IMG/VR virus record: IMGVR_UViG_2751185968_000016 | Source of the DNA: a virus | Lineage: Duplodnaviria; Heunggongvirae; Uroviricota; Caudoviricetes | DNA: 7,979 nt | Direction: 5' to 3' (one strand) | Shown here: positions 1-7,979 of the stretch, in pieces | Numbering within the stretch: the stretch's first letter is position 1 | Layout: each line of letters begins with the position of its first letter | Translations under genes and position numbers: made by a program | Notes under the pieces: generated by a model | Databases searched by the model: none | What the model was told of the DNA's origin: nothing | What the model saw: the letters and a program-made list of their open reading frames with translations, nothing else

Positions 1-1356
1 TCAAATGACCAGTTTTTTCCATTCCTTACCGCGTGCGTCGTTGTAAATATCGGTCATTTTTTGATTCGAATGGCCCAGCAAAATTTTGGTATCAACCCCC
101 TGCTCTCTGAACAATCGCTCTGATAAAGATCTCTGCTCATGGAAAGAGGGTGGGGTGCCATTAGCACGCCAGTTGTAATCCACAGAATCCCGGGCTTTTT
201 TAAATGCAACGGTTAATGTTGCTGGCTTAACCATCCCGCCGCGCTTAGCTGTCCCTTTCGCGTGATGGTGGTGCAATAGCCACGGACTAAGAACGCAATC
301 GCGGCAGGATGACACCACATCATCTAGGGTGAGATTTAATTTATCGCAACGCAGAGCCAGAGGGATGGCAATCCGGGTTCCTGTTTTTTGCTGTTCGACA
401 TGAAGATAACCATCCCGGATATCCGAAAATTGCATTTTGCAAATATCTGAAAGGCGCTGGCCTGTCATCAGTGCCAGCAGCATACCGCGCTGTAAAAAGT
501 AACCATCCTTTTCCGCTGCGTTATAAATCATCATCCACTCATCAAAAGTCAGTCGCTGTCTTGATATCCGCACCTGCGGTTTTTTTGCCGATTCTGCAGG
601 GTTAAAGCCTGGCGGGACATCGCCCGTTTGCTGAGCTTCCCGGAAAACATCGATCAGTACCTTCCTGAAAATTTGTCCCATTCTGTTATGTCCTCTGGCC
701 TTGTACTCTTCCAGTACTGATACCACATCTTTTACGGTTATGGCATCTAACGGTCTGGTGCCAAAACGTTCATCAAATACCCTGAGAGGGGCCGCTTTCT
801 GTTTCAGCGTGTTGAGTTTGATCTCGCCGTTTTCATATCTTTCCTGTTGAATTTTTCTGTAATTATTCAGAAAAATGGTAACGGTTGATGAACCGCCGGT
901 ATCACTAATAATTTTCTCCTGCAGACTGAGCATTTGTTCCATTTGCTGCCGGGCAAGACGGCTGTTCGCTTCTGCTGCAATAGTTTCTGCCAGTTTCTGG
1001 TCAATACTGCCGAGACCGTGATTTTTGCCTGTTATGGGATGCCTGTAACGCCAGTAAACTTTGTTATTTCTTTTGTCAAAATACGGAGATAATCCCGGAA
1101 CATTGGTTTTATATTTTCGCGGCGCGCCATCTTCCAGTATCCTCTTCAAAGCAGGGTGATCTGTGGCGATCACCTCCGGCTTGTTTACCATTCCGACAAA
1201 GCGAGCTTGCGGATCCACTCGCCAGCGTCTTCCAACTTTTTTGGGGAGAGGAAATATCATTCCGGCTTTAGCGTATTTACTTAACGTACTCGGAGTTGGG
1301 ACCGGTTCACTGAATTCCTCTTTTGCCCACTCAGTGAGCAGAATAAGTCTTGCCAT
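1..1356 (-). CDS. int: Tyrosine recombinase (lambda Int-like integrase), 451 aa, with an in-frame N-terminal excisionase-like HTH segment
   Basis: Complete ORF; the minus-strand stop is at 1-3. Segments align to lambda Int from memory: VYWRYRHPITGKNHGLG, RLTFDEWMMIYNAAE, MTGQRLSDICKMQFSDIRDGYLHVEQQKTGTRIAIPLAL, PPSFHEQRSLSERL, LLGHSNQKMTDIYNDARGKEWKKLVI. Catalytic R, K, H-x-x-R, H and Y positions are all present. The first ~55 residues (LTEWAKEE...GMIFPLPKKVGRRWRVDPQARF) look like an Xis/AlpA-type HTH. Weak Shine-Dalgarno. Confidence 0.9.
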   Translation of the reverse strand: MARLILLTEWAKEEFSEPVPTPSTLSKYAKAGMIFPLPKKVGRRWRVDPQARFVGMVNKPEVIATDHPALKRILEDGAPRKYKTNVPGLSPYFDKRNNKVYWRYRHPITGKNHGLGSIDQKLAETIAAEANSRLARQQMEQMLSLQEKIISDTGGSSTVTIFLNNYRKIQQERYENGEIKLNTLKQKAAPLRVFDERFGTRPLDAITVKDVVSVLEEYKARGHNRMGQIFRKVLIDVFREAQQTGDVPPGFNPAESAKKPQVRISRQRLTFDEWMMIYNAAEKDGYFLQRGMLLALMTGQRLSDICKMQFSDIRDGYLHVEQQKTGTRIAIPLALRCDKLNLTLDDVVSSCRDCVLSPWLLHHHHAKGTAKRGGMVKPATLTVAFKKARDSVDYNWRANGTPPSFHEQRSLSERLFREQGVDTKILLGHSNQKMTDIYNDARGKEWKKLVI

Positions 1357-1420
1357 GAGCGTCGTTCGCTAATCATGGTCGCCGCCACTATAGCTGGTGG
1401 GCAACGACCGGGGTTGAACA

Positions 1421-3892
1421 TTAAAAATCAGCCTGATTCGGGATCAGTTTTTGCCAGATAACTGAAACGTATTTTGCCTGGTAACGGGCGTCATCAAGTG
1501 CATTATGGCGCTCACCTTCGAATGGAATAGCCGTTCTGGCATCGAAGTCTATGGCTTTCCCCAGCTCAACGATTGTGCGTACATCGCGATCGTTGTAGTA
1601 ACGCCACGGGCAGGGGATCCCCTGCCGTTCGTATGAACGGCGCAAAATCGTGTTGTCGAAGTTGGCTCCATTTCCCCAGACCTGAACAAAAAATTCACCG
1701 GAGTTTTCGTCGATAAATTCCCGCAATTGTAACAGTGCATCATCTAACGGGATTTCATCGGTCATAATGGCAGACTGCGCTTCACGTGATTGCTTCAGCC
1801 ACCTTTTAATGACGTCACGATCAATGACTCCGCCAGCAGTTTCCAGATCGATAGTCTTACTAAATTCCGGTCCCATATCTCCGGTTTGCGGATCGAAAAA
1901 TATTGCACCTATTGAGATAATCGGGGCATCAGGATTTTTTCCCATGGTTTCAAGGTCGATCATTAGATGGTCACACGTCCTGCTGGTGGATGTGATAACG
2001 TGATGACCGTTCATCGTAATTAAGGGATCTGCCGTCTCGCCAGTTTCACTATCGCTGGCGTGATCCTGAGCGCTACCAGCATTCTCCTTGTGTGGATGTT
2101 CAGCGCCTTCCATTTCCTTCGGATCATTTTCCTGAACTTCAACCTGATTCTCTTCATCGAATGTTTCCTGGTATGTTGCGTCACCCATCACCGCGCCACA
2201 ATCAGGGCAGTTGCCGCCACCGCTTTGACCGCAGGCGGTGCAGACTTTTTCCGGTTCCTGTTGCGCTACTGGCTCAGGTTGTTTCGTTTCTGGCTCGTTT
2301 TGTTGCGTATTTGGGCTGTTTTGTTCCGCTTTCTGGTCGTTCTGTTCCGATTCTTGCTGGTTCTGGTTTACAGAATCGCGGGTTTCAATCCCCTTTACCC
2401 ATTTCGGATCATTCGGGTCGCTAATCCCTGCAACAAATTCTCCGCGAGAGGCAGCAAGCAACTTATCGGCGTCAGGCTGGCTGATATTGGCTGCCTGCAT
2501 AATTTTGTTTACTTCGTCAGCGGTAACTTTTACCGGCTCTGGTTGTGCGGTCGTGTCAGATGCACCAGTATTTTGTTGTGAACCTGAGTACGTGCCGTTT
2601 TTACGTGCGAAGTATTCCTCTTTTGTGATTTCCGTAGCTCCCAAGGCTAGTGCTTTTTCCAGACCAGAAAGTTTGTTTGCGCGACCGTATTTTTCGCCAT
2701 CCTTGTCGGTGAAGAGGAAGTAGAACGGCCCCTCACGCTCTACAGATGGTTCGACTTCCACTTTGCATTCGGTTTTTTCGTTGCCCGGAATTGCCGTTTC
2801 CACTGCATCAGTTTCTGGTACTGGCGACGAGAGAGTATCAGTTGCGCTCTGATTTCTTCCTTCATCTTCAAACACGCCCTTTGTAGTCAGGTATTCAGTA
2901 ATGTATTTGTTCAGTGCCACAGGGTCTTTGTGAATGTCGATCGGACGTTCACGGACAAGGCCAAAAATAGTCTGGCGGTCGTAGCGAAGGGCATCAGGCT
3001 GTTTGCGCATTGATGCCGAGATACGCTTCCAGTCTTCGCGGTCGTTGTCGATAACTTCATTTTTTGCCCAGCGATGGATGCTGCCGTCAATGTTTCCGGC
3101 ATCCACATCACCAGGCCAGAGAGCGTAGGCCAGTTCGTCATCCAGTGTTTTCCATGTCTGCTTGTATTCGCGATGAATGGCAGCAATGACCGGGCTGATT
3201 TTTCCTGTTGAATTTTCACTGTGCTGTTGATTGGTTCTGGCGCGGGCGAGATCAACAACAGACGTGTATTTTCCGGTTTCCTTGCGTTCACCTTCGCGAC
3301 GTTTTTTCCAGATGCGCATCTCTGCCTGAATTTCGGGCCATTTGGCACCAGGCTTACATTTATGCTTAACCCACCCGATGGCATGCAGCTTAAGCTCCGG
3401 ATACATGGCGTTAACTTCTGGCATTTTCATCAACGCTTCAACGATATGTCCGTCGAATGTTGCCATGTCTTCCTGCAACAATTCCTGTGCGCTAATAACC
3501 ATATCAACGGTGATGTTTTCACATGTGTCGAACTTAACCATGACAGCGTTCTGTACTTCAGGGGCCAGCTTGTCAAAAGTGACGTTCATCGGATCGGATT
3601 CAGTCTCAACCGGGACAAAGGAAGCAGACTCCTCATCCCAGCGGTTTTCCTGCATATATTCAGCATCCCAGGAATCGAGGGCAGGGCGGGGTATACCGGG
3701 TTTATCCTCGCAGACAAGAAATTTATAAGCGCAGTCCTGAGCAGCCGGATAATGCTCCAGGAATTGCCAGTGAAATTTTGCGCGGGCGCGACGTTCATCA
3801 CCGGCTTCAATGGCTGTGGCTACAGCGACGGCACCTTCTTCCTTTATTGCCTGTTCGTCCGGAATGGCGGCGCAAATAAAGACTTTACTCAT
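1421..3892 (-). CDS. Large multidomain exonuclease-domain protein, 823 aa: YdfE-like N-terminal region, Q/E/N/P heptad linker, 4-Cys zinc ribbon, C-terminal DEDDh (DnaQ/RNase T-like) 3'-5' exonuclease
   Basis: Long ORF with GAGGT Shine-Dalgarno 7 nt upstream of the ATG at 3890-3892. C-terminal domain (residues ~640-815, nt ~1448-1975) has Exo I HLMIDLETMG, Exo II VWGNGANFDNTIL and Exo III HNALDDARYQAKY (H-x4-D), the DEDDh signature. Zinc ribbon CTACGQSGGGNCPDCG at residues 551-566 (nt 2195-2242). N-terminal ~330 residues resemble the K-12 Qin YdfE fragment as I recall it. The central segment KLLAASRGEFVAGISDPNDPKWVKGIETRD...CPDCGAVMGDATYQETFDEE resembles, from memory, the region just before the nuclease domain of Rac RecE. 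Confidence 0.85.
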   Translation of the reverse strand: MSKVFICAAIPDEQAIKEEGAVAVATAIEAGDERRARAKFHWQFLEHYPAAQDCAYKFLVCEDKPGIPRPALDSWDAEYMQENRWDEESASFVPVETESDPMNVTFDKLAPEVQNAVMVKFDTCENITVDMVISAQELLQEDMATFDGHIVEALMKMPEVNAMYPELKLHAIGWVKHKCKPGAKWPEIQAEMRIWKKRREGERKETGKYTSVVDLARARTNQQHSENSTGKISPVIAAIHREYKQTWKTLDDELAYALWPGDVDAGNIDGSIHRWAKNEVIDNDREDWKRISASMRKQPDALRYDRQTIFGLVRERPIDIHKDPVALNKYITEYLTTKGVFEDEGRNQSATDTLSSPVPETDAVETAIPGNEKTECKVEVEPSVEREGPFYFLFTDKDGEKYGRANKLSGLEKALALGATEITKEEYFARKNGTYSGSQQNTGASDTTAQPEPVKVTADEVNKIMQAANISQPDADKLLAASRGEFVAGISDPNDPKWVKGIETRDSVNQNQQESEQNDQKAEQNSPNTQQNEPETKQPEPVAQQEPEKVCTACGQSGGGNCPDCGAVMGDATYQETFDEENQVEVQENDPKEMEGAEHPHKENAGSAQDHASDSETGETADPLITMNGHHVITSTSRTCDHLMIDLETMGKNPDAPIISIGAIFFDPQTGDMGPEFSKTIDLETAGGVIDRDVIKRWLKQSREAQSAIMTDEIPLDDALLQLREFIDENSGEFFVQVWGNGANFDNTILRRSYERQGIPCPWRYYNDRDVRTIVELGKAIDFDARTAIPFEGERHNALDDARYQAKYVSVIWQKLIPNQADF

Positions 3893-3984
3893 TTTGTTTT
3901 ACCTCATTACAGATTTAAGGGTGAACAAATCCCTGCCATTGCTGGCATATAAGAATGAAACCGGATATTTATTACGGAACTGTT

Positions 3985-4176
3985 TTAAAGACCTGCCGGG
4001 ATTTCGTTATTATCCTGGTGAATAACTTTATCGACCGGGTAACAGTTACCGGGAATTTTCTGTTCGGTTGCTGCAGTCACACACTCCTGCATTGTCCTGT
4101 GAACACTGACTGCAATATCAACTGGCTCTCCGGAAACAAGAAAAACTGTCAGAACAAGTGCAAATGCTGTATTCAT
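3985..4176 (-). CDS. ydfD: YdfD-like small membrane lysis protein, 63 aa
   Basis: Internal start of track ORF 3985..4230. MNTAFALVLTVFLVSG is a hydrophobic N-terminal segment. Its ATG (4174-4176) overlaps the dicB stop (4173-4175) as ATGA, indicating translational coupling. Length and sequence match what I recall of Qin YdfD. Confidence 0.7.
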   Translation of the reverse strand: MNTAFALVLTVFLVSGEPVDIAVSVHRTMQECVTAATEQKIPGNCYPVDKVIHQDNNEIPAGL

Positions 4177-4361
4177 TGCCAGCATCCTTTTTGTATCGGA
4201 CGTAAACGGGCCAGCATTGAAAGAATGCATATTTTATTTAATAGCTCCCGTTCGTGTTTTCTCTTGTTAATGGCATCTTCAGTAAATACAGGGTTACTGA
4301 TATTGACACCAATTTCAAAACAACCTTCAGACGTATTAACGTTTGGTAATAACGTTTCCAT
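4173..4361 (-). CDS. dicB: DicB cell-division inhibitor (MinC-dependent FtsZ-ring inhibitor), 62 aa
   Basis: Internal Met of track ORF 4173..4466 gives METLLPNVNTSEGCFEIGVNISNPVFTEDAINKRKHERELLNKICILSMLARLRPIQKGCWQ, near-identical to the K-12 DicB sequence as I recall it. It sits directly downstream of DicF, as in Qin. Confidence 0.85.
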   Translation of the reverse strand: METLLPNVNTSEGCFEIGVNISNPVFTEDAINKRKHERELLNKICILSMLARLRPIQKGCWQ

Positions 4362-4526
4362 TATCGCGTCCTCAACAATGAATTTTGTGATGCGGTGCCT
4401 GGTGCCTCCAGGTGACGTTAACCAGTTAACAATTAACGCCGGATACAGAGAATCCACCCATAACACTGTTTTTGGTTTTAACTGTTCCGCGTGCGCTCAG
4501 CCGCATTCACCACATCACAAAATTCA

Positions 4527-4573
4527 CTTTAAAAAGGGCGGCAGAGCAGTCACGGAGTAAAACTGATACCGCC
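4527..4573 (-). terminator. Rho-independent terminator forming the DicF 3' end
   Basis: GC-rich imperfect stem (GGCGG...CUG/CAG...CCGCC within the DicF 3' half) followed by a U-tract (minus-strand TTTTT at plus 4531-4535). Confidence 0.5.
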
Positions 4574-4588
4574 AAACGTCACCAGAAA
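4536..4588 (-). ncRNA. dicF: DicF small regulatory RNA (Hfq-dependent antisense regulator of ftsZ and other targets)
   Basis: Reverse complement of 4536-4588 reads TTTCTGGTGACGTTTGGCGGTATCAGTTTTACTCCGTGACTGCTCTGCCGCCC, which matches the 53-nt DicF sequence as I remember it. It is followed on the minus strand by a TTTTTAAAG U-tract and lies between the ydfC-like and dicB genes. Confidence 0.85.
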
Positions 4589-4929
4589 ATTGATAACAGA
4601 GGGCGTTGCAGCGGGGTTGTCACTTAAGCGTATGGTCAACCTGACAACCCGGTGTCCTCAACGGTGGAAGGAATAACCCCGCCATACTTACCGCCGCGCC
4701 ATTTCGCGGATTGCCACAACCGGAAGCGCACGGTCGACGAAAATTTAACGACAGGCTATCTATGAACCAGCTACCTCGCCGTGCGCTTTCGCGTTATGGT
4801 CTGACTTTTCAGGGAAATATCCTTTCAGTAAACTGTCAGTGCCGGATGCTCACCCGTGTCCGGCGCACGCACTCCACCTCACCCGTGGAGAACTCCTTAA
4901 TTACCAACCTTAGCTTCGTTGGTTAGCTA

Positions 4930-5148
4930 TTAACGCGGGTATGTAATCATTCTGGCAATGCTTAATGCCGCTGCTTTTTCCAGATTAGTGATATCCTGCT
5001 CCAGAGCGGACAGATTTTCAGCCTGCTTAGCCCTGGCTTCATTGGCCCATTTCAGATCCTGCGCTGCATTAATTTTCTGGTGCATCCACTCATAAAGTTC
5101 ATCATCGGTATAGTCTGGCGCGATGATGACGGGTTCTCGTTTCTGCAT
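4930..5148 (-). CDS. ydfC: YdfC-like small protein, 72 aa, function unknown
   Basis: Track ORF with GAGGAA Shine-Dalgarno upstream of the ATG at 5146-5148. Its size and position (third small ORF after the repressor, upstream of DicF) match Qin ydfC. Predicted helical and charged. Confidence 0.65.
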   Translation of the reverse strand: MQKREPVIIAPDYTDDELYEWMHQKINAAQDLKWANEARAKQAENLSALEQDITNLEKAAALSIARMITYPR

Positions 5149-5177
5149 ACTGATTCCTCGCGGTGCTGCTTCGCTTA

Positions 5178-5306
5178 TCAGCCGTTAGATTTTGCCGAGC
5201 TGGAAAGCGCCTGTTTAAACTCACTGAAGCTGAGAGCTTCTTCGCCTTCGGCAAGGCCTTCGAAGTATTCTTCGTAAGCCTTTTCCATGATTGTGTCGAA
5301 ATCCAT
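5178..5306 (-). CDS. ydfB: YdfB-like tiny acidic protein, 42 aa (MDFDTIMEKAYEEYFEGLAEGEEALSFSEFKQALSSSAKSNG)
   Basis: Hand-translated from the minus strand; not in the ORF track because of its length. AGGTGA Shine-Dalgarno upstream. Its start lies 2 nt after the ydfA-like stop (TGA-T-ATG). Stop is tca at 5178-5180. Confidence 0.55.
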   Translation of the reverse strand: MDFDTIMEKAYEEYFEGLAEGEEALSFSEFKQALSSSAKSNG

Positions 5307-5307
5307 A

Positions 5308-5463
5308 TCACTCACCTGAGTTTCTTTCCAGCCAGCGACGGGCACCATTTTCGGTTTTAAACGTTTTGCTTTTGGTATACGTCATTGCGGTGAACGTGCC
5401 GTCCTGGTTTGGAAACACGCCGTACACCAGAGATTCGTTGTTGCCAAGATCGATAGTATCCAT
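5308..5463 (-). CDS. ydfA: YdfA-like small protein, 51 aa (MDTIDLGNNESLVYGVFPNQDGTFTAMTYTKSKTFKTENGARRWLERNSGE)
   Basis: Internal Met of track ORF 5308..5619, with GAGGT Shine-Dalgarno 5 nt upstream of the ATG at 5461-5463. First gene downstream of the putative pL-like promoter. Confidence 0.6.
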   Translation of the reverse strand: MDTIDLGNNESLVYGVFPNQDGTFTAMTYTKSKTFKTENGARRWLERNSGE

Positions 5464-5539
5464 GCTGACCTCATTTCCCCTTAACGCCGGGGTAGCGGAA
5501 CTGTTTGCGGAGAACACCGTGCGGTGTGTTGATGGAGGT

Positions 5540-5568
5540 AATTTAGTTTTCTCATTATTTTTCGTCAA
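5540..5568 (-). promoter_or_regulatory. Candidate sigma70 promoter of the leftward ydfA-dicF-dicB operon (pL analogue)
   Basis: On the minus strand: -35 TTGACG (plus 5563-5568), 17-nt spacer, -10 TAAATT (plus 5540-5545). Flanked by operator-like inverted repeats. Confidence 0.35.
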
Positions 5569-5590
5569 GGTTTTTTGATGAGAAAACTCA
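5543..5590. promoter_or_regulatory. Two operator-like inverted repeats (TGAG-N4-CTCA type) flanking the -35 of the leftward promoter
   Basis: TGAGAAAACTCA at 5579-5590 and a degenerate inverted copy TTAGTTTTCTCA at 5543-5554, centres ~36 bp apart. The same 12-mer recurs at 6115-6126 in the repressor/cro intergenic region. Confidence 0.4.
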
Positions 5591-5655
5591 AGTGCTGGCG
5601 CAAGATAAAGCCAATACATTGAAATGTAAGGCTTTAAAATTTTGTGAAGGGATGA

Positions 5656-6063
5656 TTATTGATGCTTGTTGCGTTTGCGAGCCTCTAATAGCTCGGTGAA
5701 CAGGCGATTAAAATTCTCAACGCGGGCGCGGAGTTCGCTGAGTTGTGCTTGTTGCTCTGATTTAGGAAGTGCGCGATACAAACGCAGCATCTCTAACTCA
5801 TCTTCCGATAAGTCTAGGGTACTATCGAGTGAAACAGGGGGAGCTGGTGTTTTGTCCTCGTCGCCAAACAGTATCCAGGTTGGTGAACATTGCAATACCT
5901 CGGCGAGGCGATGCAAATTTTGCCCGCGCGGGGCTGTATGGTCACTTTCCCATAATGAAATTGATGAGCCAGATACGCCAGCAGCTTTGCTTAAACCGTT
6001 TTGACTTAAGCCTACCTGCTTACGTCTTTCTCTAATGCGTTGACCTAAAGTTTTCTCGTTCAT
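5656..6063 (-). CDS. dicA: DicA-like XRE-family HTH repressor (CI/C2 analogue), 135 aa
   Basis: Internal start MNEKTLGQRIRERRKQVGLSQNGLSKAAGVSGSSISLWE... gives 135 aa, the DicA length. Classic HTH_XRE pattern and a conserved LQCSPTWILFGDED segment. Divergent from the Cro-like gene. The track's 152-aa form is an upstream extension. Confidence 0.8.
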   Translation of the reverse strand: MNEKTLGQRIRERRKQVGLSQNGLSKAAGVSGSSISLWESDHTAPRGQNLHRLAEVLQCSPTWILFGDEDKTPAPPVSLDSTLDLSEDELEMLRLYRALPKSEQQAQLSELRARVENFNRLFTELLEARKRNKHQ

Positions 6064-6084
6064 ATTTAGATATCTTAATAATCC

Positions 6085-6128
6085 TTGACTTGAGATTCCT
6101 TGAGTGATTAGCATTGAGAAAACTCAAT
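6085..6128 (+). promoter_or_regulatory. Candidate rightward promoter (pR analogue) with overlapping operator
   Basis: -35 TTGACT (6085-6090), 18-nt spacer, -10 TAGCAT (6109-6114). Inverted repeat TTGAGAAAACTCAA (6114-6127) lies immediately downstream. Further TTGAG half-sites at 6090-6094 and 6100-6104. Confidence 0.4.
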
Positions 6129-6140
6129 ATTGGAGGTGCG

Positions 6141-6368
6141 ATGTTTAAATCAGACGTAATTAATTTTTACGGTACGAAAGCCAAAGTAGCGAAAGCTGCT
6201 GGCGTTGACCCATCTGCTGTTTCTCAATGGCAAGAGCTAGTTCCTGAAGGTCGCGCGATGCGTCTACAGGAGGCATCTGGCGGCGAGCTTCTGTATGATC
6301 CCAAGGTTTATGACGAATATCGTAAGACGAAGCGGGCGGGGCGGTTGAACAATGAAAATCACTCCTGA
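6141..6368 (+). CDS. Cro-like small HTH regulator of the YdaS/DicC family, 75 aa
   Basis: GGAGG Shine-Dalgarno at 6133-6137 and ATG at 6141; the track's 84-aa form starts upstream of the SD. Conserved YdaS/DicC-type core (FYGTKAKVAKAAGVDPSAVSQW). Divergent from the repressor. Confidence 0.75.
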   Translation: MFKSDVINFYGTKAKVAKAAGVDPSAVSQWQELVPEGRAMRLQEASGGELLYDPKVYDEYRKTKRAGRLNNENHS

Positions 6369-6873
6369 ACAGGCTCGTGAGGCTCTGGATGCCTGGATAT
6401 GTCGACCAGGAATGACACAGGAGCAGGCGACGATATTAATCACTGAAGCATTCTGGGCTTTGAAAGAGCGCCCGAACATCGATGTTCAGCGTGTCACAGA
6501 TGAAGGTGGCGCGGTTGATCAGCGAGCGCTTGGCGTTAATCGAGTGAAGATATTCGAACGCTGGAAGGCTATCGACACCAGGGATAAGCGTGAAAAGTTC
6601 ACGGCGCTAGTGCCTGCAATTATGGAGGCTATCCGGATTAATGATTTCAGGTTGTATCGTGAAATTAGTGACGGAAAAAGCATCACGTACATGATCGCCG
6701 GGTTAAACAAAGAATATGGCGATGTGGTGGAGTCCGGACTGCTTTTTGCTGATCCTGCCGTAGTGGATCGTGAAACTGACGAACTTATAGAAAAAGCAAT
6801 TGCTTTCAAACTTGCGTATCGACAGCAATACCAACAAAAAGCTGGATGGAATTATGAGCCTTCTTTTTGCTGA
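6352..6873 (+). CDS. YdaT-like protein, 173 aa (CII-position regulator; sometimes annotated as a toxin)
   Basis: Overlaps the Cro-like stop by 17 nt. ERWKAIDTRDKREKFTALVPAIMEAI resembles the Rac YdaT core as I recall it. Sits at the cII position of lambdoid maps. Confidence 0.7.
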   Translation: MKITPEQAREALDAWICRPGMTQEQATILITEAFWALKERPNIDVQRVTDEGGAVDQRALGVNRVKIFERWKAIDTRDKREKFTALVPAIMEAIRINDFRLYREISDGKSITYMIAGLNKEYGDVVESGLLFADPAVVDRETDELIEKAIAFKLAYRQQYQQKAGWNYEPSFC

Positions 6874-7631
6874 ACGCCCACTGGTTATAAACACACAGCT
6901 TGCGATGAAGATTGGCTTAAATGAAGCCATTGTGTTGCAGCAGTTGCATTACTGGTTGAGAGATACCAATTCCGGCATGGAATGTGATGGTGTTCGCTGG
7001 ATTTACAACACAACGGAACAATGGCTGGAACAGTTCCCATTCTGGTCAGAGTCAACGTTAAAGCGCGCGTTTGCAAGTCTGAAAACGCTGGGGCTCTTGC
7101 GTTGTGAAAAGCTCAATAAATCAAAGCGCGATATGACCAATTTCTACACGATTAACTATGGGAGCGAGCTTTTAGATGATGGCAAATTGAGCGAATCCAT
7201 CGGTTCAAAATGCGCCGCTCCATCAGGTCAAAATGACACGATGGAAGAGGTCAAAATGAAACGCTCCATTGGTTCAAAACGACCCAATGTCATCGGGTCA
7301 AAATGGCCCGATGATCCTACAGAGAATACAACAGAGATTACTACAGAGAATAAAAACACTTTTCGTCCGGAAGCTTCGCAACCGGACCCGCAGACGGCTG
7401 AACAGGATTTTTTAATCCGGCACCCTGGCGCAGTTGTGTTTAGTGCGAAAAAACGCCAGTGGGGTAGCCAGGAGGATCTGGCGTGTGCGCAGTGGATATG
7501 GGGGCGGATCGTGGGTCTCTACGAACAGGCCGCCAGTGATGATGGCGAGATCATGCGACCAAAAGAGCCTAACTGGACTGTCTGGGCCAATGATGTGCGC
7601 ACAATGCGGATGCTGGATGGCAGAAGCCACA
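6854..7631 (+). pseudogene. Replication initiator (lambda O-like replisome organizer), C-terminally truncated by IS insertion
   Basis: The N-terminal domain FAERPLVINTQLAMKIGLNEAIVLQQLHYWL...TLKRAFASLKTLGLL is typical of phage O-type initiators. Iterons lie inside the gene. Homology-independent break at 7631/7632, where an IS terminal inverted repeat begins; the remaining track translation to 7792 is read-through into the IS. Confidence 0.6.
7195..7306. repeat. Five direct iterons (consensus about CATCGGTCAAAATG) at 23-24 bp spacing: candidate prophage replication origin
   Basis: TCAAAA cores at 7205, 7228, 7251, 7274 and 7298. Followed by an A-rich segment with a duplicated TACAGAGAATA (7318-7353). 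Embedded in the O-like gene, as lambda ori is in O. Confidence 0.6.
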
Positions 7632-7671
7632 TGAACCGCTCCGGGTTTCCTGGAGAGTGTTTTATCTGTGA
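7632..7671. repeat. Terminal inverted repeat of the IS3-family element
   Basis: TGAACCGCTCCGGGTTTCCTGGAGAG... begins with the 5'-TG characteristic of IS3-family ends and resembles the IS629/IS1203 end sequence as I recall it. Confidence 0.5.
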
Positions 7672-7673
7672 AC

Positions 7674-7979
7674 TCAGGCTGCCAGATCATCGTTTCCGAT
7701 GGAAGCATAATAAGCTTTTTCTGCTTCTGCCGGAGGGATGTGGCCCAGCCTTTCCAGCAATCGTCGATTATTATACCAGTCCACCCACGTGAGTGTGGCC
7801 AGTTCCACTTCTGCACGGTTTTTCCAGCTCTTACGGTGTATTACCTCCGCTTTGTAAAGACCATTGATGCTCTCCGCCATCGCGTTGTCATACGAGTCGC
7901 CTGTACTTCCTGTTGATGCCAGTAATCCGGCTTCCTTAAGCCGCTGTGTGTAGGCCAGCGATACATACTGAGAACCTTT
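7674..7979 (-). CDS. IS3-family transposase OrfB, C-terminal 101 aa (5' end outside the window)
   Basis: Minus-strand frame is open from the window end to the stop at 7674-7676: KGSQYVSLAYTQRLKEAGLLASTGSTGDSYDNAMAESINGLYKAEVIH...NNRRLLERLGH..., containing the DDE-domain YDNA..AES block typical of IS3-family OrfB. Confidence 0.85.
   Translation of the reverse strand, partial: KGSQYVSLAYTQRLKEAGLLASTGSTGDSYDNAMAESINGLYKAEVIHRKSWKNRAEVELATLTWVDWYNNRRLLERLGHIPPAEAEKAYYASIGNDDLAA

Follow-up and report, generated by a model that had tools for sequence, protein, structure and literature searches.

A viral sequence, IMGVR_UViG_2751185968_000016, carries between positions 3985 and 4588 what an earlier note, made from the sequence alone, had described as an intact host cell-division and lysis module: the small RNA DicF, followed by dicB and a ydfD-like gene. 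The locus raises the question of whether this assignment is right, how the module would be expressed and act, and whether its intactness reflects selection at this site. The analysis covered the window, that is, the whole stretch of 7,979 nucleotides.

When the window was read both ways, all module coordinates of the earlier note held and every feature of the module was found on the minus strand. The identity, integrity and arrangement of the parts are established in the window. The module is well described and annotated in RefSeq genomes and phage records; it was thus correctly identified and is already known. We consider it very probable that dicF, dicB and ydfD here form part of the early-left (pL-type) operon of a Qin/PPompW-type lambdoid prophage, encoded on the minus strand and acting as in K-12; every functional step of this reading we infer from K-12 experiments on near-identical sequences. 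The parts, in the direction of transcription, are:

4589..4929, minus strand: ydfC-dicF leader of the polycistronic precursor, 341 nt, 97% identical to K-12
4536..4588, minus strand: DicF small RNA, 53 nt (Rfam RF00039, identity to K-12 b1574, fold)
4362..4535, minus strand: dicF-dicB spacer, a strongly structured RNA of 174 nt (fold, conservation)
4173..4361, minus strand: dicB, cell-division inhibitor, 62 aa (PF05358, identity to K-12, RefSeq, PHROG 1251)
3985..4176, minus strand: ydfD, DUF1482 lysis protein, 63 aa (PF07358, identity to K-12, PHROG 1092)

The covariance model RF00039 was searched against the whole window and yielded a match of 76.7 bits (E = 4.5e-16; gathering score 48 bits) at 4587..4536 on the minus strand, covering positions 1-52 of the 52-position model. 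DicF was the sole Rfam family to exceed its gathering score in the whole window. Bases 4588..4536 were identical to K-12 dicF (b1574) at 53 of 53 positions, including both target-pairing regions, an exact match, as the earlier note had stated.

Folding with ViennaRNA gave a single-stranded 5' region followed by a 3' stem-loop (4573..4537), and a run of U residues (4535..4531, UUUUU) lies directly after this hairpin, as expected of an intrinsic terminator and as the earlier note had claimed. This terminator was absent from a simple terminator scan because the scan rule, which allows loops of 3-8 nt only, excludes the DicF loop; the omission was treated as a limit of the scan, since the Rfam structure and the ViennaRNA fold both predict the hairpin followed by the U-run.

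Sixty distinct copies of the module were used as the sample for the comparisons of gene overlap, duplex and alleles. Among the aligned DicF alleles, variation was found mainly in the terminator stem-loop and the 5' region TTTCTGGTGACGTTTGGCGG was mostly kept. One allele, present in 4 of the 60 distinct sequences, had the inner stem and loop replaced and the outer GGCGG/CCGCC stem retained.

The dicB frame starts with the ATG at 4361 and ends with the stop codon at 4173-4175, and its product matched Pfam PF05358 with 124.9 bits (cut-off 27; E = 1e-36), residues 1-62 aligning with profile positions 1-62. It is identical to K-12 DicB at 54 of 62 residues (87%), with 13 differences in 189 nucleotides. 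The identical protein is listed in RefSeq as DicB (WP_000449179.1). At least 9 viral contigs encode it, and the commonest form in the sample differs from it by one residue; the window DicB is a member of a common allele group.

The ydfD frame opens with the ATG at 4176 and closes with the stop codon at 3985-3987. YdfD scored 88 bits against PF07358/DUF1482 (cut-off 25) and is identical to the K-12 protein at 59 of 63 residues (94%). In K-12 YdfD, terminal deletions and the substitutions N1A and L63A each abolish lysis (PMC8835842); in the window the full 63 residues are present, with both termini intact and N2 and L63 retained. The dicB stop and the ydfD start overlap as ATGA (4173-4176), and the sequence CAATGA was kept in 60 of 60 distinct copies. 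The two further claims made of these genes, that a ydfD-like frame follows dicB through an ATGA overlap and that the 62- and 63-aa products have homologs, were thus borne out.

Plus-strand open reading frames that cover parts of the same region, among them one of 201 aa (3955-4560) and one of 71 aa (4711-4926), were rejected. None has family support, and the minus-strand features already known suffice to account for the sequence; part of the 71-aa frame is annotated as a 'hypothetical protein' in some RefSeq genomes.

The module stands in a larger transcription unit, for which the following features were assigned:

5308..5463, minus strand: ydfA, 100% identical to the K-12 protein (PF07151, RefSeq)
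5178..5306, minus strand: ydfB, 100% identical to the K-12 protein (RefSeq)
4930..5148, minus strand: ydfC, 98.6% identical to the K-12 protein (RefSeq)
5540..5568, minus strand: promoter-like site TTGACG-17-TAAATT, within the region 5540..5591; a putative promoter
5656..6063, minus strand: DicA-like HTH repressor, 135 aa from the ATG at 6063 (HTH_3; RefSeq CDS coordinates)
6115..6127, no strand assigned: third copy of the 13-nt motif TGAGAAAACTCAA, a putative operator, exact repeat of 5579-5591
6141..6368, plus strand: Cro-like regulator in the place of K-12 DicC (PF14549 P22_Cro; RefSeq CDS coordinates)

The genes ydfA, ydfB and ydfC, together 4930..5463 on the minus strand, are the promoter-proximal genes of the dicBF operon, and dicF lies between ydfC and dicB within this prophage early operon. 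The series ydfA-ydfB-ydfC-dicF-dicB-ydfD is encoded on the same strand, a DicA-type repressor gene lies upstream, and dicB and ydfD overlap, as in a dicBF operon of the Qin type. The identical sequence bears the annotations ydfD, dicB and ydfC in RefSeq. Beyond the divergent Cro-like gene, a YdaT-like gene was found.

The promoter-like site is flanked by an inverted repeat (5542-5555 and 5578-5591). The motif TGAGAAAACTCAA occurs exactly twice, at 5579-5591 beside the promoter upstream of ydfA and at 6115-6127 between the repressor and cro genes, with an inverted copy across the promoter; by a rough estimate, about 0.004 chance matches of this exact repeat are expected in 761 nt. These repeated motifs are probably operators of the DicA-like repressor. 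A promoter and operators of the K-12 DicA type were not found in this region: homology to K-12 ends at 5534, about the expected transcript start, the repressor and K-12 DicA share 57% identity over 127 aa, and the 13-nt motif differs. The sequence comparison indicates that the locus is probably a heteroimmune relative of K-12 Qin, which leaves the identity of dicF-dicB-ydfD unaffected. Since the repressor is only 57% identical and there is no promoter homology with K-12, the inducing signals may also differ from those of K-12.

Published DicF processing sites were placed on the predicted structure of the transcript. The leader (fold z = -2.3) is predicted to form an imperfect duplex in which 4714-4735 pairs with 4778-4799. 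A 190-nt DicF species and an RNase III cut at 813/814 have been described (PMC10448788), and this cut would map to about 4721-4725, inside the predicted leader duplex. A 72-nt species is also produced by an RNase III cut (PMC5069750); as 53 + 19 nt, it would end at about 4517, within the 5' arm of a predicted 21-bp duplex in the spacer. Both mapped cuts fall in predicted duplexes, in agreement with the published processing of DicF (PMC5069750, PMC10448788). Taken together, the 813/814 cut and the 190-nt species imply that about 1003 nt separate the transcription start from the 3' end of DicF; a start near 5534-5538, immediately after the promoter-like site, agrees with this distance. The figure of 1,146 nt given for ydfABC-dicF (PMC10448788) does not fit the geometry of the window.

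The spacer between dicF and dicB has a predicted minimum free energy of -73.8 kcal/mol (z = -5.8), and none of 200 shuffled sequences was as stable. The fold contains the long-range duplex of 21 bp mentioned above, in which 4528..4508 is paired with 4397..4377; 20-21 of its 21 pairs were retained in 60 of 60 distinct copies, including an E. albertii copy that is 76% identical overall. A covariation test on the same 60 copies showed the pairs to be nearly invariant, none having changed on both sides; the predicted structure is thus supported by stability and by conservation, and covariation is neutral either way. The spacer differs from that of K-12 at 1 of 174 nt, and its mean pairwise diversity (0.021) is lower than that of dicB (0.030), ydfD (0.047) and dicF (0.055). 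The spacer is the best-conserved part of the module.

In one viral contig (L166, 4028-4441, minus strand), DicF and a spacer of approximately 98% identity precede a dicB gene whose product is only 56% identical and a gene for a diverged YdfD; conservation is therefore lost there exactly at the start codon of dicB. A canonical copy of STnc100 is located in the late region of this contig (12464-12636).

A permissive Rfam scan matched the spacer region (4329-4538, minus strand) to the whole 206-position model of STnc100 (RF02076) with 38.7 bits (E = 2e-6), which is below the gathering score of 47 bits, so that membership of the family is not assigned; canonical STnc100 copies score 87-200 bits. 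A reciprocal sequence-only search from the spacer with nhmmer gave weak matches (E about 0.005-0.1), 39 of 50 of which fell on canonical STnc100 copies. STnc100, a prophage sRNA, is encoded in the late region of Stx-type phages, and it has in common with the spacer a closing long-range stem and a CACC-GGAGGCACC-GGCACC hairpin. The spacer differs from STnc100 in its position, in the early-left operon, and at its 3' end, where it lacks a separate terminator and the dicB start codon follows directly. A distant relationship, not membership, is probable.

The spacer might itself be a functional RNA element and a diverged STnc100/PasD relative, forming a module for RNase III processing and translation control that separates DicF from the dicB message; we put this forward tentatively, as a rather doubtful suggestion. 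A link between STnc100 and the dicBF operon is absent both from the Pas sRNA preprint, in which DicF and dicB do not occur at all, and from the OMV paper, where DicF occurs once in another context. The conservation of the spacer and its weak resemblance to STnc100 are perhaps worth targeted work in RNA biology.

The mechanism can be proposed by analogy with K-12, where DicA represses the dicBF promoter, RNase E makes the 5' end of the 53-nt form and RNase III produces the 190-nt form (PMC10448788). In the window, the DicA-like repressor would silence the promoter upstream of ydfA. Once repression was lifted, one long transcript would be made through ydfA, ydfB, ydfC, dicF, dicB and ydfD, and probably through the exonuclease, xis and int genes. 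DicF would then be excised from this transcript, RNase E generating its 5' end and RNase III the 5' end of the 190-nt form; its 3' end would arise by termination at the hairpin and U-run or by an RNase III cut in the long duplex downstream, the two routes described for DicF (PMC5069750). With Hfq, DicF would pair with and repress the ftsZ, xylR and pykA mRNAs, its targets in K-12, and the manX mRNA would be a candidate target, as it is there (PMC5069750).

Readthrough of the DicF terminator would allow translation of DicB and then, via the ATGA overlap, of YdfD. DicB would bind MinC and carry it to ZipA at midcell, where the FtsZ ring would be dissolved; the DicB-MinC complex would also disable ManYZ and so block DNA entry of lambda-like phages. 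Both effects have been described, the same MinC interaction acting with ZipA against the FtsZ ring and inhibiting ManYZ, with about 100-fold resistance to lambda (PMC6832061). YdfD would inhibit IspG and cause a lysis dependent on cell division, which DicB would counteract; in K-12, YdfD has been found to inhibit IspG and to lyse the cells, a lysis that is prevented when dicB is co-expressed (PMC8835842). The host genes concerned, ftsZ, minC, manYZ and ispG, are located outside the window. The control over FtsZ, septation and lysis, and the phage resistance, that the earlier note attributed to the module are supported by these experiments on near-identical genes (PMC5069750, PMC6832061, PMC8835842). 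PADLOC had no model matching DicB, YdfD, YdfA, YdfB or YdfC, and the anti-phage role of the module would follow from the literature.

Apart from a correct annotation, the finding that this strain has a canonical dicBF module is of little consequence. If the operon were derepressed, the cells could, by analogy with K-12, filament or lyse, and phages that use ManYZ for entry could be excluded.

Two readings that would change this picture were weighed. One takes DicB to be a longer protein of 97 aa, starting at an in-frame GTG at 4466 inside the spacer: the frame (4466..4173) is open from there into dicB, and the spacer is very well conserved. The Pfam model, however, covers precisely the 62 residues counted from the ATG at 4361, RefSeq and the K-12 annotation both give the 62-aa form, a GAGGA Shine-Dalgarno sequence precedes this ATG just 3' of the spacer duplex, and the conservation of the spacer is explained by its RNA structure, with its z of -5.8 and its near-invariant 21-bp duplex. 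The extended frame has no family support, the known minus-strand features suffice, and it was rejected as highly improbable. The other reading accepts the 62-aa protein and an intact sequence and supposes that the module does not work here, through a DicB allele that does not bind MinC or an operon that is never derepressed. The eight residues by which DicB differs from the experimentally tested K-12 protein are clustered in the C-terminal tail, four of them within the last 8 residues, and the immunity region is unlike that of K-12. Between the window and K-12, dN/dS was 0.68 for dicB and about 1.2 for ydfD, values that stem from very few changes, too few to be informative by themselves. Against a non-working module stand the wide occurrence of this DicB allele in prophages and viral contigs and the retention of the dicB frame, its Shine-Dalgarno sequence and the ATGA coupling; DicF, moreover, is identical to the RNA tested in K-12, so that the RNA arm at least should work. 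We regard a non-working module as unlikely and retain the reading in which dicF, dicB and ydfD act as in K-12.

Whether this intactness is a sign of selection depends on the genes around the module and on the age of the prophage. The flanking features are:

3934..3947, minus strand: weak hairpin resembling a terminator, between ydfD and the exonuclease gene (consensus scan only)
1421..3892, minus strand: exonuclease, 823 aa (PF16473, PHROG 2082, WP_000048529.1)
1..1356, minus strand: xis-int fusion frame, 451 aa, one C being lost from GCGCGCCCGCG at about 1121
6854..7631, plus strand: O-like replication initiation gene, interrupted (family match; IS junction 7631/7632)
7632..7979, minus strand: end of an IS3-family (IS1203-like) element (IS annotation; similarity to L001 ends at 7631)

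The hairpin is tentative, because such sites are no more numerous than expected by chance. The exonuclease is full length: it aligned end to end with PHROG 2082, has the length of WP_000048529.1 and carries a C-terminal DEDDh 3'-5' domain (PF16473, Rv2179c-like, 213 bits). In the record of phage Tritos the 823-aa protein is labelled exonuclease VIII; its recognisable Pfam domain is that of a DEDDh 3'-5' exonuclease.

The integrase gene does not have the intact form seen in relatives. The 1-nt deletion joins Xis residues 1-79 to Int residues 4-376, and from its native start (1130) int reaches a stop after 32 codons. The deletion was found in none of the 1722 E. coli records that hold the region and so reflects either a mutation private to this sequence or an error of assembly. 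The O-like gene is cut by the IS after about 259 of 321 codons, and no complete genome in the collection shares the IS junction at high identity. The earlier note had described the module as lying beside an intact int and exonuclease; the exonuclease part of that statement stands and the int part does not.

From these neighbours it had been concluded that selection maintains the module, a conclusion to which the window, with its xis-int frameshift, IS insertion and recency, gives no support. We judge it rather probable that the module is intact only through recent acquisition of the prophage, as an ordinary piece of a young, newly crippled element; this concerns the cause of intactness and not the identity of the module. 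Positions 1-7631 differ from the prophage of E. coli strain 700481 at 5 positions (4 substitutions and 1 deletion; 99.93% identity), and selection is not needed to account for intactness because 5 differences in 7.6 kb leave little time for decay. Both lesions appear recent, since no complete genome examined shares either the xis-int frameshift or the replication-gene IS, and the same module is present in viable phages, simply as part of the early programme. Evidence from the family at large points the other way: pooled pN/pS was 0.40 for dicB and 0.29 for ydfD, 4749 of 5426 genomes contain the module, in a median of 2 copies, and it survives in the heavily decayed Qin prophage of K-12. Purifying selection across the family is consistent with the pooled pN/pS and with how widely the module occurs, and concerns the family and not this locus; for the window itself, recent acquisition is the reading that we keep.

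The distribution was determined with the 1051-nt stretch 3900-4950, whose matches in those 4749 complete E. coli genomes (87.5%) fell in a median of 2 places per genome. The module was also present in 60 phage records, including the complete isolated phages Tritos, mEp460, vB_EcoS-813R8 and PPompW. A survey of about 2000 phage genomes in 2016 reported no matches to DicB or DicF (PMC5069750); the 60 phage records make it less likely that only defective prophages retain the module. When one genome per species was considered, close relatives of DicB were found only in Escherichia and Shigella, apart from one Veillonella MAG contig. The last is a 22.9-kb contig (L007) in a Veillonella parvula MAG, with a dicB locus 84% identical to the window DicB; it is probably a mis-binned Escherichia prophage contig.

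Among known systems, the resemblance of DicB to lambda Kil is one of functional analogy and not of family membership, and Kil has no sRNA partner. We know of no sequence relationship between the two proteins. Kil is a small early-left product that blocks assembly of the FtsZ ring in a ZipA-dependent manner during phage development (PMC3961180).

The same sRNA family occurs in EHEC O157:H7 on several lambdoid prophages, in multiple dicF copies (PMC5069750). The window carries the canonical K-12 allele rather than a variant; variants, some with another terminator stem-loop, are included in the 60-copy sample.

The closest characterized system is the dicBF operon of K-12 Qin (ydfABC-dicF-dicB-ydfD-ydfE), in which gene order, spacing and overlaps are the same as in the window: the spacer is 174 nt in both, the leader 340 nt in K-12 and 341 nt in the window, and the overlap 4 nt in both. 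The two loci differ in the exonuclease gene, full length in the window and reduced in K-12 to ydfE, an IS2-truncated N-terminal remnant (pseudogene). They differ also in the repressor, with its limited identity to DicA, and in the unrelated promoter and operators, and are probably heteroimmune. The prophage adjoins ompW in the closest relative of the window, the record of strain 700481, where the same 7.6 kb is annotated in the order int, excisionase, exonuclease, ydfD, dicB, ydfC, ydfB, ydfA, HTH, Cro.

The lambdoid phages of the Tritos, PPompW and mEp460 type show the same int-xis-exonuclease-ydfD-dicB-DicF-ydfCBA-repressor/cro order and are 95-97% identical over the 1-kb module; in the complete phage Tritos, DicF is already annotated. 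These are complete phage genomes, whereas the copy in the window has frameshifted xis/int genes and an IS in the replication gene.

Follow-up and report, generated by a model that had tools for sequence, protein, structure and literature searches.

Introduction

DicF was among the first bacterial regulatory RNAs to be described. Gels have shown its 190-nt long form since 1990, and this form has been regarded as a precursor. For Escherichia coli K-12, those parts of a more recent study that deal with DicF (Ragunathan et al. 2023; PMC10448788), in confirmation of Faubladier 1990, report that RNase III forms the 5′ end of this stable RNA and that RNase E generates the 53-nt form, the DicF species depending on both enzymes in vivo. 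The same parts of the article describe the stable 190-nt species as building up in stationary phase, place both terminated and read-through transcripts on record and find dicBp inducible by the Rem antirepressor; the DicF blots published in them were made with DicF probes only. As for the 190-nt RNA, the text of these parts uses neither "secondary structure" nor "stem" and mentions neither conservation nor occurrence outside dicBF.

Here, we analyzed the spacer that precedes DicF in a 7,979-nt stretch of a Caudoviricetes virus (IMG/VR record IMGVR_UViG_2751185968_000016), the whole of which is referred to as the window. The precursor and its processing by RNases are known already; within it lies a conserved, probably pseudoknotted domain that many phages have in common and that is absent from the RNA family databases.

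Results

The ydfC-dicF leader and its cleavage sites

The gene order of the window, ydfA-ydfB-ydfC-gap-dicF-dicB-ydfD, is the same as that of K-12. The ydfC-like gene (4930-5148, minus strand; 72 aa in the ORF list, PHROG 1744 with E = 1e-39) ends with the stop codon TAA at 4932-4930, followed by TAG, and matching E. coli genomes have ydfC annotated at the corresponding gene. The DicF sRNA (4536-4588, minus strand) is 53 nt long, includes an intrinsic terminator hairpin and is identical in sequence to K-12 dicF; it matched Rfam RF00039 with 76.7 bits at 4536-4587(-), the gathering score being 48 bits, and the U-tract past its terminator runs to about 4531. This match concerns DicF alone, none falling within 4589-4929, and no promoter-like site was found between DicF and dicB. 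Between the two genes lies a gap of 341 bases (4589-4929, minus strand). The original prediction had taken this gap to be longer than that of K-12 (about 260 nt), which was wrong: the curated K-12 record has the end of ydfC at 1649041 and the start of dicF at 1649382, a gap of 340 nt, and the K-12 leader aligned with our 397-nt query over its full length at 98% identity. The spacer, an untranslated ydfC-dicF leader in the early-left operon of a Qin-type prophage, is almost certainly the already known DicF precursor. On the minus strand, it is modular.

The same prediction had viewed the spacer as a processing substrate, and the RNase III and RNase E sites of K-12 indeed both map inside it. Counting 190 nt back from the 3′ end of DicF leads to 4725, and the position "+813/+814" from the K-12 dicBp start, as given in the relevant part of the published account, is equivalent to 4720-4725. 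By this arithmetic from the K-12 data, the RNase III-made 5′ end of long DicF would lie at 4720-4725 (minus strand), inside the double-stranded 3′ arm of a long hairpin (4714-4799, minus strand) that is interrupted and comprises about 22 bp. This hairpin combines a perfect 10-bp stem (4788-4779/4733-4724) with a lower stem formed by CCAUAAC (4799-4793) and GGUUGUGG (4721-4714); it was kept by RNAalifold, and folded alone it reached -37.4 kcal/mol (z = -4.05), while its loop interior has been exchanged between lineages. With the published 5′ end mapping into its 3′ arm, we infer that it is the RNase III substrate.

At the other end, a 16-nt AU-rich linker, GCCCUCUGUUAUCAAU (4589-4604, minus strand), carries the RNase E site. 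The cut separates AAU from UUUCUGG between 4589 and 4588, and the 5′ end of the 53-nt DicF was taken from the K-12 record; in a predicted linker hairpin (GUUAUCA, 4597-4591, with UGGUGAC, 4584-4578), the cut falls in the loop. Long DicF thus consists of a 116-nt domain, which is its 5′ part, followed by the linker and DicF, and the two RNase sites flank the domain almost exactly. A structured by-product of 137 nt would be set free once both cuts are made.

Hairpins and coding potential of the spacer

All inverted repeats named in the original prediction were present on the minus strand, displaced by at most 1 nt: ACCAAC (4923-4918) with GTTGGT (4908-4903), CTCCAC (4890-4885) with GTGGAG (4877-4872), GCCGG (4864-4860) with CCGGC (4845-4841), and a 9-bp stem of GGGTTGTCA (4650-4642) with TGACAACCC (4622-4614). 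Stems are enriched in 4588-4929, which holds sixteen 6-mer stems versus 4.3 ± 2.5 in shuffles and three 9-mer stems versus 0.04. The strongest, which had been overlooked, is the perfect 10-bp repeat of the long hairpin, AAGCGCACGG (4788-4779) with CCGTGCGCTT (4733-4724). The 397-nt stretch folded better than its shuffles (z = -2.95), and the opposite strand gave an equal z (-2.95), so that the z-score alone indicates no strand.

Four small hairpins follow ydfC on the minus strand. H1 (ACCAAC/GUUGGU, 4903-4923), seen in the minimum-free-energy fold, lies directly 3′ of the ydfC stop, and its 3′ arm alone falls within alignment A3. Every pair of H2 (CUCCAC/GUGGAG, 4872-4890) is invariant in 11 homologues, the stem of H3 (GCCGGA/UCCGGC, 4841-4864) is invariant in sequence, and the imperfect H4 (CUGAC...GUCAG, 4801-4839) was dropped from the RNAalifold consensus. 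Because these distal hairpins (4801-4923) never vary, the comparison is uninformative on them, speaking neither for nor against. The reading as a processing substrate stands, but the hairpins differ in kind: those at the distal end are invariant, and the 9-bp stem belongs, as a single helix, to a larger multi-helix fold. In one fold, a long-range duplex was formed between GCGUGCGC (~4868-4861) and a region 3′ of DicF (~4495-4486); it is in competition with H3 and shows no covariation.

We also concur that the transcript holds no convincing ORF. A 71-aa antisense ORF, which is open in close relatives, and a 31-aa sense ORF are broken or frameshifted in diverged homologues, and a Shine-Dalgarno-like UAAGGAG (4893-4899, minus strand) has no conserved ORF behind it. 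The sole start near this motif is the GUG of a 10-codon ORF, which reads GUC in the homologue L006. Protein coding was rejected on these grounds, the ORFs being broken, the indels not being multiples of three, and the GUG after TAAGGAG not being conserved.

A 116-nt domain with a covarying fold

The structured RNA domain occupies 4605-4720 on the minus strand and scored 156 bits with our covariance model R1. Its closing helix P0 (4720-4713/4612-4605) begins 0 to 6 nt after the calculated 5′ end of long DicF, and the 5′ arm of P0 is included in the RNase III hairpin described above. Inside P0 are the helices P1 (4709-4705/4698-4694), P2 (4693-4690/4653-4650), and P3 (4649-4642/4622-4615), the last being the 9-bp stem already mentioned; the P2 arm also bears a hairpin, P2a (4681-4662), whose stem is variable and whose loop is rich in pyrimidines. 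In addition, a putative pseudoknot joins GUAUGG (4682-4687) in the internal loop of the P2 arm to CCAUAC (4630-4635, paired as 4635-4630) in the 19-nt loop of P3.

In a MAFFT alignment of 31 sequences, 95.0% of the cells were paired, versus 25-55% when the partners were slid, and 12 pairs had changed on both sides, versus 4.6 in shuffles (0/500). In alignment A4, in which 38 sequences were fitted to the model, the corresponding values were 96.9% of the cells and 16 of the 31 pairs, versus 4.9 in shuffles (0/500). Five distinct stem sequences were found for P3 among the copies, P0 is wholly different in copy L264, and P1 reads CCGCA/UGCGG in L255. Among 27 distinct variants, with more than 12 stem sequences between them, nearly all fold P2a as a hairpin, and the P2a region differs by 1-5 nt in length; the loop retains a YUCCUY-like composition while the stem is free to change. 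Cells with G.U outnumbered those with A.C (48 versus 22), an excess by which the sense strand is favored. When P2 and P3 alone were enforced, the remaining helices and the terminator folded by themselves at 2-6 kcal/mol above the minimum, the pseudoknot not being counted, whereas for the 190-nt sequence of the window itself the minimum-free-energy fold instead pairs the 5′ half of the domain with the 3′ arm of DicF. On this comparative evidence, the fold of the domain is very probably real.

Many unpaired bases of the domain are conserved as well. As the homologues were mostly gathered by exact motif matches within the P3 loop and within the pseudoknot strand, the invariance of these bases is partly built in, and BLAST matches together with scans that excluded the bases in question gave a partial correction. 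For the pseudoknot, the paired change to GCAUGG/CCAUGC was seen in the P1 lineage and independently in a Qin-type copy, L315, which was found in a later scan, and G.U intermediates occur in F1055, L043, and L205. Three single copies (L076, L210, and L220) have uncompensated mismatches, and the excluded-base scans yielded one wobble-compatible variant and two uncompensated single variants. One covarying pair in two backgrounds, with wobble intermediates, makes the 6-bp pseudoknot between the P3 loop and the P2 internal loop a probable feature. Pairing of the P2a loop (UCCU) with a downstream AGGA, as a second pseudoknot, was discarded, because by eye it is not conserved in P1, P7, or Erwinia.

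None of the 4227 covariance models of Rfam 15 matched the region 4589-4929, whether the limit was the gathering score or an E of up to 10. The domain at the other loci that carry it likewise had no Rfam match at the gathering score, and copy L243 had none at E up to 1. In its four-arm topology, the domain superficially resembles a cloverleaf; ARAGORN found no tRNA or tmRNA gene in the window, and a tRNA-like RNA or RNase P substrate was rejected on this result and on the lack, by eye, of a consistent NCCA after P0. A literature search with sequence strings of the element returned unrelated primer matches only.

Distribution of the domain

The domain was found in 4312 of 5426 complete E. coli genomes (79%), often in several copies per genome, and in 511 plasmid records, with one place per record among the rows listed; the window has a single copy. 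Other Enterobacterales also carry it, namely, Citrobacter, Trabulsiella, Serratia, Erwinia, and Izhakiella, as do Shiga-toxin and cdt phages. The elements cdtI, Ayreon, F1055, and pPE4 have it in their early-left operons, where in Ayreon it follows the annotated pL by about 285 nt, and in P1/P7 it lies 30-45 nt after the C1-controlled Pban promoter. No protein-coding gene was consistently next to it in the neighborhoods compared.

Homology between lineages begins and ends exactly at P0, and the borders of the domain fall precisely on recombination junctions. The hairpins that follow the domain elsewhere stay below the Rfam threshold for DicF, and in L243 and L264 there is no terminator within about 330 nt after it. 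The conservation of the domain is wider than that of DicF itself. Conversely, about 30 of 134 DicF loci lack the domain, and this repeated loss indicates that it is dispensable for making DicF. A natural allele, L175, has a deletion corresponding to 4613-4712.

Discussion

Taken together, we slightly favor the explanation that the spacer is the known precursor and harbors a self-contained domain with a probable function of its own. RNase III would cut in the 3′ arm of the 4714-4799 hairpin and thereby create the 5′ end of long DicF. Before this cut, the strand GGUUGUG(G) would be held in the precursor hairpin; after it, the strand would be free to close P0. We regard such a toggle of one strand between precursor hairpin and P0 as tentative and a little short of an even chance; no compensatory change supporting it was seen in the homologue alignment. 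The compact domain would then expose only a short 5′-monophosphate tail and the linker, which could fix the RNase E site and account for the stability of the 190-nt RNA; the cut by RNase E in the AU-rich 16-nt linker, demonstrated in K-12, frees the 53-nt DicF. That the domain has a function beyond processing, for instance, as a binding partner of the transcribing polymerase or of some factor from host or phage, seems rather likely to us because it is conserved more widely than DicF, has borders at recombination junctions, retains conserved unpaired bases and occurs without DicF. Any single specific molecular function is, at best, rather unlikely, and given its repeated losses from DicF loci the domain may merely be hitch-hiking. 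We also entertain, with appreciable doubt, the idea that it stands for a class of autonomous phage RNAs that is new, a compactly folded module which early transcripts of lambdoid and P1-type plasmid prophages carry, with DicF-type hairpins as its variable 3′ companion; such an RNA might bind RNA polymerase or another host factor or target ribosome-binding sites via its pyrimidine-rich loop.

Several more specific readings were weighed against this explanation. An autonomous trans-acting RNA, in the 190-nt form or as the 137-nt fragment, could regulate mRNAs via the anti-Shine-Dalgarno-like P2a loop or tie up a protein of the host or of the phage. Bracketing of the domain by the two RNase sites fits such a product, as do the stability of the 190-nt species and its accumulation in stationary phase, a P2a loop that stays YUCCUY-like while its stem varies, the numerous conserved unpaired bases, and a domain that is distributed more widely than DicF and can occur without an adjoining terminator hairpin. 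Yet no target or partner is known, the loop motif is loose (GGAGUCUGA in L264), the 137-nt species is absent from published reports, and no protein-coding neighbor is consistent; the reading overlaps with the function of its own that was proposed above, and we consider its specific trans-acting form unlikely. Quite unlikely, in our estimate, is a cis-acting processive antiterminator like the put RNA of HK022, in which the nascent domain would bind RNA polymerase and carry it through DicF-type and later terminators, so that dicB, an exonuclease gene or P1 ban would be expressed without an N protein. Here the domain's setting is suggestive. It is always sense-oriented in repressor-controlled early operons (the divergent L243 and L264 being unassigned), it is independent of the identity of linker and terminator, and an intrinsic terminator that needs to be read through usually follows within 11-31 nt; there is no promoter-like site between DicF and dicB, and transcripts of both the terminated and the read-through kind are on record. 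A tblastn search with two N types only, those of lambda and phiSTEC1589, found no N gene in any of the 80 carrier loci whose upstream sequence reached 2.5 kb or more, and the N-encoding phage phiSTEC1589 lacks the domain. However, detectable N was also absent in 23 of 25 domain-less DicF loci with at least 2.5 kb upstream, and as most domain-less loci are thus also without N, the domain is not a strict N substitute; replacement of N by the domain is weakly supported, with N seen in none of the 80 carriers and in two domain-less loci. As for lambda-type N/nut antitermination, the window's ORFs include no N-like product (PHROGs) and the operon contains no boxA-like match, two chance-level matches lying elsewhere. 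Neither sequence nor structure is similar to put, which has two stem-loops instead of a four-helix junction with a pseudoknot; each element has a single copy rather than an L/R pair; L243 and L264 lack a terminator within about 330 nt; and precise excision by RNases in Qin suggests a discrete RNA product. Model R1 found no match in the HK022 immunity region with default filters, and with filters off the best hit was 8.9 bits over 41 AT-rich nt; homology to put was rejected, as nothing there was credible.

The original prediction had also allowed for a further small RNA or an attenuator within the spacer. A discrete covarying domain at 4605-4720 bears out the former. The attenuator in its classic form fails, since the lineages share no alternative pairing of domain and terminator. 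A riboswitch-like or attenuator element, in which a ligand or factor decides on formation of the DicF terminator, would indeed account for the look of an aptamer with its platform, namely, a closed junction fold, a pseudoknot and conserved unpaired bases, usually followed by a terminator, and the minimum-free-energy fold of the window pairs GGCGGUA of the domain with the 3′ arm of the terminator. We did find a conserved aptamer-like domain, its loop-base conservation being partly imposed by the way homologues were collected. Nevertheless, the GGCGGUA pairing is absent in cdtI and F1055, the P1 terminator is unrelated, and neither P0 nor any other strand of the domain has a conserved, mutually exclusive pairing with the downstream hairpins, which vary greatly and are unrelated from one lineage to the next; a terminator next to the domain is missing in L243 and L264, and no Rfam riboswitch was matched even at E up to 10. 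A switch of this type with the terminator was rejected, as the alternative pairing in the window is not conserved, and the reading as a whole is highly improbable. Finally, the spacer might be a mere spacer, with hairpins due to chance or hitch-hiking, a small protein, or a site acting at the DNA level. Distal hairpins without covariation, a z-score equal on both strands, the loss of the domain in several lineages and the 71-aa antisense ORF that is open in close relatives would all suit this notion. It is hardly credible against the compensatory changes, seen for 16 of the 31 pairs among copies from E. coli, P1, Citrobacter, Erwinia, Izhakiella, and elsewhere, the excess of G.U on the sense strand, the ORFs broken in diverged copies, a P2a region varying by 1-5 nt in length, and RNase sites that were mapped experimentally in K-12; for the domain at 4605-4720, it is largely refuted.

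If the extra 137 nt do constitute a conserved pseudoknotted domain, then the long form or its fragment probably has an overlooked role, and if the domain is an autonomous RNA, the 190-nt "intermediate" of K-12 would itself be a functional RNA. The matter bears on the way in which early operons of prophages get past their own terminators in the absence of N, on the amounts of the toxic DicF and DicB produced, and on the first-expressed genes of P1 upon derepression. Should the domain shape processing only, it would still represent an unusually elaborate structure-guided maturation of an sRNA and a candidate for a new Rfam family.

Comparison with known systems

The long DicF of the K-12 dicBF operon comes from the same locus, with 98% identity and both RNase sites in the spacer; the papers on it (Faubladier et al. 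1990; PMC10448788), in the parts that concern the 190-nt RNA, view it as a processing form of DicF. In P1, a "dicF-like region" (AF234172, 68791-68892) downstream of Pban overlaps the 3′ half of the domain, including P3 and the pseudoknot strand, as well as the terminator. This annotation is a similarity note only, and the P1 hairpin stays below the Rfam threshold for DicF; what P1 and Qin have in common is the domain, not DicF. The HK022 put RNAs (putL and putR; PMC9378689) resemble the domain in being cis-encoded structured RNAs of early lambdoid operons without N, located before terminators, but they are about 70 nt long with two stem-loops and come as paired copies, in contrast to the 116 nt, four-helix junction and pseudoknot found here.

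Transcription-terminating riboswitches are similar in having a closing helix, a multi-helix junction, a pseudoknot, and conserved unpaired bases near a terminator; unlike them, the domain has no conserved antiterminator alternative, known ligand or Rfam match, and its "platform" is hypervariable. In the structure-guided maturation by RNase E that has been reviewed for MicL and DicF (PMC9438474), stable structures flank a single-stranded AU-rich site, as they do here, and an Hfq-type sRNA ending in a terminator is released. The guides described there are simple stem-loops, whereas the domain is far more elaborate, has a conservation reaching beyond the sRNA that follows it and is dispensable in natural DicF loci.

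The early-left operon and its spacer

On its minus strand, the window has the early-left operon of a Qin-type prophage, in which a gene for a DicA-like repressor (5656-6114) is followed by a promoter-like site (5568-5540), by ydfA-, ydfB- and ydfC-like genes, by the spacer (4589-4929) and by DicF (4536-4587; Rfam RF00039, 76.7 bits). dicB and ydfD lie 3′ of DicF, and downstream of ydfD is an intact exonuclease gene of 823 amino acids (1421-3892; full-length match to PHROG 2082), the K-12 counterpart of which (ydfE region) is an IS2-interrupted pseudogene. No N-like product was found among the ORFs of the window. The sequence separating DicF from dicB (4400-4534, minus strand) weakly resembles STnc100, an sRNA candidate of Salmonella, at a score below threshold (20.6 bits, the gathering score being 47; E = 0.037; 3′ end truncated).

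The original prediction described the spacer as a hairpin-rich leader devoid of a convincing ORF. No ORF is conserved there, and all the inverted repeats that it named are present, at most 1 nt from where they had been placed. Such repeats exceed those of shuffled sequences (6-mer stems, 16 versus 4.3; 9-mers, 3 versus 0.04), a perfect 10-bp stem had been missed, and the spacer folds more stably than shuffles (z = −2.95), to the same degree on both strands. The belief that the gap is longer than in K-12 (~260 nt) was mistaken: in NC_000913.3, 340 nt separate the end of ydfC (1649041) from the start of dicF (1649382), and the K-12 sequence is 98% identical along the whole length of the alignment. 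The suggested search for covariation was positive for a 116-nt domain at 4605-4720; the distal hairpins (4801-4923) are invariant in sequence, so the comparison is silent there.

Fold of the 116-nt domain

The fold was derived by sequence comparison on the minus strand. Helix P0 (4720-4713 with 4612-4605) closes the domain, within which lie hairpin P1 (4709-4705/4698-4694), arm P2 (4693-4690/4653-4650) with the variable-stem hairpin P2a (4681-4662), and P3 (4649-4642/4622-4615), the 9-bp stem noticed originally. When 31 distinct sequences were aligned with MAFFT, standard pairs made up 95.0% of cells versus 25 to 55% with slid partners, and 12 pairs had changed on both sides versus 4.6 in shuffles (0/500). 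With more divergent members added (38 sequences, alignment fitted to the model), 96.9% of cells were paired and 16 of the 31 pairs had changed on both sides versus 4.9 in shuffles (0/500). P3 occurs as GGGUUGUCA, GAGUUGCCA, GGGUAACCA, GAGCUACCA and GGAUCACCA, in every case with its own complement; among individual copies, P0 of L264 is UUGCG(UG)CUGU/ACAGCGCAA and P1 of L255 is CCGCA/UGCGG. The P2a hairpin is kept in nearly all of 27 distinct variants, with more than 12 unrelated stem sequences and a loop that is pyrimidine-rich throughout (UUCCUU, CUCCUU, UCCUCCA). G.U pairs outnumber A.C (48 versus 22), which favors the sense strand.

The minimum free energy fold of the window's own sequence differs from the comparative structure. 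When P2 and P3 alone were enforced, all other helices and the DicF terminator formed at 2 to 6 kcal/mol above the minimum, the pseudoknot being uncounted, and in the phage cdtI and F1055 copies most helices were already present in the unconstrained fold. Most homologues were gathered by motifs that had to match exactly within the P3 loop and within the pseudoknot strand, and invariance of the loop bases is therefore partly imposed; when the canonical base was barred, scans yielded just three true members, a result suggesting that these bases are strongly conserved.

The domain is likely to be pseudoknotted, through GUAUGG (4687-4682) and CCAUAC of the P3 loop (4635-4630), albeit less securely than the rest of the fold is established. 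One pair covaries, from U:A to C:G, in the phage P1 lineage and separately in the Qin-type locus L315; F1055, L043 and L205 have G.U intermediates, and three single copies carry uncompensated mismatches.

The domain is the 5′ part of long DicF

K-12 is reported to contain a stable 190-nt DicF besides the 53-nt form (Ragunathan et al. 2023, PMC10448788, in confirmation of Faubladier et al. 1990). RNase III generates the 5′ end of the former, cutting the transcript from dicBp between +813 and +814, and RNase E that of the latter; the 190-nt form builds up on RNase E inactivation and is gone without RNase III, and both forms build up in stationary phase (PMC10448788). The predicted role of the spacer as the DicF processing substrate is thus borne out and was already known for K-12. 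The 5′ end of long DicF falls at 4725 when its 190 nt are measured from the 3′ end of DicF, and +814 from the K-12 promoter (TTGACC-17-TAATCT) is equivalent to 4720-4725, 0 to 6 nt ahead of the first base of P0. Since the RNase III end maps just before P0, long DicF consists of the domain, a 16-nt linker (4604-4589) and DicF. Together, the RNase III and RNase E cuts would leave a structured fragment of 137 nt.

The RNase III cut position falls within a long interrupted hairpin (4714-4799; −37.4 kcal/mol, z = −4.05) composed of the perfect 10-bp stem and a lower stem pairing CCAUAAC with GGUUGUGG, a strand that doubles as the P0 5′ arm. Upon cleavage, this strand might move from the precursor hairpin to P0, a switch we propose tentatively; the comparison showed no covariation for or against it. 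In other lineages the loop of the long hairpin is unrelated in sequence and the stem is kept.

Three loci (L017 1620-1756, L145 1442-1578 and L065 5103-5345) carry natural deletions fusing module A to hairpin P1 at a short repeat (AACGCGAAA / CCGCGAAA), without the long RNase III hairpin and the P0 5′ arm. The 5′ side of that hairpin, CAUAACGCGAAAGCGC (4788-4796, minus strand), resembles CAAUCCGCGAAAUGGCGC at the junction and P1 hairpin (4705-4712, minus strand); the likeness may stem from an old duplication and accounts for the recombinant deletion variants. A further hairpin is predicted at 4578-4597 (minus strand) between linker GUUAUCA and the DicF 5′ seed UGGUGAC, with the RNase E cut (between AAU and UUUC) in its loop, so that the seed would be masked in the long form until RNase E cuts.

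Distribution of the domain

BLAST searches of phage, plasmid and E. coli collections revealed that the spacer is a mosaic, only part of which travels widely. The segment ~4597-4720 recurs without ydfC in phage cdtI, Stx2c phages, phages Ayreon and 2H10, Salmonella phage F1055, a phage record labelled Actinobacillus and 511 plasmid records of the P1/P7 type; the P1 copy lies 30 to 45 nt 3′ of the C1-controlled Pban promoter and overlaps the annotated "dicF-like region." Phage phiSTEC1589 has the distal spacer part and a DicF-type hairpin without this segment. Pattern scans found further copies in E. albertii, E. ruysiae, Shigella, Citrobacter, Trabulsiella, Serratia symbiotica, Erwinia tracheiphila and Izhakiella. 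The domain is present in 4312 of 5426 complete E. coli genomes, at up to 8 copies per genome, and the limits of homology between lineages coincide exactly with the complementary strands GUUGUGG...CCACAAC.

Several records deserve comment. The record labelled Actinobacillus phage vB_Apl-pPE4 (PP818812.1, 2620-2760) has an E. coli-type dicA/DicF-like/kil/exonuclease VIII region, in which a unit reaching from the 3′ arm of P0 to the end of the DicF-like hairpin is tandemly duplicated, and its host label looks doubtful. Where compared, contigs of MAGs labelled Veillonella parvula, Collinsella sp. and Bacillota bacterium (L148, L152 and L146) match either P1 or the Qin-type sequence of E. coli, probably owing to binning contamination. 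Near the end of the 254-kb Aeromonas phage AP1 record (MT713136.1, 249906-249967), a 62-nt stretch reproduces DicF together with its 5′ flank at 100% identity. Related loci have other Rfam RNAs close by: in cdtI (40-228, minus strand), the antirepressor gene is adjoined by isrK (60 bits) and a C4 antisense RNA (68.4 bits), and L162 (11213-11391, minus strand) encodes RalA, the RalR antitoxin RNA (225 bits).

In the divergent copies of L243 (4541-5546) and L264 (~4999-5137), the domain lies within an ORF-free ~1 kb, with no terminator for ~330 nt. This stretch contains repeated CACACAAC-type motifs, has a PHROG-536 "transcriptional regulator" and an Ead/Ea22-like gene as 5′ neighbors, and is closed by a strong terminator (~5514-5546).

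Possible role of the domain

The apparently novel finding is a discrete, covarying and probably pseudoknotted domain within the 5′-terminal 137 nt of long DicF, with a broad and modular distribution in phages; Rfam 15 has no entry matching it, and no published description was found in the literature searched. The domain is more widely conserved than DicF: none of the hairpins following it in cdtI, F1055, pPE4, P1/P7, Citrobacter, Erwinia, Serratia, Izhakiella and Trabulsiella reaches the Rfam DicF threshold. Conversely, about 30 of 134 DicF loci lack the domain, with P0 left as a small hairpin (GUUGUGGC-AAUCA-GCUACAAC in L175), and DicF can therefore be made without it. These two observations, together with borders that coincide with recombination junctions, many conserved unpaired bases and the setting in L243 and L264, argue that the domain is more than a processing aid, and we lean toward a function of its own.

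In the F1055 copy (L004 2620-2710) and the Erwinia, Serratia, Izhakiella and Trabulsiella copies (L155, L140, L157 and L153), the domain is followed by a terminator-type hairpin with a loop of 40 to 50 nt, in which a start codon and a strong Shine-Dalgarno sequence are found, the ORF crossing the 3′ arm of the stem; judged from sequence, this arrangement could serve translation-coupled control of termination.

As to the nature of a function beyond processing, a riboswitch fails, as no alternative pairing is conserved. The domain may act in trans through its pyrimidine-rich loop, or as a protein-binding RNA, at a fairly low probability. Still less probable is an antiterminator like the RNA-only put elements of phage HK022, given that some loci lack both the domain and N. 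The domain shares with put its place in N-less early operons, just 5′ of terminators that need read-through, but it has no homology to put and its architecture is unlike that of put.

Follow-up and report, generated by a model that had tools for sequence, protein, structure and literature searches.

The genes ydfA, ydfB and ydfC are among the commonest y-genes of E. coli that lack an assigned function, and they share a transcript with the much-studied DicF and DicB. Three tiny open reading frames (ORFs) at the head of an early-left operon raise the question of what these genes encode and what their products might do. The window (the whole stretch of DNA that was analyzed, 7,979 nt) carries the ORFs, of 51, 42 and 72 aa, on its minus strand in the order ydfA-ydfB-ydfC. 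The first, ydfA (positions 5463–5308), encodes a DUF1391 protein of 51 aa that matched PF07151 over model positions 1–48 of 48 (98.5 bits, cut-off 27.3) as well as phrog_751 (1.3e-36). The second, ydfB (5306–5178), encodes an acidic protein of 42 aa that matched phrog_2061 (1.3e-27) and is equal to WP_000344964.1, and the third, ydfC (5148–4930), a protein of 72 aa that matched phrog_1744 (1e-39). The identity to the K-12-type locus is 100% for YdfA, 100% for YdfB (over 42 aa) and 99% for YdfC. The ydfA stop codon and the ydfB ATG are separated by a single nucleotide, and ydfB and ydfC by 29 nt.

Across 2.25 kb, the window and E. coli B-1109 share 99.9% identity, and in that strain RefSeq annotates ydfC, ydfB and a DUF1391 protein. 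The three ORFs are genes that have already been named and annotated in RefSeq, and not new ones. The initial annotation had described the 42-aa ORF as missed by the ORF track. It is indeed not listed there, but this is only an effect of the length threshold, and RefSeq annotates the 42-aa YdfB; the mechanical ORF over ydfB is 56 aa long and begins at an ATG without a Shine-Dalgarno sequence. The statement that the ORFs are uncharacterised agrees with papers from 2016–2026, in which the function of ydfA, ydfB and ydfC is called unknown.

Downstream in the same operon, and on the same strand, are the DicF sRNA with its terminator (4536–4587; Rfam RF00039, 76.7 bits compared to a gathering score of 48), the gene for the 62-aa cell-division inhibitor DicB (4173–4361; PF05358, 124.9 bits) and ydfD, encoding a 63-aa DUF1482 protein (3985–4176; PF07358, 88 bits). 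The closest known system is the dicBF operon of the Qin prophage in K-12 (ydfABC-dicF-dicB-ydfD), which shares the gene order and the spacing, with DicF, dicB and ydfD downstream, and also the predicted control layout, with a DicA-type repressor and a promoter-like site between the repressor gene and ydfA. The two loci differ in the repressor, Cro and the operators, and DicB is only 87% identical. In contrast to Qin, the prophage in the window adjoins ompW and has been crippled by an IS element, in addition to a frameshift in xis-int. We conclude that ydfA, ydfB and ydfC are the cistrons nearest the promoter in the early-left (dicBF) operon of a Qin-family lambdoid prophage, an operon under repressor control. 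This bears out the earlier view that the ORFs lead the early-left operon and that they are conserved beside dicF and dicB.

The gene for the DicA-type HTH repressor (5656–6063, minus strand; 135 aa, PF01381 HTH_3), named WP_001003382.1 by RefSeq in strain B-1109, is located directly upstream of the candidate early-left promoter, the counterpart of dicBp. This promoter (5540–5568, minus strand) consists of a -35 element TTGACG (5568–5563), a 17-nt spacer and a -10 element TAAATT ending at 5540, which places the predicted transcription start at about 5533, approximately 70 nt before the ydfA ATG. The site matches 9 of the 12 consensus positions in a consensus scan that operates at chance level (3 sites found, 2.9 expected), and its position agrees with that of K-12 dicBp upstream of ydfA. 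A repeat search identified putative inverted operator half-sites (5542–5555 and 5578–5591, together spanning 5542–5591) that bracket the -35 element. The operator 13-mer TGAGAAAACTCAA occurs again at 6115–6127 and an inverted copy at 6049–6057, both in the repressor/cro intergenic region. By analogy with the control of dicBp by DicA, the repressor may bind at these half-sites. In the literature, the ydfA mRNA is transcribed from dicBp and repressed by DicA, lysogens keep this promoter repressed except in a subpopulation or in stressed cells, and the abundance of the ydfABC RNA depends on the processing that RNase E and RNase III carry out. Urea, high temperature and Rem are conditions of dicBp derepression.

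The repressor in the window represents another immunity type than K-12 DicA. K-12 covers only 69% of the 2.25-kb query, and the unmatched portion is probably the immunity region of the window, where K-12 has dicA/dicC as compared to a differently named repressor and Cro. The 37 nt in front of ydfA (5464–5500, minus strand), which contain the leader of the ydfA module and the ribosome-binding site with the Shine-Dalgarno sequence GAGG, are conserved, being identical or nearly identical in six prophages with unrelated upstream immunity regions.

The pairing energies of the Shine-Dalgarno sequences to the 3' end of 16S rRNA were -6.8 kcal/mol for ydfA, -8.4 kcal/mol for ydfB and -5.9 kcal/mol for ydfC. 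Compared to a median of -2.3 for 356 start-like codons on the minus strand, these rank in the top 6.5%, 3.1% and 11%, respectively, in agreement with the initial annotation, which had credited each ORF with a good Shine-Dalgarno sequence. The in-frame ATGs further upstream, at 5619 and 5348, have none (-0.1 and +0.7). The Shine-Dalgarno sequence of ydfB (AGGTGA) sits within the final codons of ydfA, and the two genes are translationally coupled. The three ORFs had been described as tightly coupled, which holds for ydfA and ydfB, 1 nt apart, but not for ydfB and ydfC, 29 nt apart.

The ratio of nonsynonymous to synonymous polymorphism (pN/pS) was 0.23 for ydfA, 0.36 for ydfB and 0.55 for ydfC, comparable to the values for DicB (0.44) and YdfD (0.38). 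The ratios ranged from about 0.9 to 2.4 in the four frames whose third codon position differs from that of the annotated frame, and from 0.37 to 0.61 in the antisense frame that shares it. In each gene, none of the other five frames had a pN/pS as low as that of the annotated frame; the ORFs are more than chance occurrences. The constraint was strongest in the core of YdfB and in the N-terminus of YdfC. Thus, all three are protein genes whose amino acid sequences are under purifying selection; the possibility, raised earlier, that they are not conserved at the protein level is at odds with the ratios in the annotated frames.

The worth of the analysis lies in a functional lead on YdfA, the ORFs themselves being a re-discovery of annotated genes. 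In YdfA, whose residues N8, N9, E10, K36 and W44 are invariant, the AF2 model (pLDDT 78) places three beta strands and one helix after an N-terminal LGNNE motif that is conserved although predicted to be disordered. This beta-beta-beta-alpha domain of about 45 residues recurs within large phage proteins. A profile search of 1.84 billion representatives yielded 331 matches. DUF1391 was identified in 147 of 147 scanned homologues, and the sole other Pfam families were DarA_N (7), ArdC-N (2), DUF3560 (2) and DdrB-ParB (1). A named partner domain was present in only 9 of the 16 proteins of at least 200 aa, and these 9 come from about six sequence clusters. The large DUF1391 proteins also matched phrog_1926 ("released from the phage upon host infection") and phrog_7245 ("anti-restriction protein"). 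One such protein, of 1572 aa with the arrangement DarA_N-DUF1391-DdrB-ParB, was found on 14 contigs with sizes up to the 50–200 kb class, beside a tail gene. Two genomic contexts of the large proteins were examined, and in one of them, on a phage-like contig, the distance between the carrier and a tail-protein gene was about 4.5 kb.

The YdfA domain is accordingly shared with the polyvalent proteins of the P1 Dar and plasmid ArdC types, in which it is one module of large proteins with DarA_N, ArdC-N or DdrB-ParB. YdfA differs from these in being a stand-alone protein of 51 aa that needs transcription and translation after entry, whereas the Dar and ArdC proteins are delivered with the DNA. The domains of polyvalent proteins have been argued to act in early counter-defence, also in their solo forms (Iyer et al. 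2017, PMC5512222); the main text of that paper does not mention DUF1391. A tblastn search with a DUF1391 segment of the polyvalent type returned no P1 record. DUF1391 was also rare on plasmids or in leading regions, with 19 records, of which 18 were predicted to be non-mobilizable and several were chromosome-sized. No segments resembling YdfB or YdfC were found within polyvalent proteins. By guilt by association, the domain fusions suggest an immediate-early counter-restriction role for YdfA.

We propose that YdfA is a solo copy of the module of about 45 residues that elsewhere resides in polyvalent proteins with DarA_N, ArdC-N and DdrB-ParB domains, and that it would most likely bind DNA or a component of a restriction or defence system, so that unmodified phage DNA would survive early. 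According to the literature, the operon is silent in the lysogen and transcribed once the DicA-type repressor is relieved, which would make YdfA, YdfB and YdfC the first proteins to be produced. All three would be small accessory proteins directed against host or defence components rather than developmental regulators. YdfB, as a putative acidic helical hairpin, and YdfC, with a long coiled-coil helix that carries a conserved N-terminal peptide of acidic and aromatic character, would both most likely be protein binders. None of them is expected to be toxic to the host; growth was not inhibited in published experiments in which the operon was induced without dicF and dicB. Taken as a whole, the reading that these are the known Qin-type ydfABC, protein genes that are first expressed upon derepression and encode small accessory proteins with host or defence targets, is the best joint explanation, and we consider it plausible, if short of probable. 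The narrower proposal is more tentative, possible rather than likely: that YdfA founds an immediate-early family of about 50 residues active in counter-restriction or counter-defence, with YdfB, and perhaps YdfC, as further inhibitors in the same anti-defence cassette of Qin- and Rac-type phages. If small counter-defence proteins are indeed encoded here, this would explain why lambdoid phages without N place ydfABC first past the early-left promoter, and would give a role to one module of the Dar- and ArdC-type polyvalent proteins, which are poorly understood.

The small proteins of the lambda PL operon (N, Ral, CIII and Kil) and T7 Ocr are likewise small, immediate-early and non-essential accessory proteins, and Ral and Ocr counter type I restriction. 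YdfA, YdfB and YdfC show no sequence or family similarity to these and differ from the PL system in having neither an arginine-rich motif nor a nut site. In the Rac prophage (ydaG-ydaF) and in other lambdoid phages such as Serratia phage OS31, a DUF1391 gene is likewise found just past the immunity repressor, where the early-left operon begins; in OS31 it is the first gene past cI. Rac differs in that the unrelated ydaG precedes the DUF1391 gene, which is second, and in that sieB, kilR and recE follow instead of dicF and dicB, with no ydfB or ydfC.

The distribution of the genes is broad and modular. Of 5426 complete E. coli genomes, 2311 (43%) contain the ydfABC cassette at a coverage of at least 80%, retained in defective prophages, and all or part of it is present in about three quarters of the complete E. 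coli genomes, often in multiple copies. Among sequenced phages, Tritos, PhiR42_1 and vB_EcoM-606R7 carry the cassette as well. Phage HannyBb carries ydfA with a truncated ydfB, phage Evi has ydfC alone, beside kil, and prophages of Citrobacter and Cronobacter have ydfB alone, as the first gene past the repressor. Each of the genes ydfA, ydfB and ydfC moves between phages as a separate module.

Since the three genes stand where lambda has N, Ral and CIII, first past the early-left promoter of an operon with no N-like gene, their products could be developmental regulators that replace lambda PL functions. YdfA, for example, could then be a small DNA-binding factor of the AP2 or integrase-arm type, acting in transcription, excision or read-through of the DicF terminator, which stands in the way of transcription into dicB, the exonuclease gene, xis and int, and YdfC could be a protease decoy similar to CIII. 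The fold search with YdfA gave no significant match; the named low-rmsd viral matches were HNH endonucleases, and the lambda Int N-domain was among the weak Foldseek matches. Although the geometry is suggestive, membership of YdfA in the AP2 or integrase-arm group was rejected after profile comparison with hhalign (3.8% for AtERF1, 0.02% for lambda Int-N) and searches for Pfam AP2 or Arm domains, neither of which matched.

The signals of antitermination were also missing. No ORF between the repressor gene and int matched the N family, all of them being assigned to other families, and no arginine-rich motif was present in YdfA, YdfB or YdfC, all of which are acidic or near neutral. The boxA pattern of a nut site had 3 matches compared to 6 expected, none of them inside the operon. 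A put-like or nut-like RNA in the 5' leader was rejected, as its fold was no better than that of shuffled sequences (z +1.0), and an Rfam search returned only DicF, a sub-threshold STnc100 and a chance-level rpsB. These results uphold the earlier statement that the operon has no lambda N-like antiterminator, and they speak against the replacement of PL functions by ydfABC. Moreover, the genes are dispensable modules, one or two of which are lacking in many related phages, and an accessory role therefore fits better than core regulation; the named fusion partners of DUF1391 are anti-restriction domains only, with no regulators among them. We consider a regulatory role unlikely.

YdfB contains 10 aspartate and glutamate residues compared to 3 lysine and arginine residues, which gives a net charge of -7 and a pI of 4.05, as expected from its initial description as strongly acidic. 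The anti-restriction link had at that stage been placed on YdfB; in our analysis it falls on YdfA. YdfB is divided into two amphipathic segments (residues ~1–19 and ~24–36) and a variable tail, and the pN/pS was 0.21 in the core (residues 1–34) as compared to 0.95 in the tail. Acidic residues are found at positions 4, 8, 12, 16 and 20, in an i/i+4 pattern along the first amphipathic segment, and E12, E20, E22 and E23 vary little or not at all. Together with the purifying selection on the core and the immediate-early position of ydfB, the leading gene in prophages of Citrobacter and Cronobacter, this pattern would be consistent with a DNA mimic or another inhibitor that mimics charge to block a restriction enzyme or a DNA-binding defence protein. 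Such a reading draws on composition alone, and we find it quite unlikely. YdfB matched nothing in Pfam, NCBIfam, PADLOC or the PDB and only families of unknown function in PHROGs, and these databases showed no resemblance to a known anti-restriction or anti-defence family. Its 42 aa, six of them conserved aromatic residues, would better fit a packed helical hairpin or a peptide that binds proteins than an extended surface resembling DNA. YdfB is also far smaller than Ocr or ArdA. An EF-hand-like reading of the segment ALSFSEFKQAL was dropped because of the lack of a Pfam match. A 205-aa "YdfB fusion" in phage HannyBb and phrog_35040 is a chimera that arose by recombination after residue 34 and has a tail of low complexity; it was uninformative.

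YdfC begins with the nearly invariant N-terminal peptide MQKREPVIIAPDYTDDELYEWM, which in the AF2 model (pLDDT 87) is followed by a single long helix spanning residues 15–69. The pN/pS was 0.20 for residues 1–22 and 0.64 for residues 23–72. No informative homologue was identified for YdfB or YdfC, and none of the three proteins had a match in PADLOC or the PDB.

The retention of the cassette in defective prophages and in 43% of the complete E. coli genomes could instead indicate that ydfABC are "moron" genes that serve the lysogen, for example in stress tolerance. Overexpression screening with the ASKA collection gave ydfA, ydfB and ydfD as candidates for resistance to H2O2, and ydfB and ydfD for resistance to HOCl, and the neighbouring dicB is reported to protect against phage by blocking ManYZ. 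However, these candidates are uncharacterised members of sets of 217 and 114 genes, repression of the promoter in lysogens is lifted only in a subpopulation or in stressed cells, and the genes are kept at an immediate-early position in sequenced, apparently complete phage genomes. We regard a service to the lysogen as very unlikely. It is most improbable that ydfABC matter in cis only, with irrelevant peptides and a translation that keeps Rho off and stabilises the transcript for DicF and dicB, for although the operon lacks antitermination of the N type, its tight coupling and good Shine-Dalgarno sites hold ribosomes on the first ~530 nt and the RNA level depends on the two RNases, the amino acid sequences are constrained (pN/pS 0.2–0.55 in the annotated frame against ~0.9–2.4 in the four frames of other third position), YdfA folds confidently in AF2 and recurs as a domain in unrelated large proteins, and an untranslated stretch of 340 nt remains between ydfC and dicF.

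A few names and gene models in the databases concern the same genes. Longer forms of YdfA (78–103 aa) use upstream starts without a Shine-Dalgarno sequence, which in the window are located at or upstream of the predicted promoter, and these forms were rejected. The name "head-DNA stabilization protein D", given to YdfA in some phage records, goes back to a 19-residue similarity to the phage 21 SHP (E 0.013) and was treated as a mis-annotation. The "ydfA" of the IbfA paper looks by its context like a different, plasmid-borne gene.

The three tiny ORFs at the head of the early-left dicBF operon are the genes ydfA (51 aa, 5463..5308), ydfB (42 aa, 5306..5178) and ydfC (72 aa, 5148..4930), all on the minus strand. 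RefSeq lists them as ydfA or "DUF1391 family protein", ydfB and ydfC, respectively. Compared with the K-12-type proteins, YdfA and YdfB show no differences and YdfC is 99% identical. The coordinates and lengths in the initial annotation were exact, and the observation is correct; it is ordinary as a finding, since the genes are already annotated and named. Balasubramanian et al. 2016 (PMC5069750) described them as promoter-proximal genes whose small protein products had no known function, and two later preprints, one from 2024 and one dated 2026, still give their functions as unknown, in agreement with the initial view that they are uncharacterised. Induction of the operon without dicF and dicB did not inhibit growth (Balasubramanian et al. 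2016, PMC5069750). An ASKA screen listed ydfA and ydfB among many oxidant-resistance candidates. The literature search for "DUF1391" returned a single unrelated paper, and no translation data for the three genes were found in the paper texts searched.

The window belongs to a lambdoid E. coli prophage of the Qin type. The prophage adjoining ompW in strain B-1109 matches it at 99.9% identity across 2.25 kb and at 99.2% across 7.6 kb. Read along the minus strand, the gene order starts with a Cro-like and a YdaT-family gene in the opposite orientation, followed by an HTH repressor (135 aa, 6063..5656), a 190-nt gap, ydfA, ydfB and ydfC. After a 340-nt untranslated stretch come the small RNA DicF (4587..4536; Rfam, 76.7 bits), dicB, ydfD, an 823-aa exonuclease (1421-3892), xis and int, all on the minus strand. 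As proposed initially, the operon has no N-like antiterminator.

Shine-Dalgarno pairing was strong for ydfA, ydfB and ydfC (-6.8, -8.4 and -5.9 kcal/mol, against a median of -2.3 for all minus-strand start-like codons), and was absent at the upstream in-frame ATGs that give 103-aa and 56-aa ORFs in the automatic calls. Only 1 nt separates ydfA from ydfB, whose Shine-Dalgarno site lies inside ydfA, and 29 nt separate ydfB from ydfC. The gap that separates the repressor gene from ydfA contains a promoter-like site, with its -35 element at 5568..5563 and its -10 element ending at 5540. The site is flanked on both sides by inverted copies of the 13-mer TGAGAAAACTCAA (5542-5591), which recur in the divergent repressor/cro intergenic region (6049-6128) and are likely to be the operators of an immunity type distinct from that of K-12 DicA. 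The arrangement is consistent with the published control of dicBp, the K-12 promoter upstream of ydfA, which is repressed by DicA, relieved by the antirepressor Rem and switched on spontaneously in a subpopulation; ydfA mRNA from dicBp has been detected (Ragunathan et al. 2023, bioRxiv 10.1101/2023.04.14.536235). Co-transcription with DicF is likewise known from the literature. The final 37 nt before the ydfA ATG (5464-5500, minus strand) are invariant across prophages with unrelated immunity regions upstream, a sharp mosaic boundary that defines where the ydfA module starts on the left. The Shine-Dalgarno site and a small hairpin (CCCC/GGGG) lie within this leader.

The new element is a domain-fusion link of YdfA to Dar-type and ArdC-type anti-restriction proteins, a modest and testable addition. 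A YdfA profile search of 1.84 billion representative proteins (E of 0.001 or better) identified 331 relatives, most of them small. Among the 147 relatives scanned with Pfam, 16 were large (200-1572 aa), and the only families other than DUF1391 (PF07151) were DarA_N (seven proteins), ArdC-N (two), DUF3560 (two) and ddrB-ParB (one). PHROGs matches to the large proteins also included "released from the phage upon host infection" and "anti-restriction protein". The 1572-aa DarA_N-DUF1391-DdrB-ParB protein was found on 14 metagenomic contigs, up to the 50-200 kb size class, near a tail gene; within it, the DUF1391 domain shares about 60% identity with YdfA and retains the LGNNE motif. These large carriers are "polyvalent proteins", whose domains have been argued to cooperate at the very onset of invasion, with solo versions doing the same job (Iyer et al. 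2017, PMC5512222); the main text of that study does not mention DUF1391. We suggest that YdfA may serve early on to counter restriction or defence, possibly by binding to DNA or to a protein of the defence.

YdfB and YdfC could be small protein-binding factors. YdfB is strongly acidic (net charge -7, pI 4.05), with two amphipathic segments, six aromatic residues and invariant E12, E20 and E23, and the initial proposal that it may be a DNA mimic was neither supported nor contradicted by the analysis. YdfC is predicted to form a single long helix (residues 15-69, pLDDT 87), preceded by the nearly invariant peptide MQKREPVIIAPDYTDDELYEWM. PADLOC gave nothing for the three proteins beyond an AbiEi match of YdfA at chance level, the NCBIfam matches were confined to weak ones of YdfC under the cut-off, and PDB sequence searches gave no significant match; PHROGs places each in a family of unknown function. 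Several phage genomes (records H26, H28, H29 and H49-H52) label YdfA homologues "head-DNA stabilization protein D". The sole basis found was similarity over 19 residues to SHP, the decoration protein of phage 21 (E 0.013), and the label is probably a propagated mis-annotation.

Of 5426 complete E. coli genomes, 2311 cover at least 80% of the cassette and 4001 carry part of it, and it also occurs in sequenced phages such as Tritos and PhiR42_1. The three genes shuffle as independent modules: phage HannyBb carries ydfA together with a chimeric ydfB, phage Evi has ydfC adjoining kil, Citrobacter and Cronobacter prophages have ydfB alone as the first gene past the repressor, and in Serratia phage OS31 a DUF1391 gene comes first after a LexA-type cI. 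In Rac (3811-4156 of the fetched locus), racR is followed by ydaG and the DUF1391 gene ydaF; YdaG, judged by eye, may resemble a three-helix domain of the UBA or EF-Ts-N type. A role as core developmental regulators fits poorly with such dispensable modules. The ydfB gene is itself a recombination junction, beyond residue 34 of which several variants (including P0035 and P0041) run into unrelated sequence; in HannyBb (5353-5970 of the fetched locus) it yields a 205-aa chimera, phrog_35040.

Coding constraint was estimated from distinct homologues in 110 fetched loci, with Nei-Gojobori counts pooled over pairs. These crude counts from non-independent pairs gave pN/pS values in the annotated frame of 0.23 for ydfA, 0.36 for ydfB and 0.55 for ydfC, with 0.44 for dicB and 0.38 for ydfD. 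For ydfA, ydfB and ydfC the annotated frame was the lowest of six, and frames not sharing the third codon position gave about 0.9-2.4. Constraint was concentrated in residues 1-34 of YdfB (0.21; tail 0.95) and residues 1-22 of YdfC (0.20; helix 0.64). Protein-level conservation, on which the initial annotation had made its reading depend, is borne out by pN/pS despite the crude counts. That the ORFs matter only in cis, their peptides being irrelevant, is unlikely, since the protein sequences are constrained and the YdfA domain is reused in other proteins.

The prophage is probably defective. The match to the B-1109 prophage ends at 7631, past which an IS3-family transposase fragment (rve_3, 7674-7880, minus strand) begins, and the replication-gene ORF (6800-7792) is thus cut by the IS element. 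A single 451-aa ORF (1-1356, minus strand) combines excisionase, Arm-binding and catalytic integrase domains, whereas xis and int are separate overlapping genes in the 99.2% identical B-1109 prophage. The window is short of one G around position 1120 relative to that prophage, reflecting either a xis-int fusion by frameshift or a sequencing error. The 823-aa "exonuclease" has a Rv2179c-like 3'-5' exoribonuclease domain at its C-terminus (residues 642-813), preceded by a long acidic low-complexity region with a Cys-rich CxxC...CxxC stretch, and, unlike in Rac, is not of the RecE-type Exonuc_VIII. Directly 3' of DicF and reaching into the dicB start lies an Rfam match to STnc100, a Salmonella sRNA (4329-4538, minus strand; E 1.5e-6), with a score of 38.7 bits, below the gathering score of 47.

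Follow-up and report, generated by a model that had tools for sequence, protein, structure and literature searches.

A repeated palindrome as the probable operator of a DicA-type repressor at both early promoters of a Qin/dicBF-type prophage

Among the closest described systems is the Qin locus of E. coli K-12 (Bejar et al. 1986/1988; Yun et al. 2012, PMC3441716; Ragunathan & Vanderpool 2023, PMC10448788), in which DicA represses dicCp and dicBp, the recognised analogues of PR and PL (PMC10448788; PMC3441716), with a 22-fold effect at dicBp (PMC10448788). In vivo, K-12 DicA binds Oc, an operator at the position equivalent to OR1, and a single A>C change abolishes this binding, while no binding is seen at the equivalent Om and Oa (PMC3441716). 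The 5' end of the transcript from dicCp has been mapped by 5'RACE, and Oc overlaps the -10 of this promoter (PMC3441716). For dicBp, the Reg-Seq paper gives the DicA site as low-evidence and of unknown location. Repression by DicA-type proteins can reportedly be lifted by the antirepressor Rem or by DicC, and DicC is stated to bind the same operators as the repressor (PMC10448788). The repressor of phage P22 recognises 18-bp sites in which the central 4 bp are uncontacted and A-tract centres are preferred (PMC4267663).

The window analysed here, a stretch of 7,979 nucleotides, is on sequence grounds a Qin/dicBF-type lambdoid prophage of E. coli (Table 1). Like K-12 Qin, and in the same order, it holds ydfABC-dicF-dicB, a predicted leftward promoter, dicA and a divergent dicC, all of the same families. 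The repressor matches NCBIfam NF007257 DicA with 239 bits (cutoff 101) over residues 1-135 of 135 and is 57% identical to K-12 DicA, with which it shares both its length and the lack of an S24 domain (for K-12, PMC10448788); specifically, a Pfam search of the repressor returned HTH families only, with no Peptidase_S24 match. Its N-terminal HTH domain is homologous to that of P22 C2 (PDB 1adr, E 8e-16), and the alignments with PDB 1adr, 2r1j and 3jxb run ungapped over residues 1-72 with E values from 8e-16 to 1e-14. In contrast, P22 C2 carries a C-terminal S24 autocleavage domain stimulated by RecA, and lambda cI likewise has an S24 domain with RecA-assisted cleavage that is absent from DicA-type repressors. 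The DicC-like protein, whose gene begins 77 nt from the repressor start in the divergent direction, scores 165 bits against NCBIfam DicC (cutoff 130) and matches Pfam P22_Cro (PF14549, E 3e-16), and the differences from K-12 DicC, to which it is 70% identical, are concentrated in its N-terminal HTH part. Compared with K-12 DNA, only the flanks match; the module running from the leftward -10 into the N-terminal half of dicC has been exchanged, and the window's repressor has a different recognition helix.

Table 1. Coordinates of the immunity region, its predicted promoters and operators, and the leftward genes in the window
Feature	Coordinates	Strand	Basis or detail
Exonuclease gene (823 aa)	1421-3892	-	exonuclease domain PF16473; downstream of operon genes
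Start of leftward operon	4173..5463	-	downstream of leftward promoter
dicB	4173-4361	-	NCBIfam DicB, 130 bits
DicF RNA	4536-4587	-	Rfam match, 76.7 bits
ydfC	4930-5148	-	leftward operon
ydfB		-	leftward operon; listed between ydfA and ydfC
ydfA	5308-5463	-	DUF1391
Predicted leftward early promoter (dicBp / PL equivalent)	5540..5568	-	consensus scan; homology to annotated P22 PL
OL1-like operator AATTTAG-TTTT-CTCATTA	5540..5557	.	core 5543-5554
OL2-like operator TGATGAG-AAAA-CTCAAGT	5576..5593	.	core 5579-5590
DicA-type repressor gene (135 aa)	5656..6063	-	NCBIfam DicA, PDB 1adr, Pfam
OR3-like weak site TATTTAG-ATAT-CTTAATA	6063..6080	.	positional homology to P22 OR3
Predicted rightward early promoter (dicCp / PR equivalent)	6085..6114	+	consensus scan
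OR2-like weak site ACTTGAG-ATTC-CTTGAGT	6088..6105	.	positional; overlaps rightward -35
OR1-like operator CATTGAG-AAAA-CTCAATA	6112..6129	.	core 6115-6126
DicC / Cro-like gene (75 aa)	6141..6368	+	NCBIfam DicC, Pfam P22_Cro

A preliminary description of this DNA had pointed to a 12-bp element shared by the two promoter regions, and a motif scan of the whole window confirms all three copies: two match TGAGAAAACTCA exactly, one at 5579-5590 (+) and the other at 6115-6126 (+), and TGAGAAAACTAA, an inverted copy with one mismatch, lies at 5543-5554 (-). TGAGAAAACTCA is an inverted repeat of TGAG and CTCA around an asymmetric AAAA centre, and the exact word common to the two regions is a 13-mer, TGAGAAAACTCAA. 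Each copy forms the core of an 18-bp site of the 7-4-7 geometry known from P22, with the consensus TTGAG-AAAA-CTCAA and with half-sites that read TTGAG, ATGAG or TTTAG in the strong sites. The best of them, the OR1-like site, matches 10 of the 10 positions of TTGAG-N4-CTCAA, and apart from its AAAA centre the stretch 6113-6128 is a perfect 16-bp palindrome (ATTGAG-AAAA-CTCAAT).

On the leftward side, the consensus scan predicts a -35 TTGACG (5568-5563), a 17-nt spacer and a -10 TAAATT (5545-5540), with a start at about 5533; this promoter is homologous to the annotated P22 PL (TTGACC / TAAATT). From these promoter positions, the one-mismatch copy covers the leftward -10, with its 18-bp site spanning the -10 and spacer, and this position makes it the equivalent of OL1: P22 OL1 (L225, 194-211) is placed alike and likewise includes TAAATT as its -10 hexamer. 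Between the other leftward copy and the -35 there are 10 bp (7 bp from the end of its 18-bp site), this copy being on the upstream side, where it occupies the place of P22 OL2 (TTTGAAG-AAAA-CTTAAAT). Centre to centre, the OL1-like and OL2-like sites are 36 bp apart, against 35 bp between the P22 pair, and the -35 lies between OL1 and OL2 in both. The earlier positions of the two leftward copies thus stand, with the correction that they are the cores of 18-bp sites of P22 type and that the degenerate one lies over the -10. A search upstream of the OL2-like site for an OL3 equivalent found none.

On the rightward side, the scan predicts a -35 TTGACT (6085-6090), an 18-nt spacer and a -10 TAGCAT (6109-6114), with a start predicted at about 6121 (+). 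The OR1-like site overlaps this -10 and the predicted +1, its core beginning directly after the -10, in agreement with where the preliminary description had put it, and its position is that of both K-12 Oc and P22 OR1. Two weaker sites lie towards the repressor gene. The OR2-like site has a poor right half, CTTGA instead of CTCAA, yet both its place and its ATTC centre match P22 OR2 (ACTAAAG-ATTC-CTTTAGT). The OR3-like site abuts the repressor start codon and holds a PRM-like -10 TAAGAT (6079-6074, - strand), with a predicted, almost leaderless start at about 6066 (-), just as P22 OR3, AGTTAAGTCATCTTAAAT, stands directly beside the c2 ATG, and the annotated P22 PRM is also homologous in position. 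As a whole, promoters and operator-like sites are placed almost base for base as in P22 immC (c2, cro, OR1-3, OL1-3), with OR3-OR2-OR1 spacings of 25/24 bp in the window and 25/23 bp in P22, a Cro of the P22_Cro family, strong sites at the OL1, OL2 and OR1 positions and weak positional matches at OR2 and OR3; the first leftward gene differs, being ydfA here and the antiterminator gene 24 in P22. The half-site also differs, TTGAG in the window versus TTAAG in P22, and the ATTTAAG half-site of P22 is not the one found. The logic of lambda (cI, cro) is alike, with one repressor, two outward early promoters flanking its own gene and a divergent cro, whereas the 17-bp lambda operators show no sequence relationship to those of the window.

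To avoid circularity at the OL sites, which loci picked by the motif would have introduced, the loci for the conservation alignment were chosen by repressor protein. In this alignment, 4 of 36 core columns vary, compared with 117 of the 234 columns in the rest of the intergenic DNA (Fisher p 7.5e-6, a value that overstates independence among related sequences). The cores, including that of the OR1-like site, are nearly invariant while the flanking bases on both sides vary, the OL1-like core is invariant in nearly all of these relatives, and the rightward -35 is invariant among relatives. Additionally, in Buttiauxella prophages, whose repressors are 74-76% identical, ATTGAGAAAACTCA is kept at PR and PL and TTAGTTTTCTCAA is kept over the PL -10, while the surrounding DNA has diverged; the full site at the OL2-like position is ATTGAGAAAACTCAAT in B. 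ferragutiae (L010) and ATTGAGAAAACTCAG in B. gaviniae (L011).

In other immunity types within the prophage family, these three positions are occupied by a palindrome of different sequence, which changes along with the recognition helices of repressor and Cro. Specifically, the repressor helix S[GD]SSISLWES goes with TTGAG-AAAA-CTCAA, SHVSVSQWER (K-12) with TGTTAG..CTAACA, AHVTISQWER with TTAG-N6-CTAA variants, and SSVSVFKWE with TAAC-AAAA-GTTA, and the Cro HTH changes in parallel with the operator and the repressor helix. A matrix of longest shared words between PR and PL regions sets the window's group and the L019/L020 group clearly apart; this crude measure does not resolve the TTAG-N6-CTAA types. 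The co-variation supports the earlier suggestion that the motif would define the immunity specificity of the prophage.

Taken together, we propose, with a probability of about 0.85, that the repeated motif is the operator of the DicA-type repressor at both early promoters of the prophage immunity switch; gene families, the K-12 precedent and the comparative tests all argue for a single repressor at OL- and OR-like operators, as first suggested. This is an ordinary phage immunity switch, which reveals no new kind of mechanism, with a previously undescribed operator sequence and a new immunity specificity; a full-text literature search for the motif returned unrelated papers only. Motif sequence, position, conservation, co-variation and protein family membership are shown by the data, whereas repressor binding, repression, autoactivation and exonuclease co-transcription are inferred. 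A dimer of the 135-aa repressor would bind sites of P22 geometry, 18 bp long and two-fold symmetric, in which two contacted 7-bp halves flank four uncontacted central bp. By analogy with P22, lambda and K-12 Qin, occupancy of the OL1-like and OL2-like sites would block RNA polymerase at the leftward promoter driving ydfABC-dicF-dicB, and occupancy of the OR1-like site would block it at the promoter of the Cro-like dicC gene. The bound repressor probably also supports its own gene via the weak PRM-like promoter beside the start codon, and once the switch flips, the DicC/Cro-like protein would act at these sites in turn and silence the repressor gene. Immunity specificity would be set by the G of TTGAG and by the invariant A-tract at the centre, and would differ from that of K-12 Qin (TGTTAG..CTAACA) and of P22 (TTAAG..CTTAA). 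The switch had also been said to gate dicF/dicB and exonuclease expression: dicF and dicB do lie downstream of the leftward promoter, and the leftward operon genes are probably co-transcribed, as in K-12 (PMC10448788), while for the exonuclease gene co-orientation with the operon is what suggests such control.

How many sites serve this switch is less clear-cut. It is plausible, if somewhat doubtful, that just the three single operators function, without a tripartite cooperative OR, and that the OR2-like and OR3-like sites represent promoter elements or remnants from an ancestor resembling P22. Consistent with this, K-12 DicA bound Oc in vivo and neither Om nor Oa (PMC3441716), and the two weak sites lack the A-tract centre and match the consensus no better than chance; since the degenerate motif stands out by clustering and not by overall frequency, neither the OR2-like site nor the OR3-like site (2 mismatches) can be called from the motif alone. 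Their conservation could also stem from the overlapping -35, PRM-like -10 and start codon. On the other hand, they agree with P22 OR2 and OR3 in position, in spacing and even in the ATTC centre, columns 6064-6079 of the OR3-like site are invariant across 17 distinct PR sequences, the core TTTAGATATCTTAAT is kept in C. braakii although the OR1-like site has changed there, and cooperative binding escapes single-site in vivo assays. The two weak sites may thus be cooperatively filled, Cro-preferred or relics.

A second alternative assigns the sites mainly to the Cro-like DicC instead of the DicA-type repressor. The HTH region of DicC does change along with the operators from one immunity type to the next, but the repressor recognition helix co-varies with them at least as clearly. 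In lambdoid phages, Cro and repressor bind the same operators, and sharing of the sites by DicC and repressor is expected here; exclusive use by DicC is not. In K-12, deletion of dicA derepresses dicBp 22-fold while deletion of dicC is without effect (PMC10448788), and DicA binds Oc directly in vivo (PMC3441716), which makes a mainly DicC-dependent role highly improbable.

Slightly less credible still is a role of the inverted pair 5542-5555 / 5578-5591 in RNA and not as DNA bound by protein, in which it would form a hairpin that terminates or attenuates transcripts reading through from the repressor gene. The minus-strand RNA of 5530-5605 does fold at -13.6 kcal/mol (z = -3.4), and Buttiauxella retains the opposed TTTT and AAAA centres. 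However, a palindrome present twice can always pair with itself, so that a hairpin between the OL sites arises from the repeat automatically; it lacks a following U tract, no terminator-like site was detected there, and its loop contains the conserved -35 box. Nor does a hairpin explain the third copy, which sits at the other promoter at a distance of 536 bp, and other immunity types hold two sites here without strong mutual complementarity. We therefore rejected the OL-pair hairpin as a terminator.

The location of the motif, which we read as that of the repressor operator, is not due to chance, as judged from shuffle statistics for the common 13-mer and from counts in a complete phage. A 13-mer common to both intergenic regions (192 nt and 77 nt) arises in only 0.02-0.08% of shuffles. 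In HannyBb, a complete 45-kb phage whose repressor is 99.3% identical to the window's, a search of the whole genome gives 3 motif matches at up to one mismatch against 0.31 expected (0 of 100 shuffles reach 3), all at places equivalent to the three sites of the window and none elsewhere in the phage; for the exact 12-mer, about 0.5 chance occurrences are expected per 4.6 Mb, so that a count in the host chromosome would say little. The motif count over the whole window is weak evidence by itself: at up to two mismatches there are 3 matches against 0.94 expected. Likewise, the degenerate palindrome TTGAG-N4-CTCAA at up to two mismatches shows no overall enrichment in the window (6 vs 4.3 expected) or in HannyBb (17 vs 22.5 expected), and what is notable is solely that it clusters in the immunity region. 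That the repeat is a coincidence of AT-rich intergenic sequence, as 9 of 200 shuffles with 3 whole-window matches and several unrelated exact repeats of 12-16 nt elsewhere in the 8-kb window might suggest, is effectively refuted by the location-restricted statistics, the phylogenetic conservation and the co-variation with the repressor, and the probability of such a coincidence is negligible. A fourth core copy, GAGAAAACT at 6049-6057 (-), lies inside repressor codons 2-5. It is not conserved in Buttiauxella, whose repressor begins MNEMT, and was taken as a coding coincidence.

The window's prophage and K-12 Qin would be expected to be heteroimmune, given the replaced module, the differences in the DicA helix and in the operators (TTGAG-N4-CTCAA versus TGTTAG-N6-CTAACA, with Oc being TTGTTAGTNNNNACTAACAA), and the fact that the CTAA>CTCA mutation that abolishes binding at K-12 Oc creates the half-site of the window, which thus departs from the specificity of Oc. 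The virulent mutant P22virB-3 carries TTAAG>TTGAG in OR1. Since TTGAG and TTAAG differ at the very base changed in this mutant and the K-12 Oc mutation leads to CTCA, we tentatively consider that this immunity type might have arisen when a P22-like switch was re-targeted in nature, an operator-escape change being followed by a rebuilt helix, though we regard this as rather unlikely. Residues N32, V33, Q37, E44 and N46 of the P22 repressor align with G, S, L, A and R in that of the window. If re-targeting did occur, new immunities in this family would begin with a 'vir'-like change of a single contacted base, after which the helix is rebuilt by N32G, V33S and Q37L, the strictly conserved AAAA together with A44/R46 (E44/N46 in P22) would point to a repressor that depends on a pre-narrowed minor groove, that is, on indirect readout, and the family would offer a compact natural system for the evolution of repressor-operator specificity.

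Operator types would also predict which prophages are heteroimmune. As in the window, K-12 has a strong palindromic operator over the dicC -10 and two sites flanking the dicBp -35 at equal positions, so that the comparison across immunity types also locates likely K-12 DicA sites at dicBp. The operator sequence and promoter layout are hereby fixed for a common E. coli prophage immunity type, and about 800 of 5,426 complete genomes contain 80% or more of the length of the immunity module.

The 12-bp inverted repeat TGAGAAAACTCA, which the preliminary description had picked out from the sequence, occurs exactly at 5579-5590 and 6115-6126 and, as TGAGAAAACTAA on the opposite strand, at 5543-5554, all three where that description had put them; the longest exact word shared between copies is 13 nt. 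A consensus scan finds one promoter per direction, equivalent to PL and PR, and the copies fall within predicted 18-bp operators that we name by position after phage P22. All three strong sites of the window have an AAAA/TTTT centre.

Features of the window (coordinates are window positions) and the P22 sites used for comparison
Feature	Position	Strand	Details
Integrase ORF, 451 aa	1-1356	-	
823-aa protein, C-terminal 3'-5' exonuclease domain	1421-3892	-	
ydfD	left of DicF RNA, beside dicB	-	
dicB	4173-4361	-	NCBIfam DicB, 130 bits
DicF RNA	4536-4587	-	Rfam, 76.7 bits
ydfC, ydfB	between DicF RNA and ydfA	-	
ydfA	5308-5463	-	DUF1391
Leftward promoter	-35 TTGACG 5568-5563; -10 TAAATT 5545-5540	-	17 nt between; consensus scan
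OL1-like, predicted	5540-5557		AATTTAG-TTTT-CTCATTA; over leftward -10
OL2-like, predicted	5576-5593		TGATGAG-AAAA-CTCAAGT; 18-bp site upstream of leftward -35, ending 7 bp short of it
Repressor gene, 135 aa	5656-6063	-	NCBIfam DicA, 239 bits (cutoff 101)
OR3-position weak site, candidate	6063-6080		TATTTAG-ATAT-CTTAATA; adjoins repressor ATG; 7-4-7 shape
Rightward promoter	-35 TTGACT 6085-6090; -10 TAGCAT 6109-6114	+	18 nt between; consensus scan
OR2-position weak site, candidate	6088-6105		ACTTGAG-ATTC-CTTGAGT; over rightward -35; 7-4-7 shape
OR1-like, predicted	6112-6129		CATTGAG-AAAA-CTCAATA; overlaps rightward -10 and predicted +1
DicC / P22_Cro-family gene, 75 aa	6141-6368	+	
YdaT-like gene	right of DicC-type gene	+	
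O-like replication gene	right of YdaT-like gene	+	
P22 OL1			ATTTAAG-ACTT-CTTAATT; includes PL -10 TAAATT
P22 OL2			TTTGAAG-AAAA-CTTAAAT; upstream of -35 TTGACC
P22 OL3			ACTTAAG-TTTT-TATTTGA; farther upstream than OL2
P22 OR3			AGTTAAG-TCAT-CTTAAAT; right after c2 ATG
P22 OR2			ACTAAAG-ATTC-CTTTAGT; over -35 TTGACT
P22 OR1			ATTTAAG-TGTT-CTTTAAT; over -10

The window reproduces the layout of P22 immC, whose sites were read from the annotated wild-type region. Specifically, the -10 hexamer within OL1 is identical, the OL1-OL2 spacing is 36 bp in the window and 35 bp in P22, the OR3-OR2-OR1 spacings are 25/24 bp and 25/23 bp, respectively, the OR2 centre is ATTC in both, and a TAAGAT hexamer lies where the annotated PRM -10 of P22 sits. 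Residues 1-72 of the repressor align without gaps to the C2 N-terminal domain (PDB 1adr, E 8e-16), with G, S, L, A and R where C2 has N32, V33, Q37, E44 and N46. The OR2- and OR3-like sites may or may not be bound: judged by the motif, they match no better than chance, and their equivalents in the E. coli K-12 cryptic prophage Qin, Om and Oa, are unbound by DicA in vivo (PMC3441716); on the other hand, their positions and conservation mirror P22.

In K-12 Qin, the operator Oc, TTGTTAGTTATGACTAACAA, lies immediately upstream of dicC at the place equivalent to OR1; it is bound by DicA in vivo and overlaps the dicC promoter at its -10, the 5' end of the transcript being known from 5'RACE (PMC3441716). 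K-12 dicBp, which is derepressed 22-fold on dicA deletion and was equated with PL, as was dicCp with PR (PMC10448788), carries TTAGCCATGACTAAC over its -10 and GCTATAGCTAACAT upstream of its -35, where the window has its two left sites. DicA binding is abolished when one A of Oc is replaced by C (CTAA>CTCA; PMC3441716), and this mutation creates the window's CTCA half-site; likewise, TTGAG is the OR1 base change that distinguishes virulent P22virB-3 from wild type. Both changes point to this half-site base as a determinant of specificity.

Other members of the family fill the same three positions with a palindrome of their own. The recognition helix S[GD]SSISLWES goes with TTGAG-AAAA-CTCAA (window, Buttiauxella), SHVSVSQWER with TGTTAG..CTAACA (K-12, Citrobacter locus L015), AHVTISQWER with TGTTAG..CTAACA or CTTAG..CTAAG (loci L003-L007), SSVSVFKWE with TAAC-AAAA-GTTA (L019, L020) and SNVAISQWER with TTAAG..CTTAA (P22); the C. 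braakii helix, SHATISLWES, is intermediate. The Cro HTH varies in parallel with the immunity types. When PR and PL regions are compared in a shared-word matrix, the words common to members of the window's group are 12-16-mers, against at most 9-11-mers between this group and all others. The co-variation of palindrome, recognition helix and Cro HTH supports the earlier proposal that the motif defines immunity specificity. The arrangement itself is known from K-12 Qin and P22, and the literature searched yielded no instance of this operator sequence; the window therefore represents a new specificity for a familiar type of switch. K-12 Qin DNA matches only the flanks of the immunity module, which marks the window as a different module in the same prophage family; among 5,426 complete E. 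coli genomes, about 800 contain 80% or more of the module's length.

As RNA, the two left sites pair into a well-folding hairpin (z = -3.4). Such pairing follows automatically from having two copies of a palindrome, however; the hairpin lacks a U tract and does not account for the third copy. The leader of the leftward transcript (5464-5533, - strand), compared across the window, L001, L003-L007, L010, L012 and L015-L020, is near-identical whichever of the four E. coli immunity types it belongs to, while the operators just upstream differ, which places a mosaic boundary between OL1 and the leader. Its 5' hairpin, ACACCG-CA-CGGUGU, is AAUCAC..GUGAUU in Buttiauxella and Citrobacter, a seemingly compensatory replacement. 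Another hairpin, CCCC-GGCGUUAA-GGGG, precedes the ydfA ribosome-binding site and may be a nutL-like site; more distant loci have here a stem-GAAAGA-stem resembling lambda boxB.

Reading the sites as operators and arguing from the homologous systems, we propose that repressor dimers on the OL1- and OR1-like sites would occlude both -10 regions; cooperative binding across the -35 is the probable contribution of the OL2-like site, as in P22. A weak PRM-like promoter, near-leaderless and in need of bound repressor, is the probable source of the repressor transcript, in agreement with dicA not being transcribed without DicA in K-12 (PMC3441716). DicC would flip the switch through these same sites; their exclusive use by DicC contradicts K-12 genetics (PMC10448788). 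With no S24 domain in the repressor, induction would be expected by antirepressor or DicC, as in K-12 (PMC10448788), and not by RecA-dependent cleavage.

In a first alignment, of loci chosen by the motif, the OR1-like site is invariant and its flanks highly variable. As this choice is circular for the left sites, the test was repeated with loci chosen on the basis of their repressor protein (80 from IMG/VR, genome contigs and one E. coli match): 4/36 core columns vary versus 117/234 other intergenic columns (43 distinct PL and 17 distinct PR sequences), with a Fisher p of 7.5e-6 that overstates independence since the sequences are related. The most telling evidence comes from the Buttiauxella prophages, whose repressors are 76% and 74% identical to the window's and whose downstream genes are different: in otherwise diverged DNA they retain ATTGAGAAAACTCA(AT) both at PR and on the upstream side of the PL -35, and the PL -10 is still covered by TTAGTTTTCTCAA. 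Because each 18-mer is variable at its outer three positions, conservation is confined to an element of about 12-14 bp, similar in extent to the 12 bp initially marked. A fourth core copy, GAGAAAACT (6049-6057, - strand, codons 2-5 of the repressor gene), is not kept in these relatives and was therefore rejected as a probable coding coincidence.

The whole-window motif count (3 versus 0.94 expected, equalled in 9/200 shuffles) is weak evidence, and several unrelated repeats of 12-16 nt also occur in the window. The placement of the copies argues more strongly: a 13-mer common to the 192-nt and 77-nt intergenic regions arises in only 0.02-0.08% of shuffles. A full-prophage search, as first suggested, was run on HannyBb, a complete 45-kb phage with a 99.3% identical repressor, and found the motif at one mismatch or fewer three times (0.31 expected; 0/100 shuffles reach three), all at equivalent places. 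Taken together, the 13-mer shuffles, Buttiauxella, the HannyBb count and the protein-chosen test exclude chance.

The window covers the left arm of an E. coli lambdoid prophage of the Qin/dicBF type together with its immunity region. HannyBb homology ends at 7631 within the O-like replication gene, 188 nt short of the gene end in HannyBb, and is followed by an IS3-family transposase fragment (rve_3/rve_2 domains; 7674-7880, - strand); the gene is thus interrupted and the prophage probably defective. The ydfC/ydfB segment (4810-5205) lacks a HannyBb nucleotide match, lies between flanks that match at 93-98%, and is another mosaic joint within the leftward operon. The integrase module (1-1412) also has no match in HannyBb; residues 6-73 of its ORF form an excisionase-like domain (PF07825), followed by lambda-type arm-binding and catalytic domains, and the ORF is either a xis-int fusion or has an internal true int start. 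In the 823-aa protein, the known domain covers only the last ~180 residues (Rv2179c-like 3'-5' exoribonuclease, E 3e-63), and a Pfam search of residues 1 to ~640, including a long acidic/Q-rich stretch, gave no match. The integrase and exonuclease genes share a 16-nt exact direct repeat, TTTCCTGTTGAATTTT (840-855 and 3201-3216), for which the chance expectation in 8 kb is about 0.01-0.02.

Follow-up and report, generated by a model that had tools for sequence, protein, structure and literature searches.

The stretch of DNA analysed here (the window, 7,979 nucleotides) is a lambdoid prophage early region, the features of which are collected in Table 1. Two small rightward genes, coding for proteins of 75 and 173 amino acids, overlap in it by 17 nt (6352-6368); the ATG of the first is preceded by GGAGG, and both coding sequences are annotated identically by RefSeq in a 100% identical region of E. 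coli 55989. The 75-aa gene is the first of a rightward operon and is divergent from a repressor gene, from which it is separated by a 77-bp intergenic region with candidate operators, and the 173-aa gene overlaps by 20 nt the gene for an O-like replication initiator, which starts at the ATG at 6854. An earlier sequence-only reading of this DNA had given the coordinates and the overlap of the pair exactly, as judged by the open reading frames and the RefSeq coding sequences in 55989, and the assignment of the neighbouring genes confirms its statements that the pair diverges from the repressor and lies directly upstream of the replication gene.

Many E. coli chromosomes, such as that of strain 55989, share the 1.4 kb around the gene pair at 100% identity, and the temperate phages mEp460 and HannyBb display 99.6% DNA identity over the repressor, cro and CII-like genes. 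The order of a divergent repressor gene, a cro-type gene, a YdaT-type gene and replication genes is kept in distant loci. The prophage copy in the window is itself defective: an IS element, which we take to be of the IS3 family, interrupts the replication gene at 7631/7632, with the identity to E. coli 55989 ending at 7631, and xis and int are fused by a 1-nt deletion (a xis-int frameshift). As the copy is defective, the switch described below may now govern the dicBF-type operon alone.

Table 1. Features of the prophage early region, in order along the window
Feature	Positions	Strand	Remarks
int (xis-int fused)	1-1356	-	ATG at 1356
Hairpin, 12 pairs in predicted fold	1377-1409	-	between second box and xis; -10-like hexamer in loop
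-10-like hexamer TATAGT	1387-1392	-	21 nt after second box, without -35 hexamer
Second box TTGAAC-ATTAAA-AATCAG	1414-1431		58 nt before the start codon (1356) of xis(-int); putative pI-like activator site
823-aa exonuclease gene	1421-3892	-	
DUF1482 gene, DicB homologue		-	between exonuclease and repressor genes
DicF sRNA	4536-4587	-	Rfam 76.7 bits
DUF1391 gene		-	between exonuclease and repressor genes
OL-like region	5540-5591	-	candidate operators 5542-5555 and 5578-5591 at pL-like promoter
DicA-type prophage repressor, 135 aa	5656-6063	-	Pfam HTH_3; S24 peptidase domain absent
OR-like region	6065-6127		three 14-bp candidate operators over pR-like promoter
cro analogue, DicC type, 75 aa	6141-6368	+	P22 Cro family
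-10-like hexamer TACGAT	6319-6324	-	20 nt after junction box
Junction box, YdaT type, TTGAAC-AATGAA-AATCAC (TTGAACAATGAAAATCAC)	6345-6362		spans ATG of 173-aa gene; proposed pRE-like activator site
CII analogue, divergent YdaT-family protein, 173 aa	6352-6873	+	intact form of K-12 Qin YdfX
O-like replication initiator gene	6854-7631	+	PHROG 391, E = 1.8e-59
rve_3/rve_2 transposase fragment	7674-7880	-	Pfam; only rve integrase-core hits

The product of the repressor gene is of the DicA type (239 bits against the NCBIfam DicA model, cut-off 101) and is 57% identical to K-12 DicA. The three candidate operators of the OR-like region (6065-6078, 6090-6103 and 6114-6127), spaced 24-25 bp apart and with TTGAGAAAACTCAA as the best copy, accompany a pR-like promoter with the elements TTGACT(6085)-18-TAGCAT(6114). 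On the minus strand, a pL-like promoter, TTGACG-17-TAAATT (5568->5540), stands at the head of the dicBF-type operon, and the candidate operator at 5578-5591 repeats the OR copy exactly over 13 nt. The number of matches to the operator pattern TTGAGN4CTCAA in the window (6 found versus 4.3 expected) is not in itself significant; five of the six cluster at the two promoter regions, and it is by this placement that we treat the sites as candidate operators. In published DicA/DicC loci, pR and pL have three operators apiece, and the DicA/DicC system is an experimentally supported bistable switch of the CI/Cro type, with the K-12 and O157 DicC proteins binding the operators and repressing the maintenance promoter of the repressor (PMC10448788).

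The 75-aa protein passes the cut-offs of both the Pfam P22_Cro family (PF14549, 59.3 bits, cut-off 30.2) and the NCBIfam DicC family (NF007282, 165.3 bits, cut-off 130, over its full length, 1-75 of 75), matches the structure of P22 Cro (PDB 1RZS, E = 1.9e-12), and is 70% identical to K-12 DicC. It falls under the cut-off of the YdaS_toxin family (Pfam PF15943, 22.7 versus 30 bits), and its 33% identity to Rac YdaS is over 46 aa only. By these profile matches it is a member of the DicC/P22-Cro family; the designation YdaS-like that it had been given from sequence alone stands inasmuch as the protein is an HTH relative of YdaS, but membership of the YdaS family itself is not upheld by the curated threshold. 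The HTH motifs of the 75-aa protein and the repressor resemble each other. When the window is compared to the K-12 Qin prophage, DNA identity is about 55% over the repressor, operators and HTH half of cro, and 95-100% between about 6237 and about 6633. As all three elements have diverged together with respect to Qin, the specificity half of Cro travels with the repressor and the operators. Such joint divergence is what one would predict if immunity specificity resides in the N-terminal half of the protein, and hence fits the identification of the 75-aa protein as a Cro.

The 173-aa protein is recognised by the Pfam YdaT model (PF06254, 26.1 bits, GA 21) and by PHROG 163, labelled 'CII-like transcriptional activator' (2.3e-40). 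In a pairwise comparison its match to Rac YdaT covers 29 residues only, and a search of the PDB with the single sequence returned no match. This blank is resolved by a profile of 25 family sequences, which matches the YdaT structures 8BT1 (1.1e-26) and 3C4R (8.7e-26). A deep search of 1.84 billion proteins recovered only 81 representatives of its family. The AlphaFold2 model (AF2, pLDDT 87) retrieved the same two structures as the top four Foldseek matches in the PDB (8BT1/3C4R, probability 1.0, target-normalised TM 0.57-0.64), and a Foldseek search against viral predicted structures gave nothing meaningful. In the model, N-terminal helices at residues 5-16, 23-36, 57-73, 77-97 and 99-106, with a 20-residue alpha2-alpha3 loop at 37-56, form a predicted POU-like five-helix HTH domain. 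Across 22 sequences R70 never varies and W71 hardly does, and the two residues align with R57 and W58 in the recognition helix alpha3 of Rac YdaT, where R57 is needed for DNA binding (as seen with the H56A/R57A mutant) and W58 has been proposed to maintain the fold (PMC11879457). We thus find the earlier description of the protein as YdaT-like borne out by the Pfam cut-off, the family profile and the structural comparison, all of which indicate that it is a divergent but genuine member of the YdaT family. Membership of the lambda CII family was rejected, as the protein has no match to Pfam Phage_CII; it is to be regarded as a functional analogue instead.

The sequence-only reading had taken Rac YdaT to be a shorter protein of about 140 aa, which is correct: K-12 Rac YdaT has 140 aa, and the protein of the window has 33 more residues. 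Its further suggestion that these might form an extra C-terminal segment is borne out in part. Alignment and model place about 13 of the 33 residues in the alpha2-alpha3 loop region, three at the hinge and a few at the end, and a 12-residue insertion (about residues 131-142) lies inside the equivalent of alpha6; the last 6-9 residues are disordered in the model. Since the extra residues are dispersed and the tail is disordered, there is no discrete added C-terminal domain. In YdaT a single long C-terminal helix, alpha6, forms an antiparallel four-helix bundle (tetramer). The monomer model of the window protein has two C-terminal helices, 111-130 and 135-164, in place of one, such that the predicted oligomerisation region is remodelled by an insertion that splits the helix in two, and this may change the oligomeric state in the subfamily represented by the window.

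In K-12, the corresponding pair is dicC-ydfX of the Qin prophage, with the same gene order and an identical 17-nt overlap. YdfX, already named as the Qin homologue of YdaT (PMC11879457), has 96 aa and is 98% identical to residues 1-93 of the 173-aa protein before diverging. This identity up to residue 93, together with the retained overlap with dicC, indicates that YdfX is a truncated remnant of the gene that is intact in the window. Many E. coli copies are truncated or chimeric, with the break close to residue 93; the commonest cluster is the full-length form (1548 and 1093 member sequences).

We observed a candidate binding site for the 173-aa protein at the junction of the two genes. The footprinted YdaT-box of Rac, ATGATTCATGAAAATCAA, holds the ATG of ydaT in its spacer (PMC11879457), and the junction box of the window lies in the same register, with the ATG of the 173-aa gene in its 6-nt spacer. 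It matches TTGATT-N6-AATCAA at 9 of 12 positions, and its palindrome is weak, with symmetry at 3 of 6 positions. When loci were anchored on the ATG, the pattern TGA-N10-TCA was found across the start codon in all seven lineages compared (six rows scripted, with the window's own box read directly), with half-sites that co-vary in the midst of flanks that cannot be aligned across the seven. The CP-933P consensus TTGATT-N6-AATCAA, with up to three mismatches allowed, is not enriched in the window (3 found versus 6.2 expected), and the box signal emerges only with the window's own half-sites.

With those half-sites, TTGAAC-N6-AATCA, exactly two perfect copies occur in the window, one at the junction and one upstream of xis (1414-1430), where it overlaps the stop codon of the 823-aa exonuclease gene. 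With one mismatch allowed, three matches are found against 0.27 expected, a count that none of 200 shuffles reached. The third, a near-match at 3195-3212 (-), lies inside the exonuclease gene and may be due to chance. Each of the seven loci examined (the window, mEp460, 55989, a Citrobacter, a Raoultella, a metagenomic lineage and K-12 Rac), five of them diverged lineages with Rac included, has a further box of its own variant before xis, at 50-66 nt from it and with at most one mismatch to that variant, the half-sites again co-varying. This recurrence holds despite differing xis/int families and upstream genes. The Rac representative, CTGATTATTAATAATCAA (NC_000913 1413503-1413520), lies 51 nt upstream of xisR, and mEp460 and HannyBb carry both boxes. 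In 116 further loci the own box type was present upstream in 61 of 74 type-A and 35 of 42 Rac-type loci, the other type in none; four different xis-type ORFs follow the box in type-A loci. As half of the xis-proximal box in type-A loci falls within the 3' end of the exonuclease gene that these loci share, linkage may be part of the reason why it is kept there; the independent lineages that carry the box argue against this.

Both boxes are followed on the minus strand by a -10-like hexamer of the form TAnnnT, which is TATGAT beside the YdaT-box of Rac. Next to the ATG-proximal box it starts 20-21 nt away in 8 of 8 loci (seven lineages), and with the six xis-proximal rows added to these eight, all 14 rows have it at 19-21 nt from the box, against a background probability of 0.027 per site. 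No -35 hexamer was seen at these leftward sites, and scans for consensus promoters found no leftward promoter at either box, an absence that is consistent with activator-dependent promoters though not proof of them. In the window the hexamers would place leftward starts near 6312, antisense to cro and directed towards the repressor gene, and near 1380; relative to the putative starts the box centre lies near -41.5 to -42.5. The spacing between box and -10 element thus resembles the geometry of class-II activators, as at the lambda promoters pRE and pI. From this fixed spacing without a -35 element we infer two activator-dependent leftward promoters. Between the second box and xis lies a predicted hairpin whose fold is more stable than those of shuffled sequences (z = -3.4); xis-upstream folds beat shuffles in five of six lineages despite differing stem sequences, the Rac fold being weak (z = -0.9). 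RNAalifold recovered only 6 pairs from a MAFFT alignment of these regions, as the stems are misaligned in it, making the per-sequence folds more informative.

Taken together, the family memberships, fold, synteny, mosaic structure, specificity of the two boxes and conserved geometry lead us to hold, with considerable confidence, that the pair represents the Cro and CII-type regulators of a Qin/mEp460-type prophage switch, with the CII analogue activating a pRE-like and a pI-like promoter. The divergent DicA-type repressor would shut off the pR-like promoter of cro via its three operators, and the DicC-type Cro would compete for these operators and thereby turn down the repressor gene. The 173-aa HTH protein, equipped with a C-terminal helical oligomerisation region, probably binds both TTGAAC-N6-AATCA sites, and could act as a class-II-type activator of the pRE-like promoter, antisense to cro and leading into the repressor gene, and of the pI-like promoter, leading towards the xis/int integration genes. 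Activation of both would push an infecting phage towards lysogeny. The second of these promoters fits the lambda precedent less well: lying upstream of xis, it would make Xis as well as Int, unlike lambda pI, which counts against the pI-like reading.

The database names of these families point to a different function, namely that of a type II toxin-antitoxin pair, one member being a small protein that poisons the cell and the other its antidote. The presence of two small overlapping genes in one operon is in keeping with this, as are the Pfam names YdaS_toxin and YdaT_toxin, the RefSeq designation 'toxin YdaT family protein', and the toxicity of ectopically expressed Rac YdaS and YdaT (PMC5700377, PMC5700373, PMC11879457). 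However, the HTH fold of the 173-aa protein matches that of a transcription factor already characterised, and a toxin fold of the enzyme or pore-like kind is absent; the 75-aa protein belongs to the P22-Cro/DicC family, and in a functional temperate phage the pair sits between repressor and replication genes, overlapping the replication operon. Moreover, homologues did not behave as toxin and antitoxin in published tests, CP-933P YdaT proved non-toxic, and the toxicity of Rac YdaT is explained by activation of the host gene rcsA (PMC8630535, PMC11879457, PMC5917428); neutralisation by direct antitoxin binding was likewise negative for homologues (PMC8630535). Neither protein matches any PADLOC model. 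With both proteins being HTH DNA binders by fold or family, and the two genes not forming a self-contained operon, we rejected the type II assignment and consider it extremely improbable that the pair works in this way. The sequence-only reading, which had held Cro and CII analogues to be the better fit, thus draws support from homology and fold, from synteny and mosaic structure, and from the conserved anatomy of the boxes.

Among readings that retain a DNA-binding role, the 173-aa protein could act at its boxes mainly as a repressor or roadblock, for instance by regulating the translation or transcription of its own gene across the ATG and by blocking read-through into xis/int. This would agree with a box that covers the start codon of its own gene and with the AT-rich spacer of the xis-proximal box (TTTAAT, minus strand), which itself resembles a -10 element, and the structural paper speaks of a 'CII repressor' (PMC9986795). 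The -10-like hexamer at fixed spacing without a -35, seen at both sites and in all lineages, fits activation instead, and in reporter assays the Rac and CP-933P YdaT proteins activate a leftward promoter (PMC11879457, PMC8630535), rendering a mainly repressive role unlikely in our estimate. Alternatively, the two genes might be intact but idle passengers in a decaying prophage, with no role left beyond that of DicA/DicC on the dicBF-type operon, as might be supposed from the IS-cut replication gene (at 7631), the 1-nt deletion fusing xis and int, and the many E. coli copies of the 173-aa gene, K-12 YdfX included, that are truncated or chimeric near residue 93. This concerns the present use of the genes rather than their identity, and the predominance of the full-length form among the clusters and the 99.6% identical DNA in functional phages make it very unlikely.

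The activator reading has a precedent in the YdaS/YdaT pairs of Rac and CP-933P. YdaT homologues have been shown experimentally to be tetramers and CII-like activators, and for the Rac and CP-933P proteins both binding to boxes of this type and activation of a leftward promoter have been demonstrated (PMC11879457, PMC9986795, PMC8630535). The window pair shares with them its position, the YdaT fold (8BT1; also 3C4R), the R-W pair in the recognition helix and an inverted-repeat box with the ATG in its spacer. It differs in its half-sites (TTGAAC/AATCAC versus TGATT/AATCA), in the longer alpha2-alpha3 loop and the interruption of alpha6 by the 12-residue insertion, and in the partner of the CII analogue, which is a Cro of the P22-Cro/DicC type rather than of the YdaS type. 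The resemblance to Qin extends to the left operon, which in both cases contains the dicF sRNA and a dicB homologue, but the Qin repressor, operators and HTH half of Cro are of another immunity type (about 55% DNA identity), and its CII analogue is the 96-aa remnant. The functional temperate phage mEp460, which has homologues of dicB, dicF, dicAC and rem (PMC10448788), and HannyBb differ from the window in that their xis/int module is another one, their replication gene is whole and they lack an IS element. The Cro/CII system of lambda and the Cro/C1 system of P22 share the genomic position and the logic, and the window Cro is a true homologue of P22 Cro. The proposed targets of the 173-aa protein would parallel lambda pRE and pI, but the modes of recognition differ: the window box is an inverted repeat centred near -42, whereas the lambda CII site consists of the direct repeats TTGC-N6-TTGC straddling the -35. 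Furthermore, the pI-like site lies upstream of xis, unlike that of lambda, which is inside xis, and no paQ-like site was found.

That such pairs are Cro and CII rather than toxin and antitoxin has already been published for the homologues in Rac, CP-933P and Qin (PMC5917428, PMC8630535, PMC9986795, PMC11879457, PMC10448788). In the literature searched we came across neither a YdaT site in front of xis/int nor a -10 element next to the box, and, as far as that literature goes, the second box before xis/int and the fixed class-II geometry constitute a modest, new and testable addition. They turn 'CII-like by position' into a testable regulon for a family of enterobacterial prophages. We lean, by a small degree, towards the broader proposal that YdaT-family CII analogues, Rac YdaT included, control a two-promoter regulon by way of the same lineage-specific box, which would lie at about -42 both of a leftward promoter beside it at the cro/cII junction and of a second one immediately before xis/int. 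The study of Rac reported two YdaT-binding areas in that prophage and ascribed the activation by YdaT (29-fold) to PracR4, which is some 190 bp away from the box (PMC11879457), an assignment that counts against the box-adjacent reading. Upon depletion of RacR, the xisR/intR transcripts rise about 100-fold (PMC11014345), which is compatible with the proposal without being specific evidence for it. If the two-promoter regulon were true, the equivalent of pI would complete the analogy with lambda CII, the real pRE would be suggested to be box-adjacent and not 190 bp away, and the increase in xisR/intR at low RacR would have a direct mechanism; the two-box geometry thereby bears on the coupling of Rac excision to the RacR/YdaS/YdaT switch.

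The best names for the two proteins of the window are consequently a DicC-type Cro and an intact YdfX/YdaT-family CII analogue. This also corrects the annotation of a widespread gene, in that the 'toxin YdaT family protein' is a probable lysogeny regulator in about 775 complete E. coli genomes, these being the ones that cover at least 80% of the 1.4-kb query.

We observed a predicted RNA hairpin between the xis-proximal copy of the proposed YdaT-type box and xis, with a comparable structure upstream of xis in all six lineages compared (the window, L003, L011, L012, L013 and the K-12 Rac locus, L014). These hairpins comprise about 9-13 predicted pairs and begin 4-6 nt after the xis-proximal box, with a -10-like hexamer in the loop, and their stem sequences differ by lineage. 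Five of the lineages give z-scores between -2.0 and -3.4 for the predicted fold, and Rac gives -0.9; in none of the six is the hairpin followed by a U-run. The predicted structure would be present in read-through transcripts only.

In K-12 Rac, the xis-proximal copy is a near-perfect YdaT-box, with xisR lying 51 nt downstream and a TAACAT hexamer 21 nt after the box; we found no prior report of this rcbA-xisR site in the literature searched. A third near-match in the window is retained in phage mEp460 and in E. coli 55989 together with the exonuclease gene that contains it, and is possibly a chance occurrence.

Features of the window and of the K-12 Rac locus
Feature	Position	Strand	Remarks
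Predicted RNA hairpin	1377-1409	minus	between xis-proximal box and xis
Third near-match to box, TTCAACAGGAAAAATCAG	3195-3212	minus	within exonuclease gene; 2 mismatches over 12 positions
DicB homologue	4173-4466	minus	DicF sRNA upstream
DicF sRNA, full-length	4536-4587	minus	Rfam 76.7 bits (gathering score 48)
IS element	7632-7979		breaks O-like replication gene after 7631
Transposase fragment in IS element	7674-7880	minus	rve_3/rve_2 matches
Near-perfect YdaT-box, CTGATTATTAATAATCAA	L014 2004-2021 = NC_000913 1413503-1413520		rcbA-xisR intergenic region, K-12 Rac

As a full-length DicF precedes the DicB homologue, the dicBF-type cell-division-inhibitor operon on the left is complete, like that of Qin. 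The repressor (5656-6063, minus strand), like DicA, lacks a LexA-type S24 cleavage domain; hence, prophage induction presumably proceeds via a Rem-type antirepressor rather than RecA-mediated cleavage. In both mEp460 and 55989, rem is found downstream of the stretch that corresponds to the window. The HTH motifs of the repressor and Cro are 50% identical over 16 residues and share K-A-A-G-V in identical codons on opposite strands, which accounts for a perfect 14-nt inverted repeat (arms 5975-5988 and 6192-6205). This similarity suggests common ancestry or gene conversion.

The O-like replication gene is interrupted by an IS element, probably of the IS3 family, whose transposase fragment was assigned from Pfam integrase-core matches; the prophage copy is therefore probably replication-defective. 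Relative to 55989, one base is also deleted from a C-run at ~1122 (within 1100-1140), so that xis (82 aa) is joined to int (376 aa) in a single 451-aa ORF; the deletion is an inactivating frameshift if real, and a sequencing error otherwise. The 173-aa YdaT-family gene is itself broken elsewhere: K-12 ydfX (L002, the Qin locus, 3175-3637 with ydfW) retains its first 93 codons, followed by unrelated sequence, and K-12 Qin ydfW displays no similarity to the rest of the gene. The same breakpoint recurs in many other E. coli copies, such as the chimeric proteins P0035 and P0047.

Follow-up and report, generated by a model that had tools for sequence, protein, structure and literature searches.

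A candidate replication origin inside the initiator gene of a lambdoid Escherichia coli prophage, with a 12-nt repeat common to unrelated iteron families

Introduction

Phage lambda has its replication origin inside gene O, where four iterons are accompanied by a high-AT region of 39 bp and by a palindrome. The iterons annotated in the lambda record share a TCAAAA centre and are spaced by 20, 24 and 23 nt; an A-rich region follows them, and then the palindrome TTCGTCAGAGAATTCTGGCGAA. Dimers of O bind each iteron, and the O-some stresses and partly unwinds the AT-rich region (PMC7466680). The in-frame deletions ori95 and ori96, which affect the AT-rich region, are origin mutations, and their O alleles complement O amber mutants in trans (PMC6022878). 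They set a direct precedent for a function of the DNA that is housed in a linker which the protein can spare.

The initiator genes of the RepA_N type also carry iterons in the middle of the gene, and in RepA_N plasmids the origin is situated inside repA. Among lambdoid prophages, the origins of the Stx phages 933W and P27 have six iteron positions, the distal ones being weaker (PMC7466680); these origins are close relatives of that of lambda, with lambda-type iterons, O and P. In oriC (13-mers L, M and R) and in RK2 oriV (four 13-mers), the segment that melts beside the initiator sites consists of tandem repeats of about 12-13 nt. One strand of this DNA unwinding element (DUE) is bound specifically, as single-stranded DNA, by the initiator, and the known DUE repeats vary between replicons (PMC10797057).

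Here we analyse a 7,979-nt stretch of a tailed-phage record (IMGVR_UViG_2751185968_000016), hereafter the window, in which a first-pass annotation made from the sequence had pointed to direct repeats and an adjacent A-rich segment inside an O-like gene as a candidate prophage origin.

Results

An interrupted initiator gene

The window is a lambdoid E. coli prophage with the gene order integrase, excisionase, 823-aa exonuclease, DicF RNA, CI-like repressor, Cro, YdaT-family protein and initiator ORF, the YdaT-family gene occupying the cII position (Table 1). The initiator ORF begins at ATG 6854, and the intact gene, as found in E. coli 55989, has 321 codons. Up to position 7631 the sequence is 99.9% identical to uninterrupted prophages, after which it continues as IS3-family, IS1203-like DNA; the RefSeq annotation beneath the matches to this part reads 'IS3-like element IS1203 family transposase'. 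The initiator encoded in the window lacks its last 62 residues, among them the tail and the best-conserved portion of the lambda-O-like domain. Since the insertion cuts the initiator at codon 259, the origin, intact in cis, is probably silent unless an initiator of matching specificity is supplied in trans. Compared with the propagated phage HannyBb, its cis elements show 3 differences in 223 nt. Supply in trans by another prophage of like specificity is plausible, because some E. coli genomes contain up to four matches to the origin query. Of 5426 complete E. coli genomes, 1875 contain a match that covers 80% or more of this 251-nt query (7150-7400), and the origin module also serves real phages, being carried by HannyBb and PhiR42_1.

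Table 1. Coordinates of the features of the prophage locus within the window
Feature	Position	Strand	Basis
Candidate promoter of the pR type, 5' of cro, the YdaT-like gene and the initiator gene	6085-6114	+	Consensus scan, 9/12 matches; gene order
O-like initiator gene, first 259 codons	6854-7631	+	Translation compared with the intact E. coli 55989 copy; PHROG 391; lambda O alignment; AF2
Decayed sixth (distal) iteron, GATGATGGCAAATTGAGCGAATC	7175-7197	+	23 nt 5' of iteron 1 and in phase with it
Five iterons, starting at 7198, 7221, 7244, 7267 and 7291	7198-7313	+	Repeat search; Tandem Repeats Finder; core scan
Three 12-nt units, ACAGAGAATACA, ACAGAGATTACT and ACAGAGAATAAA, plus AACAC; putative DNA unwinding element	7319-7359	+
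GC-rich inverted repeat GTCCGG-(11 nt)-CCGGAC	7365-7387	+	Hairpin in DNA fold; directly 3' of the array
End of IS3-family element (IS1203/IS629-like), interrupting the initiator gene	7632-7979	-	Identity break at 7631; RefSeq annotation

The consensus match of the pR-like promoter candidate is not above shuffle expectation, and the scan of the window for promoters and terminators gave results at or below that expectation. Transcription from this weakly supported promoter would run through the origin, as in lambda. DnaA boxes in the window are not above chance, which gives no indication that the origin depends on DnaA. No Rfam family matches the origin region, so that a structured RNA is not the explanation.

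A mosaic initiator with a predicted disordered linker

The initiator matches the family 'replication initiation O-like' (PHROG 391; E = 3.1e-92) over its full length, residues 17-321 aligning with positions 11-298 of the 298-position profile, PHROGs being the one family collection that recognised it, and the repeats do lie inside the coding sequence of an O-like initiator, as the first-pass annotation had it. Residues 147-294 align with residues 135-270 of lambda O at 34% identity over 148 residues (E = 3e-27), and BLASTP found no similarity to lambda O in the N-terminal 110 residues. Neither Pfam nor NCBIfam holds a family for the initiator, in the case of Pfam at any E up to 10. The Pfam family Phage_rep_O (PF04492), against which lambda O scores 5.7e-36, has no match in the window initiator; with neither a Pfam match nor similarity to the N-terminus of lambda O, a Phage_rep_O domain is ruled out, and the N-domain belongs to a family that is absent from Pfam. 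The initiator is a mosaic, in which an N-domain unlike that of lambda O is joined to a C-terminal half with homology to the half of lambda O that interacts with P. Its N-terminal region shares 40-52% identity with the N-domain of a protein named 'DnaD-like helicase loader' in the Staphylococcus phage fPfSau02. The gene of this S. aureus phage has the same iterons, with 34 of 36 nt identical to the window across two adjacent copies.

In a low-confidence AF2 model (mean pLDDT 55), built with 14 close homologues, residues 14-100 form an N-domain of the helix-and-wing type, and a helical C-domain begins at residue ~183. The intervening residues 102-174, with pLDDT below 50 and no secondary structure, are predicted to form a disordered linker. 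These residues are encoded by nt 7157-7375, so that the predicted linker takes in the iterons and the 12-nt array, together with the left arm and the loop of the hairpin described below; only the final 12 nt of that hairpin lie outside it. We accordingly divide the protein into an N-terminal winged-helix-like domain (residues 1-105), the linker and the C-terminal lambda-O-like domain, which is truncated in the window. A Foldseek comparison of the model with the PDB gave weak matches (best E 0.03), the top ones being winged-helix proteins led by the N-domains of RepA_N initiators. The best of these, the RepA proteins of pSK41 and pTZ2162 (PDB 4pql, 4pt7), match the low-confidence model at E 0.03-0.07 and a TM score of 0.45 normalised to the target, and have no sequence similarity to it. 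We call the N-domain 'winged-helix-like' and assign it no closer fold.

The intact initiator (WP_000054487.1) ends in ...SEPDTEIPPGFRG, the C-terminal tail of E. coli DnaT, its own C-terminal tail being EPDTEIPPGFRG. A sequence search of the PDB returned only this DnaT-like tail and a match to YteR, which we judged spurious. No P-, DnaC- or DnaB-like gene follows the initiator gene in E. coli 55989 or in phage HannyBb; in both, the next gene encodes a DUF977 (Ren-like) protein.

Palindromic iterons in phase

Repeat search and Tandem Repeats Finder agree on five iterons, each 23 nt long and spaced by 23, 23, 23 and 24 nt, just as the first-pass annotation had described them (five direct repeats at 23-24 bp). 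The repeats occupy codons 108-154 of the 321-codon gene. The 7979-nt window contains exactly five matches to the 10-nt core GKTCAAAAYG, all of them in phase and all between 7203 and 7305; when one mismatch is allowed, three more scattered sites appear, the shuffle mean being 3.2. Every iteron is a hyphenated palindrome, with the core placed inside GGTCA-AAA-TGACC and the arms extended. The best of these palindromes, at 7290-7314, reads TCATCGGGTCA-AAA-TGGCCCGATGA, and its arms are 91% complementary. Where the window has a decayed sixth iteron (Table 1), its relatives have GAGGTCAAAGTGAC, a good copy.

The repeats had also been said to encode a repeated SIGSK motif. This holds for copies 1, 4 and 5 but fails for copies 2 and 3, the encoded peptides being, in order, SIGSK, PSGQN, EEVKM, SIGSK and VIGSK. 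With a period of 23 nt, the five copies start in frames 2, 1, 0, 2 and 2; counting the decayed copy, which starts in frame 0, all three frames are used. Because copies 2 and 3 sit in other frames, we read the iterons as repeats of DNA and not of peptide. Across related loci (n = 32), the iteron cores are conserved and the arms and flanking codons vary. By analogy with lambda, the iterons would be binding sites for dimers of the initiator N-domain.

A 12-nt array of low duplex stability and a GC-rich hairpin

Three 12-nt units (ACAGAGAWTAMW) span 7319-7354 on the 3' side of the iterons, and Tandem Repeats Finder reports a 12-nt array at 7319-7352. The exact motif ACAGAGAWTA is found at 7319, 7331 and 7343 only, a count reached in 0 of 200 shuffles. 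The segment is indeed A-rich (7320-7359: GC 0.325, AT skew +0.63), as the earlier reading stated, but the sequence described there as duplicated is present as three units, not two. No other 36-bp duplex in the gene is as unstable as the array: its nearest-neighbour dG is -39.8 kcal/mol, the mean over 36-bp segments being -49.0 (sd 3.5). A very stable stretch (dG -57.3) comes directly after it. When folded as single-stranded DNA, the array is unstructured. By analogy with the high-AT region of ori-lambda, the array is likely to be the DNA unwinding element of this locus.

The GC-rich inverted repeat directly 3' of the array has counterparts elsewhere: across 40 families, a stem with at least 8 matches is found at 30% of loci, compared with 4.8% of control windows from the same genes (p = 1.6e-5). 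Both this inverted repeat and the decayed sixth iteron had been missed by the first-pass annotation. No second iteron array or AT-rich repeat was found elsewhere in the 7979-nt window.

Iteron sequence follows the N-domain

When representatives of 40 iteron families are ranked by the similarity of their N-domain to that of the window protein, the iteron sequence changes stepwise. N-domains 61-75% identical are accompanied by iterons of the GGTCAAAATG type, those at 55-60% by GGGCAAATTGCCC or GGTCAACTTGTCC, and those at 40-53% by related variants; below ~34% identity, the iterons are unrelated. The C-domains fall into 10 clusters that assort independently of iteron type. At one locus the C-domain is 60% identical and the N-domain has no similarity, and at another the N-domain is 75% identical and the C-domain has no similarity. 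Such stepwise co-variation, with C-domains assorting on their own, is what one would expect of an N-domain that reads the iterons. The first-pass annotation had named a lack of conservation as DNA in homologues as grounds for its own refutation; in this comparison the repeats are conserved as DNA, and their sequence tracks the N-domain, so that the refutation fails.

One 12-nt unit beside unrelated iterons

A 22-nt pattern from the array matched at least 120 IMG/VR contigs, and blastn with 48 nt found 98 GenBank phage records, in which the match sits inside a replication-initiator gene in every annotated record among the 60 listed of the 98. The hosts of these phages include Acinetobacter, Staphylococcus, Bacillus, Klebsiella, E. 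coli, Erwinia, Pseudomonas, Burkholderia and Geobacillus. An exact 31-nt pattern matched at least 50 species genomes, two of them discounted, with matches in Enterobacterales, Vibrionales, Marinomonas, Acinetobacter, Arcobacter, many Bacillota and one Chloroflexota MAG. A Veillonella MAG contig identical to the E. coli prophage was discarded as probably mis-binned, and a Segatella match was discarded because it lies in a Thr/Glu-rich repeat protein without iterons; a giant-virus MAG, in which the repeat is read in another frame and iterons are absent (locus L019), was also excluded.

The 12-nt unit is thus present in phages or prophages of Gammaproteobacteria, Campylobacterota and Bacillota and in one Chloroflexota genome. 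The array sits immediately 3' of iterons at about 100 distinct loci, and these iterons belong to about 40 unrelated sequence families. The counts are no random sample, since many of the loci are close relatives and the scans of the collections give lower bounds. The period of the iterons is mostly 23 nt and otherwise 22 or 24, and relatives have two to five 12-nt units. We found no description of the unit, or of the iteron type of the window, in the literature searched, and an earlier account may exist in reviews of phage replication modules. The 12-nt unit is possibly a new conserved unwinding element.

Constraint on the DNA of the array

The array could be conserved for the peptide that it encodes. 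A back-translated peptide pattern, 36,864 times more permissive than the DNA pattern, recovered essentially the same loci, and 113 of 120 among the matches listed have the exact DNA version. Codon choice within the arrays is strongly skewed when one representative per family is counted: GAG is used 99 times and GAA 4 times, compared with 314 and 461 elsewhere in the same ORFs, and ACA/ACT 196 times and ACC/ACG 0 times, compared with 311 and 257. In 49 units free of the constraint imposed by the search pattern, there is hardly any variation at positions 3, 6 and 9, which are third in their codons, and the site that varies most is position 8, a second codon position. Two origin-only copies lie outside any initiator ORF. 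One is carried by the 8.4-kb Bacillus plasmids of the pBSG3 family, which have three iterons at 23 nt and three units with no N-domain upstream; the other, IMG/VR locus L043, has its array next to a long ORF that we take to be a tail tape-measure gene.

The reading frame of the array (Thr-Glu-Ile/Asn-Thr) is nevertheless constant at 128 of 130 viral and 50 of 50 genomic loci among the matches listed, from which it follows that shared ancestry of the joint or the requirement for a benign linker also plays a part. A role of the peptide, or simple shared ancestry of the joint, is possible. We propose that the 12-nt unit acts through its specific sequence and not just through its AT content.

Discussion

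In its anatomy, the locus resembles ori-lambda closely. Both lie in the middle of an initiator gene, between the parts that code for the DNA-binding domain and the C-terminal domain; both have iterons that are hyphenated palindromes with a TCAAAA centre, spaced by 20-24 bp; and in both the coding strand is A-rich on the 3' side of the iterons and an inverted repeat comes next, so that order and polarity match. The GC-rich inverted repeat of the window is placed like the palindrome to the right of the AT-rich region of lambda, and the C-terminal halves of the two initiators are homologous. The resemblance to lambda ori within gene O that had been noted at the outset therefore holds at the level of sequence for location, order and strand polarity. 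However, the N-domain of the window initiator is not of the Phage_rep_O family, its five or six iterons differ in sequence from those of lambda, and its unwinding segment would consist of three defined 12-nt units instead of a generic A-tract. The module also differs from the lambda O/P pair in having no P gene after the initiator, which itself has a DnaT-like tail. With the Stx-phage origins the locus has in common the lambdoid prophage context and the number of iteron positions, but its N-domain and iteron type are unrelated to theirs.

Based on this comparison, region 7175-7387 is very probably the cis-acting replication origin of the lambdoid prophage, placed in the linker-coding middle of its own initiator gene and resembling ori-lambda in its build. 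The evidence consists of anatomy, homology, conservation, co-variation and duplex stability, from which we infer binding, melting and helicase recruitment. In the mechanism that we envisage, dimers of the N-terminal winged-helix domain would bind the five or six palindromic iterons. The 23-bp spacing would set the bound dimers roughly on one face of the helix, and together with the A-tract centres it would favour a wrapped complex, or 'O-some'. The resulting strain would melt the adjacent and least stable segment, namely the three 12-nt units, with the GC-rich inverted repeat bounding the bubble. The separated 12-nt units may then be kept as single-stranded DNA by the initiator oligomer, in a manner comparable to that of plasmid Rep proteins and of DnaA on DUE repeats. 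Lastly, the lambda-O-like C-domain and the DnaT-like tail would recruit the host helicase, a step that we assign to them because no P-like loader gene is present; that recruitment proceeds via host primosome or loader proteins is a guess.

Two other readings of the 23-nt repeats deserve consideration. That they are a by-product of a repeated SIGSK-like peptide, with no DNA function, is barely credible: three of the five copies do encode S/V-IGSK, but the two copies in other frames encode PSGQN and EEVKM, the region is predicted to be disordered, the DNA is better conserved than the protein in the Staphylococcus phage, and each copy is palindromic, which is a property of DNA. It is also conceivable, though very unlikely, that the repeats bind the initiator or another phage protein for the purpose of control (autoregulation, handcuffing or exclusion of related phages) and that the true origin is elsewhere. 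Plasmid iterons serve in copy-number control as well (PMC10797057), and the origin-only copies on plasmids could be decoys. Nonetheless, the locus has the full set of parts in the lambda order, from iterons through easily melted repeats to a GC-rich hairpin, and the window offers neither another iteron array or AT-rich repeat nor DnaA boxes above chance from which replication might start instead.

The 12-nt array invites a different alternative, in which it is an in-frame recombination joint, or a Thr/Glu-rich linker peptide, between exchangeable N- and C-domains, its low melting stability being incidental and any AT-rich DNA serving equally well. At least 10 C-domain clusters are joined to N-domains exactly at the array, the constant frame is what in-frame exchange requires, and the array falls within the predicted disordered linker. 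We still regard this account as unlikely, since synonymous sites are fixed while the most variable position is non-synonymous, and the array is kept in two contexts outside an initiator ORF. Homogenisation by recombination is, in addition, an improbable source of the same DNA in Bacillota and Enterobacterales, and the equivalent segment of lambda is needed in cis and not in the protein (PMC6022878). As a tentative proposal, which we hold to be clearly better than the joint or linker but would stop short of calling probable, ACAGAGAnTAMW in two to five copies 3' of iterons may be the site at which, in a sequence-specific manner, DNA is unwound or the helicase enters in a very large superfamily of origins from phages, prophages and some plasmids. 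It would serve in at least three or four phyla with any iteron specificity or C-domain, and would probably be read as single-stranded DNA, in a 12-nt register, by a conserved surface of the winged-helix N-domain oligomer or by a universal host factor such as a DnaB-type helicase. The array resembles the 13-mers of oriC and RK2 in unit length and position, and differs from them in that ACAGAGAnTAMW is common to about 40 iteron families across phyla; single-strand binding, established for the 13-mers, is here our proposal. Compared with the known DUE repeats, one unit common to so many replicons is a new feature.

As another lambda-type origin inside an initiator gene, the locus taken alone is ordinary. 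The interest of the result resides in the conservation of the 12-nt unit beside unrelated iterons, which crosses phyla and is independent of codons. The comparisons outline a modular origin plan common to phages of Gram-negative and Gram-positive hosts, with a winged-helix N-domain, its own iterons with a period of 22-24 nt, an invariant 12-nt array, a hairpin and an exchangeable C-domain. For the prophage itself, a function can be given to a gene annotated as 'hypothetical protein', and locating its origin helps to judge which prophages still replicate. If our proposal for the 12-nt unit is true, the unit would be the phage counterpart of the DnaA-trios or of the DUE 13-mers, and would provide a simple one-line motif for predicting phage origins in sequence data. 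It would also give a testable handle on how O-type and DnaD-type initiators open DNA, and would be a candidate decoy for engineered phage resistance, origin-only copies being already present on Bacillus plasmids.

The initiator tail and the interrupted window copy

The intact O-like initiator of E. coli 55989 carries a C-terminal tail that closely matches that of the E. coli primosomal protein DnaT (VNTVSEPDSQIPPGFRG). The initiator has a DnaT match in NCBIfam (E 0.006) and matches the DnaT chains 2ru8, 6aep and 9zbt in the PDB. The window copy is devoid of the DnaT-like tail because an IS element interrupts the initiator; its open reading frame reads through to 7792, and the part past the IS junction is IS-derived.

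Features discussed in the text, with their coordinates
Feature	Location	Strand	DNA	Remark
DicF small RNA	4536-4587	-	window	Rfam RF00039, 76.7 bits
YdaT-family 'toxin' protein gene	6352-6873	+	window	sits in cII position
GATC site	7313-7316		window	between last iteron and first 12-nt unit
IS3-family element end, IS1203/IS629-like	7632-7979	-	window	cuts initiator after codon 259
Initiator C-terminal tail	8958-9017		L001, E. coli 55989	intact gene; ends in VNHISEPDTEIPPGFRG
Iteron array + 12-nt array	11090-11400		L043, IMG/VR contig	outside any full-length initiator gene
Origin-only module	745-845		L141, Bacillus plasmid pBSG3	3 x CCTACAGGGAAA, then 3 x 12-nt unit

Upstream, the 3' end of the YdaT-family gene and the initiator start overlap by 20 nt; phage annotators label the encoded protein CII-like. 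DicF is likewise present in the dicB-dicF regions that other defective lambdoid prophages carry. Within the 823-aa exonuclease gene, positions 2259-2365 hold tandem repeats whose period of 21 nt equals seven codons.

Probable origin elements in other contexts

Several enterobacterial iteron families that are unrelated to one another (cgatcttACAGAG, cgatcctACAGAG) also have a GATC at the junction between iterons and 12-nt units; this site may be a target of Dam or SeqA. On the L043 contig, the arrays adjoin a 1036-aa open reading frame, taken to be a putative tail tape-measure gene, and another 12-nt array, inverted, lies ~150 nt downstream of the first; these arrays may constitute a second origin.

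On pBSG3, the three repeats are spaced by 23 nt, with the 12-nt units 3' of them, and the module is located upstream of the plasmid rep gene in apparently non-coding DNA. At least five further near-identical plasmids of this 8.4-kb type carry the same module, which could be a captured phage origin serving as a decoy or hitch-hiking device. A contig from a public MAG binned as Veillonella parvula (L180) matches the replication origin of the window's E. coli prophage, save for one additional 12-nt unit, over the ~195 nt compared (iterons, array and hairpin start); it probably belongs to E. coli and was mis-binned.

Helicase loading

No P- or DnaC-like gene was found downstream of the intact initiator in E. 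coli 55989. The DnaT-like tail may give the phage access to the loading machinery of its host.

Follow-up and report, generated by a model that had tools for sequence, protein, structure and literature searches.

Prophage genes and the IS629 end in the window

The window, meaning here the whole stretch of 7,979 nucleotides under analysis, carries the left arm of a lambdoid prophage up to position 7631 and the end of an insertion sequence (IS) from position 7632 onward. The features to which the text refers are the following (coordinates, strand where assigned, and description).

1-1356, minus strand: xis and int, fused into one open reading frame of 451 amino acids by a 1-nt deletion (GGG to GG) at 1118-1120
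4173-4361, minus strand: dicB, with no difference from dicB of the nearest uninterrupted prophage
4536-4587, minus strand: the small RNA DicF (Rfam RF00039, 76.7 bits, E = 4.5e-16)
5656-6063, minus strand: DicA/CI-type helix-turn-helix (HTH) repressor without a peptidase domain, from profile matches
6141-6368, plus strand: cro-like gene, next after the repressor in the window
6352-6873, plus strand: YdaT/CII-like gene, after the cro-like gene
6854-7631, plus strand: 5' 778 nt of an O-like initiator gene (codons 1-259 plus 1 nt), 100% identical to positions 8055-8832 of the intact locus L001; PHROG 391
6854-7792, plus strand: fusion open reading frame of 312 amino acids by translation, with 259 O-like and 53 IS-derived residues and the stop codon at 7790-7792; equal to WP_371440907.1
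7198-7313: candidate origin-like iteron array from a repeat search, with five 23-bp repeats (core CATCGGKTCAAAAYG) at a spacing of 23-24 bp
7317-7369: A+T-rich stretch (GC 0.37) with 12-bp repeats, adjoining the iterons and encoding the disordered linker of the protein
7629-7631: predicted 3-bp target site ACA, expected to be duplicated at the other IS end, outside the window, if the insertion was simple; deduced from the CTT/CTT flanks of the pCP301 copy
7632-7979, minus strand: right-hand 348 bp of IS629 (IS3 family), by identity to the pCP301 copy, with the transposase opposite in orientation to the O-like gene
7632-7656: terminal inverted repeat (IRR) TGAACCGCTCCGGGTTTCCTGGAGA, starting with 5'-TG and departing from the reference copies only by T/C at 7640; this is the end visible in the window
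7674-7979, minus strand: 3' end of the transposase gene orfB, consisting of its last 101 codons and the stop codon at 7674-7676, from rve_3 and transpos_IS3 matches

To determine the boundary between prophage and IS, the whole window and its segment 6800-7979 were each compared by megablast with 5,426 complete E. coli genomes. All the prophage matches were found to stop at window position 7631, which sets the junction at exactly 7631/7632 and bears out to the base the cut in the O-like frame that had been proposed in the preliminary description of this DNA. Across the insertion site the intact gene of E. coli 55989 reads ...GCCACA followed by GACAAATTTG (also given as ...GCCACA followed by GACAAATTTGTG), while at 7631/7632 the window reads ...GCCACA followed by TGAACCGCTCCGGG (also given as ...GCCACA followed by TGAACCGCTCCGGGTTTCC).

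The sequence from 7632 to 7979 is identical at 347 of 348 positions to the copy annotated as IS629 ORF2 (IS629 ORF2/ORF1) of S. flexneri pCP301 (AF386526.1), the sole mismatch being the T/C difference within the terminal inverted repeat, and it differs at 18 of the 348 positions from the IS1203 copy of E. coli E2863. The minus-strand frame at 7677-7979 was matched by Pfam rve_3 at 1.1e-12 and, over positions 283-369 of the 369-position model, by NCBIfam transpos_IS3 at 1.5e-27. The full copy in pCP301 is 1309 bp in length, carries 25-bp terminal repeats that match at 23 of 25 positions, and is flanked by the 3-bp duplication CTT/CTT; orfA, with the programmed -1 frameshift that yields OrfAB, is present in full IS629 copies elsewhere. 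On these sequence matches the element is IS629, a member of the IS3 family. The preliminary description had recognized an IS3-family, IS629-like element at this position, with a TG-initiated terminal inverted repeat at the junction and the 3' end of a transposase OrfB on the minus strand, and all three points are upheld by the pCP301 copy and the two profile matches, the repeat being equal to the IRR of full copies except for the one base.

In the left arm, int had been taken as intact, but in the window assembly this is not the case. The deletion at 1118-1120 lies in the xis/int overlap (window 1108-1130) and joins residues 1-78 of Xis to residues 5-376 of Int; translation from the native start of int (ATG at 1130) is out of frame after codon 3 and meets a stop after 32 codons. 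As xis and int are separate in sister contigs, including L013, which carries the same IS junction, the fusion in the window either arose later and is private to this assembly or reflects an error in the consensus. The other genes for which integrity had been claimed are all there: dicB, DicF, the exonuclease and the repressor agree with their counterparts in intact relatives. The immunity region (5656-6873) as a whole is of the DicA/DicC type, with an HTH repressor devoid of the S24 peptidase domain and a P22_Cro-like gene. As to the YdaT/CII-like protein encoded there, the profile libraries disagree, one assigning it to the YdaT toxin family and PHROGs to the CII-like activators.

The O-like initiator and the probable effect of its truncation

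Intact homologs of the interrupted gene in RefSeq start at the ATG corresponding to window position 6854 and are 966 nt (321 amino acids) in length. The cut thus falls after codon 259 of 321, and the earlier placement at residue 277, which had been counted from an upstream TTG (6800), is corrected. Since homologs in Escherichia, Citrobacter and Salmonella range from 321 to 331 amino acids and are conserved through the C-terminal domain, a gene that naturally ends near the cut, the finding that would have spoken against an interruption, is ruled out. The 201-nt sequence centered on the insertion site is contiguous in 2,524 of the 5,426 complete E. coli genomes, and a full-length, 97% identical gene for the 321-residue protein stands in the same early-region layout in three phage isolates, HannyBb, PhiR42_1 and mEp460_ev081.

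The initiator was matched throughout its length by PHROG 391 (replication initiation O-like) at 3e-92. By BLASTP its residues 147-294 align with residues 135-270 of lambda O at 34% identity (E = 3e-27), this similarity being confined to the C-terminal domain, and the cut aligns to about residue 235 of lambda O. No family in Pfam or NCBIfam scored above its cutoff for the initiator, the sole NCBIfam signal being a weak match to the C-terminus of DnaT, and newer RefSeq annotations label the protein as phage replication protein O. From the PHROG match, the homology to the C-terminal domain of lambda O and the internal iterons, the interrupted gene is a lambda-O-type replication initiator, in agreement with the preliminary description.

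The domain architecture was taken from an AlphaFold2 model, which was built on an alignment of 15 sequences with a mean pLDDT of 53 and is used here for the architecture only. The model consists of a winged-helix N-terminal domain (about residues 10-100), a disordered linker (101-175), a helical C-terminal domain (183-295) and a disordered tail (297-321). The cut after residue 259 removes 62 residues, or the final fifth of the chain, including four of the seven helices of the modeled C-terminal domain (259-267, 273-278, 282-287 and 289-295) and the tail with its terminal IPPGFRG, which resembles the C-terminus of DnaT.

Upstream of the cut lies the repeat array at 7198-7369, a candidate origin-like array that is left intact by the IS insertion. 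Four matches to the iteron core with 0-1 mismatch are clustered within 7198-7313, and over the whole window five matches were obtained at up to 3 mismatches against 0.83 expected. The position of the iterons within the gene corresponds to that of ori within lambda O. Some of the five iterons show internal dyad symmetry and a TCAAAAYG core, and the 12-bp repeats that follow them are three in number.

In lambda, it is through its C-terminal domain that O takes part in helicase loading. IS629 has either transposed into, or now forms a junction in, what appears to be the single dedicated replication gene of the prophage. The break after codon 259 would leave the iterons and the DNA-binding half of the protein, with the last four helices of the predicted C-terminal domain and the tail replaced by 53 unrelated residues. 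Origin binding could persist in such a truncated protein while the helicase-loading machinery would no longer be recruited, which would leave an induced prophage unable to replicate. The insertion probably also impairs transcription of the genes that lie beyond it. That loss of the C-terminus abolishes phage replication is thus plausible, and we regard it as a sound inference.

Spread of the junction and its interpretation

Positions 1-7631 of the window match a lambdoid prophage adjacent to ompW at 99.8-99.9% identity in many E. coli strains. Among complete genomes, that of E. coli 700481 is the closest, with an uninterrupted prophage from which the window is separated over 7,631 nt by 4 SNPs and a single 1-nt deletion; the relative in E. 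coli 55989 is a prophage of roughly 50 kb with lysis and morphogenesis genes. An exact look-up of the 312-residue fusion product identified its RefSeq entry as a protein of unclassified Shigella. In addition, a 262-residue partial product ending in ...DGRSHMNR derives from the same junction on contigs that stop 8 nt into the IS; it is indexed in at least 50 contig blocks under the names Shigella boydii, unclassified Shigella and E. coli. The junction was found in none of the 5,426 complete E. coli genomes, and an exact scan of a genome-contig collection for it gave no match.

As the window ends within a multi-copy repeat, the junction might be suspected to be an assembly artefact, in which reads from an IS629 copy located elsewhere were joined to the intact gene at a chimeric contig end. 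The probability of this is negligible, because precisely this junction recurs in numerous assemblies and sequencing runs of independent origin, among them contigs L003, L004, L013, L014 and L015 and the Logan assembly of SRR29633931, and because it sits exactly at the IS terminus, as expected of a real insertion. Its recurrence in independent assemblies excludes an accident of assembly. The insertion is real, recent, and fixed in a Shigella clade.

The form of the event is a separate question, to which the other IS end would be the key. Extension of the contig through look-ups of the fusion protein and the partial product yielded draft contigs only, all ending inside the IS at most 34 nt past the end of the window. 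A simple insertion would give ...GGGGCGGTTCA-ACA-GACAAATTTGTG..., that is, the left end of the IS, the ACA duplication and the remainder of the gene. For this predicted junction (GGCGGTTCA, 0-8 nt, GACAAATTTGTGAAATGTTTGG), scans of a genome-contig and a metagenome-contig collection, both with few Shigella draft contigs, gave no match. The 3' remnant of the gene was searched for as a protein fragment, in cluster listings and by contig look-ups, and none was attributable to the Shigella lineage; these searches did return a contig that starts 11 nt past the insertion site but belongs to a different allele, and IS junctions of other lineages at codons 245 and 274.

We therefore considered an IS-mediated deletion or inversion, by which the initiator gene would have had its 3' end removed or moved elsewhere, possibly together with a large part of the prophage on the right. 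A direct precedent is the IS1203 insertion in the E. coli O111 prophages, which hit the same gene in the same orientation without target duplication (flanks TGA and ATC) and is followed by unrelated late-region genes. Shigella genomes are, moreover, heavily rearranged by IS elements. The absence of a Shigella-named 3' fragment of the initiator among the cluster members listed, and of the predicted left junction from the two collections scanned, points in the same direction but carries little weight, given the few Shigella draft contigs in those collections and the 15 members listed for each cluster; an IS end that abuts the gene perfectly with its TG-initiated repeat fits either event. With the O111 case of an adjacent deletion as precedent, a deletion or rearrangement is taken as a possibility to be reckoned with, albeit not as the expected outcome.

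The same initiator gene has been broken independently elsewhere. IS1203 interrupts it at nt 660 in prophages of E. coli O111 such as that of strain E2863, and left-end junctions of IS elements are present at codons 245 and 274 in the other lineages mentioned above. A frameshift from A6 to A5 leads to a 279-residue product that is the representative of a 91-member cluster, and further frameshift and deletion products were seen. Records of broken initiators in other lineages include positions 6715-8025 of L005, positions 1-77 of L016, and the proteins P0136, P0144 and P0013. Such repeated hits could hint at selection against prophage replication, but they are equally expected from the documented tendency of IS629 to strike prophage genes (PMC4587872) and from the sheer abundance of the gene; insertions of the IS629 type in prophage genes are documented as a frequent, neutral process (PMC4587872).

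The preliminary description had read the locus as one of adaptive domestication, in which selection for the replication knock-out kept int, the exonuclease, dicB/dicF and immunity as functions beneficial to the host. Fixation of the allele throughout a clade (at least 50 assemblies) and the independent disruption of the gene by IS elements and frameshifts elsewhere may be cited in its favor, and host-protective effects have been reported for both DicB and DicF. The arm, however, is nearly identical to those of intact, inducible-type prophages, and 4 SNPs in 7.6 kb leave no time for differential retention to show; the intactness of the flanking genes thus reflects a recent IS event and not selective retention. 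Furthermore, int is already frameshifted in the window assembly, so that decay is not confined to lytic functions. Drift together with IS expansion would be expected to fix such an allele in a clonal Shigella lineage, and the gene is found uninterrupted far more often than in any other state (the 2,524 genomes above). With the left 7.6 kb differing from an uninterrupted prophage by the 4 SNPs and one indel only, we could not sustain the domestication reading and consider it improbable. As a general caution, intact neighboring genes beside a fresh IS insertion say nothing about domestication.

Very probably, then, the locus represents an IS629 hit on the replication gene of a lambdoid prophage integrated at ompW, in a lineage of the S. 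boydii type, by ordinary decay rather than adaptive domestication. The event would be a recent, lineage-specific step of the IS-driven prophage decay typical of Shigella, and presumably a neutral one. Truncation of a prophage gene by IS629 is an ordinary event of an already known kind; inactivation of prophage genes in this manner is a well-documented routine of genome decay in Shigella and EHEC, and a further instance matters little in itself. The junction adds one more clade marker for the S. boydii-type lineage, with practical value as a typing marker.

The DnaT-like tail and comparison with known systems

A thread of wider interest is the C-terminal tail that is lost from the truncated initiator, for its distribution suggests how lambdoid phages without a loader gene recruit the helicase loader of the host. 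The C-terminus of the intact initiator, SEPDTEIPPGFRG-COOH (ending in VQRCVNHISEPDTEIPPGFRG; L001 8955-9017), is identical at 15 of 21 positions to the extreme C-terminus of host DnaT, and in both proteins the motif is anchored to the end. The IPxGFRG end is kept in relatives of 68-70% identity despite a difference in the linker that precedes it.

We surveyed the tail in 80 IMG/VR loci plus four others, of which 83 could be typed by tail; in the remaining one the gene is truncated and has neither kind of tail, and P is absent. Among the 81 loci with the GFRG tail, lambda P was downstream in none, a DnaC/IstB-like AAA+ gene followed O directly in 22, and 59 carried no loader gene, while in both of the two loci with a lambda-like tail Phage_lambda_P was immediately downstream. 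For the phage type of the window, no P-type helicase loader was found immediately downstream of O, the gene at this position in intact relatives being DUF977/Ren-like, and even viable isolates are without a P or DnaC gene after O. The contact with a helicase loader that the preliminary description had carried over from lambda is thus not applicable in its lambda-like form. The DUF977 protein directly after O (L001 9061-9483) was matched by PHROG 142 (Ren-like exclusion protein) at 1.5e-46, and its gene stands where ren does in lambda, with P absent.

From this distribution we tentatively propose that initiators of this type mimic the DnaT tail and may thereby engage the host's DnaB-DnaC (or PriA) loading pathway directly. 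The tail would recruit a loader of the DnaC type, namely the host's own where the phage has none, and, if so, viable phages would thereby manage without a loader gene. On the same supposition, the IS629 cut would represent a natural deletion of the recruitment peptide. A preprimosome study of 2026 placed the C-terminal domain of DnaT on PriA and left open the recruitment of DnaB/DnaC (PMC13377028). In the literature searched, no stated role was found for the last 20 residues of DnaT, and the string PPGFRG was found in no paper. Some phage records name the initiator Primosomal protein I, and the resemblance to DnaT has therefore not gone wholly unnoticed.

In comparison with lambda, the initiator of the window type shares the homologous C-terminal domain of O, and the gene order cro, cII-like, O and ren-like is common to both. 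The lambda ori lies within O, and in the window type iterons followed by an A+T-rich stretch are likewise situated inside the gene, in the region coding for the disordered linker. The two differ at the very end of the protein, where lambda O terminates in ...DWIYGVDL and the window-type initiator in the DnaT-like IPPGFRG, and in the absence of a P gene after O in the window type. The phages HannyBb, PhiR42_1 and mEp460_ev081 and the prophage at the ompW site of E. coli 55989 share with the window an early region of the same make-up (exonuclease, ydfD, dicB, repressor, cro, ydaT/cII-like, O-like and DUF977/Ren-like), with initiators 97-100% identical to its own; unlike the window, they carry an uninterrupted initiator of 321 amino acids and separate xis and int genes.

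The IS1203 insertion of the O111 prophages agrees with that of the window in the gene hit, the orientation of the IS and the kind of element, but differs in site (nt 660 against nt 778), in isoform (the 18 mismatches in 348 nt given above) and in the adjoining deletion without target duplication. The window element itself shares with IS629 of Shigella and E. coli, of which IS1203 and IS3411 are near-identical isoforms, the TG-initiated terminal repeat and the DDE integrase core (rve_3). In both, orfB ends 42 nt from the tip of the element, and both are inserted in prophage genes; the difference is the single T/C change at 7640 in the inverted repeat, as judged from the right end, which is the part of the element that the window contains.
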